64,000 nucleotides of DNA. It comes from a virus (lineage: Duplodnaviria; Heunggongvirae; Uroviricota; Caudoviricetes). Shown here one piece after another: positions 1 to 64,000 of the stretch. How positions within the stretch are numbered: the stretch's first letter is position 1; every line of letters starts with the position of its first letter. The DNA is taken from the IMG/VR virus record IMGVR_UViG_3300017917_003521, one strand, 5' to 3'. A program made the position numbers and the translations under genes. The notes under the pieces are model-generated. The model saw only the letters and a program-made list of their open reading frames with translations, made no database searches and had not been told where the DNA came from.

Positions 1-279
1 CTAACAAATAATATAAAAATTGGAAATCATGCTATACTAAATAGAGGTAATCATATAGGTCACGATTGTAAAATTGGTGATTATTTTAGTATGATGCCTG
101 GTTCTATAGTTTCTGGTAATGTTAATATAGGAGATAGAGTTTATTTAGGAACGAATTCATCTATAAGAGAAAAAATAAACATATGTGATGATGTTATAAT
201 TGGATTAAATTCTGGTGTAACTAAAAACATAAATGAGACCGGTACATATTTCGGACAAAAAACGACAAAACATAAATGA
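1..279 (+). CDS. Hexapeptide-repeat sugar O-acyltransferase (NeuD/PglD-like), 5'-truncated by window edge
   Basis: Frame is open from base 1 (LTNNNIKIGNHAILNRGNHIGHDCKIGDYFSMMPG...); IG-x4 hexapeptide repeats. Confidence 0.8.
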   Translation, partial: LTNNIKIGNHAILNRGNHIGHDCKIGDYFSMMPGSIVSGNVNIGDRVYLGTNSSIREKINICDDVIIGLNSGVTKNINETGTYFGQKTTKHK

Positions 280-989
280 AAGTTGCTTTAATTCTATCTG
301 GTCAATTTAGAAATGCTAGAGAGTGCTATAGTTCAATTAAAAGTAATATTCTTGATGTGTATTCGCCAGATGTATTTATCAGTAGTTGGTTAAATCCAAA
401 AAGTATAACACCATCTGGATGGTTTGGTAATACTCCAAATGATGATTGTACAATAAATGATATAATAGAAATGTATAATCCAATCTCTATTGATATGGAA
501 ACATTCGATAATGATGTAAATAAACCTTTTAAGAATATATCTGATAAGCTTGACTCTATTTTACCTGAAAATACAGAAACTAAAACGATTAATGTAGTTT
601 CTATGCACTATAAAAGATATAGAGCTAATCAGTTAAAGAAAAACTATGAGAATCTTAATAGTTTTAAGTATGATATAGTAATTAATTCAAGATTTGATTT
701 AGAATTTTTGGAAAAATTAAATATAGAAGATAATAATAATGTAAACATACCAATTGGATTTGATTGGGCAAATGGTATTTCAGATCTTTTTGCATATGGT
801 AAATCTGACATAATGGATGAATATTTTAATCTTTTTAATATGTTTGAATTTTATAGATTAAATAAAAACATACACTATGCTCCAGAATATACTTTAAAGT
901 ATCATCTTGATCATCAAAAATTAAATGTTTCAAGGTTTTTACTTCACTATAAATTAAGAGGTATTAATATATGGGAAGTTCCCAATTAA
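276..989 (+). CDS. Putative glycosyltransferase-like protein (KVALILSGQFR / SRFDL family)
   Basis: N-terminal ALxLSGQxR and RFDL motifs seen in surface-glycan loci; ATGA overlap with upstream gene. Confidence 0.5.
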   Translation: MKVALILSGQFRNARECYSSIKSNILDVYSPDVFISSWLNPKSITPSGWFGNTPNDDCTINDIIEMYNPISIDMETFDNDVNKPFKNISDKLDSILPENTETKTINVVSMHYKRYRANQLKKNYENLNSFKYDIVINSRFDLEFLEKLNIEDNNNVNIPIGFDWANGISDLFAYGKSDIMDEYFNLFNMFEFYRLNKNIHYAPEYTLKYHLDHQKLNVSRFLLHYKLRGINIWEVPN

Positions 990-1004
990 AAAAAAATAAA
1001 AAGT

Positions 1005-2885
1005 GTGAATCAAATATCTGTACTAGTTGTCAATTTAAATAATCTGAATTATACTAAAGATTGTATCAACGACCTTTTATTACAAGATTGTGAATTTAAT
1101 TTAACAATTGTTGATCAAAATAGTTCTGAAGAAGGTACCAGAGAATATTTATCTACATTACCTTCAAATATAGAGTTTATTCAAAATGAAGAAAATAAAC
1201 CTCTAAATCATTTGTGGAACTGGTTTGTGGAAAAATCAAATACACCTTACATATGTTTACTAAACAATGATGTAAGAATTGCACCTAACTTTCTATCATC
1301 TACTATCAAAGTATTTGAAAAAGAATCAAACGTTGGTTTTGTTAATCATGTATCCAATAATAAAGATTATCAAGAATGGTCTTCAAATTTAAGATATAAA
1401 ATAATTGAAGAACCATATAGACAAGGCTGGGATCCGATATTTAGAAAAGATTGTTACAGTCAAATACCAAATGAATTATCTTTCTTTTATGGAGATGACT
1501 ATATTTACTCGAAACTATATTCCTCTGGAATGAAAGGCGCTTATGTTTTAAACTCACCAATGATTCACTTTGAAAGAAGTACAACCGTTGAAAAGGGTGG
1601 TCAGAGAGATGCTTCACCAGATGGTGACTTTTTTTATTATTTAGACATAGAATATAAAAATTTATCATTTGTGGAAGAACTGAGTAAGTGGAAGCCAGAG
1701 TTTAATAAAATTAATATGAATAATAAATATTCTAAAGAAAGTTATATAACAAGAGATGCTAATATTGAAAATTGGGAAAGTCATCTAAATACAGTTATAC
1801 TCAATCAGTATAGTGATATAATAAGAGGAAAAGTGGCTGATTTTGGATGTAATCACGGAGCTTGTACTATAATAGCAGCTAGAAATGAAAATATTGAAAA
1901 TATTATAGGAATAGATATAAATAGTGAATCTATTTTAGTGGCTGAAGAACTTTTATCAACTTGTAATGAACCAGTTGATGTTAAGAACAAAGTTAGATAT
2001 CAAGTTGGTGACTTAACAAACCTAAATAGGATAAGTGATAATTACTTTGATTCAGCAACATGTTTCCATACGTTAGAACATATTTATCCAGATGATTACA
2101 CTGACGTATTTTCTGAATGGAAAAGAGTTATATCTGACGGTGGTCATTTTATTGTATCTGTTCCATATTTAAATGCATATGATGATCCTTGTCATGTTAA
2201 TTATTTTGATGAAAATAACCTATCTGAGTTGTTTAATCAGCAAGGATTTGAAGTTATAGAATGTTATAGAGATAATAGAGAAGATTTCGACTGTCTTAAT
2301 ATTATTTCAAAAGTTAATAAAAGAGAGATAGATCTTTCTATATTAATTTGCTCGTTAACTGAAAGAAGAAACATATTCTTAAATAGACTTTTAGACAATT
2401 TAGAACCTCAAGCTATAAACAAAAATGTTGAAATTATAGTTTTATCCGACAATGCAAAAAGAAGTATAGGTCAAAAAAGAAACGATGCTATCAAAATGGC
2501 AAATGGTAAGTATATCTGTTTTATTGATGATGATGATTTGGTATCACATGATTATGTTGATTTAATCTTAAAAGAGATAAGAGATTGGTCACCTGATGTT
2601 ATTGTATTTGATGCCTTAATAACATTCGATGATCAAAGACCTAAGATAGTAAAGTATGGTAGAGAATTTGATTATTGTGAAAAAGAAGAAGCTTATTATA
2701 GACATCCAAATCATTTAATGGTTCATAAAAAATCTAATATAACAGAATGGTTTAAAGATATTAAAACAGGTGAAGATGACGAGTGGGCGTCTAGAATGTT
2801 AGATAGAATTGTAACACAATCTAGAATTAATAGAATATTATATTTCTATGAATATAGAACAACAACAAAAAAATATTACTCATAA
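1005..2885 (+). CDS. Tri-domain GT2 - SAM methyltransferase - GT2 fusion
   Basis: N-terminal GT2 (VVNLNN, LLNNDV), central class I MTase (ADFGCNHG, HTLEHI), C-terminal GT2 (SILICSL, FIDDDD). Confidence 0.75.
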   Translation: MNQISVLVVNLNNLNYTKDCINDLLLQDCEFNLTIVDQNSSEEGTREYLSTLPSNIEFIQNEENKPLNHLWNWFVEKSNTPYICLLNNDVRIAPNFLSSTIKVFEKESNVGFVNHVSNNKDYQEWSSNLRYKIIEEPYRQGWDPIFRKDCYSQIPNELSFFYGDDYIYSKLYSSGMKGAYVLNSPMIHFERSTTVEKGGQRDASPDGDFFYYLDIEYKNLSFVEELSKWKPEFNKINMNNKYSKESYITRDANIENWESHLNTVILNQYSDIIRGKVADFGCNHGACTIIAARNENIENIIGIDINSESILVAEELLSTCNEPVDVKNKVRYQVGDLTNLNRISDNYFDSATCFHTLEHIYPDDYTDVFSEWKRVISDGGHFIVSVPYLNAYDDPCHVNYFDENNLSELFNQQGFEVIECYRDNREDFDCLNIISKVNKREIDLSILICSLTERRNIFLNRLLDNLEPQAINKNVEIIVLSDNAKRSIGQKRNDAIKMANGKYICFIDDDDLVSHDYVDLILKEIRDWSPDVIVFDALITFDDQRPKIVKYGREFDYCEKEEAYYRHPNHLMVHKKSNITEWFKDIKTGEDDEWASRMLDRIVTQSRINRILYFYEYRTTTKKYYS

Positions 2886-3505
2886 TGCAAAGATTTGAAA
2901 TTATAAATTACTTGACATCTGTTAATGATTATAAGTCATTTTTAGAGATAGGAACACAAGCTAAAATAAATTTTAGTTCAGTTAATGTTTCTAGAAAAGT
3001 TTGTGTTGATCCTGATCCTAATGCAGGTGCTGATTTTCAAATAACATCAGATGAATACTTTGAAAATAATTTTGAAAAATTTGACATAGTATTTGTTGAT
3101 GGATTACATCATGCAGACGTTGCATATAGAGATATAGTAAACTCATTAAAAAGACTAAATCCTGGTGGTTGTGTTGTTGTACATGATGTAATTCCATTTT
3201 CATATGAAGCCCAGATTATACCTTTAGAAAAGGCATCTGATATGGGTACAATAGCTTGGAATGGTGATGTTTGGAAGGCTTGGATTAAGTTAAGAACCGA
3301 AAGAAACGATTTATCTATGAAATGTGTTAATACGGATCATGGTTGCGGAATTATACACTTTACTAATCCAGGTGAAGGTGATTTTATTAATAATTTTCAA
3401 AATGGATACTATAAATATGATTCTAATTCTATTCTGAATAATCTCAATCTTATAGAACCTGATGAATTTTTAAATAAATATATTGAAAGAGTTCCTAAAA
3501 TATGA
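2885..3505 (+). CDS. Class I SAM-dependent methyltransferase (Methyltransf_24-like)
   Basis: FLEIG, FDIVFVDGLH, LNPGGCVVVHD motifs. Confidence 0.75.
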   Translation: MQRFEIINYLTSVNDYKSFLEIGTQAKINFSSVNVSRKVCVDPDPNAGADFQITSDEYFENNFEKFDIVFVDGLHHADVAYRDIVNSLKRLNPGGCVVVHDVIPFSYEAQIIPLEKASDMGTIAWNGDVWKAWIKLRTERNDLSMKCVNTDHGCGIIHFTNPGEGDFINNFQNGYYKYDSNSILNNLNLIEPDEFLNKYIERVPKI

Positions 3506-5439
3506 AAAAAACATACATAACACACGTCACTAGAGACTATTTAGATGTAGCTATAAATTTAGCAAAGTCTATTGAGTTGTTTTCTAAAATACCTTTAGTT
3601 GTTTACTGCATCGGATTAGAAGATTCTGATAAGGAAAAGTTCAATATATTTAAAAATGTGGAGTTAAGAAATATAGAACTAGATATAAAATCAAATGATG
3701 ATGATTATGTTACTAATAGTTCTGGTAACTTCTACATAAATAGAAATAGTACTAGAATATATCAAATTTTATGTGCTAAGACAATAGCTATGGAAATGGC
3801 TTTAGAAGAAGGATTTGACGAGGTTTGCTATCTAGATTCTGATTGTTTAGCAACACCTTTTGTAGATGAACTTTTTGATTGGACTAATAATATATCTGAC
3901 TTTCCAATTGCAACTGAAGGTATACATGAGTATATGATTATAATTGAGAATGGAATTCAAAAAGGAAATCCATTCATTAATTGGCCCATAGCAGACAATA
4001 CATATAGCTTAGAATGGCCCTTAATGAATTTTATGCAAATGAAGCCAGAAGAAAGAGGTAGATACAGGACTACAGGTATAATGTTAATGAATCAAAATTG
4101 TTTACCTTTTATTAGAACTTGGAGAGAACTTTGCTTTTTATTACCAAAATTGGTTGATACTAGACATTATGCTCCGTACCATGAAGAGACTATATATAAT
4201 GTACTATCATGGAAGAAAGAAAATAAAGGTTTTCCTCTTTGTTATATAAATTTAGGAGAAGGATTAGAAACAGTTAAACATTTCTACTCAGATGAATCAG
4301 TAGAAGGTAATTTAAGGTGGTCGGATACAGATACATCTCAAAATTTTTATAAAATTCCTGACGATAAAAAATATGTAAAAGTTTTACACGGTGAAAAAAG
4401 AACATCAGAGGTTGAAAGTATTTTAGACTTCTTAAATAATAATAAAACAAAAAAAAATCCTAAAATTTTAATTCAAATTGACACTTTTGCAGATACACAA
4501 GATAAAATAGAAATAACAAAACTTTGTATTGAGTCTTTAAAGGATTTTGAATATCCTATTCTTTTAACATCACATATAGATGTGCCAGATGAAATTAAAG
4601 ATTTATGTGATTATAGTTATATTGATAATAATAATGTTCTACTACCACCAACAACTAATAAATCATTTCTTAGATTCTATTCAGATTTTTTATCATCAGA
4701 GATTATATTAAATAACTCAGATCCACATGCTCCGGCTTGTCTATCTAGTATCATAAATGGTGCTAGATTTGCAATAAATAATAATTTTGATTTCTTTATT
4801 AGATTTGAGTATGATGTTTTTATAAAAGAAGAATACAAAAACTATGTAAAAGACTTAATAAAATCATCATCAAAGATGGATGGATTGGTTTTTTATAATA
4901 ACAATTGGTTAGATGGTAAAATAATAATGATTAAACCAGAATTATACCTTAAAAAGTTTGATGTTGATATTAATAGTTCAGATGATTATTATAATTTACT
5001 ATCTAAAAATGGTGTACTTGATGATAATAGAAGACATTTACAAAATACACAATATAAAATATTAAATGATTCTGGATTACTAAATAATGTAAATAAAATA
5101 CCTACTAGAGATCTAGAAGATTTAATTGATAATAGATTATCTATAAAAGAGTCTGGTGTATTTAGACCGGTCTACATAGAAGGTGATGAATCTAGTTTTG
5201 CTAATATATGCCACGGTTGGATAGATGGTGATGTTAAGGTTGATATATATTTAGATAATGTTTTAATATACAATTATATTCAAAAGTATATTGCTAATTC
5301 TATAACATATAGAATATTTCAATTTGAAAATAAAAATTATAAAATAATATCAACAGATTTAAAAACAAATAAAGTTGAGATTTTTGAATTTTCAAACATT
5401 CAAGAATTAAAAAATTTAGGAAAATTAATATTAAATTAA
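3502..5439 (+). CDS. Multi-domain putative glycosyltransferase
   Basis: GT-A-like YLDSD (DxD), HEETIYN; second module ILLTSHIDV; position in glycan locus. Confidence 0.5.
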   Translation: MKKTYITHVTRDYLDVAINLAKSIELFSKIPLVVYCIGLEDSDKEKFNIFKNVELRNIELDIKSNDDDYVTNSSGNFYINRNSTRIYQILCAKTIAMEMALEEGFDEVCYLDSDCLATPFVDELFDWTNNISDFPIATEGIHEYMIIIENGIQKGNPFINWPIADNTYSLEWPLMNFMQMKPEERGRYRTTGIMLMNQNCLPFIRTWRELCFLLPKLVDTRHYAPYHEETIYNVLSWKKENKGFPLCYINLGEGLETVKHFYSDESVEGNLRWSDTDTSQNFYKIPDDKKYVKVLHGEKRTSEVESILDFLNNNKTKKNPKILIQIDTFADTQDKIEITKLCIESLKDFEYPILLTSHIDVPDEIKDLCDYSYIDNNNVLLPPTTNKSFLRFYSDFLSSEIILNNSDPHAPACLSSIINGARFAINNNFDFFIRFEYDVFIKEEYKNYVKDLIKSSSKMDGLVFYNNNWLDGKIIMIKPELYLKKFDVDINSSDDYYNLLSKNGVLDDNRRHLQNTQYKILNDSGLLNNVNKIPTRDLEDLIDNRLSIKESGVFRPVYIEGDESSFANICHGWIDGDVKVDIYLDNVLIYNYIQKYIANSITYRIFQFENKNYKIISTDLKTNKVEIFEFSNIQELKNLGKLILN

Positions 5440-6536
5440 TGAGTGACAATTTTTGTATAATAGTTTTTTCACATGCTGATAGTGAAGAAAAAGAAGAAAT
5501 TCTTTATAATTCCTTATCATCAATAAAGCGCCTTAACATATCAATAATTCTAGCATCACATATTCCTGTGAGCGAAAGAAATCAAAACCTATGTGATTAC
5601 TATGTTAAAGATAGTAACAACCTTATATTAAGTGAGTCGGATATTATAAATAATCCGGTTAAAACATCAAAAGATATTTATAACACAACTGATTATTTTG
5701 GTGGATTAAAATTTGAGACATCTGTTTTTAAAAAAACATATCAAGCTGGTGTTTTTAATCTTTATATAAGTGCTTTTAGATTTGCAAATAATATAGGTTT
5801 TAAAAATGCGATTTTATGGGAGTTTGATTATATACTTGGTGATAAATCAGTTTTTTTTATAAATGATTCTATTAACAGAATTTTATCCGAAGGAGTAGAA
5901 TGTTTATACTTTAATAGTATTATTAACATATTTAATAATGATATTATTCAAAAGTCTATAGATTGTTGTTATGCAATTCCTGCATTTTTTAATTTAGAGA
6001 AGTTTAACTCTATTTGTCCTATCAATTTTATAAAAAGTGGAAAAGAGTATAATGAAATAAGTCGACTGATGATAATGGAACAATGGATAAAATCATATAT
6101 TGTAGATAGATGTGAGAGAAAAATAGAATATCCATATGATCATTATAACAATTTATTACCGGATACTAAACTAGGACAAGTACACAGTCAAAGAGATAAC
6201 TACCTTCTATCTGGTTTGAGAAGTGGTTTATATTTTAATGACGATAGAACATCTTTATGTTTACTTTTTGCAAATATGTCACTAAATCTACTTAGTTCAA
6301 CTTTTCAGATATATCATGATGGTAATTTAATATTTGATATAAAAAGAGATTTATATCCAAAAAGTTGGTTTTATGACTTTTTAAATAGTGTAATTGTTGA
6401 CTTATGTAAGTCAAAAAATGGTTGTCTTATTAAAGAAACTGTTGAAGATTTAAATACTAAAAAAGTTGATATTTTTGAGTATGTAATAAATGAAGAAAAT
6501 ATAGATTTTGTTTGTAAATTAAAAAAATTCTCTTAA
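5439..6536 (+). CDS. Hypothetical protein, paralog of the C-terminal half of 3502..5439
   Basis: Shared IILASH / CDY / EFDY-EYD motifs. Confidence 0.45.
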   Translation: MSDNFCIIVFSHADSEEKEEILYNSLSSIKRLNISIILASHIPVSERNQNLCDYYVKDSNNLILSESDIINNPVKTSKDIYNTTDYFGGLKFETSVFKKTYQAGVFNLYISAFRFANNIGFKNAILWEFDYILGDKSVFFINDSINRILSEGVECLYFNSIINIFNNDIIQKSIDCCYAIPAFFNLEKFNSICPINFIKSGKEYNEISRLMIMEQWIKSYIVDRCERKIEYPYDHYNNLLPDTKLGQVHSQRDNYLLSGLRSGLYFNDDRTSLCLLFANMSLNLLSSTFQIYHDGNLIFDIKRDLYPKSWFYDFLNSVIVDLCKSKNGCLIKETVEDLNTKKVDIFEYVINEENIDFVCKLKKFS

Positions 6537-6563
6537 ATTTGTATAATAATTGAAAAAGGGACT

Positions 6564-6582
6564 AAACTTTTTTAATATATAC
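6564..6582 (+). promoter_or_regulatory. Putative phage promoter AAACTTTTT(T)AATATATAC upstream of tRNA-fMet
   Basis: Same motif recurs at about 7881, 15463 and 26085 ahead of tRNA arrays. Confidence 0.55.
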
Positions 6583-6599
6583 ACATACAATAAAAACAT

Positions 6600-6671
6600 T
6601 GCGGGGTAGAGCAGAGGTAGCTCGCAAGGCTCATAACCTTGAGGTCGCAGGTTCGATTCCTGCCCCCGCTA
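6600..6671 (+). tRNA. tRNA-fMet (CAT), initiator-like
   Basis: Cloverleaf with 1:72 mismatch, GCGGGG acceptor, CAAGG-CTCATAA-CCTTG. Confidence 0.85.
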
Positions 6672-6689
6672 CTAAAAAAATAAAAAAGA

Positions 6690-6721
6690 TTTGGTGAAAT
6701 GAAAAAGTCTCCATATCTTTG
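6690..6721 (+). promoter_or_regulatory. Bacteroidota-type primary sigma promoter (TTTG-N20-TATCTTTG)
   Basis: Matches the -33 TTTG / -7 TAnnTTTG consensus. Confidence 0.7.
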
Positions 6722-6757
6722 TAAAAGAAATAAGAAAACAATATAAAACGAATTAAA

Positions 6758-6835
6758 ATGAACACTGTTATGAACATAGCGTATTATTATGAGGGGGAGC
6801 GTAGCTCAAACGTCAGACTAATGTCTATGTCGTAA
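6758..6835 (+). CDS. Leader peptide 1 MNTVMNIAYYYEGERSSNVRLMSMS (putative Tyr/Glu attenuator)
   Basis: 25-aa ORF between promoter and terminator; TAT-TAT-TAT-GAG-GGG-GAG run. Confidence 0.75.
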   Translation: MNTVMNIAYYYEGERSSNVRLMSMS

Positions 6836-6857
6836 TGGTTTCATTATGATATTAACT

Positions 6858-6893
6858 AACCCAGTCTGACTTATCAGACTGGGTTTTTTGTTT
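6858..6893 (+). terminator. Intrinsic terminator/attenuator before Glu/Tyr tRNA array
   Basis: AACCCAGTCTGA-CTTA-TCAGACTGGGTT plus U-tract. Confidence 0.85.
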
Positions 6894-6911
6894 TAAAGTT
6901 CTTTGAAATTT

Positions 6912-6998
6912 GGGAGTATAACGTCAGCGGCATGTTAGAGCCGCCCCTAAACAAATAGACGTATAGAGGTAACTTGTGTGCAAATCCAGGTGCTCCCA
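6912..6998 (+). ncRNA. tRNA-like RNA with aberrant D and anticodon arms
   Basis: Acceptor GGGAGTA/TGCTCCC and degenerate T arm (GTGCAAATC); no canonical anticodon loop. Confidence 0.5.
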
Positions 6999-7004
6999 CA
7001 AAAT

Positions 7005-7076
7005 GGTCCTGTCGACTAATGGTTAGGTCAACACCCTTTCAAGGTGTAGATGCGGGTTCGATCCCCGTCAGGACTA
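7005..7076 (+). tRNA. tRNA-Glu (TTC)
   Basis: ACACC-CTTTCAA-GGTGT; canonical cloverleaf. Confidence 0.9.
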
Positions 7077-7084
7077 CAAAAAAT

Positions 7085-7164
7085 GCTACGGTATGCAAAC
7101 CGGAATAAGCGACCAGACTTTCAATCTGGACATCGAAAGATGTGTGCGGGTTCCGTCCGTAGTA
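7085..7164 (+). tRNA. Atypical tRNA, TTC (Glu) anticodon with long variable arm and truncated T arm
   Basis: CCAGA-CTTTCAA-TCTGG; V arm CATC-GAAA-GATG; T arm reduced to GCGG-GTT-CCGT. Confidence 0.6.
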
Positions 7165-7171
7165 CAAAAAT

Positions 7172-7254
7172 GGGAATGATGTGACACAGGTAGTCACGCT
7201 AGTCTGTAAAACTAGTGCCTTCGGGCGTTGCGAGTTCGAGTCTCGCCATTCCCA
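7172..7254 (+). tRNA. tRNA-Tyr (GTA)
   Basis: CTAGT-CTGTAAA-ACTAG; long V arm. Confidence 0.9.
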
Positions 7255-7261
7255 CAAACAA

Positions 7262-7345
7262 GGGAGAGCGCCAACGTTGGAGAGTTGGGCTGGTCTGTAA
7301 AATCAGTGGCTTACGCCTGAGTGGGTTCGATTCCCACCTCTCCCA
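7262..7345 (+). tRNA. tRNA-Tyr (GTA)
   Basis: CTGGT-CTGTAAA-ATCAG; long V arm. Confidence 0.9.
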
Positions 7346-7351
7346 CAAAAT

Positions 7352-7424
7352 GATGCCATCGACTAAGGGCTTAGGTCGCCATCCTCTCAAGGTGGAAATA
7401 CGGGTTCGAATCCCGTTGGCATTA
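7352..7424 (+). tRNA. tRNA-Glu (CTC)
   Basis: CCATC-CTCTCAA-GGTGG. Confidence 0.9.
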
Positions 7425-7486
7425 CAAAAAAACTTGAAAAAGTTTGGTAATTAAAATTAAATTACTATCTTTGTAGAGTTGAAAAT

Positions 7487-7558
7487 GGTCCGTTAGTGAA
7501 GCGGTTAACACGCTACCCTTTCACGGTAGAGGCACGGGTTCGAACCCCGTACGGACTA
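7487..7558 (+). tRNA. tRNA-Glu (TTC)
   Basis: CTACC-CTTTCAC-GGTAG. Confidence 0.9.
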
Positions 7559-7563
7559 CAAAT

Positions 7564-7678
7564 GACGCAAAAGGGTCAGGTGATGATATGATGGGTCTGC
7601 TCGAGATACTAGTTCAGCAGTTTAGTAAGACATCATATATGTAGCTTGGAGAGTTTGGTTCAATTCCGAACTGCGTCT
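7564..7678 (+). ncRNA. tRNA-like RNA with greatly extended central arm
   Basis: GACGCA/TGCGTC acceptor, GTTTGG-TTCAATT-CCGAAC T arm, long ATATGATG/CATCATAT helix in place of the anticodon arm. Confidence 0.55.
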
Positions 7679-7682
7679 CTAA

Positions 7683-7760
7683 AAAACAGATAACTCCGGT
7701 ATGGTCTCAATCATTACTCAGAACCGGACTTAGGAGAGTTACAAGTTGAGATTCTGTTTT
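7683..7760 (+). ncRNA. Unassigned structured RNA (possible pseudoknot)
   Basis: Nested AAAACAGA/TCTGTTTT, TAACTC/GAGTTA, CGGT/ACCG plus crossing TCTCAA/TTGAGA. Confidence 0.35.
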
Positions 7761-7766
7761 TTTTAT

Positions 7767-7849
7767 TGGTAGGTATGCAAGTGGTTAAAGCGATCGGTCT
7801 GTAAAACCGCCCTCTTCGGAGTTCGGGGGTTCAAATCCCTCCCTGCCAA
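7767..7849 (+). tRNA. tRNA-Tyr (GTA)
   Basis: TCGGT-CTGTAAA-ACCGC; long V arm. Confidence 0.85.
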
Positions 7850-7915
7850 CAAATAATAAAAAAAATTAAAAGGGAAGATAAAACTTTTTATATATACTTT
7901 AATATAATTAAAACG

Positions 7916-7996
7916 ATGAAAAATTTAACTAACATATCAACAGCAATAATCGAAGGCGGCGCGGGAGCGAATGTCACTGGCTGGTTTATGTTATAA
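7916..7996 (+). CDS. Leader peptide 2 MKNLTNISTAIIEGGAGANVTGWFML (putative Ile/Gly/Ala attenuator)
   Basis: 26-aa ORF after the promoter motif; ATA..GCA-ATA-ATC-GAA-GGC-GGC-GCG-GGA-GCG. Confidence 0.75.
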   Translation: MKNLTNISTAIIEGGAGANVTGWFML

Positions 7997-8020
7997 TCTT
8001 TCATCAAAAGAAGTAAACGG

Positions 8021-8053
8021 AACCCAGTCAGTGAAAATTGACTGGGTTTTTTT
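8021..8053 (+). terminator. Intrinsic terminator/attenuator before Ile/Gly/Ala tRNA array
   Basis: AACCCAGTCAGT-GAAA-ATTGACTGGGTT plus U-tract. Confidence 0.85.
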
Positions 8054-8057
8054 ATTT

Positions 8058-8138
8058 CGGCAGATACCGGTCCAATCTTATACATTGGATATCCGTAGTG
8101 GTAAGTTGAAAACGTGGGTTCGAATCCCACTCTGCCGA
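8058..8138 (+). tRNA. D-arm-less rearranged tRNA with TAT (Ile) anticodon loop
   Basis: CGGCAGA/TCTGCCG acceptor, CCAAT-CTTATAC-ATTGG right after a 7-nt connector, 25-nt variable region, canonical T arm. Confidence 0.6.
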
Positions 8139-8150
8139 CAAAAGATATAA

Positions 8151-8222
8151 GCGGGTATCGTATAAAGGCTATTACTCCAGCCTTCCAAGCTGGAGATGTC
8201 GGTTCGATTCCGACTACCCGCT
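8151..8222 (+). tRNA. tRNA-Gly (TCC)
   Basis: CCAGC-CTTCCAA-GCTGG, U73. Confidence 0.9.
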
Positions 8223-8266
8223 CAAATGAGAAAACATTAAAACCATCCCACCAGGATGTAAAACTC

Positions 8267-8340
8267 GGTCCTGTAGCTCAATTGGTCAGAGCAACTCGCT
8301 CATAACGAGAAGGTTGTCGGTTCAAGTCCGGCCAGGACCA
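8267..8340 (+). tRNA. tRNA CAT, probably Ile2 (lysidine/TilS substrate)
   Basis: ACTCG-CTCATAA-CGAGA; body resembles bacterial ileX-type tRNA; tilS nearby. Confidence 0.7.
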
Positions 8341-8345
8341 CAAAT

Positions 8346-8428
8346 GCGGGTGTCGTATAACGGTAGGTAATTCGACATTACACCTGGCTTCCAACCAGGA
8401 GACGAGGGTTCGACTCCCTTCACCCGCT
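8346..8428 (+). tRNA. tRNA-Gly (TCC) with enlarged D loop
   Basis: CCTGG-CTTCCAA-CCAGG; D loop TAACGGTAGGTAATTCGACAT. Confidence 0.85.
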
Positions 8429-8435
8429 CAACTAT

Positions 8436-8511
8436 GGGGATGCATGTACCAAGGCTTTGGCGAGTCTGCTTTGCAAGCAAACTGTGGTGGGTTCGATTCC
8501 CATCATCTCCA
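8436..8511 (+). tRNA. tRNA-Ala (TGC)
   Basis: TTTGCAA loop, G3-U70, A73. Confidence 0.8.
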
Positions 8512-8516
8512 CAAAA

Positions 8517-8689
8517 TGAGTATGACTATATTTAAATATTTAGTAGATGGTAAACTTTACTTCTTGTATAAAGGAGTTAAGGGTTATATTGCTATACCAT
8601 TTGAACATAGTGGTAGCACAATATCAAATCCCGACTTAAAAGAATTTGTACCAGTTGAATTTGGTAGTGGTTCTAATGGATTTGTATAA
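8517..8689 (+). CDS. Small hypothetical protein (MSMTIFKYL...)
   Basis: ATG just after tRNA-Ala; the track ORF start at 8444 lies inside the tRNA. Confidence 0.55.
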
Positions 8690-8822
8690 AAATAAAATTG
8701 AGTATGAAAAAGGTATTAACAGGCGAATTTGAATCAAGTAGAAAGAATTTAAGAAGAGATATAAATAAAAGTGTTTTGACTAAATTAATTAAAAGATTGA
8801 AAAGTAAGAGAAAATAAAATAA

Positions 8823-8897
8823 GCGAAAGTCGTATAGTGGCTATTATATCGCCTTGCCAAGGCGAGGACGGGAGTTCGATTCTCCTCTTTCGCTCCA
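8823..8897 (+). tRNA. tRNA-Gly (GCC), CCA encoded
   Basis: TCGCC-TTGCCAA-GGCGA; ends TCCA. Confidence 0.9.
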
Positions 8898-8938
8898 CCT
8901 GCCGGATGATCCACCGTTGTATCACGGTGCCGGCTCCA

Positions 8939-9012
8939 GGGGGATTAGCTCAGCTGGCTAGAGCGTCTGCCTTGCACGCAGAAGGTCAACGGTTCGACTC
9001 CGTTATCCTCCA
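8939..9012 (+). tRNA. tRNA-Ala (TGC)
   Basis: TCTGC-CTTGCAC-GCAGA, G3-U70. Confidence 0.92.
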
Positions 9013-9031
9013 CTAAAAAAATTAAATTGTT

Positions 9032-9525
9032 ATGAAAAATCAAAGAACTAACAGCTTGGACGCCTAACCAAGAATGAACGAATCGAATTAAGAAAAAAAG
9101 AAATAGGTTCAAAATTAGATAGAAAACTACAAAAGTATTCTAATAGTTTTAATGAAATATTTACTTTCTTTTTGAAATCTTATCGTTCGGGCATTCTTAC
9201 ATTCTGTGGTAGTTCAGTAGATATTGATTTTGATGTCTATGGTATAGAAGGAAAAATGACTTTTAGAAAATATGACAATGGTCAATATCAACAAGGTAAA
9301 CAAATTATAACAAGACATCCTAATATAGTAAAAGGAGTTATAACTGGTAAAAAAAGTTGGGGCTTGTGGGTTAATCAGTGGTCTGATGGTATAGTAGAAG
9401 GAACATTCTCAAAAAGAGAAATATTAGAACAATTTGAGAAATTAAATATTATAATACCAGAATCACTACTAAACGATTTTAATAATAGAATAATAAATAA
9501 AATGAAGAAAAAATATGGATGGTAA
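9032..9525 (+). CDS. Hypothetical protein, probably frameshifted near 9052-9067
   Basis: ATG at 9032 stops at 9067, but the -1 frame is open from 9052 to 9525. Confidence 0.45.
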
Positions 9526-9634
9526 TAAAACTTTCCATATATTTGTATAATAAATATCAACTATCATTTTTCTTTGACAAAAGGTGGTTAAAAAATTTCA
9601 AAGAAATTTGAATTAAAAAGAAAAATGTAATAGT

Positions 9635-10456
9635 ATGAAAACAAAAGACACCTTCGGGGATCGTATGAAAATGTACGAAAACCAAACCTGTGGAATTAGA
9701 TTAATTCCCAGAATTCCAGTAATTGCCCGTCTTGATGGTAAAGGATTCTCTAAATTTACTAAAGGTCTTAAAAGACCGTATGATGAAAGACTATCTAAAT
9801 TGATGATTGAAACTACTAAGTATTTAGTTAAAGAAACTAATGCAAACTGTGGCTATACTCAATCTGATGAAATCACTTTAATGTGGTACACTGATAAGAT
9901 CGATGCTTCAATTTATTTTGATGGTCGTTTATTTAAGATGCTTTCCGATCTTTCGGCTATGGCTTCTGTATTCTTTAATAGAAAACTTAGCGAATATCTT
10001 CCAGAAAAGGCTGATAAGATGCCTAGATTTGATGCTAGAGTTTACAACGTTCCAACTTTAGATGAGGCGATGAATTCATTCCTTTGGAGAGAACAAGATG
10101 CAACTAAGAACTCAATTACTATGGCGGCTTCTCATTATTACTCTCACAAAGAGTTACACGGAAAGAATGGAAATGAAAAACAAGAAATGCTTTTTCAAAA
10201 AGGTGTTAATTGGAATGATTACCCAACTTTCTTCAAGAGGGGTACTTATGTACAAAGAAAAAGAGTTTTAACTCCTTTCAGCGCTGAAGAGATTGAAAAA
10301 CTACCAATTAAACACAATGCTAGAAAAGATCCTAGTATGTTAATTGAAAGATGGGTTATTGATGTGGTTGAATTACCTAAACTATCAAGTATTGAAAATT
10401 CTGTTGAAGTTATTGTTTTTGGTGAAGAACCTAAATTAAAAAGTCCAGTTATTTAA
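9635..10456 (+). CDS. thg1: tRNA(His) guanylyltransferase / Thg1-like 3'-5' polymerase
   Basis: ARLDGKGFSKFTK, GYTQSDEI, FDARV, WREQDATKNSI motifs. Confidence 0.92.
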   Translation: MKTKDTFGDRMKMYENQTCGIRLIPRIPVIARLDGKGFSKFTKGLKRPYDERLSKLMIETTKYLVKETNANCGYTQSDEITLMWYTDKIDASIYFDGRLFKMLSDLSAMASVFFNRKLSEYLPEKADKMPRFDARVYNVPTLDEAMNSFLWREQDATKNSITMAASHYYSHKELHGKNGNEKQEMLFQKGVNWNDYPTFFKRGTYVQRKRVLTPFSAEEIEKLPIKHNARKDPSMLIERWVIDVVELPKLSSIENSVEVIVFGEEPKLKSPVI

Positions 10457-11084
10457 CTGGACTTTCTTCTTTATTAAATATTTTATCTAAGTACATATAG
10501 ATATATTTTCTATACCTATTAACTGTTTTTTCATCACAGTATTTTTTAATATCAAACCAAAGATGACCAGCTTGTCCACCAATACCTCTTTGTAGTCTCT
10601 CCATACCTTCTTCTTTACTTCTAACAACTCTAGATAATTCATTTGCTATAGTGAAAGAAAAAGCCATTACTTCTTCTTTATTAGAGAAATACTCTTTTCT
10701 ATTCAATGGACTTGGTAGTTTGTAATCAATTTGACCTTTTCTTAAACTTTGTTCAGCATGAACTCTTTCATGTCCAATTATGTCTAACATAATATCTTTA
10801 AAATTAGGAATAAATCTAGCAGCATTTTCATCTACTAAAACAAACATAGGCTTTTTTGTAGAAGGATTAAAAAGAGCAAAGAAAGGAACACCGTGTCTCG
10901 GAGGTGCTGTTTTTTTATTTTCTTCACTTAGTGAGTTATAAAACTCATCATAACCAACAACATCGAATCCATTTCTTTCTCCGAATTCTTTAGCGGATTG
11001 AAAAGAGTTAACTGGTGTGTTATCTTCTATTTTTGTAGGCATAATAACTGCCTCGAATAATTCAAATTTTACTAGATGTTTCAT
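10449..11084 (-). CDS. Hypothetical protein with possible HExxH-like site and MKHLVKFE N-terminus
   Basis: GHERVHAEQ ... EEVMAF; TAATATATA motif upstream. Confidence 0.5.
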   Translation of the reverse strand: MKHLVKFELFEAVIMPTKIEDNTPVNSFQSAKEFGERNGFDVVGYDEFYNSLSEENKKTAPPRHGVPFFALFNPSTKKPMFVLVDENAARFIPNFKDIMLDIIGHERVHAEQSLRKGQIDYKLPSPLNRKEYFSNKEEVMAFSFTIANELSRVVRSKEEGMERLQRGIGGQAGHLWFDIKKYCDEKTVNRYRKYIYMYLDKIFNKEESPVK

Positions 11085-11146
11085 AATGTATATATTAATT
11101 GGACTTTTTAATTATTTGTTATATAATTAAAAAAGTGAATTTAAAA

Positions 11147-11731
11147 ATGAAAGTATTAAATATAATAGGACATCCTAATAAAAAGAGCTTTAACTATGCT
11201 ATACATAATAGAGTAAAGGATTTTTGTAAGAAAAATAAAATAGAATATAAGTATATCGATTTATACTTAGATAGATTTGATCCTGTTTTACATGAAAAAG
11301 AATCACCTAATAATCAAAACTTGATAAAAGAATATCAAGAAAAAATAAAATGGGCAGATGCTATAATAATTACATCACCTGTTTGGTGGTTTAGATTAAC
11401 TACTGTTTTAGAAGGATTCTTTGATAAAGTCTTGTCACCTGGTTTTGCTTATAATTTCAAATCACTTACAAAGTTGTATGGTTATCCTCAACCTTTATTA
11501 AGTGATAAAAAAGTTATAACATTTTTAACACATGGTGCTCCTGGTTTGCCAGTAAAAACAATATATGTAAACTCAGTTAAACTTAGATTATTACTTGGTG
11601 TTTATTCATTTTGTTTTGGTTGGTTCAAACAAAAGATATATCAATTTTGGAGTGTGCCTTTTGTAACAGATGATAAAAGAAAATCTTACTTAGAAAAAGT
11701 AGATAAAATTTTAAAGAAAAGATTATTATAA
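11147..11731 (+). CDS. NAD(P)H-dependent oxidoreductase, flavodoxin-like fold (KefF/MdaB family)
   Basis: GHPNKKSFN, WADAIIITSPVWW, LEGFFDKV. Confidence 0.85.
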   Translation: MKVLNIIGHPNKKSFNYAIHNRVKDFCKKNKIEYKYIDLYLDRFDPVLHEKESPNNQNLIKEYQEKIKWADAIIITSPVWWFRLTTVLEGFFDKVLSPGFAYNFKSLTKLYGYPQPLLSDKKVITFLTHGAPGLPVKTIYVNSVKLRLLLGVYSFCFGWFKQKIYQFWSVPFVTDDKRKSYLEKVDKILKKRLL

Positions 11732-11737
11732 TTATAT

Positions 11738-12376
11738 TTGCTTAAAATAGTAAATATGATTAAAGTATTAGGTGAGATTCCAAAGTCAGAATTTGGCATT
11801 GCTTGTTCAGGTGGTGTTGATTCTATGGCTATTCTTGACTTCTTAGTTAAGGGTAAATATAATCCACATGTTCTTTACTTTAATCACAACACCGAACACG
11901 GTCACGAAGCTGAAAAGTTTATCACAGACTACTGCAATCAAAAAAGTCTTAAATTGACTATTGGTAGGACTGATTTAAAACCTGAGACTAATAAAGAAAA
12001 AATCTGGTCTGATTTAAGGTATAATTTTTTTTCAAAGTTTGATTTTCCTATTATTACTTGTCACCATTTAGACGATTGTGTAGAAACTTATTTGTTTTCT
12101 TGTTTAAGGGGATTTCAATCAGTTATTCCTTATTCAAAAGGAAATGTTATTAGACCATTTTTATTAAATGAGAAATCTGAATTTGAAAAGTGGTGTAAAC
12201 AAAAATCTGTACCTTTTATTCAAGACTATTCAAATGATTGTCTAGATTATTCAAGAAATAGAATTAGACATAAAATTGTACCAGAATCTTTACTTGTAAA
12301 TCCAGGACTTAAAACTGTGGTTAGAAAAATGATTAAAATTCAAATTTATAATCAAGTTCAAAATTATTCTTATTAA
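11738..12376 (+). CDS. tilS: tRNA(Ile)-lysidine synthetase, catalytic PP-loop domain only
   Basis: ACSGGVDS, FNH, LRY, HHLDDCVET, IRPFL, YSRNRIRH. Confidence 0.88.
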   Translation: MLKIVNMIKVLGEIPKSEFGIACSGGVDSMAILDFLVKGKYNPHVLYFNHNTEHGHEAEKFITDYCNQKSLKLTIGRTDLKPETNKEKIWSDLRYNFFSKFDFPIITCHHLDDCVETYLFSCLRGFQSVIPYSKGNVIRPFLLNEKSEFEKWCKQKSVPFIQDYSNDCLDYSRNRIRHKIVPESLLVNPGLKTVVRKMIKIQIYNQVQNYSY

Positions 12377-12722
12377 TATGAAATTCTAATCCTTTTATAA
12401 ATTCTGGTCTAACAATTAAAGTACCATCTTGTTGAAGTTTAAGATATTTATCAATGAATATTTCAGGTTCATAGATTTTCATAGATAAATCTCTTTTTAG
12501 ATTATTATAAGGTATTTGTCTATCGGGATGTAAATTATAAATTATTGATTTGTTAAAATTGGCTATATCTAAAACAACTTCTTTTTTTATAGAATCACTT
12601 TGAATTGTCTGAGCATCAGCACTATTTAAACCAAGTGAAAGCATAGCAGATAAAATAAGATTTCTTAAAATTCCTTTTTCTTCATTTAAAACAAAATCGT
12701 TATATTCTTTTATGTACTTCAT
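12333..12722 (-). CDS. Hypothetical protein with MKYIKEY..F N-terminus
   Basis: ORF with TAATATATA motif upstream. Confidence 0.55.
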   Translation of the reverse strand: MKYIKEYNDFVLNEEKGILRNLILSAMLSLGLNSADAQTIQSDSIKKEVVLDIANFNKSIIYNLHPDRQIPYNNLKRDLSMKIYEPEIFIDKYLKLQQDGTLIVRPEFIKGLEFHINKNNFELDYKFEF

Positions 12723-12755
12723 TAAACTATATATTAATTTTTTTATAAAACATTT

Positions 12756-13412
12756 ATGGATTTATTTCACTTTGATATAGAAACTTGTGGTCAGTATAAA
12801 GACTACGATTCTTTTTTAGACTCTGACGAGAGAGGCGCTAGACTTTTTCAATCTAAGTATGAAAAAATGAACTGGTCTGAAAAATATGTCGATATAAACG
12901 AAGCTTATATTGAAAATGCCGGTATAATCTCGACATATGGTAAAATATGTTGTATATCTTTTGGTTATGAATCAAATGGTGAAAAGCATATTAGATCTTT
13001 CTATGGTGATGATGAAAGAGACATAGTTGAATCATTTAACAACTTACTAAAGAAAATAGAATCAAAAAATTTTAGTCTATCAGGATTTAGAATTAATCAC
13101 TTTGATATTCCTTGGGTTCTACATAAACTCCATAAGTATGACATTGAACCAGCTAATATGATTTATCTATATGATAAAAAGCCTTGGGATATGAGAATTG
13201 TAGATATGTCTGATGATTGGAAACAAAAATTTGCTTGGTCATTCTCATTTGACGAAATGTGCTACGAGCTAGGAGTTAAATCACCTAAAGACATAATCAA
13301 TGGTTCTGATGTTCATAAATACTACTGGTCAGGTAGAATAGAAGATATTAAAACTTATTGTGAAAAAGACGTTAGTTCATCAATTGATGCCTCTAAAAAG
13401 TTGTATAAATAA
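12756..13412 (+). CDS. Stand-alone PolB-type 3'-5' exonuclease
   Basis: FDIET, GFRINHFDIPW, YCEKDV (DEDDy). Confidence 0.8.
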   Translation: MDLFHFDIETCGQYKDYDSFLDSDERGARLFQSKYEKMNWSEKYVDINEAYIENAGIISTYGKICCISFGYESNGEKHIRSFYGDDERDIVESFNNLLKKIESKNFSLSGFRINHFDIPWVLHKLHKYDIEPANMIYLYDKKPWDMRIVDMSDDWKQKFAWSFSFDEMCYELGVKSPKDIINGSDVHKYYWSGRIEDIKTYCEKDVSSSIDASKKLYK

Positions 13413-13451
13413 TATTTTTTATTTATCTTTGTGTTTTAAAATAAATCACTA

Positions 13452-13595
13452 TGGGTAAAGTAAAAGAAATTTGTATTGAAATTCAAGAGAAATTTGGAGA
13501 AGAGGTTGAAATCACAGAAGAAGTTTTCAAACAACACCTAATTGAAAAAGGAATTTATAAAGAAACAAAAAACTCAAAAGAGGAAGAAGAGTAAA
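13452..13595 (+). CDS. Small acidic protein MGKVKEICIEIQEKF...
   Basis: About 47-aa ORF between a TAnnTTTG promoter and terminator AAACCATCT-AATTT-AGATGGTTT; end coordinate approximate. Confidence 0.55.
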
Positions 13596-13673
13596 ACCAT
13601 CTAATTTAGATGGTTTTTTTTGTTTATGTAGCCTGTATATACAAATATATACTTGTAAAATATAGTATATAAA

Positions 13674-13859
13674 ATGGCAGCACCAAAAGACAAAATGTTC
13701 TCACTACGAATTCCAGAAAAGCTACTTAATGAGTATAGAGAGTTTTGTGAAGAAAACTCTATTAATATTTCTATGAGATTAAGAAAGTTTATAGAGAGAG
13801 ATTTAGAATCTTGGAGACTAAAAAAGATTCAACAGAGAAAAAATAATTCTCAATCTTAA
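13674..13859 (+). CDS. Ribbon-helix-helix DNA-binding protein
   Basis: MFSLRIPEKLLNEYREFC...ISMRLRKFIE. Confidence 0.7.
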   Translation: MAAPKDKMFSLRIPEKLLNEYREFCEENSINISMRLRKFIERDLESWRLKKIQQRKNNSQS

Positions 13860-13892
13860 TATATACCATTATAATAAAAATAACATTTTAAT

Positions 13893-15290
13893 ATGAAATA
13901 CCTAAAGAGATATGAGAGTTTTATTGATGATGCTTTCAAAAATGTAAATATGAATATAGATAAAGGTTTGTCTATTGTTGAAAAACAAGTTTTAAATGAC
14001 TTCTCTACTAACTTCTGGGAGTTATCATTAAACTCTTCTGTTTTTACAAATGAAGAAAAATTATTTATTAAAGAAAATTTACTAACAACTAAAGTTGATT
14101 TAGTTAATGAAGGTTGGTTAGGCGATACTTTAGGTGCTGTTTGGGATAAAGCTAAAGAAGTTGGTGGTAAAGTTTGGGATAAAGTAAAGTCTAAAATTAC
14201 TATCATTAAAGATAATATTAAAAATTTAGTATCTGGTATTGGTGATTTCTTAAAAAGTATGTTTAAGTCTTTAGGTAATTCAATTATTACTAAGTCAAAT
14301 ACATTAAAAGATAAAGTAAAAACTGAGTTCCCAACTAAAGTTAAAGCTATAATGGATAAAAATAAACCTGATCCTAAAGAATTGAAAACTGAAATTGATC
14401 AATTAAAAGTAACATATACTCACTTAAAAGATTCTATTACTGCTGGTTTATTAGCATCATCAATTAGTAGCTCAGATGATGTTGTTATAAAAGATGCTGA
14501 AGGTCAAATTGGAGAATTAGAAGCAGAATTAAAAGCCGAATCTCAAAATCATGACATTCTTAAAGCTTTCTACATTACTGAAGCTGAAGAAGCTGAAGTA
14601 GAATACAAAGTAGGTGATAAAGTAATCTATAAATCTAAAGAGGGTAAAGAAATCGAAAAAGAGATTATCAAAATAGAAGGTGATAACTTCTTCTTCAAAG
14701 ATAAAGAAGGCAATGAGTTTTCAAAAACTAAATCTGATATAGTAGGAAAAGCTAAAGGAACTGGTGCTAAAATATGGGCTGGTTTCTCTAAATGGTTCTT
14801 AGATATGGAACAAGCAACACCACCTGAGAAAGGTAAAGCTGTTTGGTGGATTAAATTAATTCTTAAAATAGTAGGATTAATCTTATCACCAGTTGTTAAA
14901 GGTTTAGAGGTTGCTGCTAAGTTAATAGCTTCTAATGTTCTTAAAGGCGCTTCTGCTGCTTCTAAGTGGTTAAAAGGACCTGGTGTTTTTGAATTCTTAA
15001 TTTTAGGTGGAATTGTGGCTGGTTTGCCAGCTTTAGTTACAGAAGTAAGTTTACTCTCACATGTAGTACCTGAGCCTTACTCAAAAATATTTGAAGTTGT
15101 TGCTGAATTTTTAACAGAGATAACAGGCATTGAAGGTTTACTTCTTATACTTGGTTCTTTCTGTACAGCAATGACTTTATATCAATTAATTATTGAGTTC
15201 ACACATTTATTTGGTGGTCACGGACACGGTGAAGAAGGACATTCTCCTAAACCAGGTGAAGAAGGTGCAACACCAGCACCAGCGGCTTAA
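13893..15290 (+). CDS. Large hypothetical protein (MKYLKRYESF), SH3/KOW-like insert, hydrophobic C-terminal helices
   Basis: YKVGDKVIYK...KIEGDNFFFKD; hydrophobic C-terminus. Confidence 0.6.
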   Translation: MKYLKRYESFIDDAFKNVNMNIDKGLSIVEKQVLNDFSTNFWELSLNSSVFTNEEKLFIKENLLTTKVDLVNEGWLGDTLGAVWDKAKEVGGKVWDKVKSKITIIKDNIKNLVSGIGDFLKSMFKSLGNSIITKSNTLKDKVKTEFPTKVKAIMDKNKPDPKELKTEIDQLKVTYTHLKDSITAGLLASSISSSDDVVIKDAEGQIGELEAELKAESQNHDILKAFYITEAEEAEVEYKVGDKVIYKSKEGKEIEKEIIKIEGDNFFFKDKEGNEFSKTKSDIVGKAKGTGAKIWAGFSKWFLDMEQATPPEKGKAVWWIKLILKIVGLILSPVVKGLEVAAKLIASNVLKGASAASKWLKGPGVFEFLILGGIVAGLPALVTEVSLLSHVVPEPYSKIFEVVAEFLTEITGIEGLLLILGSFCTAMTLYQLIIEFTHLFGGHGHGEEGHSPKPGEEGATPAPAA

Positions 15291-15306
15291 AATATTTTAG
15301 AAAGTA

Positions 15307-15338
15307 TTTGGTGAATTAAAAAACACACCGTATATTTG
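15307..15338 (+). promoter_or_regulatory. Bacteroidota-type promoter (TTTG-N20-TATATTTG)
   Basis: Consensus match. Confidence 0.65.
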
Positions 15339-15484
15339 TAAAACAATTGAGAGAGGCAACGATTTAGATACAAATTTCAATTTTTTTTACAAATTTTAGA
15401 AAAAAATTAGGCAAACTTAAAACTTTTATCTATATTTGTATAAAATAAGTCAAAAGGAACAAAAACTTTTTAATATATACAACA

Positions 15485-15595
15485 ATGAAAACAATGAATT
15501 TAAATATGAATCTTAATCTAACAGTGGTGAATACGTTATGTATTAGACCAGTGGAGGGTTTTGCCATATCTAAAAATTTGTTTTCAGTCAACTAA
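15485..15595 (+). CDS. Leader peptide 3 MKTMNLNMNLNLTVVNTLCIRPVEGFAISKNLFSVN (putative multi-amino-acid attenuator)
   Basis: 36-aa ORF between promoter cassette and terminator. Confidence 0.75.
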   Translation: MKTMNLNMNLNLTVVNTLCIRPVEGFAISKNLFSVN

Positions 15596-15623
15596 TGTAA
15601 GACAAATAAACTAAAGATAAGTG

Positions 15624-15655
15624 AAACCCTCAGACAAAAATCTGAGGGTTTTTTT
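15624..15655 (+). terminator. Intrinsic terminator/attenuator before the large tRNA array
   Basis: AAACCCTCAGA-CAAAAA-TCTGAGGGTTT plus U-tract. Confidence 0.85.
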
Positions 15656-15723
15656 ATGCCTGTCCTCCTGAACATTTGGTGTTGGTTCGGGAGGACATGA
15701 AAAAGGAAAACACCATACCACAT

Positions 15724-15795
15724 TCCTCGGTAGCTCAGTGGTAGAGCAAACGGCTGTTAACCGTTAGGTCGCTGGTTCGAGCCCAGCCCGGGGAG
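15724..15795 (+). tRNA. tRNA-Asn (GTT)
   Basis: AACGG-CTGTTAA-CCGTT, G73. Confidence 0.92.
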
Positions 15796-15803
15796 CAAAA
15801 CAT

Positions 15804-15888
15804 TGGTAGGTACCCGAGCGGTATTCAGGGACTAGTCTGATACACTAGGTGAGAAATCACGACATGGGTTCAAATCCCATCCTACCAA
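15804..15888 (+). tRNA. tRNA GAT (Ile) with long variable arm
   Basis: CTAGT-CTGATAC-ACTAG; V arm GTGA-GAAA-TCAC; Tyr-like body. Confidence 0.75.
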
Positions 15889-15894
15889 CAACAT

Positions 15895-15966
15895 TCACTG
15901 GTAGCTCAGAGGCAGAGCAGGCGCCTGTTAAGCGTCAGGTCGGGATATCGTAATTCCCCCAGTGAG
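15895..15966 (+). tRNA. tRNA-Asn (GTT), T loop ATCGTAA
   Basis: GGCGC-CTGTTAA-GCGTC. Confidence 0.75.
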
Positions 15967-15972
15967 CAAAAC

Positions 15973-16051
15973 GCCTCAGTAGCCGAGGTCGCCTTCTAAG
16001 CGACTAATCGTAACGGAACTGAAAATGTAGGTTCGAATCCTACCTGGGGTA
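15973..16051 (+). tRNA. D-arm-less rearranged tRNA with TCT (Arg) anticodon
   Basis: GCCTCAG/CTGGGGT acceptor, 8-nt connector, GTCGC-CTTCTAA-GCGAC, 22-nt variable region, canonical T arm. Confidence 0.65.
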
Positions 16052-16057
16052 CAAAAT

Positions 16058-16130
16058 GGTCTCCTCGTCCAACTGGATAGGACATCGGTCTTCTAAACCG
16101 AGAATATGGGTTCGAATCCCGTGGAGACTA
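16058..16130 (+). tRNA. tRNA-Arg (TCT)
   Basis: TCGGT-CTTCTAA-ACCGA. Confidence 0.9.
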
Positions 16131-16138
16131 CAAAAAAT

Positions 16139-16221
16139 GCCGAAGTGGTGGAATGGTAGACACGCTAGCCTTAGGAGCTAGTACCCGAAAGGGTGTGTGG
16201 GTTCGAGTCCCACCTTCGGTA
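16139..16221 (+). tRNA. tRNA-Leu (TAG)
   Basis: CTAGC-CTTAGGA-GCTAG; long V arm. Confidence 0.92.
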
Positions 16222-16227
16222 CAAAAT

Positions 16228-16315
16228 TGGCAGGTAGCCTAGTGGTTCAGGCACCAGACTGTTAATCTGAGAGAAGAAATTCTCAACGTGGGTTCGAATC
16301 CCACCCTGTCAGCCA
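16228..16315 (+). tRNA. tRNA GTT (Asn) with long variable arm, CCA encoded
   Basis: CCAGA-CTGTTAA-TCTGA; V arm GAGAA-GAAA-TTCTC; G73. Confidence 0.75.
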
Positions 16316-16318
16316 AAT

Positions 16319-16391
16319 AGTCCTGTAGCTCAATCGGGGGAGCGCCACTGTTACATAGTGGAGGGAGTCGGATCGTAACCGACCGGGACTA
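16319..16391 (+). tRNA. tRNA-Val (TAC), T loop ATCGTAA
   Basis: CCACT-GTTACAT-AGTGG. Confidence 0.78.
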
Positions 16392-16397
16392 CTAAAA

Positions 16398-16495
16398 TGC
16401 TTTATGCACAATCTTACGATCTCTCAGTTAAAAGCTGTCGTAGGTTTAAGTGATAAAACAATATGTTTATCAGTTGTGAAAAACATAAAGCACCA
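16398..16495 (+). ncRNA. Three-way-junction RNA ending in CCA
   Basis: TGCTTTATG/CATAAAGCA plus CACAA/TTGTG closing two hairpins; 3' end GCA-CCA. Confidence 0.55.
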
Positions 16496-16496
16496 T

Positions 16497-16570
16497 TGGA
16501 ACATAGCTCAATTGGTTAGAGCATTCGCCTGATACGCGAAAGGTTATGAGTTCGAGTCTCATTGTTCCAA
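16497..16570 (+). tRNA. tRNA-Ile (GAT)
   Basis: TTCGC-CTGATAC-GCGAA. Confidence 0.92.
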
Positions 16571-16578
16571 CAACAAAT

Positions 16579-16661
16579 GGTACTGTGGCCGAGTGGTGTC
16601 GAAAGACGAGAGGCACAGATCTGCAAAATCTGTCACACTGGTTCGAATCCAGTCAGTACCT
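16579..16661 (+). tRNA. tRNA-Cys (GCA) with hairpin inserted in the D loop
   Basis: CAGAT-CTGCAAA-ATCTG; GTC-GAAA-GAC in D loop; U73. Confidence 0.85.
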
Positions 16662-16667
16662 CAACAT

Positions 16668-16739
16668 TGTTCTGTAGCTTAATGGGAAAGCGCTACCTTG
16701 ACATGGTAGAGAGAGTCGGATCGTTACCGACCAGAACAA
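16668..16739 (+). tRNA. tRNA-Val (GAC), T loop ATCGTTA
   Basis: CTACC-TTGACAT-GGTAG. Confidence 0.8.
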
Positions 16740-16745
16740 CTACAA

Positions 16746-16821
16746 GCCTCTATAGCTTTAACGGTAGAGCACCGCACTTGTAATGCGGGGGTTGGCGGTT
16801 CGAATCCGTCTGGAGGCTCCA
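16746..16821 (+). tRNA. tRNA-Thr (TGT), CCA encoded
   Basis: CCGCA-CTTGTAA-TGCGG. Confidence 0.92.
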
Positions 16822-16843
16822 AATAATGGATGGTGATTAAGAG

Positions 16844-16917
16844 TGTTACTTCGTGAAATTGGTATACACATTTGTCCTAAAAACAAACTTTTGAGGGTTC
16901 AAGTCCCTCAGTAAAAT
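16844..16917 (+). tRNA. Leu-like tRNA (TAA, C33) lacking the V arm, embedded in a long outer helix
   Basis: Leu-type D arm GTG-AAATTGGTATA-CAC; TTTGT-CCTAAAA-ACAAA; weak acceptor. Confidence 0.5.
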
Positions 16918-16944
16918 CACTCTTTAGACTTTCCTCCATTATAT

Positions 16945-17028
16945 GCCGATGTGGCTCAGTGGCGACAGCACTGGTTTTGTAAACCAGAGACGAATAGTCC
17001 AACGGGGGTTCGAGTCCCTCCATCGGCT
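16945..17028 (+). tRNA. tRNA TGT (Thr) with long variable arm
   Basis: CTGGT-TTTGTAA-ACCAG; V arm GAC-GAATA-GTC; U73. Confidence 0.75.
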
Positions 17029-17043
17029 CAAAATAAATCACCT

Positions 17044-17129
17044 GCCTGGGTGGTGGAATTGGTAGACACGCTGGACTTAAAATTCAGTGGGCAGTAATGC
17101 CCGTGCGGGTTCGAGTCCCGCCCCAGGTA
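17044..17129 (+). tRNA. tRNA-Leu (TAA)
   Basis: CTGGA-CTTAAAA-TTCAG; long V arm. Confidence 0.92.
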
Positions 17130-17160
17130 CTGAAGTGAAACAAAAGTTCACTACTAAATT

Positions 17161-17231
17161 ATTGGGATAGTTTAACGGTAAATCGTGGGCCTGATATGCC
17201 CTTGTTCTTGGTTCGACTCCAGGTCTCAATA
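17161..17231 (+). tRNA. tRNA-Ile (GAT)
   Basis: GGGC-CTGATAT-GCCC. Confidence 0.75.
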
Positions 17232-17237
17232 CTAAAC

Positions 17238-17309
17238 TTCGATATTGCCTAATGGTAGGGCGCAGGGGGACATGTTCCTGAGGACTTGGTTCGATTCCGG
17301 GTATCGATA
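17238..17309 (+). tRNA. tRNA-like, anticodon undetermined (8-nt loop GGACATGT)
   Basis: Acceptor and T arm intact; CAGGG/TCCTG stem with non-canonical loop. Confidence 0.45.
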
Positions 17310-17317
17310 CAAAAAAA

Positions 17318-17390
17318 GCAGTCATCGTATAATAGGTGATTACACGTCCTTGGTACGGACGAGACTCCGGTTCGAATCCGGATGATTGCT
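17318..17390 (+). tRNA. tRNA-Thr (GGT)
   Basis: CGTCC-TTGGTAC-GGACG, U73. Confidence 0.88.
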
Positions 17391-17401
17391 CAACAACATC
17401 T

Positions 17402-17482
17402 GCCCAGATGGTGGAATGGTAGACACGCTCGTTTAAGAGGCGAGTACCGAAAGGTGTGAGAGTTCGAGTCTCTCTCTGGGTA
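17402..17482 (+). tRNA. tRNA-Leu (AAG)
   Basis: Leu body; CTCGT-TTAAGAG-GCGAG places AAG at 34-36. Confidence 0.75.
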
Positions 17483-17492
17483 CAAAATATAT

Positions 17493-17562
17493 GCCGTGGC
17501 TTAGTGGAAAAGAGCCTACTCTCATAAGGTGGGTTAAGTGAGTTCGAACCTCATACACGGTA
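17493..17562 (+). tRNA. tRNA-Met-like (CAT), shortened acceptor/D junction
   Basis: CTACT-CTCATAA-GGTGG; 6-bp acceptor, nt 7-9 appear deleted. Confidence 0.5.
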
Positions 17563-17567
17563 CAAAT

Positions 17568-17648
17568 GTCAGAATGGTGGAATGGTATACACACTGGTCT
17601 CAAAAGCCAGCGCCTAACGGTATGAGAGTTCAATTCTCTCTTCTGATA
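17568..17648 (+). tRNA. tRNA-Leu (CAA)
   Basis: CTGGT-CTCAAAA-GCCAG; long V arm. Confidence 0.9.
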
Positions 17649-17670
17649 CTCGATAAAAAAACCAATAGAA

Positions 17671-17883
17671 ATGGAAAAGAATGAAATTAAAAAAGCATTG
17701 TACAAACAAAACCCAAAAGCCGAGTTTAAGTTTATCAGAAAAGGTGTAGCTTATTACTTAGCAATTATCGAATTTGAAAGTGAACCAGTTGAAATTAGAT
17801 TTGAGGTTCCTGTTTCAGATATGGGTGATGCTGACTTTGAATACATGATGGATTCAAAGTATTTAATTAGATGGATATCTTAA
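17671..17883 (+). CDS. Conserved small phage hypothetical protein
   Basis: 70-aa ORF (KKALYKQNPKA...FEVPVSDMGDADF) after the last tRNA. Confidence 0.7.
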   Translation: MEKNEIKKALYKQNPKAEFKFIRKGVAYYLAIIEFESEPVEIRFEVPVSDMGDADFEYMMDSKYLIRWIS

Positions 17884-18452
17884 TTAGGAGTATAATCATC
17901 ATATTGGTCCAAGAACTTAAAATCTTCTTTTTTAAGTTTCATTCCTGAGAACTTATTCAGGAAATTTACAAATGATTCTAGAGAGTCATCTACTAAACCA
18001 AATACGGTATTACTTGGATCAAATTTAGAGTGGTAGGATGTATATTCTACCACTTTTATTTTATCTGGTGATTCAATTGTAAATTCACAAGCCATAAATT
18101 CACCATATGTTATATCAATATCTAATATTATTTTATTATCAACTTTAGCAAAGTGTATATCAAATTCTAAAGTATCAGGTTCACCCCAAATCTCTCCTTG
18201 CTCTTCACTATCTAAAGGTGTTGACGCATATGTTATCTGAACCATGTCAGAGTGTAGCATTATATTATCTCTTTTGAATTTAAATAGTTTGCCACCATTA
18301 TTTATTGTTAAGTACTCAGGCAATTCATTTTCCCACTTCTTATCATATATAGTTCTATTATGGTTGGTTTTAACTTTGATATTTGGCTTAATAGTACCAT
18401 CAGAAGCAATTCTAGCTTCTATATCTTCGTTAAATCTTTTTAAGTATTTCAT
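17880..18452 (-). CDS. Hypothetical protein (MKYLKRFNE)
   Basis: ORF with AATATATA motif upstream. Confidence 0.65.
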   Translation of the reverse strand: MKYLKRFNEDIEARIASDGTIKPNIKVKTNHNRTIYDKKWENELPEYLTINNGGKLFKFKRDNIMLHSDMVQITYASTPLDSEEQGEIWGEPDTLEFDIHFAKVDNKIILDIDITYGEFMACEFTIESPDKIKVVEYTSYHSKFDPSNTVFGLVDDSLESFVNFLNKFSGMKLKKEDFKFLDQYDDYTPN

Positions 18453-18512
18453 AATGTATATATTTGTTTTTTCAAATCTTTTTAGTTAGATTTGTAATCT
18501 AAAAAAAATTAT

Positions 18513-18650
18513 ATGCTAGGAGTCTGTACTAGATTAGAAGAAAAAACAGGAATTGATAAGTTTTGGTTTAGATTATTGTTTGTTATCTGGTTCTTTAATA
18601 CTGGATTTGCATTGCTTTGGTATTTTATTATATCATTGATAATCGACTAA
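18513..18650 (+). CDS. PspC-domain small membrane protein (not in ORF track)
   Basis: MLGVCTRLEEKTGIDKFWFRLLFVIW... resembles the PspC GGVC-x-GL-x4-GID-x4-RL motif. Confidence 0.7.
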   Translation: MLGVCTRLEEKTGIDKFWFRLLFVIWFFNTGFALLWYFIISLIID

Positions 18651-18693
18651 AATAAAATTTTGAAATTAATCACATTTTTATTAAATTTGTAAA

Positions 18694-20157
18694 ATGAAAA
18701 ATATAGTAACAAGAATTGCACCTTCTCCAACTGGACCGTTTGCACATATTGGTAATGTGAGAACTCTATTGTATAACTACTTTCTTGCTAAAAAGAATGG
18801 TGGTAAATTCTATGTTCGTTTGGAAGATACCGATCGTGATAGATATAATGCCTCGTTTTTAACATACTTTAAAGATATGTGTGATTGGCTTGGTATAGTA
18901 CCTGATGGTTCTTATTGGAACCCTGATCCATCTATTGGCTCATTCACTCAATCAACAAGAGATTATTCAGATAAGGTTAAATTCCTTTTAGATAAAGGTT
19001 TGGCTTACTATGCCTTTGATACTAAGGATGATTTAGACGCACTAAAGGCTAAAGGTCTAAAGTATGACTCAACAACTCGCATGTCTATGAATAACTCATT
19101 GACTAATCCATCCACTGATATTATGTTACAAAGTGGTGTTCCTTATGTAATTAGATTTGCTGTTCCAGCTGACTTAGATGTAACTTTCACTGATGCTATT
19201 TTAGGTGATATCACAATCAACACAAATACTTTAGATGATAAAGTTTTAATTAAGTCAAATGGAATTGGCTCATATCATCTTTGTAATGTTTGTGACGATC
19301 ATGATATGGGTGTTACTCACGTTCTTAGAGGTAACGAGTGGGTAAACTCTACTCCTTTCCACGTTATTCTTTATAAGGCTTTTGGTTGGGATGTTCCTAC
19401 ATTTGCTCACTTACCTTTAATTATGAATCCAGATGGTAAAGGTAAGTTGTCTAAGAGAACTGCTATGAAGTATGGTATTCCTATCGCACCACTTGGTTAC
19501 ACAGATGATAATGGTGTTTATACACCAGGTTGGAAAGACTTAGGATATGATCCTAAAGCATTTATGAACTATCTTGCTTTAATTGGTTGGAATCCAGGAG
19601 CTGAAGTAGAAATTATGTCTATGGATGATATGATTAATTTATTCTCTTTAGATAGAGTTCACAAGTCTGGTGCTCGTTTCGATATGGATAAAGCTAAGTG
19701 GATGAACTCTCAATATCTTAAATTAACAGATAACAAAGACTTGATGCCTTATGTTGATGTAGTTGACGATAGATATTCTGATGATAAATTAGACATGATT
19801 GTCTCTTTGGCTAAAGATAGATCTGACTTTAAAACTGACTTGAATAAAATTGTTAAATTATTCTTTGATGTCCCTTCTATCGATGATAGAAGTAAATTAG
19901 ATGATAACTATACAAAAGTTATGTCAGACTTTATCAACAAAATTGATACAATTAACTTTGATGATACAAACTCAATCAAAGACACTATCTCATCAATCTG
20001 TAATGATTTAGGTGTTAAGATGGGTAAAGTAATGCCTGGTTTAAGAATGGCTTTGGTATCCGGGATTGCTGGACCAGACTTAATGACAACAATGTCAATT
20101 CTAGGTAAAGACCAAACAAAATTGAGAATTAATAACTCAATTACGGTAATGGCTTAA
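18694..20157 (+). CDS. gltX: Glutamyl-tRNA synthetase
   Basis: RIAPSPTG, HIGN, RLEDTD, VLRGNEW, KLSKR, anticodon-binding tail. Confidence 0.95.
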   Translation: MKNIVTRIAPSPTGPFAHIGNVRTLLYNYFLAKKNGGKFYVRLEDTDRDRYNASFLTYFKDMCDWLGIVPDGSYWNPDPSIGSFTQSTRDYSDKVKFLLDKGLAYYAFDTKDDLDALKAKGLKYDSTTRMSMNNSLTNPSTDIMLQSGVPYVIRFAVPADLDVTFTDAILGDITINTNTLDDKVLIKSNGIGSYHLCNVCDDHDMGVTHVLRGNEWVNSTPFHVILYKAFGWDVPTFAHLPLIMNPDGKGKLSKRTAMKYGIPIAPLGYTDDNGVYTPGWKDLGYDPKAFMNYLALIGWNPGAEVEIMSMDDMINLFSLDRVHKSGARFDMDKAKWMNSQYLKLTDNKDLMPYVDVVDDRYSDDKLDMIVSLAKDRSDFKTDLNKIVKLFFDVPSIDDRSKLDDNYTKVMSDFINKIDTINFDDTNSIKDTISSICNDLGVKMGKVMPGLRMALVSGIAGPDLMTTMSILGKDQTKLRINNSITVMA

Positions 20158-20164
20158 AAGAAAA

Positions 20165-20192
20165 AACCTCTGAGAAATCAGAGGTTTTTTCT
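20165..20192. terminator. Bidirectional intrinsic terminator
   Basis: AAAAAACCTCTGA-GAAA-TCAGAGGTTTTTT between convergent genes. Confidence 0.8.
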
Positions 20193-22471
20193 TATTCAAA
20201 TAACGGGAATCTTGGTAGATAAAGTCTTGTTGTGGCATTATCAGCAAAGACAAGATATTTAGAATCATCTCTAATAATATATTGATTAAGTATTTTATTA
20301 TGTTGATCTTCTGGTATAACTTCAGTAAACATTCTAATGTTAGTAACAGACATATCAGATGCTAATATCTCACATGTGTTATTCTCAATTTGATAATTAA
20401 CTGGAGTTATCACTTGAGAACCACTATAAACTTTTCTAAGTATAGTATTTGTTAAATTTGCAGCATCGTCTTCATCTTCAACATTTCTCTTATAGATATA
20501 GTAATCCATCTTTCTTTGTCTTTGTTCTATATTAATAACTAAACAATACCAAGTATCTTCAAATAAAGCTATATTTTGATCAGATGGATATCCTAATAAA
20601 TCATAATTATAAACATCTGAATTAAGAGTAATACTTAAAGCGTCATTACTTAAATTAGCCTTCCACCCTAACATATTTACATTATCATAATAGTTTATAA
20701 AGTTATAAACTTCATCTGTTATATAATTATTAATTCTAAACCAAATTTGATATCCTATATTATCAGAAACACTTAATACCGGATCTAAATTTTGATATTT
20801 AACTGCTACTTCTTGATAATTAATAGAAGATAAATCATAATTTGATTTAGATATAATTGTTGATGAGTTTTCAATTAATTCTTTATCAATAGATGCTTTA
20901 TATTCTAATCTAATTGGATCTCTAGTTAAAGGTGTTAATTGTTGTTTATTAGCAATTGCTGCCTTATCTTGATTATTTTCAACTCCAAATAACTCATCAA
21001 TTGTTGAGTTCTTAGTGAGTTGCTGTAACTTATCTTTAATTTCTTGAGTTCCAGCTTTGACATTTGCTTTCTGAGTGTATTTTTTCAGAACTAATTTATA
21101 GTAAACAGCTGAATTATTAAAGTTTCTAAATTGCTGAGCATGGTCAACTTGAAACATTCTATTAATATCACAGAAATATAAGAAGTCTTCCTTAGAAGGT
21201 CTTCTTTGTGGTCCAAATATTTCCTTAAACTGTTTCTTAGTAATATGAACTGTCATAGATTCAAATAGACTTAAATCAAATTGATTCATTACTATTTGAG
21301 AATCTGGAAAATTATTACCATCAACACCAACCTTTATATTACCCTCACAAACAACATTATATAATTGATATTCATGCATTGTATGGTCTTGACCTCTCTT
21401 ATCAGGATCTGTACAAAAGTATATAACTCTATGTCCAAATACTTGTTCAGCATCAGCACTTAATTTATTTAATAAATCCATTGCTGTATTTTGCTTATAT
21501 GGATTAAATAAATTTGCTTTGTCTTGAGATGACATTTGAGGTAGAGTTGAACCTGAACCTGTTGTATCACAAGCACCACCAGAATTTGATATACCGCCAT
21601 TATTTCCTGTACCCGAACCGTTTGTATTGTCCGCTGGTACATAATTACCACTAGCATCAATATATCCTGTTAAATTAGATTGACAACATTCTCTAATACC
21701 ATATAGATTTGTTTTGAAGTAATCTTTGCTAACATTTTGAAAATCGCCAATCAAGTTAATATCTTGAATAGATTTATTTACATTTGAATTATTTGTTATT
21801 GAATATTCAATTTGAAAGAATCTAATTGGATTTATTCTAACAGTTGTAATATTTTCTTTAGTAAAAGGTTCCCATTCCGACCAAGATCTGCTATTGTCTT
21901 GTGATATTCTATATTTTATATCTAAGCCGGTTAAATTTGAAGATGATATTATTTCAATATCAGATACACCAAAAACTTTATAGATAAAAGGTGCTGACCA
22001 AATTACATTTTCTCCAGGTTTTATATTTATAGTACTAAAACCATCACCCGCTGTTTCAACTAAATTTCTTTCTAATTTACCATCAATTGAGTATTCTAAA
22101 ATTCTTATTGTTCCTACAGAAGATTGTCCAGCTCTAACCCACTTAATATCTAAGTAAAGAGGATCTTTTGAATCAACAACTGGAAAATTATCAATTACTC
22201 TTTTTAAATCTAACCATTGTGTCCAATTTTGACCATCTCTTGATATTCTATAATAGTTTCTTAAAAATCTAGTATCTGTTAAACCTAAAGTATCATATTT
22301 AAAGTTGGTAATTTCTTTAACATTTTGTAAATTTACAAAACTTATAATATATTCTGAACCGATTGAATTAAAATAAGGAGTAGCATCTGATGATCCAACT
22401 GCCGCATTAATATCGAATTTATCAGATATACTGATACTACCATTTTCTAAACTTGAAACTATTTGTTGCAT
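20192..22471 (-). CDS. Virion structural protein, probable neck/head-closure (T4 gp14-like) core
   Basis: EQVFGHRVIYF..D.TMHEY..., ITKKQF..., PSKEDFLYF...RMFQV pattern; late-type motif upstream. Confidence 0.55.
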   Translation of the reverse strand: MQQIVSSLENGSISISDKFDINAAVGSSDATPYFNSIGSEYIISFVNLQNVKEITNFKYDTLGLTDTRFLRNYYRISRDGQNWTQWLDLKRVIDNFPVVDSKDPLYLDIKWVRAGQSSVGTIRILEYSIDGKLERNLVETAGDGFSTINIKPGENVIWSAPFIYKVFGVSDIEIISSSNLTGLDIKYRISQDNSRSWSEWEPFTKENITTVRINPIRFFQIEYSITNNSNVNKSIQDINLIGDFQNVSKDYFKTNLYGIRECCQSNLTGYIDASGNYVPADNTNGSGTGNNGGISNSGGACDTTGSGSTLPQMSSQDKANLFNPYKQNTAMDLLNKLSADAEQVFGHRVIYFCTDPDKRGQDHTMHEYQLYNVVCEGNIKVGVDGNNFPDSQIVMNQFDLSLFESMTVHITKKQFKEIFGPQRRPSKEDFLYFCDINRMFQVDHAQQFRNFNNSAVYYKLVLKKYTQKANVKAGTQEIKDKLQQLTKNSTIDELFGVENNQDKAAIANKQQLTPLTRDPIRLEYKASIDKELIENSSTIISKSNYDLSSINYQEVAVKYQNLDPVLSVSDNIGYQIWFRINNYITDEVYNFINYYDNVNMLGWKANLSNDALSITLNSDVYNYDLLGYPSDQNIALFEDTWYCLVINIEQRQRKMDYYIYKRNVEDEDDAANLTNTILRKVYSGSQVITPVNYQIENNTCEILASDMSVTNIRMFTEVIPEDQHNKILNQYIIRDDSKYLVFADNATTRLYLPRFPLFE

Positions 22472-22587
22472 GACTTATATATTAAAAAAGTAATCACACA
22501 ATATTATTTAAAATAATTCTTAATAAAATTTGGCAATTGTTAATAAGTATTGTATATTTGTAATAATAAGTCTAAATATAAATAAAG

Positions 22588-23787
22588 ATGAATATAAAAG
22601 AGAAGTTTCTTGAATTAACAAGCAGAACATATCCTCACGGAACTGAAGAGGATGTTTTTCCTTTGTTAAACTCAGAACTACAAAAAGATGAATTTGGAAA
22701 TCTATTCATTAAAATAGGTGAAAGTGACGCTATGTTTACCTCTCACTTAGATACAGCAACCTCAGCTCTTACTGAAGTTAAACATGTATTTGATGGAAAT
22801 CTAATTAAGACAGACGGTAAATCAATTCTTGGCGCAGACGATAAAGCAGGTGTTACCATTATGCTTTATATGATTGAAAACAAAATACCAGGACTTTACT
22901 ACTTTTTCTTAGGTGAAGAGGTTGGTTGTATTGGTTCTAGAAAGGTAGCAAATAAATTAAAAACAGAAAAGATTGAAGGTATCAACAAAGTAATTTCATT
23001 TGACCGTAGAGGTACTGATTCAGTTATTACTTTTCAATCTGGTCAAAGATGTTGCTCAGAAAAGTTTGGTGAAGAACTTTCAAAACAACTAAACTTAGCA
23101 GAAGATACATTTTCATACAAAAACGACCCAACTGGTATTTTAACAGACTCTGTTCAATTTATTAGTATTTATCCAGAGTGTACCAATATCTCTGTTGGTT
23201 ATCGTTCAGAACACACATTTTCTGAAGTTCAAAATATTGAACACTTAGAAAAGTTAGCAGAGGCTTGTTTGAAAGTTGATTGGAATTCATTACCTGTTGA
23301 TAGAGATCCTTCTAAAACTGAGTACAAATCTTACGGAAGATACGGGTACGATTGGGATGATTATGACTATGGTTATAGTGGGTATGGAAGAAACTTATCT
23401 GCTTGGTCTAAACCATCAGAACCAAAGACTGAAAAAGTTTGGTTCCATGATAAAAAATACAACTATGTTTCTAACGTAGAAATTGATAGTTTAACTAAAA
23501 AAGTTGTATCTGTTGATCTTTGTAAAGAACGTGTTAACTATGAAGAGGTTATAATTAGTGATTTGTTAAATTCTCTTGAACTTGACTATACTGGATTTCA
23601 ATGGGATGGTTTCAAATTAAAAGTTTATTACAAACAAGAACATTCAACTGAATGTAACAGAAATGACTTGATTGAATATCTTCCAGAACTAGACTACTCT
23701 AAAGGTGACGACTTAGATGAAAGTAATTTTTTTGACAGTGATAACCTAAATGATGTAAGTGGATACTGTAGTGATTTATACGACTAA
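22588..23787 (+). CDS. M20/M28-type zinc peptidase-like protein
   Basis: SHLDT, GADDKAG, GEEVG, SFDRRG and a late His. Confidence 0.75.
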   Translation: MNIKEKFLELTSRTYPHGTEEDVFPLLNSELQKDEFGNLFIKIGESDAMFTSHLDTATSALTEVKHVFDGNLIKTDGKSILGADDKAGVTIMLYMIENKIPGLYYFFLGEEVGCIGSRKVANKLKTEKIEGINKVISFDRRGTDSVITFQSGQRCCSEKFGEELSKQLNLAEDTFSYKNDPTGILTDSVQFISIYPECTNISVGYRSEHTFSEVQNIEHLEKLAEACLKVDWNSLPVDRDPSKTEYKSYGRYGYDWDDYDYGYSGYGRNLSAWSKPSEPKTEKVWFHDKKYNYVSNVEIDSLTKKVVSVDLCKERVNYEEVIISDLLNSLELDYTGFQWDGFKLKVYYKQEHSTECNRNDLIEYLPELDYSKGDDLDESNFFDSDNLNDVSGYCSDLYD

Positions 23788-23963
23788 TAAAAAAAGAGCC
23801 TTAATGGCTCTTTTTTTATATTTTTTTATTATATTTGTAATATGATTTACTTTAAGAAAAGAAGACTGATGAAAAAGATTTTTTCAGAATTCAATAAAGC
23901 GGTTTCTGAAAAAAATTACATCAAGAGTGAAATCTTAGGTAAAAGATATTTAAAATTATCAAA

Positions 23964-24416
23964 ATGAAAACATTAGCAATATACGCCGGTTCTTTTAATC
24001 CTTTTCACATCGGACATCTTAACATTGTTGAGAAAGCAGAAAAGGTATTTGGTAAAGGCAATGTTTTAATTGCTATTGGTGTTAACCCTGAAAAATCAAA
24101 GTCAGAAAACTTACTTTTAAGAGCATCTGAGATAAATTCTAAAACAGGTAGACCTGTTGAGGTTTATACAACTTTCTTACATGAGTTAGTTGAGAAAAAA
24201 GAATCAGAAGGTTATAAAGTCGTTTTAGTTCGTGGTCTTAGAAATGGTGACGACTTAGCTTACGAAGATAACCAATTGAAATTCATCAATGATTTCAAAA
24301 AAGATATTGATGTTGTTTTCTTCCGTTGTGATGAACAATTTGCACATATCAGTTCATCTGCTATTAGAAACTTACAATCTTTCAGATCAGGTTCTGGTGA
24401 TAAATACTGCATATAA
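23964..24416 (+). CDS. coaD: Phosphopantetheine adenylyltransferase
   Basis: AIYAGSFNPFHIGH, VRGLRN..D, HISSSAIR. Confidence 0.85.
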   Translation: MKTLAIYAGSFNPFHIGHLNIVEKAEKVFGKGNVLIAIGVNPEKSKSENLLLRASEINSKTGRPVEVYTTFLHELVEKKESEGYKVVLVRGLRNGDDLAYEDNQLKFINDFKKDIDVVFFRCDEQFAHISSSAIRNLQSFRSGSGDKYCI

Positions 24417-24515
24417 TGGATATAAATAAAATGAAAATATCCGAACTTGTTAAACAATTAGAAGTTGTTGCAAAAGCATATGGTTTAAAATTAAACCGTT
24501 TAAAGGATTTTAATT

Positions 24516-24842
24516 TTGCAAAGACTGTTCTTGTTAATTTATATACAAAAGAATTATCTTGTGAGTTCTATGAGTTTGAGAACGACTGATGGTTGGTTAG
24601 TACCAGATGAATATGTAGATGTTATTTTAGAATATCTTAAAAATAATGGTGCATTAAATCCAAACATAACAAGTGTTATGGAAGCGACTAAACATGATCC
24701 TCAACTAAAAACACATGAAAATGTATTTCTTATCGAATATACATCAGCCAATACAACAGATTTACAAAATATTAATATAAGTATTAAATATATTAAATCT
24801 GTTATCAGAGATAGAAAAATAAACAAAATAATAAATGAATAG
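24516..24842 (+). CDS. Hypothetical protein (likely start MSLRTTDG), C-terminal IRDRKINKII
   Basis: ORF track; start uncertain. Confidence 0.5.
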   Translation: MQRLFLLIYIQKNYLVSSMSLRTTDGWLVPDEYVDVILEYLKNNGALNPNITSVMEATKHDPQLKTHENVFLIEYTSANTTDLQNINISIKYIKSVIRDRKINKIINE

Positions 24843-25263
24843 AGAAGTTGAAATATTAAAAATAGGAACTATTCTACCATCTACAATATCAAGAGATAAA
24901 AAAGAAGGTAAAAGTACCATTATGATTGTTTTCAATGGAGGTCCTGTTTTTGACTATTATATCGATATTCTAAAAGAAAAATGTGGAGATGAATACAAGT
25001 ATCTAAAAACAGATAAGGCAATTGTTGGTTCAATAAATAATGCTCCTAGATTTGCTAAATCAGATAAAATATCGAATACTCTAAAAGGAATTCAGAATGG
25101 TGATCCAGTTGTAGGTCAATCTTATGGTATAGGTAATTGGTACACATCAACTGTTATTAGAATAATAGATGAAAATATTTTAATTACAAGAAACTCTGTT
25201 TATGCTATTCATGATGTTTCTAAATTAAGAGAAAAAAGATTAAATGATTTAGGTATAAACTAA
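24835..25263 (+). CDS. Hypothetical protein, C-terminal LREKRLNDLGI
   Basis: ORF track. Confidence 0.6.
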   Translation: MNREVEILKIGTILPSTISRDKKEGKSTIMIVFNGGPVFDYYIDILKEKCGDEYKYLKTDKAIVGSINNAPRFAKSDKISNTLKGIQNGDPVVGQSYGIGNWYTSTVIRIIDENILITRNSVYAIHDVSKLREKRLNDLGIN

Positions 25264-25325
25264 AATTCAATTAATTATATAATAAGTGGTAATATTACCA
25301 AAATTAAAAATAAACAAGAATAAAA

Positions 25326-25517
25326 ATGAAAACAGGAACGGTAAAGTTCTACAATGAGGCTAAAGGATTTGGTTTCATCACAGACGAAAACGGAACAGAC
25401 GTGTTTGTACACGCAACAGGATTAAACGATGAAATTAGAGAAAATGACTCAGTTAGCTTTGAAGTAACAGAAGGTAAAAAAGGATTAAATGCTGTTAACG
25501 TAACAGTTAACGCTTAA
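25326..25517 (+). CDS. Cold-shock domain protein
   Basis: GTVKFYNEAKGFGFI, DVFVHATGL; followed by terminator AAAACCCTTAGA-TTTA-TCTGAGGGTTTT. Confidence 0.95.
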   Translation: MKTGTVKFYNEAKGFGFITDENGTDVFVHATGLNDEIRENDSVSFEVTEGKKGLNAVNVTVNA

Positions 25518-25593
25518 TTATATTTAACTAGTGAAATTAAAACCCTTAGATTTATCTGAGGGTTTTTTGTTTATAGAAATTAATATATAACAT

Positions 25594-25971
25594 ATGAAAT
25601 ATTTAAAATCAATAAATGAAGAATTTGACAGAGTTGTTGGATTCAGATACTCAGATCCAAAAGAAGCATATAAGATTACGGCTTTATGTATGGGTGAAGA
25701 TATAACTAATGATAAAGTAGAGAAGGCTTTAGGTAAAGTTAGTAATCTAAAATTCAAACCTGAAACTATTAATGTTAAAAATAGTGAAGAGGAAACATTA
25801 ATTGAAACACCTAATGGTGTTGTTAGTATTGATGCTTTTGTTAACTTTGATATAGTAGTATATACAGATAGAGAGATAAGATCTATCATTGAAGAGTTAG
25901 GTGAAATACTATCTTCAGCATTTGATATAGAAATATTAAACTTTAGAGTTAAAAAAGATTTTGGTATTTAA
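25594..25971 (+). CDS. Hypothetical protein (MKYLKSINE)
   Basis: TTAATATATA motif 5 nt upstream of ATG. Confidence 0.65.
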   Translation: MKYLKSINEEFDRVVGFRYSDPKEAYKITALCMGEDITNDKVEKALGKVSNLKFKPETINVKNSEEETLIETPNGVVSIDAFVNFDIVVYTDREIRSIIEELGEILSSAFDIEILNFRVKKDFGI

Positions 25972-26028
25972 AATAATATTATTATCTTTGTACTCACAGA
26001 AGAAAAATAAATAAAAAATAAAAAAATA

Positions 26029-26102
26029 TTTGACAAATTAAAACTTTGTTGTATATTTGTATAAAATAAGAACAAAAGGAACAAAAACTTTTTAATATAT
26101 AC
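26029..26102 (+). promoter_or_regulatory. Promoter cassette (host-type TTTG-N19-TATATTTG plus phage motif), duplicate of 15430-15480
   Basis: 30-nt identity CAAAAGGAACAAAAACTTTTTAATATATAC at 15451-15480 and 26073-26102. Confidence 0.7.
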
Positions 26103-26106
26103 TGAA

Positions 26107-26205
26107 ATGAAAAACTTAAACTTAAATATTGTTAACCCGCAACCACAAGTTGTAATCGATCAGGATCCTGGTTCGAAAGGGGCTAACTATGTGGTTTTAA
26201 GTTAA
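26107..26205 (+). CDS. Leader peptide 4 MKNLNLNIVNPQPQVVIDQDPGSKGANYVVLS (putative Pro/Asp attenuator)
   Basis: 32-aa ORF between promoter cassette and terminator. Confidence 0.75.
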   Translation: MKNLNLNIVNPQPQVVIDQDPGSKGANYVVLS

Positions 26206-26226
26206 ACAAGATATTAACTATGAAAC

Positions 26227-26261
26227 AAACCCAGTTAGTCGAAAGATTAACTGGGTTTTTT
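26227..26261 (+). terminator. Intrinsic terminator/attenuator before Pro/Asp tRNA array
   Basis: AAACCCAGTTAGTC-GAAA-GATTAACTGGGTTT plus U-tract. Confidence 0.85.
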
Positions 26262-26273
26262 GTTTTAACATAA

Positions 26274-26347
26274 CGGGAAGTGACTAAGGTTTTAAGCACG
26301 GGTGTTCTGGAGACATCAGTTAGTCGGTTCGATTCCGACCTTCCCGA
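26274..26347 (+). tRNA. Atypical tRNA-Pro (TGG; C33, A37)
   Basis: C1-G72, A73; GGTGT-TCTGGAG-ACATC. Confidence 0.6.
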
Positions 26348-26354
26348 CAAAAAT

Positions 26355-26426
26355 GGTCTAGTGGTGAAGTGGCTATCATATCTGCCTGTCACGCAGAAGT
26401 AGAGGGATCGAAACCCTTCTAGACCG
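26355..26426 (+). tRNA. tRNA-Asp (GTC), T loop ATCGAAA
   Basis: TCTGC-CTGTCAC-GCAGA, G73. Confidence 0.85.
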
Positions 26427-26488
26427 CACGAAGTATAATTGGATAGAAACGTACTCTTTAGGGAATAGAGTAAAATAATTCTCAAAAT

Positions 26489-26561
26489 GGTCTCGTGGTT
26501 GAATGGTTACAATACCACCCTGTCACGGTGCGAGGTGCGGGTTCGAGTCCCGTCGAGACCG
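26489..26561 (+). tRNA. tRNA-Asp (GTC)
   Basis: CCACC-CTGTCAC-GGTGC, G73. Confidence 0.88.
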
Positions 26562-26566
26562 CAAAA

Positions 26567-26656
26567 GGATTTATAGCTTAACTAGACGAAAATCGTCGCT
26601 GGTAGAGTAGCCCCGGTGCGTGGGGGAAGGTCTTGGTTCGAGTCCAGGTAGGTCCG
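26567..26656 (+). tRNA. tRNA-like RNA with D-loop hairpin insertion and non-canonical anticodon loop (GGTGCGT)
   Basis: GGATTTA/TAGGTCC acceptor, canonical T arm, G73. Confidence 0.5.
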
Positions 26657-26661
26657 CAAAA

Positions 26662-26735
26662 GGTTCGTTAGTAGAGTTGGTTACAATATCGCACTGTCAC
26701 TGCGAAGGTCACGGGTTCGAATCCCGTACGAACCG
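26662..26735 (+). tRNA. tRNA-Asp (GTC)
   Basis: TCGCA-CTGTCAC-TGCGA, G73. Confidence 0.92.
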
Positions 26736-26740
26736 CAAAA

Positions 26741-26812
26741 GGTCTTGTCGTCCAATGGTAGGATAGCCCGTTGTCTGCGGGATGGTTGCGGGTTCGAATC
26801 CCGTCAGGACCG
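26741..26812 (+). tRNA. tRNA-Asp (GTC), pyrimidine at 37
   Basis: CCCG-TTGTCTG-CGGG, G73. Confidence 0.75.
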
Positions 26813-26821
26813 CTAAAATTA

Positions 26822-26898
26822 CGAGATGTTGGGGAGCCCGGTCACCCCGCCTGCTTTGGGAGCAGGAGAACTCGCAGGTTCGAATCCTGCCATCTCGA
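26822..26898 (+). tRNA. tRNA-Pro (TGG)
   Basis: CCTGC-TTTGGGA-GCAGG, C1-G72. Confidence 0.9.
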
Positions 26899-26952
26899 CT
26901 ACTCAAAGATAGGGAGTCCGACATTTTTAATATATAAAATAAAAAATGTCGG

Positions 26953-27534
26953 ATGAACTTGAAAGAGGAAATTAAAAATTGTTATAGTGTATCAGATTTT
27001 TGTAGATTATTAAATTTATCACAAGGTGGTGGTGGATTTTCTAAAGCGAAAAAAATAATACAAGATAACAATCTGGATATATCACATTTTGATAAGGGTT
27101 ACTTGAAAAGACAAAAGAATCCTAAAATTGAAAAGGTTTGTCCAGTTTGTGATAAGAAATTTGAAACGGTTACTTGGAGCAATAGAAAAGAAAAAGTTAC
27201 TTGTTCTAAGTCGTGTGCTAACTCTTACTTTAGAAGTGGTGTTGATAACCCAAACTGGAAAGAAGAATCATACAGAACTACTTGTTTTTATTATCACAAA
27301 AAAGAATGTATAATATGTGGTGAGGAAAAAATTGTAGAGGTTCATCATATGGATGAAAATCATATGAATAATAAACCCGAAAATTTAGTACCTTTGTGTC
27401 CTACTCATCATCAATATTGGCACTCAAGATATAAAGAGGAAATAGAAGATAAAATATATAACTACATAAAAGAATTTAAAATGAGAACAACAACACAATA
27501 CCAGCAACAACAACAAATTAATCCAACGGATTGA
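26953..27534 (+). mobile_element. Free-standing HNH homing endonuclease; last 17 codons are the Gln leader peptide
   Basis: CPVC...CSKSC, CIICG..VEVHHMDENHMNNKPENLVPLCPTHH. Confidence 0.85.
27481..27534 (+). CDS. Leader peptide 5 MRTTTQYQQQQQINPTD (putative Gln attenuator)
   Basis: In-frame ATG after an A-rich stretch; CAA-TAC-CAG-CAA-CAA-CAA-CAA. Confidence 0.8.
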   Translation: MRTTTQYQQQQQINPTD

Positions 27535-27559
27535 TAACGGTATTGTATTGTCAAAATTC

Positions 27560-27596
27560 AAACCCGAATCAATTCAAATTGGTTCGGGTTTTTTTT
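27560..27596 (+). terminator. Intrinsic terminator/attenuator before tRNA-Gln x3 and glnS
   Basis: AAACCCGAATCAAT-TCAA-ATTGGTTCGGGTTT plus U-tract. Confidence 0.85.
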
Positions 27597-27598
27597 AT

Positions 27599-27669
27599 TG
27601 TCTTATAGTGTAACGGCAGCACAAGAGATTTTGACTCTCTTAGTCTAGGTTCGAATCCTAGTGAGACAA
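27599..27669 (+). tRNA. tRNA-Gln (TTG)
   Basis: AGAGA-TTTTGAC-TCTCT, U1-A72. Confidence 0.92.
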
Positions 27670-27675
27670 CAACAT

Positions 27676-27747
27676 TGCTCTATAGTATATGGGTTATCAT
27701 ATCTGTCTTTGAAACAGATGAACTTGGTTCGAGTCCAAGTGGAGCAA
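27676..27747 (+). tRNA. tRNA-Gln (TTG)
   Basis: TCTGT-CTTTGAA-ACAGA, U1-A72. Confidence 0.88.
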
Positions 27748-27754
27748 CAAACAA

Positions 27755-27825
27755 TGCCTCGTAGTGTAATGGCAACACAGAAGATTTTGACTCTTCTATT
27801 CTAGGTTCGAGTCCTAGCGAGGCAA
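27755..27825 (+). tRNA. tRNA-Gln (TTG)
   Basis: GAAGA-TTTTGAC-TCTTC, U1-A72. Confidence 0.92.
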
Positions 27826-27854
27826 CTAAAAATAACATAAAAGATATAAATACT

Positions 27855-29459
27855 ATGAATTTCATTGAAGAAAAAATATTAGATAAAGGTAATCTTGATA
27901 AATTAACTTTAAGATTCCCACCAGAGCCAAATGGTTATTTACATATTGGTCACGCTAAATCCATTATCTTAAATTTTGGATTGGCTGAAAAATATAATAG
28001 ACCTTGTAACTTGAGATTTGATGATACAAATCCAACTACTGAAGATACACATTTTGTTGAATCTATAATAAAAGATATAGAATGGTTAGGCTACAAGCCT
28101 GCTAATATTTTCTATACATCTGATTACTTTGAATTTATTTACAAATGTGCTGTTACTTTAATTAAGAAAGGTCTAGCTTATGTTGATGATTCAACATCTG
28201 AAGAAATTGCTAACTTAAAAGGAACACCCACAGTTGCTGGTAAAGATTCACCATACAAGTCAAGAACTATTGAAGAAAACTTAGATCTATTTAATAGAAT
28301 GAGATTAGGTGAATTTGTTGAAGGTTCTAAAATTCTTAGAGCTAACATTGATATGGCTTCTCCTAATATGATTTTAAGAGATCCTGTTATTTATAGAATA
28401 ATATCTAAGTCACATCATAGAACTGGTGATACTTGGAAGATTTATCCAATGTATGATTTTGCTCATCCTTTAAGTGATTATAACGAAGGTATTACTGATT
28501 CTTTATGTACTTTAGAATTTGAAGTTCATAGACCTTTATATATGTGGGTCTTAGAAAATTGTGATTTAGAAAATCCTTTACCAGAAGAAACTGAGTTTGC
28601 TCGTTTGAACATTGACTATACAGTTATGTCAAAGAGAAAGTTAAAGAGATTAGTTGAAGAATCTTATGTTGATGGTTGGGATGATCCAAGAATGCCTACT
28701 ATCTCTGGATTAAGAAGAAGAGGTTATACACCAAGTGCTATTAAAGATTTTTGTGATAGAATTTCTGTTACTAGAAAAGATGGTGTTGTTTCTTATTCTT
28801 TACTTGAAGAATGTCTAAGAACCGAATTGAATAAGACTGCTCCAAGATTAATGGGTGTCATGGATCCTGTTAAGTTAGTTGTTACTAATTTTGAAGGTGA
28901 AGGATATTGTGAAATTGACAATAATCCAGAAGATGAAAATGCTGGTAAAAGAAAAGTTTCTTATTGTAATGAATTTTGGATTGAAAAAGAAGATTTCAGA
29001 GAAGAAGCCAATAACAAATATCACAGATTAAAGTTAGGTGGTGAAGTTAGATTAAAAGGATTGTTTATAGTTAAAGCCAATGAAATAATTAAAGATGAAA
29101 ACGGTGAAATTATAGAAATCAGATGTACTTATGACCACGATGCTTGGATTGGTGTTACTGAAAAGAGGGTTAAAGGTACTATTCACTGGGTTTCTGTTAA
29201 CCACGGAGTTAAGATGAAAGTAAACGATTATGATAGATTATTTATCAATAGTTCACCAGACAAAGGAGATGAAGATTTTACAACTCATGTCAATCCTAAC
29301 TCATTAGTTATTAATGATAATGCTATCTTTGAGGAAAATGTAAAAGATTGTAAAGTAGGTGTGCCTGTTCAAATGATGAGAAAAGGTTACTATGTTTTAG
29401 ATAAAGATGGTAAGTCTTGGAACAGAACTGTAAGTTTGAAAGAAGGATGGGTAGGTTAA
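27855..29459 (+). CDS. glnS: Glutaminyl-tRNA synthetase
   Basis: RFPPEPNGYLHIGHAKS, RFDDTNP, IYPMYDFAH, CTLEF, MSKRKL, KGTIHWVS. Confidence 0.96.
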   Translation: MNFIEEKILDKGNLDKLTLRFPPEPNGYLHIGHAKSIILNFGLAEKYNRPCNLRFDDTNPTTEDTHFVESIIKDIEWLGYKPANIFYTSDYFEFIYKCAVTLIKKGLAYVDDSTSEEIANLKGTPTVAGKDSPYKSRTIEENLDLFNRMRLGEFVEGSKILRANIDMASPNMILRDPVIYRIISKSHHRTGDTWKIYPMYDFAHPLSDYNEGITDSLCTLEFEVHRPLYMWVLENCDLENPLPEETEFARLNIDYTVMSKRKLKRLVEESYVDGWDDPRMPTISGLRRRGYTPSAIKDFCDRISVTRKDGVVSYSLLEECLRTELNKTAPRLMGVMDPVKLVVTNFEGEGYCEIDNNPEDENAGKRKVSYCNEFWIEKEDFREEANNKYHRLKLGGEVRLKGLFIVKANEIIKDENGEIIEIRCTYDHDAWIGVTEKRVKGTIHWVSVNHGVKMKVNDYDRLFINSSPDKGDEDFTTHVNPNSLVINDNAIFEENVKDCKVGVPVQMMRKGYYVLDKDGKSWNRTVSLKEGWVG

Positions 29460-29851
29460 ATAGCCTCCCATCTTCCATCTGATAGAAATCTATAAGAACC
29501 TATAAATTCAAATTTATTCCATTGATCTGGTGATATTAAAGAAATTAACTCTTCGCCAGATTCTTTTTTATATAAATGATAAGTTTCACCGGATATTGGT
29601 TCAAAATTATGACTTGCATTATAGAGTCTTTCATTCATTTTAATTTCAGACATTAACTTTTCATACTCTTTAGTCATTTCTTCAAATTTTGAAGAATAGT
29701 ATTTTTTTATTTTAGAAGTTTTTTCCTTCTTAAAAAGACTAATGTTATCGGGTTCAAATTTTGGCGCGCCTACTTCCGTTGGATAGGCTTTAATCATCCT
29801 ATTTTCAACAAAACTGTCAGGCATTTTCTTTTTCTCCATACACTTATACAT
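29456..29851 (-). CDS. DUF2452-like protein
   Basis: YPTEVGAPKFEP ... FEPISGETYHLY ... LISLISP.QW. Confidence 0.7.
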   Translation of the reverse strand: MYKCMEKKKMPDSFVENRMIKAYPTEVGAPKFEPDNISLFKKEKTSKIKKYYSSKFEEMTKEYEKLMSEIKMNERLYNASHNFEPISGETYHLYKKESGEELISLISPDQWNKFEFIGSYRFLSDGRWEAI

Positions 29852-29953
29852 ATAAGTAATAATATTGTTTATAAAATGATATCATGATGTTTCATGAATT
29901 AAATTTTATTATATTGAATTTTTTTTACTATATTTGTATAATATATAATTGAC

Positions 29954-30409
29954 ATGCTCTGCGTATATAAATTTAACTTTACTAAGTCTCCATTTGACTT
30001 AAATGATGACTATGACAGACTATCTGACATAGACAAGGAGAAGATTGCAGATATGGAAGCAGAATCATTTATAGATTATGAAGAAGATAATAACTATTCA
30101 TTTTTTATTATTGCTGAACCAACAGAAATTAAAAAATACACAAATGTTTTAGATGAGAATCTAATTAGTTATCGAATGAAAGATGTATCAAGTGAAATAC
30201 TAAATGGTACTTTTAAAGTAGAGGACTATATATCAGATAAAAGTATTATTTCTTTTAATTCATTAAAATATTCATTTTTTATTGATGATTTAAATGAATG
30301 GATATACAACAATTTAGATATTGATACTATATTAGATAGGATATCTTCAGTTGGAATGAAATCTCTAACAAATATTGAAAAAGAATTTCTTAAAAATTAT
30401 AATTTATGA
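29954..30409 (+). CDS. Hypothetical protein
   Basis: C-terminal LDIDTILDRIS..GM.SLT..EKEFL. Confidence 0.6.
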   Translation: MLCVYKFNFTKSPFDLNDDYDRLSDIDKEKIADMEAESFIDYEEDNNYSFFIIAEPTEIKKYTNVLDENLISYRMKDVSSEILNGTFKVEDYISDKSIISFNSLKYSFFIDDLNEWIYNNLDIDTILDRISSVGMKSLTNIEKEFLKNYNL

Positions 30410-30585
30410 AAAAAATAAAAGAACTAAGAGCTAGATTTACAAGAAGTTGGGCTCAACCAATGGCTGACTTTTTAATTGAAAGATTGGAAAAGTCAGTAGA
30501 AGAACAAGAATTTGAAACTTGGTTCACAATGGCATTGCATTTGGACCTTTATTGTACAAACAAAGGAATCTATTTAAATTAAACA

Positions 30586-30999
30586 ATGAATTTATTTTTA
30601 GACGACATCAGAATTCCTGGAATGTCACACAACGAAACTAGAGGATTAGGAATAGATTATTTACCTACTGATAAGTGGGTAATAGCTCGTGACTATTTTA
30701 AATTTATCGAAATTGTTAATAAACATTTTGATGAAATAAAATTAGTTTCATTTGATCATGATTTGGCTTGTGTTAAAGATGGAAAAGAATATACTGGAAA
30801 AGATGCGGTTGATTATTTAATTAACTACTGTTTGGATAATGATAAAAATTTTCCAGATTGGTATGCTCACACTGACAACACATCTGGTCGTCAAAATATT
30901 ATTGGTGCTATTACTTCTTACTTAAAAAGAGTAGAAGGTAAAGACCTATCTGATTTTAGATACTATCATAACGGAATTGTTAAAAACAAATTTGTATGA
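30586..30999 (+). CDS. Cyclic-phosphate-processing receiver-like domain protein
   Basis: LFLDDIR, ARDY..F, VSFDHDL, TGKDAV..L. Confidence 0.7.
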   Translation: MNLFLDDIRIPGMSHNETRGLGIDYLPTDKWVIARDYFKFIEIVNKHFDEIKLVSFDHDLACVKDGKEYTGKDAVDYLINYCLDNDKNFPDWYAHTDNTSGRQNIIGAITSYLKRVEGKDLSDFRYYHNGIVKNKFV

Positions 31000-31298
31000 C
31001 ATTTATTGAAAGACACTTAATTCAAAAAATCAACGATCAAATTAAACAAAAGCAATCTGTGCTAAAGCACGAACATTTTTATTGGTTTGATGAACCAATA
31101 AAACATAATAAAAAAGTCATAGATCGTATCAATAGATGGAATCCATATTATAAAGATGAGATTTTACCTTCTAGTTGGTATTCTTTTAGTGGAAGTGTTT
31201 TAAGAGAAATATTTTTTAAATTAAAAAATAATGACTTTTACATCTATAAGAAGTTAGATGATGGTAAAAGTTACAAAACAAGAATAAAAAAGAAGTGA
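30996..31298 (+). CDS. Hypothetical protein
   Basis: ORF track; translational coupling. Confidence 0.55.
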   Translation: MTFIERHLIQKINDQIKQKQSVLKHEHFYWFDEPIKHNKKVIDRINRWNPYYKDEILPSSWYSFSGSVLREIFFKLKNNDFYIYKKLDDGKSYKTRIKKK

Positions 31299-32011
31299 AA
31301 ATAAGAGGATTCAATTTTAAGTATTGCACTGAGTATGATTACGACTCACATCGTGACTGTTATAGTCATGGTTGTGATGATGAAGGTATTTGTCGTTGTA
31401 GTACAATTGAAAATGCTCATATCATTTCTGTTGATGTTACTAAGATGGTAACAGATATCAGAGAAGAATATTTTGATAATTCACAAGCATCTATAAGAAA
31501 CTCTAAAATAAACTCTGTTCTAGGTAATATCACAAATGATATTGACACATATACTATTGATAGAATTTTAAGAATCAATGGTGCGTATGAACCTTCTAAT
31601 TGGGAGATTCAAATTTGCGGTGGATATTATGGTCAAGAAATTGATGATATTATTCTTGAAGATTTTGTTGCTTCTAAAATTGAAAAACAATTAGAAGAAG
31701 CATTTGAGATAAATGATCTTACAAAAAGAATTGAGTATCTTCTAAAACTAGAATACGGTTACATTTTACCAGAATTAAAAGACTGTAAATATGAAGTAGA
31801 TACTGTTCTAAGAGATAAAATAATATTTGGTAGCAAAAACCAACATAAAAAAGTAGCTACTGAAAAATTATCACATTACTCGGATAAGAACTACGATTCT
31901 TATCGTGGTATTGTTATACCTAAAGATGATGAATATCGCTTAATTGATGGTTACCATAGATGTTTTGCTTCTGAAAATATGAGAGTTGAGGTTATAAAAG
32001 CTATTAAATAG
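31295..32011 (+). CDS. Hypothetical protein with C-terminal ParB/Srx-like motif
   Basis: YRLIDGYHR. Confidence 0.5.
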   Translation: MKIRGFNFKYCTEYDYDSHRDCYSHGCDDEGICRCSTIENAHIISVDVTKMVTDIREEYFDNSQASIRNSKINSVLGNITNDIDTYTIDRILRINGAYEPSNWEIQICGGYYGQEIDDIILEDFVASKIEKQLEEAFEINDLTKRIEYLLKLEYGYILPELKDCKYEVDTVLRDKIIFGSKNQHKKVATEKLSHYSDKNYDSYRGIVIPKDDEYRLIDGYHRCFASENMRVEVIKAIK

Positions 32012-32192
32012 CCAGGATATATCCTCCCCTGTTTATAAATTCAGACCAACCACCTGACCAGTTTTCTACTTCATTATTATCTAACCATTGAATTTGAGAA
32101 AAATATTCGTCTAATAAAATTCCATTTCTACCATTTAACTCAACATTATCACCTTTAATAGGTGTATAGCCTGTATCATTAATTTGTCTCAT
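32004..32192 (-). CDS. Small hypothetical protein
   Basis: ORF track. Confidence 0.45.
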   Translation of the reverse strand: MRQINDTGYTPIKGDNVELNGRNGILLDEYFSQIQWLDNNEVENWSGGWSEFINRGGYILAI

Positions 32193-32201
32193 TTTAATAT
32201 T

Positions 32202-33293
32202 TTATTTTATATAAACAGCGTATGTTTTAATATCAGTTCTTTGTGAGGTTGAGGATGTAGAAACGTTTGCCATACCATAAATATTGTTACTGCTAATATT
32301 TGTCCAAGAACCTGAACCCTGAGCATTTCCACTTCTTCCTTGTGGATCTGGATAAGCAGTTGAAGGACCACAAACTGTCCACCAAACTTGACCGGACTGA
32401 TAAATCCAATCACCTGGTGCATTAACATTGAGTGATCCAGTCATTAGGGTATGACCTTTAATTCCTGACCAACTACCACCCATTGGTGTGTTGTTTGCAA
32501 GAACAGCACTTTGTGTTGATGAGAATGTTCTACTTATTATTAAGTTTCCTGGATTATTATAAACTACTTTGTTTGCTATTTCCATTCCAGATAATAATGG
32601 TATAACCGATGCTGTAGTCGAAGCCATCTTCATAACTTGAGTACACTGATAAACTCCATTATTGTACCAAATATCTTGAACATCAACATTAAATTTACTT
32701 GAGAATGATCCTGATGTGTAGCTCCAAACATTAGGATAAGGAACGCCCGAAGTAACTGTATTTGTTGGGTTGTAAGATATCAGCATCCAACCACCACCTT
32801 CATCCACCATGTTACAATATACTTGTTTAGGAGAAGCCATTGTTGATGTTTTAATATAATACCAACCTGATGTGGTTTGACCGGAGTTATAAATAGCTTG
32901 AGCACTTACAGCAGGATTTGCTAAAGTACCTAGTGTTGATGATGAACCATCATAGGACGTATAATAACCATTTGTATTTAACCACTCAGCAGCAACAGAT
33001 GCTGTTAAAAAAGATTGACCTGTTACATTTTGAACTAAAAATAAAAACTCATCATCTGATTTTATAGGTGTTCTTCTGAATCCAACGGCAGGCGATGATA
33101 TAAGAACGCCCTTTGTTTTTCTATTTGAAGATGAATCAGTATAACCAATAACATAACCTACACTTTCATCTGGTCCATTCCACCAAGTAACATTTCCACC
33201 ACCTTTTGAGTTATTTGAAACTGCTAAATTTCCAGATTGACTAGCTCCTGGTATACTAGCTCCTGAATTATATGCAAATAATCTTCCTGACAT
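32202..33293 (-). CDS. Virion-associated protein with fibrinogen-related (FReD-like) domain
   Basis: SGWYYI...QVYCNMVDEGGGWMLI; late-type motif upstream. Confidence 0.7.
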   Translation of the reverse strand: MSGRLFAYNSGASIPGASQSGNLAVSNNSKGGGNVTWWNGPDESVGYVIGYTDSSSNRKTKGVLISSPAVGFRRTPIKSDDEFLFLVQNVTGQSFLTASVAAEWLNTNGYYTSYDGSSSTLGTLANPAVSAQAIYNSGQTTSGWYYIKTSTMASPKQVYCNMVDEGGGWMLISYNPTNTVTSGVPYPNVWSYTSGSFSSKFNVDVQDIWYNNGVYQCTQVMKMASTTASVIPLLSGMEIANKVVYNNPGNLIISRTFSSTQSAVLANNTPMGGSWSGIKGHTLMTGSLNVNAPGDWIYQSGQVWWTVCGPSTAYPDPQGRSGNAQGSGSWTNISSNNIYGMANVSTSSTSQRTDIKTYAVYIK

Positions 33294-33310
33294 AAACTAT
33301 ATATTAGTTT

Positions 33311-33775
33311 TTGATTATAACAACTATGATAGATTTTTTCCAAAATGGAAGTCAGTTAGGAATTACCATATCCGGTATTAGTGGTGGTTTATTATTATTT
33401 TACATTATTATAGAAATATGTCTATTAATAGTAACAGGAACATTATTATGGAGAAAGATTTTAATAGGATTTAGAGTTTGGAGAAATATAAATAGAGTTA
33501 TACCAAGTTGGTGGAAAGTTAATAAAATTTCTCTTATAACAATTTCTAAGAAAAAAAATAATCTTTTAGATTGGAATTATGAATGTTATGTATCTGTCTC
33601 ATCAAAGTGTGTTGATGGTCTTTGGACTAACGATTTTGTTAAAACAAATAGTTGGGGTAAGATTATAAAATCTAATATATTAGATAATATAAATTCTTTA
33701 GATATTAAGAATGAGTATATTATAAAACAATATAATAGAGATTCTATTTTAGAAGAATTAGGAATTAATAATTAA
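33311..33775 (+). CDS. Membrane protein, C-terminal NRDSILEELGI
   Basis: N-terminal hydrophobic helix. Confidence 0.55.
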   Translation: MIITTMIDFFQNGSQLGITISGISGGLLLFYIIIEICLLIVTGTLLWRKILIGFRVWRNINRVIPSWWKVNKISLITISKKKNNLLDWNYECYVSVSSKCVDGLWTNDFVKTNSWGKIIKSNILDNINSLDIKNEYIIKQYNRDSILEELGINN

Positions 33776-43317: not shown

Positions 43318-43902
43318 ATGACTTTGTATATTTTTATTTCACATCAAAAGAATTTAAATAATTGCTATGATCGAATAGCTAAAATGATGAAGACCGACTT
43401 TGTGGTAATTCAAGGCGGTGCTATAAAAGATTATTATGATGAGGAAAAAAATATTCTTAATCTTAATTGTAATGATTCATATGTTGGACTTCCAGAAAAA
43501 GTAATGAAAACATTTCACTTCTTAATAAGTGATGATAGATTCAAAGACTATACACATTTTTGTAAGCTAGATGATGATATGAATTTATTAAAAAGATTTG
43601 AAAATCTAGAAGGCGACTACATTGGTAATGTACATTATATTGATGGTAATAGACAATGGCATATTGGTAGATGTGGTAACTTTTGGGATAGAATTCCTTA
43701 TTTAGGTGAGTTTAAGCCTTGGTGTATGGGTGGTTTTGGTTATATAGTATCAAGAAATGCTTTGCAAAAAGCCTTACCAAATTTTAATTACTTAGACCAT
43801 ATCTATGAGGATGTTTATATTGGTTTACTAATGTATAATTCAAAAGTATCACCTAAGATGATTAATATGACTGAATACTTTGTAAGTCCAGATCATAGAT
43901 AA
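43318..43902 (+). CDS. Galactosyltransferase-like (GT31 / Galactosyl_T)
   Basis: THFCKLDDD, WCMGGFGYIVSR, YEDVYIG. Confidence 0.7.
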   Translation: MTLYIFISHQKNLNNCYDRIAKMMKTDFVVIQGGAIKDYYDEEKNILNLNCNDSYVGLPEKVMKTFHFLISDDRFKDYTHFCKLDDDMNLLKRFENLEGDYIGNVHYIDGNRQWHIGRCGNFWDRIPYLGEFKPWCMGGFGYIVSRNALQKALPNFNYLDHIYEDVYIGLLMYNSKVSPKMINMTEYFVSPDHR

Positions 43903-43916
43903 AAATATTAAATTTA

Positions 43917-44768
43917 ATGTTTAATTTAGAAGAATTAACTATCATAATTCCTGTTAAAGTCGAATCTAATGACAGATATAATAATCTTAAAGTTGTATTG
44001 GGTTATATTAATAATCATTTTAAAACAAATGTAAAGATTATTGAGGAATCTCCTGATAAACCAAAAGTTGATTTTCTTAGTGATTTTATTAATCTAAATA
44101 TTGATTATAAATTTTATTGTGTTGAGGGCAATAAACCCTATCACAGAACTAAATACTTAAATGAGATGTTATTTTCTACAACTACAAAAGTTGTATCAAA
44201 TTATGATTCAGATGTATTTTTCCCAGTTGAAACATATATTAATGTTGTAAATTCTATTATAAATAACGAATATGATTTTGTTTATCCATATATATTTGGT
44301 GATGGTCAAAAACAATTATACTATAGTAAATGGTATGAAGATCCACTAGGTAAATGGTTATACTATCCAATGTATAAATTCACAGAAGATTGGAATCCTT
44401 CTATTTTTGAAAGTGATGATATTGATGATAAAAAAAGAGTTGTAATACAAAATTCAGAATGTGGTCACTCTATTTTTGCTAACACTGAAAAATACAAAGA
44501 GGCTTTCGGTGAAAATGAAAATTTTATATCATACGGACCTGAGGACCAAGAAAGATTATACAGATTTAAAAAACTTGGTTATAGATTAAACTGGTATAAT
44601 GATTTTGTTTATCATATAGAACACGAAAGAACTCCTGATTCTAATAGAGAAAATCCAATGTTTAATTCAAACAATGAACTATTTGAATATATTAAAAGTC
44701 TAAATGAAAAAGAATTGTTTGAGTACTATAAAAACATTAATTATTTAAAAAAGTATAAATTAAAATGA
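43917..44768 (+). CDS. Glycosyltransferase with GT7-C-like motif
   Basis: NYDSD; GENENFISYGPEDQER. Confidence 0.7.
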   Translation: MFNLEELTIIIPVKVESNDRYNNLKVVLGYINNHFKTNVKIIEESPDKPKVDFLSDFINLNIDYKFYCVEGNKPYHRTKYLNEMLFSTTTKVVSNYDSDVFFPVETYINVVNSIINNEYDFVYPYIFGDGQKQLYYSKWYEDPLGKWLYYPMYKFTEDWNPSIFESDDIDDKKRVVIQNSECGHSIFANTEKYKEAFGENENFISYGPEDQERLYRFKKLGYRLNWYNDFVYHIEHERTPDSNRENPMFNSNNELFEYIKSLNEKELFEYYKNINYLKKYKLK

Positions 44769-45448
44769 AAAAAATAGGTTTATTAATTATTGCAACAAAT
44801 AAGTATGTTGATTTTTTACATACATTAATTTCCAGTGCAGATAATTATTTTCTACCCAATCAAGATGTTACTTATTTTATATTCACGAATCAAGATTTAG
44901 ATATTGAATCTAAAAGAAATATTGTTAGAATAGAAACTGAACATAAGTCTTGGCCCTGGATGACACTTGGTAGATATAAAATATTCACTCAAAACTCTGA
45001 TATACTTTCAAATATGGACTATCTATATTACTGTGATGCTGATATGAGATTTGAGGGATTGGTATCTGATGAAGTTTTAGGTGATTTAGTTGCAACTCAA
45101 CATCATGGTTATTGTGGAAAAAGAGGTACACCAGAAATGAGACCATTCTCTACCGCATTTGTTAGACCCGATGAAGATATGCAATATTTTGCTGGGGGAT
45201 TTAATGGAGGTAAGTCATATAATTATTTAGAGATGGCTAAAGTATTATCTAATAATATAGATATAGATTTTTCAAATAATATTATTGCTGTATGGCATGA
45301 TGAAAGTCACATCAATAGATATTTTATAGATAATAAACCTACTAAAATTTTGAGTCCAAGTTATTGCTTCTATGAACATATAGAAGATCCAAGGTTTGAA
45401 AGAAAATTACTGGCTTTACAAAAAAATCACAGTGAAATAAGAAATTAA
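44765..45448 (+). CDS. Family 6 glycosyltransferase (ABO-like alpha-1,3-Gal/GalNAc transferase)
   Basis: IATNKY, WPWMTLGRY, YCDADM, YFAGGFNGG, WHDESHINRY. Confidence 0.9.
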   Translation: MKKIGLLIIATNKYVDFLHTLISSADNYFLPNQDVTYFIFTNQDLDIESKRNIVRIETEHKSWPWMTLGRYKIFTQNSDILSNMDYLYYCDADMRFEGLVSDEVLGDLVATQHHGYCGKRGTPEMRPFSTAFVRPDEDMQYFAGGFNGGKSYNYLEMAKVLSNNIDIDFSNNIIAVWHDESHINRYFIDNKPTKILSPSYCFYEHIEDPRFERKLLALQKNHSEIRN

Positions 45449-45481
45449 TATTTCTTTAAATAAAAATAAATTAATTAATAA

Positions 45482-46144
45482 ATGAAGATTGGCGTAGTTT
45501 TTTTCCATTCAGATATACAAAAGATTTATAAGGATAGATGGATTAAAAAGTCTGTTGAATCTATATTAAATCAGACTTATAAAGATTTTTCAATATATGA
45601 GATAAATTATTCAAGTGAGAATGAAAATTTTTCTGTAGTTGGCGATGAAGTTAATAAAAAGTTCTGGTCAAAAAAAATGTCAAATTACGCTGAAGCTATG
45701 AATTTTATAATTACAGAAGCTTTTCTAGATGGTTGTGATTACGTTTTTAATACAAATCTAGATGATTATTATGATAAATATAGATTTGAGTCTCAGTTAA
45801 ATTTGATGAAAGTACATGACTTTGATATACTCAGTTCTGATTTTTGTTATATAGTTGAGAATATTAACAATGAGGATGAAATTTCTCTTTATATGAATAT
45901 TACAAAATTTGGAGATATTAAATTTAATTTGTTTAACTCAAATAATGTAATTGCTCATCCATGTGTTTGTTATAGTAAAAGATTCTGGAATGACCCTCAA
46001 AATAGATATGATACATCAAAGGTTCCTGAAGAAGACTATGACTTGTGGAAAAGGTCAATATTAAGAGGTTATAAATTTGGCATTGATAAAAACTTACTTC
46101 TTTATTATAGAAGACATAATAATCAAGTAAGTGAAAAAAAATAA
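45482..46144 (+). CDS. GT2-like glycosyltransferase
   Basis: SILNQTYKDF, NLDD, EEDYDLW.R, LLYYRRH..QVS. Confidence 0.75.
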   Translation: MKIGVVFFHSDIQKIYKDRWIKKSVESILNQTYKDFSIYEINYSSENENFSVVGDEVNKKFWSKKMSNYAEAMNFIITEAFLDGCDYVFNTNLDDYYDKYRFESQLNLMKVHDFDILSSDFCYIVENINNEDEISLYMNITKFGDIKFNLFNSNNVIAHPCVCYSKRFWNDPQNRYDTSKVPEEDYDLWKRSILRGYKFGIDKNLLLYYRRHNNQVSEKK

Positions 46145-46153
46145 AAAAAGAAA

Positions 46154-46774
46154 ATGAGTTTAAGTTATTTTGATTATGATTCACTACAAAAATGGTTTGG
46201 TGATAATGGTGATAAAACACATAGATTAAACTACGAATTGAATGAAGATTCTGTAGTTTTTGATTTAGGTGGATTTGAAGGTGGTTGGTCTGCTGATATC
46301 GTAGAAAAGTTTAATTGTAATGTTTACATATTTGAACCTGTACAGGTTTATTATGAAAAAATAGTAGATAGATTTAAATCTAATAGTAAAGTTAGAGCTT
46401 TTAACATTGGTTTATGTAATAAAAATGAACTTGTAGATATATTTTATAATGGTGATTCATCATCAATGATTTTCAAAACATCAACCGTTGAAAAAATTCA
46501 AATTAAAAATATTTGTGATTTTTTAGATGATATTAAAATAAATAAAATAGATCTTATAAAAATTAATATAGAAGGTGCCGAGTTTGACCTTTTAGATGAA
46601 ATTATAAATCGAGGTTATCAAGATAAGTTTGATAATATACAAGTGCAATTTCATAAAATGTTTGATGATTGTTATGAGAGAAGAGATGCTATAAGAAAAA
46701 AACTATCCGAAACACACCATTTAACATATGATTATACATTTGTTTGGGAAAATTGGAAAAAAAATAATTTATGA
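46154..46774 (+). CDS. FkbM-family methyltransferase
   Basis: VVFDLGG, IFEP, IDLIKINIEGAE. Confidence 0.85.
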   Translation: MSLSYFDYDSLQKWFGDNGDKTHRLNYELNEDSVVFDLGGFEGGWSADIVEKFNCNVYIFEPVQVYYEKIVDRFKSNSKVRAFNIGLCNKNELVDIFYNGDSSSMIFKTSTVEKIQIKNICDFLDDIKINKIDLIKINIEGAEFDLLDEIINRGYQDKFDNIQVQFHKMFDDCYERRDAIRKKLSETHHLTYDYTFVWENWKKNNL

Positions 46775-46775
46775 T

Positions 46776-47372
46776 ATGAAGTATTATTCACAAGCTGGAC
46801 AAGATGAGTGGGTTGTTAACTTTTTTAAAAGTAAAAAAAATGGATATTTTTTAGATATTGGTGCTCATAATGGCATAGAGATAAATAACACTTATTATTT
46901 AGAAAAAAATTTAGACTGGTCAGGAATTTGTATAGAAGCAAATCCTTTAATTTTTGAAGAACTTAAAATAAATAGAAATTGTGATACTATAAATTGTGCA
47001 GTATCGGATTGTGTTGAAGAGTTAAATTTTATCATGGATGGATTAAGTGGTAGAATATCAAATAGTCAAGGAATTAAAATGATATCAAATACAATAGATA
47101 ACATAATTAGAGAAAATAATGTTCCTAAAATAATTGATTATATAAGCTTAGATGTTGAGGGTTATGAGACTAAGGTTTTAAGTAAATTTCCATTTGATGA
47201 TTATGAATTTGTATTAATGACAGTTGAACATAATTTATATCTAGGTGATAGTTCTAACAAGGAAAATATTAAGAGTATACTATTAAATAACGGTTACGCT
47301 TTATATCAAGAAAATGTCAGTCATCAAAACTTTGAATTTGAAGATTGGTATATCAATAAAAAATATCTTTAA
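46776..47372 (+). CDS. FkbM-family methyltransferase (likely start MKYYSQ)
   Basis: YSQAGQD, FLDIGAHNG, SLDVEGYE; start coordinate approximate. Confidence 0.8.
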   Translation: MKYYSQAGQDEWVVNFFKSKKNGYFLDIGAHNGIEINNTYYLEKNLDWSGICIEANPLIFEELKINRNCDTINCAVSDCVEELNFIMDGLSGRISNSQGIKMISNTIDNIIRENNVPKIIDYISLDVEGYETKVLSKFPFDDYEFVLMTVEHNLYLGDSSNKENIKSILLNNGYALYQENVSHQNFEFEDWYINKKYL

Positions 47373-47374
47373 TA

Positions 47375-48148
47375 ATGATAGTTACTAAAATACAAGGAGG
47401 ACTAGCTAATCAGATATTTCAATGGGCTTATGCTAAATCACTTGAGATTGATTATAAGGTTCCTATGATGTTAGATATATCTTATTATTATAAAGATAAT
47501 GGTACAGATACAAAAAGAAGTTTTTGTTTAGATAAATTTCCTAATTTAAAATTTAATCTATTCGCTGGTAATGAAAGTTTTATAAATGTTTCAGATGATT
47601 CTTTTTTTAGAGAATTAAAAATTGATACTAACTATAATTATTATTTGAGTGGTTTTTGGCAAAGTGATGAGTATTTTAAAAATAATAGAATTGAAATTCT
47701 GAAAGAATTATTACCAACCGAATCAACAAAAAAAGAATTATTTAATTTATATCCATCTTTGAACTCAAATACAACTTCTATACATATAAGAAGAACTGAT
47801 TATTTAAATTCAAACGGTTATCATCCTGTTCAGACTATTGAATACTATGAAAAGGCAATTGAATTAGTTGGTAGTTATGACAATTTATTAATTTTTTCTG
47901 ATGATATTAGTTGGTGTAAGAATAATTTAGATTTTAGAAATATGATATTTATAGAAGGCAATGATGATATAATTGATTTATGGTTGATGTCTTTATGTAA
48001 AAATAATATAATCGCAAATAGCTCTTTTAGTTGGTGGGGTGCTTATTTGAATTTGAATAAAAATAAAAAAGTTATTGCACCATCACAATGGTATGGTCAT
48101 TTTACTGGTAAAAAAAATACTTTACCAGAAGATTGGATAATAATATAA
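47375..48148 (+). CDS. Alpha-1,2-fucosyltransferase (GT11)
   Basis: GGLANQIFQ, IHIRRTDY, FSDDISWC, IIANSSFSWWGAYL. Confidence 0.9.
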   Translation: MIVTKIQGGLANQIFQWAYAKSLEIDYKVPMMLDISYYYKDNGTDTKRSFCLDKFPNLKFNLFAGNESFINVSDDSFFRELKIDTNYNYYLSGFWQSDEYFKNNRIEILKELLPTESTKKELFNLYPSLNSNTTSIHIRRTDYLNSNGYHPVQTIEYYEKAIELVGSYDNLLIFSDDISWCKNNLDFRNMIFIEGNDDIIDLWLMSLCKNNIIANSSFSWWGAYLNLNKNKKVIAPSQWYGHFTGKKNTLPEDWIII

Positions 48149-48158
48149 TAATAAAATT

Positions 48159-48974
48159 ATGATAGTAGTTAAGTTACAAGGTGGAATGGGTAATCAAATG
48201 TTTCAATACGCGGTTGCTAAAAGTTTATCAATTAAATATAATATTCCTTTTTTTATGGATAGAAATTACATTGATAAATTTGATTGGAGAAATTATGATT
48301 TAGATCTTTTTAATGTAGATGAGAATTTTATAATTAATCCTATTGAAGCAATTCCTGTAAATGATGGTGTTGGCTTATCATTTAACAATGAGATATATAA
48401 TATTTTTGATAATATTCCACTAGAACAAAATATTTACTTAGAAGGTTATTTTCAAAATATAGGCTACACTGATCCTATTTATAATATTCTAAAGAAAGAT
48501 TTTAAATTAAAAAATGATATAAATGATAATAGAAGTTTAGATTTATTAAATGAAATAAAATCTACTAATTCTGTTATGTTAAATGTTCGCAGAACAGACT
48601 TTGTTAATAGTAGTTTTCACGGAACAATGGATGTTGATTATTACAATAATGCTATTTCAATAATAAATGAAAAAGTCGAAAATCCTAAATACTTTATATT
48701 TTCAGATGATATTGAATGGTGTAAAGAAAATTTAAGTAATATAGATAATTCTTTTATTGTAGATCATTCTTATAAGGGTGATAGATTTGGTGAGTATTTA
48801 GAACTGATGAAAAATTGTAAACATTTTATAATTCCAAATAGTTCATTTGCATGGTGGTCTGCTTACTTATGTGAGAATGAAAATAAAATAGTTATCGCAC
48901 CTGAAAGATGGCTTTTAAATCAAAATTTAGATGTTGATGTAGTTAGTGAAAAATTAAATTGGATTAAAATATGA
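48159..48974 (+). CDS. Alpha-1,2-fucosyltransferase (GT11)
   Basis: GGMGNQMFQY, NVRRTDF, FSDDIEWC, IIPNSSFAWWSAYL. Confidence 0.9.
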   Translation: MIVVKLQGGMGNQMFQYAVAKSLSIKYNIPFFMDRNYIDKFDWRNYDLDLFNVDENFIINPIEAIPVNDGVGLSFNNEIYNIFDNIPLEQNIYLEGYFQNIGYTDPIYNILKKDFKLKNDINDNRSLDLLNEIKSTNSVMLNVRRTDFVNSSFHGTMDVDYYNNAISIINEKVENPKYFIFSDDIEWCKENLSNIDNSFIVDHSYKGDRFGEYLELMKNCKHFIIPNSSFAWWSAYLCENENKIVIAPERWLLNQNLDVDVVSEKLNWIKI

Positions 48975-50056
48975 AAATAGCAATTGTAACAGGGTCAGCT
49001 GGTCTAATAGGATCACAAGCCTGTGACTTCTTTAGTGAGAGAGGATATAAAATTATTGGTATAGATAACGATATGAGAGCTTATTTCTTTGGTGAGGGTT
49101 CTTCTACTAAAGATTCATTAGAGTCTCTTAAATCAAAAATAAATGACTATGAACACTATAATATAGATATCAGAGACTATCAAAAATTAAATGAAGTATT
49201 TAGTAAATACAAATCTGATATTGATATTGTTATTCACACAGCGGCTCAACCATCTCATGATTGGGCGGCTAATGAACCTTTAACAGATTTTAGTATTAAT
49301 GCCACAGGAACAATGAATATGTTAGAAGTAACAAGATTAAATTGTCCTAAAGCAACATTTATTTTTACCTCTACAAATAAAGTATATGGTGATACACCAA
49401 ACTATTTAGATTTAATTGAGACAGATACTAGATGGGAATTAAATAAAGAAACATTCAAATATAATCATTGTTTAGGAAGTGATGCTAGTATAAATGAAAA
49501 TATGTCAATTGACAATACTAAACACTCTGTATTTGGTGCTTCTAAAGTTGCAGCTGATATTATGTGCCAAGAGTATGGTAAATATTTTGGAATGAACGTT
49601 GGTATATTTAGAGGTGGTTGTTTAACAGGTCCTAATCACGCTGGTGCTGAATTGCACGGTTTTCTTTCTTATTTAGTTAAGTGTATTGTAAATGATAAAC
49701 CATATACAATCTTTGGTTATAAGGGTAAACAAGTAAGAGATAACATACACTCTTGGGATTTAGTTAATATGTTTTGGCACTTTCATCAAAATCCAAAACA
49801 AGGCGAAGTTTATAATGCTGGTGGCGGTAGAGATAACTCTACTTCTATATTAGAAGCTATTGAAACAATTAATAGAATTGCTGGTACTAATTGGAATAAC
49901 TATACTATATCAGAACAAAATAGAATAGGTGATCATATTTGGTATATTTCTGATTTAAGAAAATTTAGAACTCACTACCCTGAATGGAATATAACTATTA
50001 GTTTAGAAGAAACCATTAAACAGATGGTAGATTTTGAAAAAAATAAAGTAAAGTAA
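48971..50056 (+). CDS. rfbE: NAD-dependent sugar epimerase (CDP-paratose 2-epimerase-like)
   Basis: TGSAGLIG, HTAAQPSHD, STNKVYGD, FRGGCLTGP, GKQVRDNIH. Confidence 0.75.
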   Translation: MKIAIVTGSAGLIGSQACDFFSERGYKIIGIDNDMRAYFFGEGSSTKDSLESLKSKINDYEHYNIDIRDYQKLNEVFSKYKSDIDIVIHTAAQPSHDWAANEPLTDFSINATGTMNMLEVTRLNCPKATFIFTSTNKVYGDTPNYLDLIETDTRWELNKETFKYNHCLGSDASINENMSIDNTKHSVFGASKVAADIMCQEYGKYFGMNVGIFRGGCLTGPNHAGAELHGFLSYLVKCIVNDKPYTIFGYKGKQVRDNIHSWDLVNMFWHFHQNPKQGEVYNAGGGRDNSTSILEAIETINRIAGTNWNNYTISEQNRIGDHIWYISDLRKFRTHYPEWNITISLEETIKQMVDFEKNKVK

Positions 50057-50905
50057 ATGAACGTAATTTCAATTTTAATAAGTGGTAGAGATTTTAAACA
50101 ACCATATTCATTAAATGATAAATCGCCAAATAATAGCACAGGTTTATGTAATCAACTTTTTCACTTTATAAATAGTGTTAGTATGTATAGTTTAGAAAAT
50201 GATGTTTACTTTGATTTTTTCAGTAAAGACTATAGATCTGGTGATCTGCTAAAACTTTCAGATATTTTAGATATTCAAAAAATGAAAAGTCTTTATAATT
50301 GGAGAATAAATGATTTAATTGAATTTGAAGGTGTTAATTATACCATATTTAGAATTGGTGGTGTGTTTATGACATATAATTCTGATGTTAATAAATTTAT
50401 TGATATAACTAAAAAAATTATTTTTAATGACAAATATGAATTACTTTCTAAAAAAGTTATTGATAGTATGTCTCTAAATGAAGAAGAAGTAAACCTTGTT
50501 CATTTAAGAATTGATCATGACGCTGAAGATCATATTTCAAGGCATGTCTCGAAGTCTGCTTTTGAGAGTTATATAAATTCATACAAACGTGAAATATTAA
50601 AAAATTGTTCAACTGATAAAAAATTGGTATTGCTATTAGAAGATATTAATCATCCCTTAGTTAAAGAACTATCTAGTATCTATAATGTTGTTTACTTTTC
50701 AAAAGATTTGATTTTAGAAACATACAATTCAATGTATGATGATAAAGTATTAGATGGTAGAGAAATGTATGCTTTAATTGATTTATTAATTGGTAAAAAC
50801 TTGAAGGTGGATACCTATATATGTGCCGAAGGAGGAGTATTTACTAGTTCATTTAGTATTTTATTAAAACATCTAAATCAGTATAAAAAAATAATAACTA
50901 TATGA
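50057..50905 (+). CDS. Putative GT-B fucosyltransferase-like protein
   Basis: GLCNQLF, VHLRID.D, ALIDLL. Confidence 0.5.
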   Translation: MNVISILISGRDFKQPYSLNDKSPNNSTGLCNQLFHFINSVSMYSLENDVYFDFFSKDYRSGDLLKLSDILDIQKMKSLYNWRINDLIEFEGVNYTIFRIGGVFMTYNSDVNKFIDITKKIIFNDKYELLSKKVIDSMSLNEEEVNLVHLRIDHDAEDHISRHVSKSAFESYINSYKREILKNCSTDKKLVLLLEDINHPLVKELSSIYNVVYFSKDLILETYNSMYDDKVLDGREMYALIDLLIGKNLKVDTYICAEGGVFTSSFSILLKHLNQYKKIITI

Positions 50906-52353
50906 TTAAAGATAAAGACATTGTATTTGTAACAACCACTTTACATACTAAATGGTTAAATTATCAAAAGAGAATAATTAAGAATTTATTTCCAGATAGT
51001 CAACACATTATAGTTGATGGTAGAGGAAATTGGCCCAATTCCTGGTTCTATTGGATAGACGAAGTTAAGAAATGTGAACAAAAATATTTTGTTCATATAG
51101 ATGAAGATTTTTTCATAACATCAAAAGATGAGTTTATGAAAGTTTTTGATAAAATAGAATCAGAAGGATTAGACTTAGTAGGTTGTTCAGATGGTTATCA
51201 TCATTTTAGAGGAGCTAATCCAGTTGCTATTAATACATTTCTAATGTATGGTAAAGTAGAACATGTTAAAATGATAGAAACTGATCTAAAAAATCTTAAA
51301 TATGATATGGTCTCATTTGATGGTTTATATCATTGGAGAAATAGTGCTGATATAAAGATGAAAGAATCATATAAAGATGAATTTAATTATGAGCATAAAA
51401 TTTTAGGTAGTGGTAATTTTAACTGTGAGCAAGAACCTTATTACTCTTTTCTTTGGTCTATGAAAGACTTAGGTTGTAAATTTGGATATTTATATCCAAA
51501 TTTTGACACAAAGTATAAGTCAACTAATCCTAGATTGAGTGAGAACTCTGAGGATATTGGAATACATATGTGGTATACAAGACAATGGAATCAAGAATTT
51601 GATGTGTGGGGAATGCCTAACAAAGCTAGATATGAAGAAGTTGAAAAGATGTTATTAAATAACAAAAAGATAAATATTTATATTAATGTGGCTATAACAG
51701 GCAGTGTTAATTATGTATTAGCAGATCTTATAAATTCTATAATAAAAAGTGGTTTATATTCTGCTTGTAATCAAATATTTTTAATATTGAATGGTGATAT
51801 TAGAAATATAAGTTTAAATCTAAATCTACCTAAAATTAAATTAGTATTTGAAAGTCAAGATATATCCAAGTGTGAGTTTCCAACCTTAAATAAAATATGG
51901 CTAGATTGTCAAGATAATGATATAACTGTTTTGTATTTACATACAAAAGGTGTTACAAAGCCAGGTAATCAAATGATTAAAGATTGGACAGACTATCTAA
52001 TTCATTTCAATATCTTAAATTGGCAAGATAGATTTTTTGAGTTGAATAATAACGACTGCACTGGTGTTAATTTAGGTGGTAACTCTGAAGATATTAACGA
52101 AAGACCTGAAACATGGGGATATGGAAAAGCTCCTTTACATTATAGTGGTAACTTTTGGTGGTCTACATCATCTCATATTAAAAAATTACCTGAACCATAT
52201 AAGTGGTTACCAGATAATAATTATTTAAAATGGAGAGTTATGGCTGAAATGTGGTTGTGTCAAGTATCTGATGCTAACTACAATTGTGTTTGGAAGTCAA
52301 ATGTTAATCATTATGTTGAAAATTATCCACCTGAATTGTATAAAAATGTTTAA
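50902..52353 (+). CDS. Two-domain putative glycosyltransferase
   Basis: HIDEDF; LYLHTKGV..., HYSGNFWW, AEMW. Confidence 0.55.
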   Translation: MIKDKDIVFVTTTLHTKWLNYQKRIIKNLFPDSQHIIVDGRGNWPNSWFYWIDEVKKCEQKYFVHIDEDFFITSKDEFMKVFDKIESEGLDLVGCSDGYHHFRGANPVAINTFLMYGKVEHVKMIETDLKNLKYDMVSFDGLYHWRNSADIKMKESYKDEFNYEHKILGSGNFNCEQEPYYSFLWSMKDLGCKFGYLYPNFDTKYKSTNPRLSENSEDIGIHMWYTRQWNQEFDVWGMPNKARYEEVEKMLLNNKKINIYINVAITGSVNYVLADLINSIIKSGLYSACNQIFLILNGDIRNISLNLNLPKIKLVFESQDISKCEFPTLNKIWLDCQDNDITVLYLHTKGVTKPGNQMIKDWTDYLIHFNILNWQDRFFELNNNDCTGVNLGGNSEDINERPETWGYGKAPLHYSGNFWWSTSSHIKKLPEPYKWLPDNNYLKWRVMAEMWLCQVSDANYNCVWKSNVNHYVENYPPELYKNV

Positions 52354-52949
52354 AATCTTTGAATAATACTTGGTAAAGCACCAAGTTCAAGAACTTTACT
52401 TTTATCAAGTAAGAACTCAATATCATAGAAATTAAAGTGGAAACCCATAGTAAACTCTTTTGAGTTTACTTTTTGTTGTGAGTAGTTAAATGTATTTTCA
52501 GATAATGATTTTAATATTATCTCATAAAATCTAATAACATAAATTGCATCTCTGTGTATATCAACACAAGTGATTGTAAATGGATTTACCCAAGCATTAT
52601 CAACATCTAAATAGTGTTTATTTAAGATGTCAAACATTAACCAATAATTTAAGTCAGAGTCAACCGATCTAAAAGTCACTGTTAAGTCGTGTGTTGTAGT
52701 TATATCTTGTACGTTTTTAGATGGCTTGAACTGTCTTTCTTTACCTCTCATATTTATTTGTTTAGGCATATCAAATCCAAGACCTGGGAAATTAACAGAT
52801 TTAATAGTTGAGTTTAAATAGTCAATTACATTCTCATACTGCACCCAATTTTTTTCTAAAATTGGAGTATAAGTATTTATTATTTCTGGTTTAAGGAAAT
52901 CACTTGGTAAATTAAATATAAACTGACTCCCTTGACTACTTAATCTCAT
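52350..52949 (-). CDS. Tail tube-like / tail completion protein (T4 gp19/gp3/gp54 fold)
   Basis: IKSVNFPG, LTVTF..., YWLMFD pattern. Confidence 0.5.
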   Translation of the reverse strand: MRLSSQGSQFIFNLPSDFLKPEIINTYTPILEKNWVQYENVIDYLNSTIKSVNFPGLGFDMPKQINMRGKERQFKPSKNVQDITTTHDLTVTFRSVDSDLNYWLMFDILNKHYLDVDNAWVNPFTITCVDIHRDAIYVIRFYEIILKSLSENTFNYSQQKVNSKEFTMGFHFNFYDIEFLLDKSKVLELGALPSIIQRF

Positions 52950-52956
52950 CTAATTT

Positions 52957-55056
52957 TTAATTAATTTTTTCGAATTTAACATCTAGGTTTTTGTAATCAA
53001 CCCAGTAGAATCCGTCTTTAATAGACAATGAATCTTCAAACTCAGTATTTAACAATTCTTGAGCTATAACACCTCTAAATTTATTTATGTCATTTAGATA
53101 ATTCCATTCATAGATATTTATACCTAGATTGCTTTTTCCTACTTTAACTATATTTTCTTTTAATCTTATATCAGAGAAACCACCACTACCGACATTTGAA
53201 ACACCTGGTTTAGAAACTGGTGCAGACTCTTTTGTGATAGGTCTTCTTGTTACAACAGCTGTTTCTTGTGGAAGACTAGGATCTTTTATTATCGTAGGTG
53301 TTGCATTCTGAGCTGCTTCTTGATTCATACCAGCAACATTTGCTAGATTGTCATATATCTTATATAAACCAGAATAAACAACAGATCTTATTGATTGTAT
53401 TTCACTTGTTATATAGAAAACATTAACACCTGATTCGTATAATCTTTTAATATCAGGAAACTTATTTTGTGTTACTCTAAAAGCCAATTGACCTATAGAT
53501 AAATCTACACTGCCTGAATCTGTATAAAGTGGAAATTCAAATATTTTATCATCATTCTTGAAAACAAGTTTTACATCACCATAACCTGTCATATTTAAAA
53601 AATCGGGCTTATTGACATCACCATTAGCTACAGTAAATGTTAATATGTTATCAAATGGATAAAGAAGTATAGTCATCTTACCAATACCATAAAATGTTGT
53701 ATTATTAAAATTAGCATTATCTGATTTTCCAATAATGTTTAATTTATCAACAAGAACTGGAAAAGGAACTTTAACTGTCTCTATTTGAACTACTGGTGTA
53801 TTATTTAAGTTGTTGTTATTACCTGTTCCTAATACTCTACCACTTCTAGCTCTATTTGATTTAACAATAGGAATTCTACCCATTGAGTTAGAAACACCAA
53901 CTAATGAAGGATCTATATTTGATTTTATATTATAGATTTTAGGTTTATTAGCATTGTTTAGATTAATCTTAGTTAGATTAAGAGCATATTTAGAAACTTC
54001 ATCTTGTAACATACCATAAGAAGCTCTTCTTATTATATAAGAGTCATCAACTGCATCTATTAATCTCATTTCAACATCAACAATAGCAGTTGTTGTAGAA
54101 TATTTAATAATTGGTCTGTATTCTATTGTCTCATTAAAATTATCATTTTGAGTTACAGTAGTTGTCTTACCTCTGATATTTTGCTCATACATTGTTATAT
54201 TATATTGAACATAATATCTGTGTCCTATATTAAAAGATTCATCCATAAATTGATTAAATCCAGCTATAGTTCCATTATAAGTTCCGTATATTTCAAAGAA
54301 GTCACCATTAGGTGAATGTTGAACAACTAGTCCTAGTTTTTCAAATTCAGGTGTTTGAGGTACAGTAGTTGTAATCTTTGATGAAAGTATGTAACTAGTT
54401 ACACCATTTACTGTTTGTATGTTATCTATAAAGTGAAAATCTATAAAAACAGGAGATGTTATATTTAAACCTGAACCATTTGTAAGATTAGCATTTATAC
54501 TATTCTCTCTTGGTAGATTACCATTTTTCTGGTTTGCTATATCACTTACAGCGGGTACTTGTATAGTTATGTTCTTACCCCAAAGTTTTTCTTGAAAAAG
54601 AAGAGGTGGACTTGTGAAACCTAAAAGATATTGTTGACTAACATCAGTCATATCAAAATAAAAATTAGCCAAGTCAAAAACTCTTTGATTTGATACATCA
54701 AATGCGTAAACTCTTAAATAAAAACCAAGGTGCTCACCAAAAGTCCAGTTTATTGGTATATGAACTTTTAAGGTATCATGTCTTGTTGGATTACCAGAAG
54801 CATATTCTTTTACTTGTAGAAACGAGTAAAAAGAAGGATTTACTTTTGCATATTTTTGAGTTACTGTATCAACTTTGAATAGTTGATTACCAAGTGTATT
54901 TCCTGTAACTGATGAAGAGCCTGCTATATATGCTTGTCTTCTATCTCTTGAATCAACTAATATATCATACTGCTCACTAATTAAGTTACCGTCATCATAT
55001 ATGTATTCAAGTAATACATCCTTATTTAGTTTTACATACTTGGAAATTTTCGCCAT
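52957..55056 (-). CDS. Virion structural protein with C-terminal Peptidase-S74-like chaperone domain
   Basis: FSDIRLKENI...IYEWNY...FRGVIAQEL...VDY. Confidence 0.7.
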   Translation of the reverse strand: MAKISKYVKLNKDVLLEYIYDDGNLISEQYDILVDSRDRRQAYIAGSSSVTGNTLGNQLFKVDTVTQKYAKVNPSFYSFLQVKEYASGNPTRHDTLKVHIPINWTFGEHLGFYLRVYAFDVSNQRVFDLANFYFDMTDVSQQYLLGFTSPPLLFQEKLWGKNITIQVPAVSDIANQKNGNLPRENSINANLTNGSGLNITSPVFIDFHFIDNIQTVNGVTSYILSSKITTTVPQTPEFEKLGLVVQHSPNGDFFEIYGTYNGTIAGFNQFMDESFNIGHRYYVQYNITMYEQNIRGKTTTVTQNDNFNETIEYRPIIKYSTTTAIVDVEMRLIDAVDDSYIIRRASYGMLQDEVSKYALNLTKINLNNANKPKIYNIKSNIDPSLVGVSNSMGRIPIVKSNRARSGRVLGTGNNNNLNNTPVVQIETVKVPFPVLVDKLNIIGKSDNANFNNTTFYGIGKMTILLYPFDNILTFTVANGDVNKPDFLNMTGYGDVKLVFKNDDKIFEFPLYTDSGSVDLSIGQLAFRVTQNKFPDIKRLYESGVNVFYITSEIQSIRSVVYSGLYKIYDNLANVAGMNQEAAQNATPTIIKDPSLPQETAVVTRRPITKESAPVSKPGVSNVGSGGFSDIRLKENIVKVGKSNLGINIYEWNYLNDINKFRGVIAQELLNTEFEDSLSIKDGFYWVDYKNLDVKFEKIN

Positions 55057-55106
55057 TTAGATAGATTATCTTTTGATTTATATATTAAAAAAGAAAACCT
55101 TTCTTA

Positions 55107-55514
55107 TTAAGAAAGGCCCTCTTTTATTAATCTATCTCTAACGGAGTTTACTATTTGGTCTTCGGTTAGATTTGAATGAGACTCTACTATTTGTCTGTAA
55201 AGCTCTTGTTCTTCTTTTGCCAATTTTTCCATATCAAGGTTTATAGGCTCTATTAACTTTTCTAATCTTTTACCTTCTTCTTCTACTTCATCAATTATTT
55301 TTAATAATTTTTGAAATATTTCTTTTTCACTTAAACTTGTCTTTGAATTAGTAGAGTCAATATCTTCTTTAAACTTTTCTAATTTTTTGACAGTCTCATC
55401 TAGTCTATCTGAAACTTGTAATGCTCTAGATTTATATAAATCTAAACTATTAATTAATTTAAAGTATGTTCTTCTTATTGTAATAGCTTTTTGTAAAAAT
55501 CTTTCATCTATCAT
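55107..55514 (-). CDS. Coiled-coil hypothetical protein
   Basis: ORF track. Confidence 0.6.
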   Translation of the reverse strand: MIDERFLQKAITIRRTYFKLINSLDLYKSRALQVSDRLDETVKKLEKFKEDIDSTNSKTSLSEKEIFQKLLKIIDEVEEEGKRLEKLIEPINLDMEKLAKEEQELYRQIVESHSNLTEDQIVNSVRDRLIKEGLS

Positions 55515-56437
55515 TTTTCAGTAGATTCTTTTTTAACTCTAGGTTTTCTAGTAGTAGTTTTTTTAGGAAGGTCTTTTGATAAAACAGGTTCTTTCTCTAA
55601 AGTAAGAGGTTCATGTTTTTCAACTTTCTCATTATGTAGCTGGGTAACAGAATCTGTTATTTGTGGATTAACAGGTTGATTAACTTCAACACCATAAACA
55701 ACTTCTTTAATCTTTTGTCTAATCATGTCCTCAATCATTTGAGGATTTCTTAAAAGATTATCAGTAAACTCTGCCGCCAAAAAATCAATGATACTTGTAT
55801 TATAAGAATCTTCCATCATTTCAATAAAATCCGGTCTAGGAATTTTATTTTTAATTTCAAGAGATATTGAAAAATCTTTAGATCTTTTAACATTCTTAAA
55901 CATTGTGATGATTGGATCTTCAACAACTTGATGTTGAACTATTGGTCTTTGTTCTTGAACTTGAGTTGTCTCACGATTAACTTGTATTGTCTGAACAGGT
56001 TCTTCTGATTCAGGATTTAACAATTTATTAAATGCTTGATTTTGTCTCTCAATATCATCTTGTGGATTGACAACGCCATACTTTCTAGCTAATTCAGCTC
56101 TTTCATCTTCTTCAGAAACTTGAATAATAGCACTCTCATTAATTTGAGGTCTAAATTGACTATTACCATCAACATTGACCATTATCTCAGCACCTGGCTC
56201 GTCTTTTATTTGATCTACAGGAATATTTTTAATCTTTTCAGCTAAAACATTGTAAGCACCTTGAGTGTTAAAAAAATTTGAAACATCAATTTGTTCAGTA
56301 TACAAATCAGGGTTTAAAAGGTTTGAAACTTTCTCTTTACCTTTATTTTCAAGAATAGCAATATCTTCAAATGCGTCGATAACTCTTATCATCTCACCTG
56401 TTCTGTTATTCTTATATGTTTTATTGCTAATACTCAT
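55511..56437 (-). CDS. Hypothetical protein
   Basis: ORF track. Confidence 0.6.
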   Translation of the reverse strand: MSISNKTYKNNRTGEMIRVIDAFEDIAILENKGKEKVSNLLNPDLYTEQIDVSNFFNTQGAYNVLAEKIKNIPVDQIKDEPGAEIMVNVDGNSQFRPQINESAIIQVSEEDERAELARKYGVVNPQDDIERQNQAFNKLLNPESEEPVQTIQVNRETTQVQEQRPIVQHQVVEDPIITMFKNVKRSKDFSISLEIKNKIPRPDFIEMMEDSYNTSIIDFLAAEFTDNLLRNPQMIEDMIRQKIKEVVYGVEVNQPVNPQITDSVTQLHNEKVEKHEPLTLEKEPVLSKDLPKKTTTRKPRVKKESTEK

Positions 56438-56508
56438 ATTTTTAATTTTTCTTTTTAAATTAAGAATAAGGGACTATCATTTGATAATCCCTTTATCCTT
56501 AATAATTT

Positions 56509-57477
56509 TTAAAGGTCATTGAAAAAATCATCTTCGTCTTCAGTAGCAGAAGCAGTTGTTGCTGGGCTACCAGAGAAGTTATCTTCAAAGTCAAAGTCAT
56601 CAGAAGATGGTTTTGATTCTGGTTTATTTGAGAACGAAGAAGAAGCTTTACCAGTTAAGAAGTTTGAAATCTCAGTGATTTTAGCTTGTTGCTCTTCACT
56701 TAAACGCTTAGCAGCAAATTCTTCTAAGTCGTGTTCACGATCCATTAAGAAGTCTTTAATCTTACCTTGTACAGAAGCATCAATTTGACCATCTGAATTC
56801 AAAGGAGCGTTTTTGAAAGCGCCTTTTTCTTTGAAGTAAATAGGAAGTGATGTAGCTTCTGGTTTGAACATACTCATTTTGTAATCAGGGTAAGTTTCAT
56901 CACCAGTTTGGATTTCTTTTACTACAAGTACGAAATCTTTACCAGCTTTCAAGTCGAATACGTTACAAGATACACCAGAGATTTCTCCATTCTTTTCAGC
57001 TTGAATCTTATCTTTGATAGTCTTACCGTATTGGAAAATCATAATCTTACCAACTAATTCAGGTTGTTGTTCGTCTTCAATAACCAATACATAAGAATAG
57101 TATTTCTTAGAGTATTTTAATTGTTTTGATTTTTCAATTAAGATTGCATTTTTTGAATTCTGCATTGTGTAGTATAAGTCAGTCAAAGGACACTTCTCAT
57201 TGAAGTTCTTTGGACTATCAAACCAACCAGAAAGTTCTTTTGGATTTTTGATATCAACATAGTGAGTAATTTTTTCAATTGCTGACTGTCCAACTTTACC
57301 ATCTTTGGTTAAGTTCGGAAGGAATCTTACTACTGATCTCCATCCTTTCTTTTTGTCTTTACATTTTGCAAGATCTACACGGTAAATACCGTCATTACTT
57401 GTGCTTGATTTTTGGTCGTTAAGGAAGTCCATCTTGCTGTCTAAACCGCCATTAAATAAATCATCTAATTCTGCCAT
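56509..57477 (-). CDS. Single-stranded DNA-binding protein (T4 gp32-like)
   Basis: VRFLPN, CPL..LY, KYYSYVLVIED, IFQYGKTI, VFDL..GKDF, acidic C-terminal tail. Confidence 0.85.
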   Translation of the reverse strand: MAELDDLFNGGLDSKMDFLNDQKSSTSNDGIYRVDLAKCKDKKKGWRSVVRFLPNLTKDGKVGQSAIEKITHYVDIKNPKELSGWFDSPKNFNEKCPLTDLYYTMQNSKNAILIEKSKQLKYSKKYYSYVLVIEDEQQPELVGKIMIFQYGKTIKDKIQAEKNGEISGVSCNVFDLKAGKDFVLVVKEIQTGDETYPDYKMSMFKPEATSLPIYFKEKGAFKNAPLNSDGQIDASVQGKIKDFLMDREHDLEEFAAKRLSEEQQAKITEISNFLTGKASSSFSNKPESKPSSDDFDFEDNFSGSPATTASATEDEDDFFNDL

Positions 57478-57637
57478 AATTGCTTTTTATTTTTTATTAT
57501 ATCAAATACTTTGTGTATCTGATTATTAATTATATTGTGGGATTAAAAAAAGTTTTAAGAATATTTGTTTGTTTAGATTGAATTAATTATATTCTTTGAA
57601 ATTTGAAAAAATTCCACACTTTTATAGAAAAAAATTA

Positions 57638-58531
57638 TTAGAAGTTCAATAAAATCTTTATTGAATAGTCATAAATGTCATTATTAGTAAATAATCTATC
57701 ACCTCTTGAGTGATCAAAAATAACTTCTTCATAGTCAAGAGATGGTAAAATAGACTCTAAAGTTTCATCAATATGTGATTCTAATTCAATAAGATCCATT
57801 TTACCTGTTCTGATAGAATCAGAATGACCACCAATTTCTATATCAACACAAGGTCTATACATATCAAGTATTTTATCAATTGAGTATTTCTCTTTTTTTG
57901 ATATATCACTTTGAGTTATAAGAATTGATTTGCCAGACTCACCTTCGAACCTAGCACCTGATTTAATACCAAACTCTTCATAATCTTTGATATTGAAATT
58001 CTGACATTGCCATTTTGGTTCAGTTACATAATAACTCTCATCACTTTGTCTCAAAAAATAACTGGGATAACTACCAATTCTGAAAGTAGGAAAAACTATC
58101 TCTTTTATAATATGAATTATTATTCTTAATCTATCTCTATCATCCATTTTAACAACTGAAATCAAACCGTTATATCTATTTTTGTTTGGATTATCGTATC
58201 TATCCACATCACCATAAGCAATACAACGAATAACATATTTATCTTTACCTGAAGGTATTTGATCATAAACATCATACATTCTTAAATGTATTTCTTCAGT
58301 ATCTACCTTTCTAATAGCGTCAAACATTCTATCAACCAATGACTCAATCTTTTCAAACCAACCTTCACCAATAAAATGGTCAGACCATTTCTTAATAGAA
58401 GATGGTGTTACTGATTGGCTTTTAGACCAATTAGGACTATTCCATTCCCAAGATTTTAGGTCTTCTATCCAATCATGAATACCATATTTTTGAGATGACT
58501 CAAATGTTTTATACTTACTTATGTATTTCAT
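57638..58531 (-). CDS. Hypothetical protein (MKYISKYKTFES)
   Basis: ORF track. Confidence 0.6.
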   Translation of the reverse strand: MKYISKYKTFESSQKYGIHDWIEDLKSWEWNSPNWSKSQSVTPSSIKKWSDHFIGEGWFEKIESLVDRMFDAIRKVDTEEIHLRMYDVYDQIPSGKDKYVIRCIAYGDVDRYDNPNKNRYNGLISVVKMDDRDRLRIIIHIIKEIVFPTFRIGSYPSYFLRQSDESYYVTEPKWQCQNFNIKDYEEFGIKSGARFEGESGKSILITQSDISKKEKYSIDKILDMYRPCVDIEIGGHSDSIRTGKMDLIELESHIDETLESILPSLDYEEVIFDHSRGDRLFTNNDIYDYSIKILLNF

Positions 58532-59859
58532 TACTTACTTGCTTTGATGACTTTAATTCTTTCTAGTTGATACTTCATAATATCAACCTCTTGATTCTGT
58601 TTTAAGAAGTCAACTATCTTTTGATACATTTGAATTGTAATTCTACAATCTGTTAAGGCATCATGATAGTTTGTCATATTTATTCCAAGAGCTGGCCCTA
58701 CTTTAGACATAGATGAAGATATCAAGCCACCATCTCTTTCTGACTTACCAATAAAGTTTACCATATCTTGATACTTAGAATCTGTCTCAGCTAATGCTTG
58801 TAAAAGAGGTAAGTAATATAATTGAATTAACATCTTAGTATCAAATACTTCATTATTAATTTTGTGACCATATCTACCAGATAACATAGCCATATCAAAG
58901 CCAGCATTTTGTGCTATGTATAAACAAGGTTCATAATTACTAATCCAATCAAAGAATTGGTCTAATATTTCTTGTTCATTTTTATATTTGAATTTACCAG
59001 AACCATAATGATTGAATCCTAATACCCATTTAGTTTTATCACTAGGGTCTTTAAATTTAGATTTAGTTTCATCTGTTAATTTAATTTTCTCATCAAACAA
59101 TCCTAATTCTTTGAATGTGTTTGAGTTAAAGTTATAATCAGTTGCTAAACAAGAAACTTGTGTTAATTGTTGTTTCTTAGGACCACCTAATCCAGTCGTT
59201 TCAGTATCTATCCACAACCAAGGCATATTTGATTTAGATTCTAACCATTCTAATATTTGTGGAATTGTTTTATACCACATCTTATTTTCGTTTAGTGATT
59301 CAATAATGCCTTTATTATAATCAAATTCAGTTTTTGAACCATCAGCCATTGAATAAGTTATCTTGTTAACATTTTTAACCTCATACTTATAATCTGGCTT
59401 AACATATTTTTTACCCGTTCCTTTTTTAACATAAGCTATTGTAATATGTGGTTTGTAATCAGGAAATTGGTCTGAGTTAGGAAATTTAGATAACTCATCA
59501 TGTAAATGTTGTAAAGCACCATCTGGTATTACATTAAATTTAACAACATCAAATTTATCGTTTTTTTCAAATATACCAACACCATCTACTTTAATATTAA
59601 TATCATCAGAATAGTTTTCAAATACAGATTTAACCATTTCAGGTGTTACATCATCATGTAAACCATATAATATAGTAACGTGCGGATTTTCTTGAATTCC
59701 CTTAGGATCGTCATTTTCATCACCGTAAAATATATCTTCAGGATCAATAGATGATGTTATCTCATTCCAGTTACTAACAGGAATCTCAACCATTACACAG
59801 CCATATTTATGACCGTTAATTGATTCTTTTAAAAATTGTATGTAGTTTTTAATTATCAT
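58531..59859 (-). CDS. 2H phosphoesterase (Acb1/LigT-like) fused to DEDDh 3'-5' exonuclease
   Basis: PHVTILYG and KPHITIAY; WIDTETTG, AQNAGFD, YHDALTD. Confidence 0.85.
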   Translation of the reverse strand: MIIKNYIQFLKESINGHKYGCVMVEIPVSNWNEITSSIDPEDIFYGDENDDPKGIQENPHVTILYGLHDDVTPEMVKSVFENYSDDINIKVDGVGIFEKNDKFDVVKFNVIPDGALQHLHDELSKFPNSDQFPDYKPHITIAYVKKGTGKKYVKPDYKYEVKNVNKITYSMADGSKTEFDYNKGIIESLNENKMWYKTIPQILEWLESKSNMPWLWIDTETTGLGGPKKQQLTQVSCLATDYNFNSNTFKELGLFDEKIKLTDETKSKFKDPSDKTKWVLGFNHYGSGKFKYKNEQEILDQFFDWISNYEPCLYIAQNAGFDMAMLSGRYGHKINNEVFDTKMLIQLYYLPLLQALAETDSKYQDMVNFIGKSERDGGLISSSMSKVGPALGINMTNYHDALTDCRITIQMYQKIVDFLKQNQEVDIMKYQLERIKVIKASK

Positions 59860-60752
59860 ATTCTACCTTGTATTATTATCCTTTTTTCACCACCTAAGTT
59901 ATTATATGAGAATTTGAAATCAAGTCCTGTTTCTTCTTGTAATCTTTTTAAGGCAATCATAAAATCTTGAAATTCTTCATTTTCTTCTCCACTTTTATCT
60001 TCCCAAGAAATTTCACCGTTAGAATCCATTGAACCTGTAAACTCAAATCTTTTTTTGTTTGTGTGAATATATTCATCTTCTCTTTCCTTCATTATATACT
60101 TGAAGTGAGGCATTGGATGATATGATAAACGATCAACCGAATAACCTTCAGACCAATACCAATCATTATCTTCAAACTCTTGAAAACAATCTTTTACTGA
60201 GTCAAGAACTTGTTGATAGATTTGTTGTTCCATATCAACACTTTCAAATGTCTTAATTTTATATTTGGGGTTCTTAGCCCATATTTCCCAGTTACCATCT
60301 TCAGAAGCATTAAAATAAACTTCTTCTGCTGATACTATTTCTTTTTTATCTTCATCTTCAATCTCATGAAAATAAGCAACATCAAAAGGATTGTAAGTTA
60401 TCTTAACCATTTCACTAGTATCACTATTAGTTGGAACAACAACACCAGAAACACCGGCAATTAATATTCTTTTATCACTTTGTTTAATTGTTTCAGCACC
60501 TGATTCGGATGTTTGAAAGAAAATAGGTTCTGATAAACGAACTTCATTTGTGTATTTACCAGCTAAACCAGCTTTTCTACCAGATGGACTTGTATCATAA
60601 ATACCTATCATTCCATTCCAACCATTATTACGATGAGTTCTATTTGTGTGAAACCAAAGTTTCTGACCAACTAAGTCGTTAGCGTCAATATATCCCTCAA
60701 GATCTTTTCTTGAGTTATAATAAACTTCTTCATATTTTTTAAGATACTTCAT
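59856..60752 (-). CDS. Hypothetical protein (MKYLKKYEE), internal repeat of the motif (KIKTFES)
   Basis: ORF track. Confidence 0.6.
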   Translation of the reverse strand: MKYLKKYEEVYYNSRKDLEGYIDANDLVGQKLWFHTNRTHRNNGWNGMIGIYDTSPSGRKAGLAGKYTNEVRLSEPIFFQTSESGAETIKQSDKRILIAGVSGVVVPTNSDTSEMVKITYNPFDVAYFHEIEDEDKKEIVSAEEVYFNASEDGNWEIWAKNPKYKIKTFESVDMEQQIYQQVLDSVKDCFQEFEDNDWYWSEGYSVDRLSYHPMPHFKYIMKEREDEYIHTNKKRFEFTGSMDSNGEISWEDKSGEENEEFQDFMIALKRLQEETGLDFKFSYNNLGGEKRIIIQGRI

Positions 60753-60812
60753 AAAGTATATATTTTATTTTACTATCATAAAATAAAAAAGAGACCAATT
60801 GGTCTCTTTTTT

Positions 60813-61100
60813 TTATTCTTCTCTATGAATTAATTTAATTTCATCTTCCCAACCTTCTGGTAGTTCTTCCTCTTCTTCTACATCAAAGTCAAAGTCCATT
60901 CCAACTAGATAACTCATTACTGAACTTATCATAATATCATCAGCGCCTCTTTCTTTCATATAAGCTTCAAAGTCTTCTACTGTGAAGTAACCTTTTTCAG
61001 ATTTTAATTTTTGCATTTCCGGTAATATACTTATAGCTATATCTTCATGTATATCAGAATCTATTTTACCATATGCTTCAAATGTTTTTAAGTATTTCAT
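60813..61100 (-). CDS. Acidic hypothetical protein (MKYLKTFEAY)
   Basis: ORF track. Confidence 0.6.
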   Translation of the reverse strand: MKYLKTFEAYGKIDSDIHEDIAISILPEMQKLKSEKGYFTVEDFEAYMKERGADDIMISSVMSYLVGMDFDFDVEEEEELPEGWEDEIKLIHREE

Positions 61101-61115
61101 AAATGTTAATTATTT

Positions 61116-61601
61116 TTATAGACCAAAGAAACTGTGGTCATCAGAATCAGAGTTTTCTCTCATATGTTTTATTTCAGCATCTGTTAGATTGTGAATAGCC
61201 CACTTAGCACCGTTTATAAAAGCGGCATTTTTAGTCATAGTCCCAAAAGCTTTAAGACTATAAGCAGCATCTTGAATTTTAGATTCAATATCTTCTATAT
61301 TTAAAGTAGGTGTTTCTTCAGTCTCCATAGCTTCTTCGTCTCTTAAAGTTTCATCTAAGATAATTTGCAAGAAGTTATTAGGGTCAGATATACGACCACT
61401 ATTAATTACTTGTTGAAGTTCTTCTGATGTAAAAGTCATCTCATTACATAAGTCGCCTAATTCAGAAAGAATATCACTGTTAGAAGGTTGGTCACCTTCT
61501 TCTAATTCACTTTCATCGTAGTTGATAATAGTATTAGCAAGCTTTATAAACTCTTCAATTCTATCAAGTGATGTCTCGTTAAATTTCTTTAAGTATTTCA
61601 T
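61116..61601 (-). CDS. Acidic hypothetical protein (MKYLKKFNE)
   Basis: ORF track. Confidence 0.6.
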   Translation of the reverse strand: MKYLKKFNETSLDRIEEFIKLANTIINYDESELEEGDQPSNSDILSELGDLCNEMTFTSEELQQVINSGRISDPNNFLQIILDETLRDEEAMETEETPTLNIEDIESKIQDAAYSLKAFGTMTKNAAFINGAKWAIHNLTDAEIKHMRENSDSDDHSFFGL

Positions 61602-61603
61602 AG

Positions 61604-62128
61604 TTATTTCTTCTTTTTACCTTCACCAGAAAATGGACTTAATAAATGTTTTAAGTTCCAAGATGGTATGAATTTTTTATTATGCTTTTCAAAATCTTCA
61701 TATGACTCAATACCTGAGTCAACAGGGTTTTGTATGTATTGTATATTAGCGCCTTGTTTGTTCATATCAGAAACTCGGTCTCCTATATCAACACCTTTAG
61801 TCATCTTTCTAAGTTTATTCCATTGATCAACAGTTTGTTGTCTTGGTAATGATTCATTTGTAGGATTCCCTAAAACAACCTCAATAGTTCCATCTTCATT
61901 GAATTGAGCGAACCAAGGACTATTAGCAATTTCAATAGTTTGACCAACTAATTCTTCATTGATATCTTCTGGTCCGAACGGCTTAACTGTTTTAACACCA
62001 GATTCGTCTATAACAAAATGAAACTCATCACCCTTATTTTTATCAATAAGACCTTTGATTCTACCAGCTACAGTTATGAATTCTGTAGTGCCGCCAAATG
62101 GTTTTAATCTTGCTCTAATAATTTTCAT
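61604..62128 (-). CDS. Hypothetical protein (likely start MKIIRARL)
   Basis: TTAATATATA motif 5 nt upstream of this ATG. Confidence 0.6.
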   Translation of the reverse strand: MKIIRARLKPFGGTTEFITVAGRIKGLIDKNKGDEFHFVIDESGVKTVKPFGPEDINEELVGQTIEIANSPWFAQFNEDGTIEVVLGNPTNESLPRQQTVDQWNKLRKMTKGVDIGDRVSDMNKQGANIQYIQNPVDSGIESYEDFEKHNKKFIPSWNLKHLLSPFSGEGKKKK

Positions 62129-62154
62129 AAGGTATATATTAAATAAAAAAACCA

Positions 62155-62604
62155 CTAATTAATAGTGGTTTTATAATTTTGTATGAAATCGCTGCATATT
62201 CCTTTACACTCACTTATATCATCATCATATATTTCAGGCATAACAGATATGCTATTTTTCACTGGTTGTTTTCCCGGATATACCCAAATATACTTTTTAG
62301 ATGTTATCGTTAAAGTATCTTCTTGGTGCCAAAAAAAATTAATATCATATCCACAATCACTGAAATATGATATAGCTTCTACATTTTTACAGTGAACCCA
62401 TAACTTTGATAATCTATCTCTAAACCATCTAAAGTCCACACCATAATTTGGCTTATCATGTCCAAGATATAAAAAACCATCTACAAACCAAACATCAACC
62501 TCTACATCATAACCATCTTTAATGGCTTTATCAATATAAGTTGGTTCATTCTCCCAAGATTCAAGACGACCATTTATGTTTCCTCTATGTGATATTAATA
62601 TCAT
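62155..62604 (-). CDS. Glycerophosphodiester-phosphodiesterase-like protein
   Basis: LISHRGN, GYDVEVDVW, LYLGHD, WVHCKN. Confidence 0.75.
   Translation of the reverse strand: MILISHRGNINGRLESWENEPTYIDKAIKDGYDVEVDVWFVDGFLYLGHDKPNYGVDFRWFRDRLSKLWVHCKNVEAISYFSDCGYDINFFWHQEDTLTITSKKYIWVYPGKQPVKNSISVMPEIYDDDISECKGICSDFIQNYKTTIN

Positions 62605-64000: not shown

Follow-up and report, generated by a model that had tools for sequence, protein, structure and literature searches.

A putative multivalent leader-peptide attenuator ahead of a 21-gene tRNA array in a huge phage

The reason for, and the timing of, the use of tRNA genes by phages have been debated for decades. In the phage record IMGVR_UViG_3300017917_003521, of which a stretch of 64,000 nucleotides (here called the window) was analyzed, an array of tRNA genes is preceded by a short open reading frame (ORF) and an intrinsic terminator, and the question is whether this arrangement ties the supply of tRNAs to the decoding of the codons that they read. 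Our analysis gives a probability of about 0.8 to the reading, drawn from sequence, that the locus is a multivalent ribosome-mediated (leader-peptide) transcription attenuator controlling the tRNA genes. The phage, a huge phage of Bacteroidota-type hosts, probably makes the array tRNAs only when the matching codons are decoded slowly.

Organization of the locus

All features described here lie on the plus strand. The regulated array occupies positions 15724-17649, as found by ARAGORN and Rfam. The gene count depends on the method: 18 with ARAGORN at default settings, 20 with Rfam added, and 21 at a relaxed ARAGORN threshold; the last number, which includes one tRNA-like gene whose anticodon loop has 8 nt, agrees with the 21-tRNA array of the first-pass annotation. 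The other genes encode Asn(GTT) and Ile(GAT), three copies each, Arg(TCT) (two copies), Thr(TGT, two copies, and GGT), Val(TAC and GAC), Leu(TAG, TAA in two copies, AAG, and CAA), Cys(GCA), and Met(CAT). The Cys(GCA) tRNA (16579-16662) is genuine, with an Rfam score of 57 bits, conservation, and compensatory changes in the anticodon stem. Odd-shaped copies comprise Ile, Asn, and Thr tRNAs with a long variable arm and the Cys tRNA, which is hairpin-tagged. The same window contains a poly-Gln leader ahead of tRNA-Gln genes plus a GlnRS gene; within the set of candidate attenuators in the window the one described here, attenuator 3, is the most complex.

The leader ORF (15485-15595; 36 codons plus TAA) is conserved in ten orthologues. 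It is followed by the terminator (15624-15655), in which an 11-bp GC-rich stem (15624-15634 with 15641-15651) encloses a 6-nt loop and ends in seven T residues at 15649-15655; the hairpin energy is -16 kcal/mol and the fold z-score is -5.0. Upstream of the ORF, a candidate host-type (Bacteroidota) -7 promoter box TAnnTTTG at 15431-15438, identified by pattern match only, is conserved in the orthologue alignment, and a second such box occurs at 15331. The pattern search detected no TAnnTTTG box between the terminator and the tRNAs and none within the array. A conserved 17-nt motif (15464-15480) stands directly 5' of the leader start codon. It has four matches in the window, each ahead of a tRNA unit (0.37 expected by chance), and 30 leader or tRNA units were retrieved with it from IMG/VR contigs; the motif could act in transcription, as a promoter, or in the start of translation.

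One alternative is that the terminator is constitutive and leaky, or an insulator, and ends the upstream unit, the ORF being untranslated or incidental and the tRNAs being transcribed by fixed read-through or from an unrecognized promoter. Such an arrangement would be helped by the fact that translation of the ORF is something we infer, by the 17-nt motif, which might itself be the promoter, and by the 66-nt spacer with a hairpin (15658-15723) that separates the terminator from the first tRNA. This spacer, however, is an insertion found in this genome alone, and in eight of the ten orthologues the distance from the T-run to the first tRNA is just 9-17 nt, which leaves no room for a separate promoter. 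A fixed terminator also fits poorly with an ORF that stays open in all ten orthologues, where indels come by threes and substitutions preserve the set, with an antiterminator that shows covariation and is exchanged when the terminator is, and with its invariant spacing to the last sensing codon, all described below. We regard this alternative as very unlikely.

Codon content of the leader

The first-pass annotation had stated that all of the first 21 codons of the leader except AAA are readable by tRNAs of the array. This was borne out: when wobble was treated conservatively, the array tRNAs could read codons 1 and 3-21, AAA (codon 2) being the sole exception. Codons 3-21 (15491-15547), referred to here as the sensing block, are thus 19 consecutive codons that the array tRNAs can read, and specify Thr, Met, Asn, Leu, Val, Cys, Ile, and Arg (AGA). 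Across the six frames of the 64-kb window no array-readable run is longer, the runner-up having 13 codons; in the 49 long ORFs of the window such runs do not exceed 8 codons, and the best 20-codon window across these ORFs contains at most 15 array-readable codons. At the background fraction of array-readable codons (0.374), the probability of at least 19 in 20 is 1e-7. In the comparison with other short ORFs that the first-pass annotation had suggested, the leader ranks first of 251 (19 vs 16), and the enrichment persists without the shared prefix and after correction for codon usage: all 14 codons at positions 8-21, where the prefix is excluded, are array-readable (next best 12), with P = 1e-6 at the background fraction and P = 1.9e-5 at the generic rate of the leaders (0.46). 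The leader does sample nearly the whole anticodon set, as had been claimed, since ten of the 13 distinct anticodons are represented within codons 2-21, GAC and CAA in the leader tail only, and GGT never.

The first-pass annotation had further matched four different Leu codons of the leader to the four Leu anticodons of the array. This is literally true of the whole ORF; it does not go beyond chance, as the sampling of three Leu anticodon classes by the four Leu codons of the sensing block has P ~0.39 under genome usage, while TTG is codon 32 and lies in the tail, past the antiterminator. In two orthologues, L035 and L089, Leu isoacceptor sampling is marginal (P 0.034). The non-TTA Leu codons have a structural explanation, since they belong to the predicted pairing partner of region 2 of the leader RNA (see below), and a reading of the Leu codons at the isoacceptor level is unsupported.

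A second alternative accepts a real switch and denies its codon specificity: the leader would read general translation capacity (host shut-off, lost coupling, or any slowdown) and so time tRNA expression, the codon match being a by-product of AT-rich filler and shared leader ancestry. In its favor, all leaders of the family open with Asn/Leu/Thr/Ile-rich filler, 44-48% of the leader codons are of the type read by the present array (array 3), and nucleotides in the last part of the sensing block hardly vary among the orthologues, as a structural constraint would have it. At codons 8-21, however, the other four leaders have only 3-6 array-3 codons against 14 of 14 here. When seven leader classes were compared with the arrays, each class was enriched for its own array, each array's own leader ranked first for that array, and the true pairing was the single best of 5040 permutations. 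As substitutions among the orthologues also remain within the set of the array, we consider this second alternative very unlikely.

Conservation among orthologues

The leader was found in ten orthologues (nine of them distinct), in huge phages that include the published genomes LR756502.1 and LR745206.1. Indels occur only in multiples of three and inside the sensing block, and the ORF stays open in all ten. About 15 amino-acid changes were counted in the sensing block, of which about 14 stay within the set of the array (P ~2e-6). Joint loss of a tRNA species and its codon was seen in no orthologue. L035 and L089 have a different terminator, and at the corresponding place their leader carries a changed segment that matches it. 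For the genes nearby, IMG/VR yielded no relatives of the upstream 465-aa protein, and relatives were obtained for the neighboring GluRS.

The stretch T-L-C-I-R is identical in ten of ten orthologues, which would be expected if the product of the ORF mattered by its sequence and not by its codons, either as a functional micro-protein or as an arrest peptide acting while nascent, like SecM or TnaC. The residue that follows varies, however (P, R, or T), conservation is poor in the tail beyond region 2, and the positions upstream vary freely within the amino-acid set of the array. Within T-L-C-I-R the third codon positions do not vary either, and as they fall in a predicted hairpin, a constraint at the RNA level is indicated. 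More generally, very few nucleotide changes are seen in the terminator stem or in the last part of the sensing block, so that conservation of the peptide partly reflects RNA structure rather than codon identity. The arrest-peptide reading of T-L-C-I-R was rejected on the variable next residue and the invariant third positions, and a peptide function as a whole seems highly improbable.

Alternative RNA structures

The first-pass annotation had proposed an antiterminator formed by GAGGGTTT (15554-15561) and AAACCCTC (15624-15631). This helix was recovered as described and extends to 11 bp, between region 2 (core 15554-15564) and region 3 (15621-15631), the latter overlapping the 5' arm of the terminator plus 3 nt of its upstream flank. 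It begins, as had also been noted, where the codon match ends: in nine of nine distinct orthologues the start of region 2 is 9 nt downstream of the first base of AGA, the last matched codon. Four pairs of the antiterminator are changed on both sides among the orthologues, and 90.9% of the alignment cells are paired, compared with at most 62% when the partner is slid. The duplex between the leader ORF and the terminator arm has an energy of -16 to -20 kcal/mol across the orthologues, a value matched by only 0-4 of 2000 codon shuffles in every orthologue.

Region 1 (15486-15520) is the 5' strand of a long 1:2 hairpin (anti-antiterminator) predicted by single-sequence folds in all nine distinct orthologues; its CTT and CTA codons would pair with the G-run of region 2. 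Between regions 1 and 2 lies a predicted local apical hairpin inside the ORF (15522-15553, codons 13-23), the stem of which is nearly invariant in nucleotides; its pairs hardly vary and none covaries in the orthologue comparison. This hairpin may serve for pausing or for nucleation. Folded independently, nine of nine distinct orthologues pass through the same three states, namely 1:2, then 2:3, then 1:2 plus 3:4. The RNAalifold consensus of the ten orthologues contained the terminator and two local hairpins only, with neither 1:2 nor 2:3; single-sequence folds and a count of named structures were used in its place.

When folding was repeated with a ribosome mask, the antiterminator was optimal for an A site at codons up to 20, was reduced to 8 bp at codon 21, and was lost at codons 22-30; its loss coincides exactly with the end of the matched codon run. 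In the modelled leader, the effective part of the sensing block would be approximately codons 8-21. In ribosome-free nascent RNA, 2:3 was better than 1:2 by about 4 kcal/mol, so that the default state depends on kinetics. The stop codon is 32 nt beyond region 2, the ORF continuing 12-15 codons past it; a ribosome waiting there, unlike that of the classical trp model, leaves region 2 uncovered; without a stall, termination would have to depend either on the 1:2 hairpin forming again or on timing. A reverse logic, in which the ribosome masks the terminator, was rejected, as the stop codon is 29 nt upstream of the terminator arm.

Proposed mechanism

The attenuator reading of the first-pass annotation draws support from the short ORF, the run of cognate codons, the terminator, and the covarying antiterminator, to which the single-sequence folds add a predicted 1:2 hairpin. 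The parts, their spacing, conservation, and covariation, and the codon match are read from the sequence itself, and from them we infer translation of the ORF, a kinetic order of folding, and a physiological signal, which may be tRNA shortage or poor charging. Transcription would begin upstream of 15485, and the short ORF would be translated while being made. With smooth decoding, the ribosome would pass region 2 and reach the stop codon, the 1:2 hairpin would re-form behind it, region 3 would be left free for the 3:4 terminator, and RNA polymerase would halt at the T-run (15649-15655). Slowing at any Asn, Leu, Met, Thr, Val, Cys, Ile, or AGA codon (approximately codons 8-21) would leave the ribosome on region 1 with region 2 uncovered; free region 2 would pair with the emerging region 3, no terminator would form, and the polymerase would enter the 21-gene array. 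As the array would supply tRNAs for those very codons, a negative feedback loop on decoding capacity would result.

A more tentative suggestion, which we hold to be possible though doubtful, is that the attenuator is a sentinel of tRNA depletion in counter-defence, a stall opening the terminator whenever any of about ten anticodon pools is emptied. Depletion might be caused by host anticodon nucleases, by other tRNA-targeting defences, or by the phage's own attack on host tRNAs, and the replacement set would include the odd-shaped, possibly nuclease-resistant copies (the long-variable-arm Ile, Asn, and Thr tRNAs and the hairpin-tagged Cys tRNA). If true, this sentinel and its sister attenuators would provide huge phages with a codon-resolved, self-tuning tRNA supply.

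Comparison with known systems

Multivalent leader-peptide attenuators are known from enterobacteria, where the ilvGMEDA leader responds to Ile, Leu, and Val, and the thr leader to Thr and Ile. The present locus resembles them in having a short leader ORF where putative regulatory codons specific for several amino acids are clustered, and an intrinsic terminator that belongs to a set of four RNA regions predicted to pair exclusively as 1:2, 2:3, or 3:4; as in these leaders, a stall at any regulatory codon would favor read-through. It differs in sampling eight amino acids and at least ten anticodons, in a leader ORF that continues for 12-15 codons beyond region 2, in being carried by a phage of Bacteroidota-type hosts, and in its putative targets, which are tRNA genes and not genes for biosynthetic enzymes. 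The 21 tRNA-like genes downstream set the locus apart from the amino-acid operons that follow classical leaders (trpL, hisL, leuL, thrL, ilvL, pheL), and none of the Rfam leader families (Trp, His, Leu, Thr, Phe) matched at the gathering score, the only hit being Phe_leader with 25 bits vs a cut-off of 55.

In E. coli, pheM-pheST has a leader-peptide attenuator ahead of aminoacyl-tRNA synthetase genes, and an attenuator-like leader upstream of the tRNA-Phe gene pheV was reportedly described by Caillet and co-workers in 1985. Leaders with His codons occur upstream of hisS paralogues in bacilli (PMC2965389). Both pheM-pheST and the hisS leaders would share with our locus the control of the translation apparatus by leader-peptide attenuation, their signal being the supply of one charged tRNA. 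They control the charging enzyme for one amino acid, whereas here the tRNAs themselves would be controlled, so that the system could respond to loss of the tRNA molecules. As in T-box riboswitches (RF00230), the status of tRNA would switch a terminator and an antiterminator ahead of translation-related genes; the T-box, however, binds uncharged tRNA directly, without translation, whereas the element described here has a conserved ORF instead, and RF00230 gave no match over 15400-17700 even at E up to 1.

According to one proposal, tRNAs of phages stand in for host tRNAs that anticodon nucleases have cleaved (PMC10264068). The sets considered there likewise contain tRNAs with altered features and are thought to sustain translation after the loss of host tRNAs, but that work concerns the tRNAs and not their regulation, and describes no sensor that would switch them on. 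Our literature searches returned nothing on leader-peptide control of phage tRNA genes, the words attenuator, leader, and terminator are absent from the huge-phage paper PMC7162821, and we could not find a published description of such control of tRNA genes.

The locus offers a sequence signature for the annotation of huge-phage genomes, including the published genomes of 635-642 kb, and a directly testable model of the control of tRNA supply. It may also represent a natural multi-input sensor, in which one switch would read eight amino acids. If true, a leader-peptide switch before tRNA arrays would mean that decoding itself feeds back on tRNA supply, a logic that, to our knowledge, had been known to govern amino-acid and synthetase genes but not tRNA genes.

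Leader codons and the tRNA array

Our analysis suggests, with a probability of about 0.8, that the leader ORF 15485-15595 (36 codons) is part of an attenuator of the classical four-region type that acts on tRNA genes, those of the array 15724-17649. Together with related units on other phage contigs, ten orthologues were compared, nine of them distinct (the window, L001, L002/L005, L015, L016, L035, L089, L108 and L109).

Codons 3-21 of the leader (15491-15547, the sensing block) are all readable by tRNAs of the array. Under the conservative wobble rules applied, 22 codons are array-readable, and in the long ORFs of the window they account for 37.4% of all codons. None of the window's six frames contains a longer run than this one of 19, the next being 13; inside long ORFs runs do not exceed 8, and any 20-codon stretch of these ORFs contains at most 15 readable codons. 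In the comparison with other short ORFs proposed in the first-pass annotation, the leader ranks first among 251 for codon enrichment. That annotation had cautioned that part of the match could be generic, but the enrichment survives removal of the shared prefix (the M-K-N-L-N start) and correction for codon usage: codons 8-21 are readable in 14 of 14 cases (P ~1e-6; with the generic rate of the leaders themselves, 1.9e-5), while the window's other four leaders have 3-6 readable codons of 14 at the same positions. The sensing block samples 10 of 13 distinct anticodons. The further claim, that the leader's four different Leu codons match the four Leu anticodons of the array, is not usable as evidence: the sensing block has four Leu codons, which represent three Leu classes (P ~0.39), and TTG is codon 32, 3' of the antiterminator, a position at which stalling would be of no help. 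Moreover, Leu codons other than TTA are situated, in all orthologues, in the strand of the leader that pairs with the G-rich region 2, so a structural reason for them is simpler. Some very rare codons of the leader are retained in the orthologues, namely GTG GTG (3.4% of codons for Val) and ACG (1.9% of those for Thr); leaders of relatives also contain CTC and CTG (<1% of Leu codons).

The arrays of all orthologues have the same amino-acid set, and alignment gaps within the leader ORF are multiples of three. Of approximately 15 amino-acid changes in the sensing block, 14 stay within the array's set (P ~2e-6, a rough value from hand-aligned peptides, against a null in which a random non-synonymous neighbour stays in the set in 34% of cases).

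RNA folding and ribosome position

In the terminator, an 11-bp stem (15624-15634 with 15641-15651) precedes a run of seven T. The antiterminator, formed by regions 2 and 3 (15554-15564 with 15621-15631), also has 11 bp and extends three bases past the terminator stem. Both of its sides have changed at four pairs, and 90.9% of its alignment cells are paired, versus at most 62% with the partner slid. The terminator stem of L035 and L089 is unrelated; at the equivalent place in their leaders, the sequence has become complementary to this stem. Between leader ORF and terminator arm, the best duplex has -16 to -20 kcal/mol; in no orthologue do more than 4 of 2000 codon shuffles equal it.

The whole leader is far more stable than its shuffles (z = -5.0). 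When the nine distinct orthologues were folded singly, the RNA preceding region 3 formed in all nine a long hairpin of the sensing codons with region 2 and tail; addition of region 3 flipped the optimum to the antiterminator (9/9), and the full-length RNA returned to the anti-antiterminator hairpin of regions 1 (15486-15520) and 2 plus the terminator (9/9). On nascent RNA without a ribosome the antiterminator is slightly more stable than the 1:2 hairpin, hence the off state would be kinetic. No covariation support for the 1:2 helix was found among the orthologues compared.

Ribosome position was modeled by masking 27 nt around the A-site codon and folding the nascent RNA. The antiterminator is predicted to be intact up to codon 20, reduced to 8 bp at codon 21 and gone at codons 22-30. 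As it is lost from codon 22, the edge of the matched run would be the last stall site leaving region 2 free; another footprint edge moves this boundary by about one codon. In the model, an A site at codons 3-7 leaves the core of region 1 free, so the shared prefix probably has no sensing role, and the caveat about a generic prefix would be answered on mechanistic grounds too. The AGA ending the sensing block is codon 21 to 25 depending on the orthologue, and its first base lies exactly 9 nt 5' of region 2 in all nine distinct orthologues. The ORF extends 12-15 codons past region 2, so that a ribosome at the stop codon would leave region 2 unmasked. This and the kinetic off state depart from the classical scheme, as does the missing covariation in the 1:2 helix. 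The signal sensed may be tRNA loss, poor charging or demand.

Leader family and array specificity

A 17-nt AT-rich motif just 5' of the leader start codon retrieved 30 units on IMG/VR contigs, in which leader composition follows array content. Leaders rich in Tyr/Glu, Gly/Ala, Asp/Pro/Gln and Ser/Arg precede tRNAs for Tyr and Glu, Gly and Ala, Asp, Pro and Gln, and Ser and Arg, respectively, and one His/Lys/Phe/Ser/Trp/Arg-rich leader precedes tRNAs for those amino acids. With one representative for each of seven leader classes, no other of the 5040 permutations scores as well as the true leader-array pairing, and every array ranks its own leader first. In L015 and L016, Gln tRNAs lie close behind the Asp/Pro array. 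An HNH-endonuclease-like ORF (26953-27534) ends in the poly-Gln leader ahead of three tRNA-Gln genes and the GlnRS gene.

Upstream motif, read-through and likely host group

In the window the 17-nt motif occurs only ahead of tRNA units (6566-6582, 7881-7897, 15464-15480 and 26086-26102). At 6566 it directly adjoins tRNA-Met without an ORF, and may therefore be a phage-specific promoter. The TAnnTTTG box is a mark of Bacteroidota promoters; such boxes are found at 15331 and 15431, further upstream than the motif, and none occurs in the spacer separating terminator and tRNAs or within the array. The first tRNA starts 9-17 nt past the T-run in eight of ten orthologues. The window has a 66-nt insert (15658-15723) with a 7-bp GC-rich hairpin at this place, missing in eight of the nine other orthologues; at this position L108 carries 232 nt of inserted sequence that includes a small ORF.

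The window, which belongs to a huge-phage genome, contains 37 ARAGORN-called tRNA genes (four or five blocks), genes for GluRS (18694-20157), GlnRS (27855-29459) and a ClpB-like ATPase, and many ORFs of no known family. Relatives of GluRS (51-81% identity) are found on IMG/VR contigs up to 483 kb, and the leader region matches two published uncultured-phage genomes, LR756502.1 and LR745206.1 (642 and 635 kb). Genomes >634 kb form a clade predicted to infect Bacteroidetes (PMC7162821), a prediction with which the TAnnTTTG boxes upstream of the leader agree.

Unusual tRNA genes of the array

ARAGORN finds 18 tRNAs in the array by default and 21 at a relaxed threshold; addition of Rfam to the default set gives 20. 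The Cys(GCA) gene counted in the first-pass annotation (16579-16662) is real (Rfam, 57 bits): its D loop has a small hairpin inserted, and five relatives share the gene, with anticodon-stem changes that are compensatory. The tRNA-Cys of L035 has its extra hairpin in the variable region.

Long-variable-arm tRNAs (85-88 nt) with Ile(GAT), Asn(GTT) and Thr(TGT) anticodons (15804-15889, 16228-16315 and 16945-17029) adjoin canonical tRNAs of the same anticodons, and were found again in L001, L005, L015 and L016. At 17238-17310 lies a tRNA-like gene whose anticodon loop has 8 nt (ARAGORN anticodon "acat", no Rfam call); it is kept in three phages (also L005 6986-7058 and L016 2898-2970) and may either decode four bases or represent a Met/Ile2 variant. 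In the array's second Arg(TCT)-like tRNA (15973-16052, Rfam 36.7 bits) the D arm is poor or missing and a long insert lies 3' of the anticodon arm; L002 and L016 have similar genes. Two spacers, 16393-16496 and 16822-16944, are structured, neither being a clear tRNA; the latter, also conserved in the arrays of L005 and L035, has an outer stem and contains a 75-nt Leu(TAA) called by ARAGORN.

Comparison with known systems

Rfam leader and T-box models gave no match for this attenuator, and full-text literature searches found no published account of such control of tRNA genes; E. coli pheV is reportedly a possible old precedent. Among synthetase loci, pheST has a leader in front. Leaders are also found in front of hisS paralogues (PMC2965389). 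The attenuator resembles both the leaders ahead of synthetase genes and the multivalent ilv and thr leaders in its working mode, but its targets are tRNAs.

What the first reader, a model, noticed from the sequence alone, without database searches (positions are those of the whole stretch)
15973..16051. Second member of the rearranged D-arm-less tRNA family (TCT, Arg)
It has an 8-nt connector TAGCCGAG, a perfect GTCGC-CTTCTAA-GCGAC arm, and a 22-nt variable region TAATCG-TAACGGAAC-TGAAAAT. Relative to 8058, the connector/variable pairing covaries (CGA/TCG versus CGG/CCG), and a GG-containing D-loop-like segment and the TGAAAAY end are conserved. Inference: the relocated GG may rebuild the elbow with the T loop. 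It sits next to a canonical Arg(TCT), and its anticodon fits the AGA codon of the leader.
Basis: partly seen in the sequence, partly recalled or inferred. Interest (0 to 1): 0.78.

Follow-up and report, generated by a model that had tools for sequence, protein, structure and literature searches.

The report
Rewired-core phage arginine tRNA
This 79-base gene in a huge phage's tRNA cluster is very probably a working arginine tRNA whose D-arm is threaded in a different order from the textbook cloverleaf; it belongs to a large, almost purely phage family that tRNA finders miss and that I could not find described in print.

Summary

The element is a real gene. A covariance model built only from 124 homologues in other phages hits it end to end at 90.7 bits. 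The window's ordinary tRNAs score 30 bits or less.

It is not truly D-arm-less. Three bases of the connector pair with three bases behind the anticodon arm, giving a surrogate D-stem that encloses that arm. The D-loop motif and a variable-loop-like linker follow.

In 163 distinct relatives:
- all helices covary;
- the R15:Y48 Levitt pair matches in 161;
- A follows the GG in 106 of 106 Arg-anticodon members (the A20 determinant for ArgRS);
- A73 is present in 55 of 55 Ile members.

Members occur in cultured phages, including Felix O1. There it is the only AGA-reading tRNA and carries an encoded CCA.

The most likely reading is a functional, non-cloverleaf tRNA-Arg(UCU) charged by the host ArgRS. 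Charging and ribosomal use are inferred, not shown. Why the core is rewired is unknown.

This scan has found the same family before on other DNA, at least ten notes, including the sister gene at 8058. None of those notes, nor my own searches, found a publication.

The parts
15973..15979 (+). Acceptor stem, 5' strand (pairs with 16044-16050; G1-U72 and U4-G69 wobble pairs)
   Evidence: All seven pairs covary in homologues.
15980..15983 (+). Junction: U8 and A9 (invariant in the family), one extra G, and C at the position equivalent to 22
   Evidence: U8 and A9 are invariant in alignments A3 and A4.
15984..15986 (+). Surrogate D-stem, strand equivalent to canonical 23-25; pairs with 16008-16010
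   Evidence: In the MFE fold and the RNAalifold consensus. In the census the middle pair is paired in 162 of 163 members with four Watson-Crick types.
15987..15987 (+). G at the position equivalent to 26; G-U with 16005 in the MFE fold
15988..16004 (+). Anticodon arm: perfect 5-bp stem and a 7-nt loop with U33, anticodon TCT (15995-15997), A37 and A38
   Evidence: All five stem pairs covary.
16005..16007 (+). 3-nt linker joining the anticodon stem to the returning D-stem strand. This is the new junction, 3-5 nt long in the family.
16008..16010 (+). Surrogate D-stem, strand equivalent to canonical 10-12
16011..16019 (+). Relocated D-loop: U13, A14, A15 (16013), C, G18 and G19 (16015-16016), A20 (16017), then A and C
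   Evidence: U-A-R...GG is invariant in A3 and A4. A follows GG in 106 of 106 Arg-type members.
16020..16026 (+). Variable-loop-like linker ending in U48 (16026), the Levitt partner of A15 (16013)
   Evidence: R15:Y48 matches in 161 of 163 members; AU 91, GC 26, other 3 in A4. Some relatives carry a small hairpin inserted here, as class II tRNAs do.
16027..16043 (+). T arm: 5-bp stem and the canonical T loop
   Evidence: Four of the five stem pairs covary.
16044..16051 (+). Acceptor stem 3' strand and discriminator A73 (16051). No encoded CCA; the trailer begins C-A-A-A-A, as for the neighbouring tRNAs.

Best explanation
The gene encodes a functional elongator tRNA-Arg(UCU) that reads AGA, the phage's main arginine codon. 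Its core is wired differently from the cloverleaf.

The D/anticodon domain is in effect circularly permuted. After U8-A9 the chain enters the strand that normally closes the D-stem (22-25) and runs straight into the anticodon arm. It returns through a 3-nt linker to the strand equivalent to 10-12. Only then does it present the D-loop (A14, R15, G18, G19, A20) and a variable-loop-like linker ending in Y48, before the T arm.

So the D-stem and anticodon stem form one continuous hairpin, and the molecule is a three-way junction. The same tertiary contacts as in ordinary tRNA (U8-A14, R15-Y48, and G18/G19 with the T loop) can still build an L shape.

It is transcribed and processed with the rest of the array. 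It is charged by the host ArgRS through A20, C35, U36 and A73, and is used on the ribosome alongside the canonical tRNA-Arg(UCU) next door.

Shown: gene reality, conservation, helices, Levitt covariation, and identity elements that track the anticodon. Inferred: the 3D fold, processing, charging, decoding, and any selective reason for the rewiring.
For: 1. Unbiased detection. Model R2, built from 124 homologues with none from the window, gives 90.7 bits, E 2.5e-22, full length and gapless. The best canonical tRNA in the window scores 30.2 bits.

2. Covariation. On A4 (120 distinct sequences), 97.0% of cells are paired against 61.0% in shuffles. The covariation score is 0.943 against 0.228 (0 of 500 shuffles reach it). 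Slid controls give 38-44% paired. A3 gives the same picture. RNAalifold predicts the same structure.

3. Levitt pair. 161 of 163 members match (A-U 115, G-C 46). It is among the top two mutual-information signals within both the Arg and the Ile subsets, level with true stem pairs.

4. Identity elements track the anticodon. A follows GG in 106 of 106 Arg members. In Ile members the base is U in 46 of 55, and the discriminator is A in 55 of 55. These match the bacterial determinants: A20, C35, U/G36 and A/G73 for Arg; A73 and U20 for Ile (PMC9976931). The window gene has A20, C35, U36 and A73.

5. Context. It lies inside a tRNA array with the same 5-7 nt spacers and the same trailer as its neighbours. 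AGA makes up 86% of Arg codons in the window's ORFs.

6. In Felix O1 the member at 25951-26029 is the only TCT tRNA and has an encoded CCA. Of 133 members in the first census, only 18 have a same-anticodon canonical tRNA in the fetched locus.

7. No ArgRS gene was found in the two closest 634-642 kb phages, so a host enzyme must serve.
Against: No RNA, charging or decoding data exist for any member.

In this window the gene is redundant with a canonical tRNA-Arg(TCT) 7 nt downstream, so it need not decode anything here.

The single-sequence fold is not unusually stable (z = -1.35).

The surrogate D-stem is short. At least 3 contiguous pairs are found in 76% of members, and the outer positions are often unpaired.

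Ascertainment: the retrieval patterns fixed G12, R15, GG, Y48 and the T loop. Invariance of those bases is therefore partly imposed. The A-U/G-C match, A20 and A73 are not imposed.

The mapping to canonical position numbers is by analogy only.
Confidence: 0.7

Rival explanations
1. It is a tRNA mimic or decoy rather than a decoder. The RNA folds as described, but its job is to bind or saturate a tRNA-binding protein, for example a host anticodon nuclease or other tRNA-targeting defence, or to titrate ArgRS. The canonical neighbour does the decoding.
For: The window, LR745206 (locus L001) and LR756502 (locus L002) show a rewired copy beside a canonical tRNA with the same anticodon: Arg TCT in the window and in L001, Ile GAT in L002. 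Phage tRNA look-alikes that are not decoders were noted elsewhere in this scan. The family is limited to Arg and Ile. These are the substrates of colicin D-fold tRNases: colicin D cuts tRNA-Arg (PMC9990079) and CdiA-CT EC3006 cuts tRNA-Ile (PMC9424206).
Against: A nuclease decoy has no need for the synthetase determinants that are kept strictly by anticodon class: A20 in 106 of 106 Arg members and A73 in 55 of 55 Ile members. Felix O1 has no other AGA-reading tRNA and encodes the CCA end. Most loci show no canonical twin. The acceptor stem, the T arm and the 7-nt anticodon loop with U33 and A37 are all kept as for a decoder.
Confidence: 0.13
2. It is a genuinely D-arm-less tRNA, as the Rfam alignment reads it: a short connector plus a floppy 22-nt variable loop, working like nematode or mammalian mitochondrial D-armless tRNAs, without a surrogate D-stem or a fixed elbow.
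For: Rfam aligns it with the D arm deleted and a 19-nt insertion in the variable region. The surrogate stem has only 2-4 pairs, and 24% of members have fewer than 3 contiguous pairs.
Against: The two central pairs of the surrogate stem are kept in 160-162 of 163 members, with four Watson-Crick types at one of them. Shuffles give at least 3 contiguous pairs in 23% of members against 76% observed. Conservation of U8, A14, GG and the canonical T loop, together with Levitt covariation, makes no sense for a floppy loop. Mitochondrial D-armless tRNAs lack these elements (PMC7609411).
Confidence: 0.07
3. It is a decaying tRNA pseudogene or a chance tRNA-like sequence produced by rearrangement within a repetitive tRNA array.
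For: ARAGORN does not call it. The Rfam score is the third lowest of the 38 tRNA matches in the window. The array holds many duplicated and odd tRNAs.
Against: Orthologues in the 634-kb and 642-kb phages have changed every stem by compensated substitutions. There are 163 distinct relatives in phages of Bacteroidota-type megaphages, Vibrio, Microbacterium and Salmonella. Pairing is 97% against 61% in shuffles.
Confidence: 0.02

Closest known systems
Canonical class I bacterial or phage tRNA-Arg(UCU) (Rfam RF00005), for example the window's own copy at 16058-16131 and E. coli argU
   Same: 7-bp acceptor stem, discriminator, 5-bp anticodon stem, the same 7-nt anticodon loop, canonical T arm, and U8, A14, R15:Y48, G18G19 and A20. 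It lies in a tRNA array and passes Rfam's gathering score.
   Different: There is no D hairpin between positions 9 and 26. The strand equivalent to 10-21 lies 3' of the anticodon arm, so the secondary structure is a three-way junction, not a four-way cloverleaf. ARAGORN misses 126 of 133 members.
[quoted passage not shown]
   Same: A short connector sits where the D arm should be. Standard finders struggle with them.
   Different: The mitochondrial forms have lost the D-loop/T-loop contacts and often have reduced T arms. They need adapted partners such as a dedicated EF-Tu (PMC1636415, abstract listed). This RNA keeps GG, the Levitt pair and a canonical T loop, and re-forms a D-stem. It occurs in phages of ordinary bacteria.
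Circularly permuted tRNA genes of Cyanidioschyzon merolae and laboratory circularly permuted tRNAs (my own knowledge; not checked in a paper here)
   Same: The order of tRNA segments is changed while the folded shape is kept or expected to be kept.
   Different: In the alga the whole gene is permuted and processing restores a normal cloverleaf. Here the acceptor ends are normal. Only the internal D/anticodon domain is permuted, and no processing could restore the canonical connectivity.
Engineered D-arm-lacking tRNA that E. coli was evolved to use (PMC11551756)
   Same: A non-cloverleaf adaptor working with bacterial translation machinery.
   Different: That case is artificial, needed host adaptation and truly lacks the D arm. 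Its abstract states that all known bacterial tRNAs are cloverleaves. The present family would be a natural exception.

Membership tests
Canonical cloverleaf tRNA (Rfam RF00005) | Score at or above the family's gathering threshold | tested here: met
   36.7 bits against 29, model positions 1-71.
Canonical cloverleaf tRNA (Rfam RF00005) | D-arm hairpin (stem 10-13/22-25 closing the D-loop) between positions 9 and 26 | tested here: not met
   Only 8 nt lie between the acceptor and anticodon stems. Rfam aligns 5 nt where 15 are expected.
Canonical cloverleaf tRNA (Rfam RF00005) | 7-bp acceptor stem, 5-bp anticodon stem with a 7-nt loop (U33, R37), and 5-bp T stem with the canonical T loop | tested here: met
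   R2 gives 90.7 bits, E 2.5e-22, positions 1-79 of 79, no gaps.
   15984-15986 pair with 16008-16010, three Watson-Crick pairs.
   A16013 with U16026. The family gives 161 of 163.
Bacterial tRNA-Arg identity set (ArgRS substrate; PMC9976931) | A20 in the D-loop, C35, U/G36, A/G73 | tested here: met
   A16017 directly follows GG; C15996, U15997 and A16051 are present. The determinants are listed. The A20 equivalence is by position relative to GG.
Bacterial tRNA-Arg identity set (ArgRS substrate; PMC9976931) | Actual aminoacylation with arginine | not testable with these tools
   No expression or charging data were reachable.
D-armless mitochondrial-type tRNA | No D-stem pairing and loss of the conserved D-loop/T-loop elbow nucleotides | tested here: not met
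   The stem covaries, and GG, the T loop and the Levitt pair are conserved.

The most novel reading that the evidence does not exclude
The RNA is charged by host ArgRS and read by bacterial ribosomes as it is, making it a natural exception to the rule that all tRNAs used in bacteria are cloverleaves. In addition, the rewiring is adaptive. It makes phage Arg and Ile tRNAs poor substrates for host tRNA-targeting nucleases that read the D-arm/core, for example colicin D-fold tRNases, whose known substrates are exactly tRNA-Arg and tRNA-Ile. This would explain both the restriction of the family to Arg and Ile and the canonical-plus-rewired pairs in megaphages.
Probability: 0.15. Interest if true: 0.92.

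Novelty: new variant of a known kind. Interest (0 to 1): 0.8.

Why it matters
The cloverleaf is treated as universal outside mitochondria. [quoted passage not shown]

A large natural family of Arg and Ile tRNAs with a permuted D/anticodon domain, used in phages of at least four bacterial phyla, would have several consequences:
- It would show that ArgRS, IleRS, EF-Tu, RNase P and the ribosome accept a different core connectivity.
- It would give structural biology a natural test of which tRNA contacts matter.
- It would offer new scaffolds for orthogonal tRNA design.
- It would mean that phage tRNA repertoires are systematically under-counted. ARAGORN misses about 95% of members, and the genes are unannotated in the Felix O1, Pumpernickel and Vibrio phage D260 records.

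Because Felix O1 is a classical laboratory phage, the central question can be tested directly.

Tried and rejected
- ARAGORN on the window does not call the gene.
No expression test was therefore possible.
- The first collection pattern was too loose and returned mostly ordinary tRNAs. A tighter one worked. The genome-contig scan returned mostly false hits. About 17 member loci were found there, mostly on metagenome-assembled contigs, which I suspect are phage or prophage DNA. Their origin was not checked.
- My first census regex silently dropped members whose linker starts like the D-loop motif, including the window's own gene. This was corrected, and the numbers are superseded where they differ. 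All apparent Levitt exceptions and odd anticodons were misparsed canonical tRNAs.
- MAFFT misaligned the Ile and Arg types, so covariance-model alignments were used instead.
- I searched for further tertiary covariation, such as 26 with the linker or 22 with the variable-like linker. Only lineage-type correlations appeared.
- A phage ArgRS as a dedicated partner: none found in the two nearest megaphages.
- Neighbour-gene enrichment. An HNH_3-like endonuclease ORF occurs in 29 of 96 member loci against 8 of 125 others. The signal fades to p = 0.02-0.19 when only tRNA-rich loci are compared. PNK-like and Rnl1-like genes are weakly enriched and do not survive multiple testing. This is inconclusive.
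- Eight literature searches found no description of the layout.

Full report
WHAT IS THERE

The window is low-GC DNA (about 28%) with four tRNA arrays (37 ARAGORN calls; composition). Its nearest records are the 634-kb and 642-kb 'uncultured phage' genomes LR745206 and LR756502.

The finding lies inside the second array, between tRNA-Asn (15895-15967) and a canonical tRNA-Arg(TCT) (16058-16131).

- 7-bp acceptor stem;
- 8-nt connector;
- perfect 5-bp anticodon stem with a 7-nt loop and anticodon TCT;
- 22 nt;
- canonical T arm;
- discriminator A.

ARAGORN skips it. Rfam's tRNA model accepts it at 36.7 bits, but only by deleting the D arm and inserting 19 nt in the variable region.

The minimum-free-energy fold pairs 15984-15986 with 16008-16010, extending the anticodon hairpin. 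That fold alone is not significant (z = -1.35).

IS IT REAL?

The orthologues in LR745206 (L001:2964-3043) and LR756502 (L002:1163-1241) sit at the same place in the array. Their acceptor, anticodon, T and connector/variable pairings have all been rewritten by compensated changes.

Two pattern scans of IMG/VR, followed by structural parsing, gave 163 distinct sequences with the same architecture.

On a covariance-model alignment of 124 homologues (120 distinct):
- 97.0% of pair cells are standard pairs, against 61.0% after shuffling;
- the covariation score is 0.943 against 0.228 (0 of 500 shuffles reach it);
- sliding the partners by 1-3 columns drops pairing to 38-44%.

A smaller alignment gives the same picture, and RNAalifold predicts the same structure on it.

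A model built from those 124 sequences contains nothing from the window. It finds 15973-16051 at 90.7 bits (E 2.5e-22) and the sister 8058-8138 at 76.3 bits. No ordinary tRNA in the window exceeds 30.2 bits. The window therefore has exactly two members.

ANATOMY

The family is not D-arm-less. After the invariant U8-A9, and an optional extra base, comes a strand that pairs with the three bases preceding an invariant U-A-R...GG motif. That motif lies 3' of the anticodon arm.

Pairing of the surrogate stem in the census:
- the pair next to the motif is C:G in 160 of 163 (the G was fixed by my retrieval pattern);
- the middle pair is paired in 162 of 163, with GC, CG, AU and UA types;
- the outer positions pair less regularly;
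- 76% of members have at least 3 contiguous pairs, against 23% in shuffles.

After the stem come A14, R15, one to three bases, G18G19, and then a linker ending in a pyrimidine just before the T stem.

That R and that Y match as A-U or G-C in 161 of 163 members. The retrieval pattern fixed R and Y themselves, but not their match, which would be about 59% by chance. Within both the Arg and the Ile subsets this pair is among the two strongest mutual-information signals, level with true stem pairs. This is the Levitt 15:48 pair.

Some relatives carry a small hairpin inside the last linker, where class II tRNAs carry their extra arm (for example L013:11715-11803 and L172:8578-8667). I therefore read that linker as the true variable loop.

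Put together, the order is 8-9 / 22-26 / anticodon arm / short new linker / 10-21 / 44-48 / T arm. This is an internal circular permutation of the D/anticodon domain. A partial tandem duplication followed by loss of the outer halves could produce it.

The D-stem and anticodon stem become one continuous hairpin, and the RNA is a three-way junction. The mapping to canonical numbers and the 3D fold are inference.

DOES IT LOOK CHARGEABLE?

Anticodons are almost only Arg (TCT 50, TCG 24, ACG 23, CCT 7, GCG 2) and Ile (TAT 29, GAT 26). There are also two CAT and one CTT.

Identity-element results:
- the base right after GG is A in 106 of 106 Arg members;
- in Ile members it is U in 46 of 55;
- the discriminator is A in 55 of 55 Ile members.

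These match the bacterial identity sets: A20, C35, U/G36 and A/G73 for Arg; A73 and U20 among others for Ile (PMC9976931). None of these bases was fixed by my search patterns.

The window gene has A20 (16017), C35, U36 and A73. I regard this anticodon-linked switch of synthetase determinants as the strongest argument that these RNAs are aminoacylated by ArgRS and IleRS.

The two nearest megaphages have no ArgRS gene, so the host enzyme would be used.

CONTEXT

The gene shares the 5-7 nt spacers and the C-A-A-A-A trailer of its neighbours. It lies behind the leader ORF at 15485-15595, whose codon 21 is AGA, and a terminator.

AGA is 86% of arginine codons in the window's ORFs (451 of 524).

Here, and in LR745206, the rewired gene is paired with a canonical tRNA of the same anticodon. 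That is not the rule. In a first census, only 18 of 133 members had a same-anticodon canonical tRNA in the fetched stretch.

CULTURED PHAGES

Members are present, and unannotated, in these records:
- Vibrio phage D260 (L123:2496-2575, ACG);
- Microbacterium phage Pumpernickel (L124:2468-2545, TCT);

In Felix O1 the gene is the only TCT tRNA of the phage and is followed by an encoded CCA. It overlaps the annotated start of an HNH endonuclease CDS.

In the genome-contig scan, about 17 of the fetched loci carry a member, mostly on metagenome-assembled contigs. The family therefore looks essentially viral.

WHAT I COULD NOT SETTLE

No expression, charging or structural data exist, and the reason for the rewiring is open.

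A neighbour-gene comparison showed HNH-type endonuclease ORFs more often near members. The signal fades once only tRNA-rich loci are compared.

One speculative lead: the family's amino-acid spectrum equals the known substrates of colicin D-fold tRNases. Colicin D cuts tRNA-Arg (PMC9990079) and CdiA-CT EC3006 cuts tRNA-Ile (PMC9424206).

PRIOR KNOWLEDGE

Eight full-text searches found no description of this layout. A 2020 review of non-canonical tRNAs does not mention phages. A 2024 paper states that all known bacterial tRNAs are cloverleaves.

This scan has met the family repeatedly on other DNA, and at 8058 in this window. Those notes agree with my reading. They are not independent evidence, and later checks priced the 'working tRNA' claim at about 30%.

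VERDICT

- The most likely function is a working tRNA-Arg(UCU) (confidence 0.70).
- It is a new structural variant of tRNA, with high interest.

Noticed in passing
window 15804-15889, 16228-16315, 16945-17029: Long-variable-arm (class II-like) tRNAs that carry Ile(GAT), Asn(GTT) and Thr(TGT) anticodons, not Leu, Ser or Tyr. The Asn one has an orthologue in LR745206 (L001:3298-3384).
   Followed up: no
window 8346-8428: A tRNA-Gly(TCC)-like gene with about 30 nt between the acceptor and anticodon stems (an expanded D region). Rfam matches only model positions 9-63 (8366-8420, 32 bits), and ARAGORN does not call it.
   Followed up: no
window 16579-16661: Rfam calls a full-length tRNA here (57.4 bits) that ARAGORN misses.
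   Followed up: no
window 15485-15657: A 36-codon leader ORF (codon 21 is AGA) is followed by a strong hairpin plus U-run, directly ahead of the array that contains the finding. LR745206 has the same arrangement (L001, about 2600-2780).
   Followed up: partly
window 8014-8040: The terminator region just upstream of the sister gene at 8058 contains two short stretches that nearly repeat the D-loop-like and variable-like segments of 16010-16026. This may be chance or a remnant of another copy.
   Followed up: no
L108:5533-5614: A family member (TCT) whose anticodon loop appears to have 8 nt instead of 7.
   Followed up: no
L013:11715-11803, L172:8578-8667, L220:10358-10448 and 13235-13323, L019:1173-1262: A subclass of the family with an extra 8-12 nt, apparently a small hairpin, inserted in the last linker before the T arm, like a class II variable arm.
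   Followed up: partly
L344 (Felix O1 NC_005282) 25951-26029: An unannotated rewired tRNA-Arg(TCT) with an encoded CCA. The annotated HNH endonuclease CDS start at 26003 overlaps it, and an ATG at about 26048 looks like a more plausible start.
   Followed up: partly
L215:11003-11080: A single member with the family architecture but a CTT (Lys) anticodon and a U after GG.
   Followed up: no
window 18694-20157 and 27855-29459: Phage-encoded class I synthetase genes of the Glu/Gln type (Pfam tRNA-synt_1c), one beside each tRNA array. No ArgRS was seen in the window's larger ORFs that I scanned.
   Followed up: partly
window 15724-16821: Nearly every tRNA of the array is followed by its discriminator and then a C-A-A-A-A-type trailer. 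No CCA is encoded, so a CCA-adding enzyme is required.
   Followed up: partly

Follow-up and report, generated by a model that had tools for sequence, protein, structure and literature searches.

Huge phages carry many tRNAs and aminoacyl-tRNA synthetases (PMC7162821). The locus described here, in which a single feedback loop would tie the codons for one amino acid to the matching tRNAs and synthetase, offers a simple and directly testable answer to how such genes are controlled. It lies in a stretch of 64,000 nucleotides of caudoviricete DNA (IMG/VR record IMGVR_UViG_3300017917_003521), called the window hereafter. A first-pass annotation made from the letters alone had read there an HNH endonuclease frame whose carboxyl terminus is a poly-Gln leader peptide, followed by a terminator, three tRNA-Gln(TTG) genes and a gene for glutaminyl-tRNA synthetase (GlnRS). 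All these parts were found again at the same positions, the nuclease and the leader forming one open frame (Table 1).

Table 1. Parts of the Gln locus and of its upstream flank, in window coordinates.
Feature	Position	Strand	Remark
Bacteroidota-type promoter consensus TTTG-N19-TAtaTTTG	26029..26059	+	ahead of the Asp/Pro leader; from the consensus scan
tRNA-Pro(tgg)	26822..26899	+	5' flank of the HNH cassette
Hairpin TCCGACATTTTT / AAAAATGTCGGA	26917..26953	+	its last base is the A of the HNH ATG
Motif TTTTTAATATATA	26924-26936	+	in the loop of the 26917..26953 hairpin
HNH ORF, 193 aa	26953..27534	+	putative homing endonuclease; ends in ...KEFKMRTTTQYQQQQQINPTD and stop
Gln leader peptide ORF, MRTTTQYQQQQQINPTD and stop	27481..27534	+	17 codons; free-standing in HNH-free relatives
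Helix P1, 5' strand ACAACACAATACC	27490..27502	+	long-range pairing with 27539-27551
Gln codons of the leader	27496-27498 and 27502-27516	+	
Small 1:2 hairpin ATTAATCC-aac-GGATTGAT	27517..27535	+	regions 1:2
Region 2, candidate antiterminator strand GGATTGATAACGG	27528..27540	+	11 nt past the last Gln codon
Leader stop codon TGA	27532-27534	+	inside region 2
Helix P1, 3' strand GGTATTGTATTGT	27539..27551	+	conserved GG(T/A)AT.GTATTGT motif, past the stop codon
Intrinsic terminator AAACCCGAATCAAT-tcaa-ATTGGTTCGGGTTT + T8	27560..27596	+	stem of 14 bp (27560-27573 with 27578-27591), loop TCAA
Partner of region 2 in the terminator	27564-27575	+	
tRNA-Gln(UUG), three genes	27599-27670, 27676-27748, 27755-27826	+	ARAGORN; Rfam tRNA 52-65 bits
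glnS, glutaminyl-tRNA synthetase, 534 aa	27855..29459	+	TIGR00440

The synthetase is assigned as GlnRS by the TIGR00440 glnS model (669 bits against a cut-off of 426), GluRS models staying below their cut-offs, and its translation displays the HIGH and MSK motifs. Its gene starts 28 nt past the last tRNA-Gln, with no terminator in that gap, and the gene after glnS is on the opposite strand. Upstream of the array, the T-run of the terminator stops 2 nt short of the first tRNA-Gln, which leaves no room for a promoter; the tRNAs and glnS would thus be expressed only through read-through of the terminator.

The short frame ahead of the terminator has six Gln among its 17 codons, five CAA and one CAG. 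Gln accounts for 2.7% of the codons in the long ORFs of the window, so that the probability of six or more in 17 is 3.7e-6. In relatives the free-standing leader ORF occupies the same place and counts 15-26 codons, of which 4-7 are Gln codons in 18/18 loci analysed in detail. The peptides flanking the Gln run are wholly different between loci (MVNITINIQQQQQQQTLNKGSGIALS, MNTLFTQQQQLNLRKLKLD, MKNLTLQQQQQMIKLD, MSQTQTHIQQLQQQFDTKG), and CAA and CAG interchange across loci while Gln is kept. Judged on these comparisons, the conserved part of the leader is the Gln run. Bacteroidota genes usually have no Shine-Dalgarno sequence; none is present at the leader either, and initiation there is thus predicted only. 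As a side observation, the CAG codons in the leader follow, in a weak trend, the presence of a tRNA-Gln(CUG) gene.

Related huge phages, Mahaphage-like and with Bacteroidota-type promoters, provided 47 loci (44 distinct) with leader, terminator, tRNA-Gln array and glnS, many of them close relatives whose counts do not stand for independent events. Most have no HNH gene at this site. A Gln-rich mini-ORF and a terminator are present in all 13 viral loci whose upstream region is readable and whose glnS immediately follows tRNA-Gln; the two exceptions are L005, which is truncated, and L011, which has a GIY-YIG gene in the place of the leader. Where tRNA-Gln does not directly precede glnS, the leader was found in one of 13 loci, L012. 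A pattern scan of metagenomes contributed some 30 additional unique alleles; counted from the stop codon, their terminators lie at +52 to +63 and their tRNA-Gln genes at +61 to +72. The covariance model built for the element (R1) scores the window at 108.9 bits and recovers 47 leaders, very divergent ones included. The expectation that HNH-free relatives would keep the poly-Gln mini-ORF is borne out by LR756502 (MTTSFQQQQQQQINRTD), LR745206 (MTTTQQIQQQQINQTD) and L003 and L008, whose peptide MRTTTQYQQQQQINPTD is identical to that of the window. About 25 further HNH-free metagenomic alleles have the mini-ORF too, and in all these examples it is followed by terminator, tRNA-Gln and glnS. Among the 80 nearest bacterial glnS loci, mostly from Bacteroidota, none has such a leader, on which ground inheritance of the leader together with a host glnS was rejected.

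The anatomy, conservation and geometry of the element are read directly from the DNA. The terminator (-17.4 kcal/mol in the window) has compensatory changes at 12/12 stem pairs and 97% of cells paired in the covariance-model alignment. This alignment served for the structural tests; the MAFFT alignment A1 mis-registers terminators, and RNAalifold run on it detects no more than the small hairpin and a portion of the terminator stem. The covariation score of the whole structure is 0.368 against 0.141 for shuffles, none of 500 reaching 0.368, and 0.03-0.06 for slid controls. Helix P1, which brings together the beginning of the leader and the conserved motif past its stop codon, has an energy of -14.0 kcal/mol in the window (z -3.7), and its inner helix has compensatory changes at 5/6 pairs with 80% of cells paired; across loci it is moderately supported, with a mean z of -1.6, and is weak or absent in about 8 of 18.

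The first-pass annotation had proposed that ATTGAT..CGG (27530-27540) can pair with CCG-A-ATCAAT. This pairing (GGATTGAT..CGG with CCG.ATCAATTC, -11.5 kcal/mol) came out as the best duplex between the segment following the Gln codons and the terminator 5' arm, with z -1.7 (p 0.07) and z -2.8 (p 0.02) in two tests against shuffles. It is modest in the window alone, where the terminator has -17.4 kcal/mol, and much stronger across relatives. The best duplex of the two segments beats shuffles in 14/14 loci (mean z -3.5), and 26 of 27 further unique alleles have an antiterminator duplex with p < 0.05 (mean z -4.0). In L007, L009, L010, L012 and L014, which have different terminators, the best partner is the locus's own terminator by row and by column, and the five attenuators of the window likewise each pair best with their own terminator (5/5 rows). 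Per-sequence energies and divergent or paralogous loci are thus what supports the antiterminator. Pairing in region 2 begins 9-13 nt after the last Gln codon in 18/18 loci; 13 of these have the stop codon within region 2, and the others have it at most 22 nt downstream. This spacing agrees with the footprint of a ribosome, and the geometry is that of a leader-peptide attenuator of the trp/his/pheST type.

We privilege the hypothesis, which we consider likely, that the element is a ribosome-mediated attenuator sensing charged tRNA-Gln and gating the three tRNA-Gln genes and GlnRS. Ribosome stalling and switching are inferred from the layout, assuming a tight coupling of transcription and translation in the presumed host. 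On a transcript entering from upstream, a ribosome would read the short frame M-R-T-T-T-Q-Y-Q-Q-Q-Q-Q-I-N-P-T-D. With Gln-tRNA(Gln) plentiful, it would reach the TGA and cover region 2, the terminator would form, and RNA polymerase would stop 2 nt before the first tRNA. With Gln-tRNA(Gln) scarce, it would stall within the CAA and CAG codons (27496-27516) and, with a leading edge about 10 nt further on, melt P1 as well as the 1:2 hairpin, a hairpin that would otherwise, when no ribosome is stalled, sequester the antiterminator strand. Region 2, thus freed, would pair with the terminator 5' arm, the terminator would not form, and tRNA-Gln and glnS would be transcribed. The outcome would be a supply-on-demand feedback loop, the phage probably making tRNA-Gln and GlnRS only when glutamine codons are decoded slowly.

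Part of the structural evidence would also suit a locus that senses nothing. Its hairpin would be a constitutive terminator with some leakage, which keeps tRNA-Gln and GlnRS at a constant low level or shields the arrays next to it, and the frame rich in CAA would have arisen as a side effect of an RNA element or through repeat slippage. In the structural alignment, the pairs of the antiterminator are conserved and not covarying, with few compensatory changes (the proportion of paired cells is 79.6%, compared with 77.3% for shuffles, and a slide by -1 gives higher covariation). The 1:2 hairpin, paired in 96% of cells over 44 sequences, has mostly invariant positions or one-sided changes and is no better than shuffles (mean z -0.7). 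Moreover, CAA repeats are low-complexity sequence in a genome of 30% G+C. We nevertheless judge this explanation unlikely: it does not account for a Gln run that is always in frame between ATG and stop, for the interchange of CAA and CAG with Gln kept, for the position of the stop codon on the very segment that can pair with the terminator arm, or for the constant spacing of that segment from the codon run across unrelated leader sequences. It also leaves unexplained that each leader matches its own terminator and that the sister leaders described below spell the amino acids of their own arrays.

A translation-independent sensor is conceivable too. The synthetase output and the terminator/antiterminator logic resemble the T-box leaders of Firmicutes, which respond to the same signal, the charging state of one tRNA, by switching a terminator before synthetase genes; the CAA run, complementary to the UUG anticodon, could then be a series of specifiers binding uncharged tRNA-Gln. 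In T-boxes, however, the tRNA is bound directly, while here the ribosome would stall on codons. An Rfam scan of 25900-27900 (E <= 1) returned the tRNAs and chance-level hits only, with no T-box and no leader family, and T-box identity was rejected on this result. The element spans about 115 nt, displays no recognisable Stem I or T-box sequence, and keeps an ATG, a reading frame and a stop codon that a T-box does not need. We regard a T-box-like sensor as highly improbable.

Leader-peptide attenuation, the mechanism that we prefer, is a textbook one. In the trp, his, leu, thr and ilv attenuators there are regulatory codons, the stop codon falls where region 2 begins, the 2:3 and 3:4 pairings exclude each other, and a T-run is present; the E. 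coli pheST attenuator has the Phe-rich leader pheM. The Gln element has the same four-part layout as trpL, hisL and other enterobacterial leaders. It differs from them in having no sequence relationship and no match to a Rfam leader family, in a weak 1:2 element, in a presumed Bacteroidota host with a leader lacking a Shine-Dalgarno sequence, and in that components of decoding are regulated instead of biosynthetic enzymes. Classical attenuators also stand before aminoacyl-tRNA synthetase genes such as pheST (PMC1262725). As in E. coli pheST and Streptomyces trpS and leuS, a short ORF rich in cognate codons and a terminator/antiterminator pair would control a synthetase gene; here, however, the system is phage-encoded, regulation would reach three tRNA-Gln genes first and the synthetase gene after them, and the amino acid predicted to be sensed is Gln. 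We know of no other leader-peptide attenuator for Gln. The literature that we searched reports such attenuation in operons for amino-acid biosynthesis and ahead of a few synthetase genes, but neither for tRNA genes nor in phages; no publication was found there on control of tRNA genes by leader peptides, nor on attenuators acting on the tRNA genes of phages.

The source of the transcripts that reach the leader is likewise inferred. The Bacteroidota-type promoter consensus, that of the presumed host, has 14 matches in the window against 4.2 expected, none of them between 26100 and 27599. The only upstream match in + orientation, ahead of the Asp/Pro leader, probably starts a transcription unit that runs into the Gln attenuator. 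Transcripts could accordingly enter by read-through from the Asp/Pro tRNA array or start at the AT-rich motif TTTTTAATATATA. The window holds four other attenuators besides the Gln one, and sister leaders match the arrays that they precede: YYYEGE stands before Tyr/Glu, GGAGA before Gly/Ala, and PQPQ..DQDP before Pro/Asp.

The HNH ORF matches PF13391 (HNH_2) with 21 bits, exactly the cut-off, scores below the cut-offs of PF16784, PF13392 and PF14412, and has no match in NCBIfam. The motif EVHH..N..N..CPTHH is conserved in 471 homologues, and its amino-terminal 107 residues resemble a DUF559-type nuclease of L010 (37% identity, E 6e-19). HNH is present at the site in the window, L029-31, L073, L077 and L085, and absent from L003 and L008, which have the same leader peptide; this presence/absence polymorphism is directly seen. 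The motif TTTTTAATATATA lies 5 nt before the leader ATG in several HNH-free alleles and 16 nt before the HNH ATG in the window. The HNH ORF is thus placed between motif and leader, as the first-pass annotation had proposed, and would be a free-standing homing endonuclease that landed there. No stop codon closes the HNH part itself, and its frame continues through the Gln leader to the leader TGA. Also upheld was the claim that the attenuator survives the presence of HNH, occupied alleles scoring 58-113 bits with the covariance model, in the same range as HNH-free ones. Being in frame with the leader, the nuclease would send in ribosomes that act like leader ribosomes, and the switch would be undisturbed.

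The poly-Gln tail is absent from HNH homologues at other sites (L033-L038), in line with the earlier view, and all poly-Gln-tailed HNHs whose context was examined stand in front of tRNA-Gln. A tail intrinsic to the HNH family was rejected, homologues below about 60% identity ending after ...YIKxF with unrelated tails. In-frame fusion recurs, as observed directly, with three nuclease architectures: HNH, the DUF559-type (L010/L015) and a third type (L046/L075), which matches no Pfam HNH family and does not significantly resemble the DUF559-type (E 0.029). The fusions in frame use at least five distinct junctions (KEFK/M, KEFKN/M, KFKQEI/M, KEFKI/M and KFKE/M, the slash marking the junction), and in unbiased samples about 7/10 of the alleles occupied by a nuclease have an in-frame fusion, where 1/3 would be expected.

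This recurrence, together with the displaced motif, could mean that the fusion is functionally required. Since the nuclease ORF took over the motif that once lay next to the leader ATG, the leader of HNH-bearing alleles would be read mainly or only by ribosomes started on HNH, whose translation would then do the sensing itself, and nuclease synthesis would be coupled to tRNA-Gln supply. Such a requirement, which would refine the attenuator model and not replace it, seems to us possible rather than probable. Against it, the leader ATG is kept in every fused allele (18/18 protein clusters and L010, L015 and L046), which points to selection as a start codon. Unfused alleles exist at the same site: in L032 the nuclease ends on a TAG of its own, 5 nt ahead of the leader ATG, and L080 is frameshifted. 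The hairpin over the HNH start (-16 kcal/mol, z -5.7), at the same place in 8/8 HNH alleles, may leave HNH poorly translated from read-through transcripts. Moreover, the fused alleles are not phylogenetically independent, and HNH homologues between other tRNAs also have no stop and run on into the next tRNA gene, as a habit of the family. Because the leader ATG is always kept and a hairpin covers the HNH start, initiation of the leader on its own ATG at 27481 is at least as likely as sensing by HNH ribosomes.

Free-standing homing endonucleases occur in phage tRNA regions, T4 SegB being an example (PMC2330249; PMC13096335). The present gene is similarly a free-standing nuclease gene in a phage tRNA cluster, at a site occupied in some relatives and empty in others, but it is of the HNH type where SegB is GIY-YIG, and its stop-less ORF ends in frame inside a putative regulatory leader peptide, an arrangement of which no description was found in the literature searched. 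The start-codon hairpin, whose loop contains an AT-rich, promoter-like motif, is reminiscent of T4, where the intron and seg endonuclease genes are under translational control.

Taken genome-wide, the codon-matched leader switches might form a sensor of decoding stress to which homing endonucleases have adapted by in-frame leader fusion under the leader's upstream motif, a speculative extension that we rather doubt. Were it true, each tRNA array, and in the present case also its synthetase gene, would be on only when its codon class is read slowly, as under host anticodon nucleases or tRNA depletion. Nuclease translation would substitute for leader translation or be indistinguishable from it, and the leader would be a safe harbour kept by selection. 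Confirmation of the switch would mean that phages measure decoding capacity codon by codon and repair it on demand, with implications for the mismatch in codon usage between phage and host and for the evasion of defences that target tRNAs, and it would show a mobile gene residing in a regulatory element without breaking it. More than 40 natural variants constitute a ready mutational series, in which some alleles carry a selfish nuclease gene fused to the putative sensor and others do not.

The 3' end of a tRNA-Pro precedes HNH in 8/8 HNH alleles compared, and this constant tRNA-Pro(tgg) before the cassette hints at where the target of the putative nuclease may be located.

The Gln locus lies in a genome window of 30% G+C that carries 37 tRNA genes. 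Its layout is as the first-pass annotation had described it: ORF, hairpin, tRNA and TIGR00440 evidence confirm an HNH nuclease ORF with a poly-Gln end, followed by a terminator, three tRNA-Gln genes and the GlnRS gene (Table). The HNH motif is kept across 471 homologues of this nuclease, and the gene after glnS is on the opposite strand. The terminator T-run abuts the first tRNA gene and leaves no room for a promoter, so expression of the tRNAs and glnS would need read-through.

Table. Features of the Gln locus, of its sister units and of related viral and metagenomic loci (L handles); coordinates without handle refer to the window.
Feature	Location	Description
Leader/terminator unit	6758-6890	leader YYYEGE; before Tyr/Glu tRNA array
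Leader/terminator unit	7916-8053	leader ..IIEGGAGA..; before Gly/Ala tRNA array
Leader/terminator unit	15485-15655	multi-codon leader; before mixed tRNA array
Leader/terminator unit	26107-26262	leader PQPQ..DQDP; before Pro/Asp tRNA array
Bacteroidota-consensus promoter match	26029-26059	before Asp/Pro leader
Exact 13-mer TTTTTAATATATA	6569, 15467, 26089, 26924 (+); 22476, 55079 (-)	
Hairpin ending on HNH start codon	26917-26953	TTTTTAATATATA in loop; -16 kcal/mol, z -5.7
HNH nuclease ORF	26953-27534	193 aa; Pfam HNH_2 match at cut-off; C-terminal end MRTTTQYQQQQQINPTD
Gln leader	27481-27534	in-frame end of HNH ORF
Region 2 (antiterminator strand)	27528-27540	after Gln run
Long-range helix P1	27490-27502/27539-27551	
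Intrinsic terminator	27560-27596	14-bp GC-anchored hairpin and T8, 3' of HNH/leader ORF
Three tRNA-Gln(UUG) genes		first begins two bases after terminator
glnS	28 nt after tRNA-Gln genes	TIGR00440, 669 bits; bona fide GlnRS
Unfused nuclease	L032	own TAG 5 nt before leader ATG
Frameshifted nuclease	L080	
DUF559 (PD-(D/E)xK-like) nuclease	L010:1759-2688, L015:~1760-2683	fused in frame to Gln leader
Third nuclease-like ORF	L046:3729-4457 (-), L075	236 aa; in-frame leader fusion; zinc fingers and ELD...E.NG..H
275-aa ORF	L007, L016	not fused to leader
GIY-YIG gene	L011:1753-2475	replaces leader and terminator, extends to tRNA-Gln
GIY-YIG gene	L029:1273-2082	between tRNA-Gln array and glnS

Comparative evidence gives good support to the Gln element as a real feature, a putative leader-peptide attenuator. 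The Gln run, 4-7 codons long with CAA/CAG interchange, is all of the leader peptide that divergent loci have in common; at the codon usage of this genome, six Gln among 17 codons would arise by chance with a probability of 3.7e-6. In every locus the segment just 3' of the run has its complement in the 5' arm of that locus's own terminator, with a duplex energy better than dinucleotide shuffles in 14/14 loci (mean z -3.5). Of 27 additional unique alleles, 26 reach p < 0.05 (mean z -4.0). The pairing proposed at 27530-27540 was recovered in this analysis, being modest when judged from the window alone. Among loci with differing terminators (L007, L009, L010, L012 and L014), cross-matching ranks the cognate pair first by row and by column. 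The last Gln codon is separated by 9-13 nt from the first paired base of region 2 in 18/18 loci, and in the same loci the leader stop codon lies inside or adjoins region 2. With this spacing a ribosome waiting for Gln-tRNA on the Gln run would leave region 2 just free, and one at the stop codon would cover it. The terminator stem has compensatory changes at 12/12 core pairs, and the whole nested structure reaches a covariation score of 0.368, where shuffles give 0.141 and slid controls do not exceed 0.064.

Other structural parts give a weaker signal. The antiterminator pairs show conservation rather than covariation when scored on the structural alignment. The small hairpin ATTAATCC/GGATTGAT, expected to occupy region 2 as long as no ribosome stalls, is 96% paired, hardly variable and not better than shuffled sequence. 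Helix P1, joining leader codons 3-8 to the conserved post-stop motif GG(T/A)AT.GTATTGT, displays some true covariation (TAC/GTA to TTC/GAA) and is absent in several loci.

The nearest public records to the window, LR756502 (642 kb) and LR745206 (634 kb), rank with the largest phage genomes known; Al-Shayeb et al. 2020 (PMC7162821) place the four largest in the Mahaphage clade and predict Bacteroidetes as its hosts. Both records provide the HNH-free alleles sought by the first-pass annotation: the nuclease gene is absent and a free-standing mini-ORF occupies the same place (MTTSFQQQQQQQINRTD and MTTTQQIQQQQINQTD, respectively), with terminator, tRNA-Gln genes and glnS behind it. A GlnRS-based scan of viral contigs yielded 26 further loci. 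Leader and terminator are found in 13/13 of those in which the upstream sequence could be read and tRNA-Gln immediately precedes glnS, the exceptions among tRNA-Gln/glnS loci being the truncated L005 and L011, where a GIY-YIG gene takes the place of the leader. Of loci without tRNA-Gln before glnS, only one in 13 has the leader, L012. There (377-505) the Gln leader MSQTQTHIQQLQQQFDTKG, which has a terminator of its own and an antiterminator to match, precedes an ORF of unknown function and glnS, and the same predicted switch would control the synthetase alone. Another ~30 unique alleles with unchanged order and spacing came from a pattern scan of metagenome contigs; covariance model R1, trained on eight of them, finds 47 leaders, of which 44 are distinct and some very divergent. 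None of the 80 nearest bacterial glnS loci has a Gln leader of the phage type.

The logic of the Gln switch is that of the trp, his and leu attenuators and, applied to a synthetase gene, of pheST (PMC1262725). No Rfam family matches the element, and neither leader-peptide control of tRNA genes nor such elements in phages were found described in the literature searched.

The HNH family is large, and a poly-Gln tail is found in 18 of the 120 clusters listed, the closest ones (60-92% identity); more remote members terminate just past ...YIKxF, their tails being unrelated. Wherever the context of a tailed member was read, tRNA-Gln lies downstream, in keeping with the in-frame insertion proposed initially. 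Members at other sites lie between other tRNA genes, their ORF running into the next one. The eight HNH alleles compared all follow a tRNA-Pro(tgg) gene and a common conserved upstream block. Tail, site and TTTTTAATATATA comparisons thus bear out the placement of the nuclease ORF between the upstream motif and the leader. The hairpin ending on the HNH start codon is found in 8/8 HNH alleles (window and L029-L038 HNH starts), with sequence changes. With its AT-rich motif in the loop, this hairpin resembles the control of T4 intron and seg endonuclease genes, where read-through transcripts have the start blocked and those begun inside the hairpin leave it accessible.

At the site of the HNH gene, relatives have fused, unfused and frameshifted nucleases, the non-fused 275-aa ORF of L007 and L016, or the GIY-YIG gene of L011, so in-frame fusion is common and not universal. 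The DUF559-type nuclease and the HNH protein of the window have an N-terminal zinc-finger domain in common, which suggests nuclease-domain swapping on a common DNA-binding module. The third nuclease-like ORF has no significant similarity to the DUF559-type protein and no Pfam HNH match; at its locus two further HNH-like ORFs lie between terminator and tRNA-Gln genes, making the locus a hot spot for selfish genes. Nuclease genes within phage tRNA clusters are known, like T4 SegB (PMC2330249), whereas for a nuclease gene whose end lies in frame within a regulatory leader, as in the window, no description was found in the literature searched. In our reading the attenuator would tolerate the fusion since a ribosome arriving in frame cannot be told apart from one that started on the leader. 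The leader ATG is kept in every fused allele, and the leader probably initiates on its own on read-through transcripts; that HNH translation also acts as sensing translation is possible but less likely than not.

The Bacteroidota promoter consensus TTTG-N18-22-TAnnTTTG has 14 matches in the window versus 4.2 expected from shuffles, about three times more, clustering 5' of tRNA arrays (6511, 6690, 7443, 15307, 25960, 26029, 39152), an enrichment that agrees with a Bacteroidota host. The scan gave no match between the one before the Asp/Pro leader and the Gln array. Copies of TTTTTAATATATA sit 5-20 nt ahead of leader ORFs, the HNH gene, tRNA-Met and other genes (5 nt ahead of the start codon in two other window leaders, 16 nt before the HNH ATG), in three cases 25-30 nt downstream of a host-type TAnnTTTG box. 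The motif is a candidate for a second promoter class, of phage type, or else for a translation signal. A promoter had been expected directly before the leader in HNH-free alleles; several have TTTTTAATATATA, the candidate promoter, 5 nt ahead of the Gln-leader ATG.

The four sister units each have a segment pairing best with their own terminator, which across the five units of the window is the best partner in 5/5 rows. Model R1, although trained on Gln leaders, also matches window 6732-6891. Just after the Asp/Pro terminator, 26274-26347 is a borderline tRNA by Rfam (29.8 bits, cut-off 29) missed by ARAGORN; comparable tRNA-like sequences, their anticodon loops unusual, are present in L001 (~3244-3330) and L002 (6485-6575; also tRNA-??? 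6420-6493).
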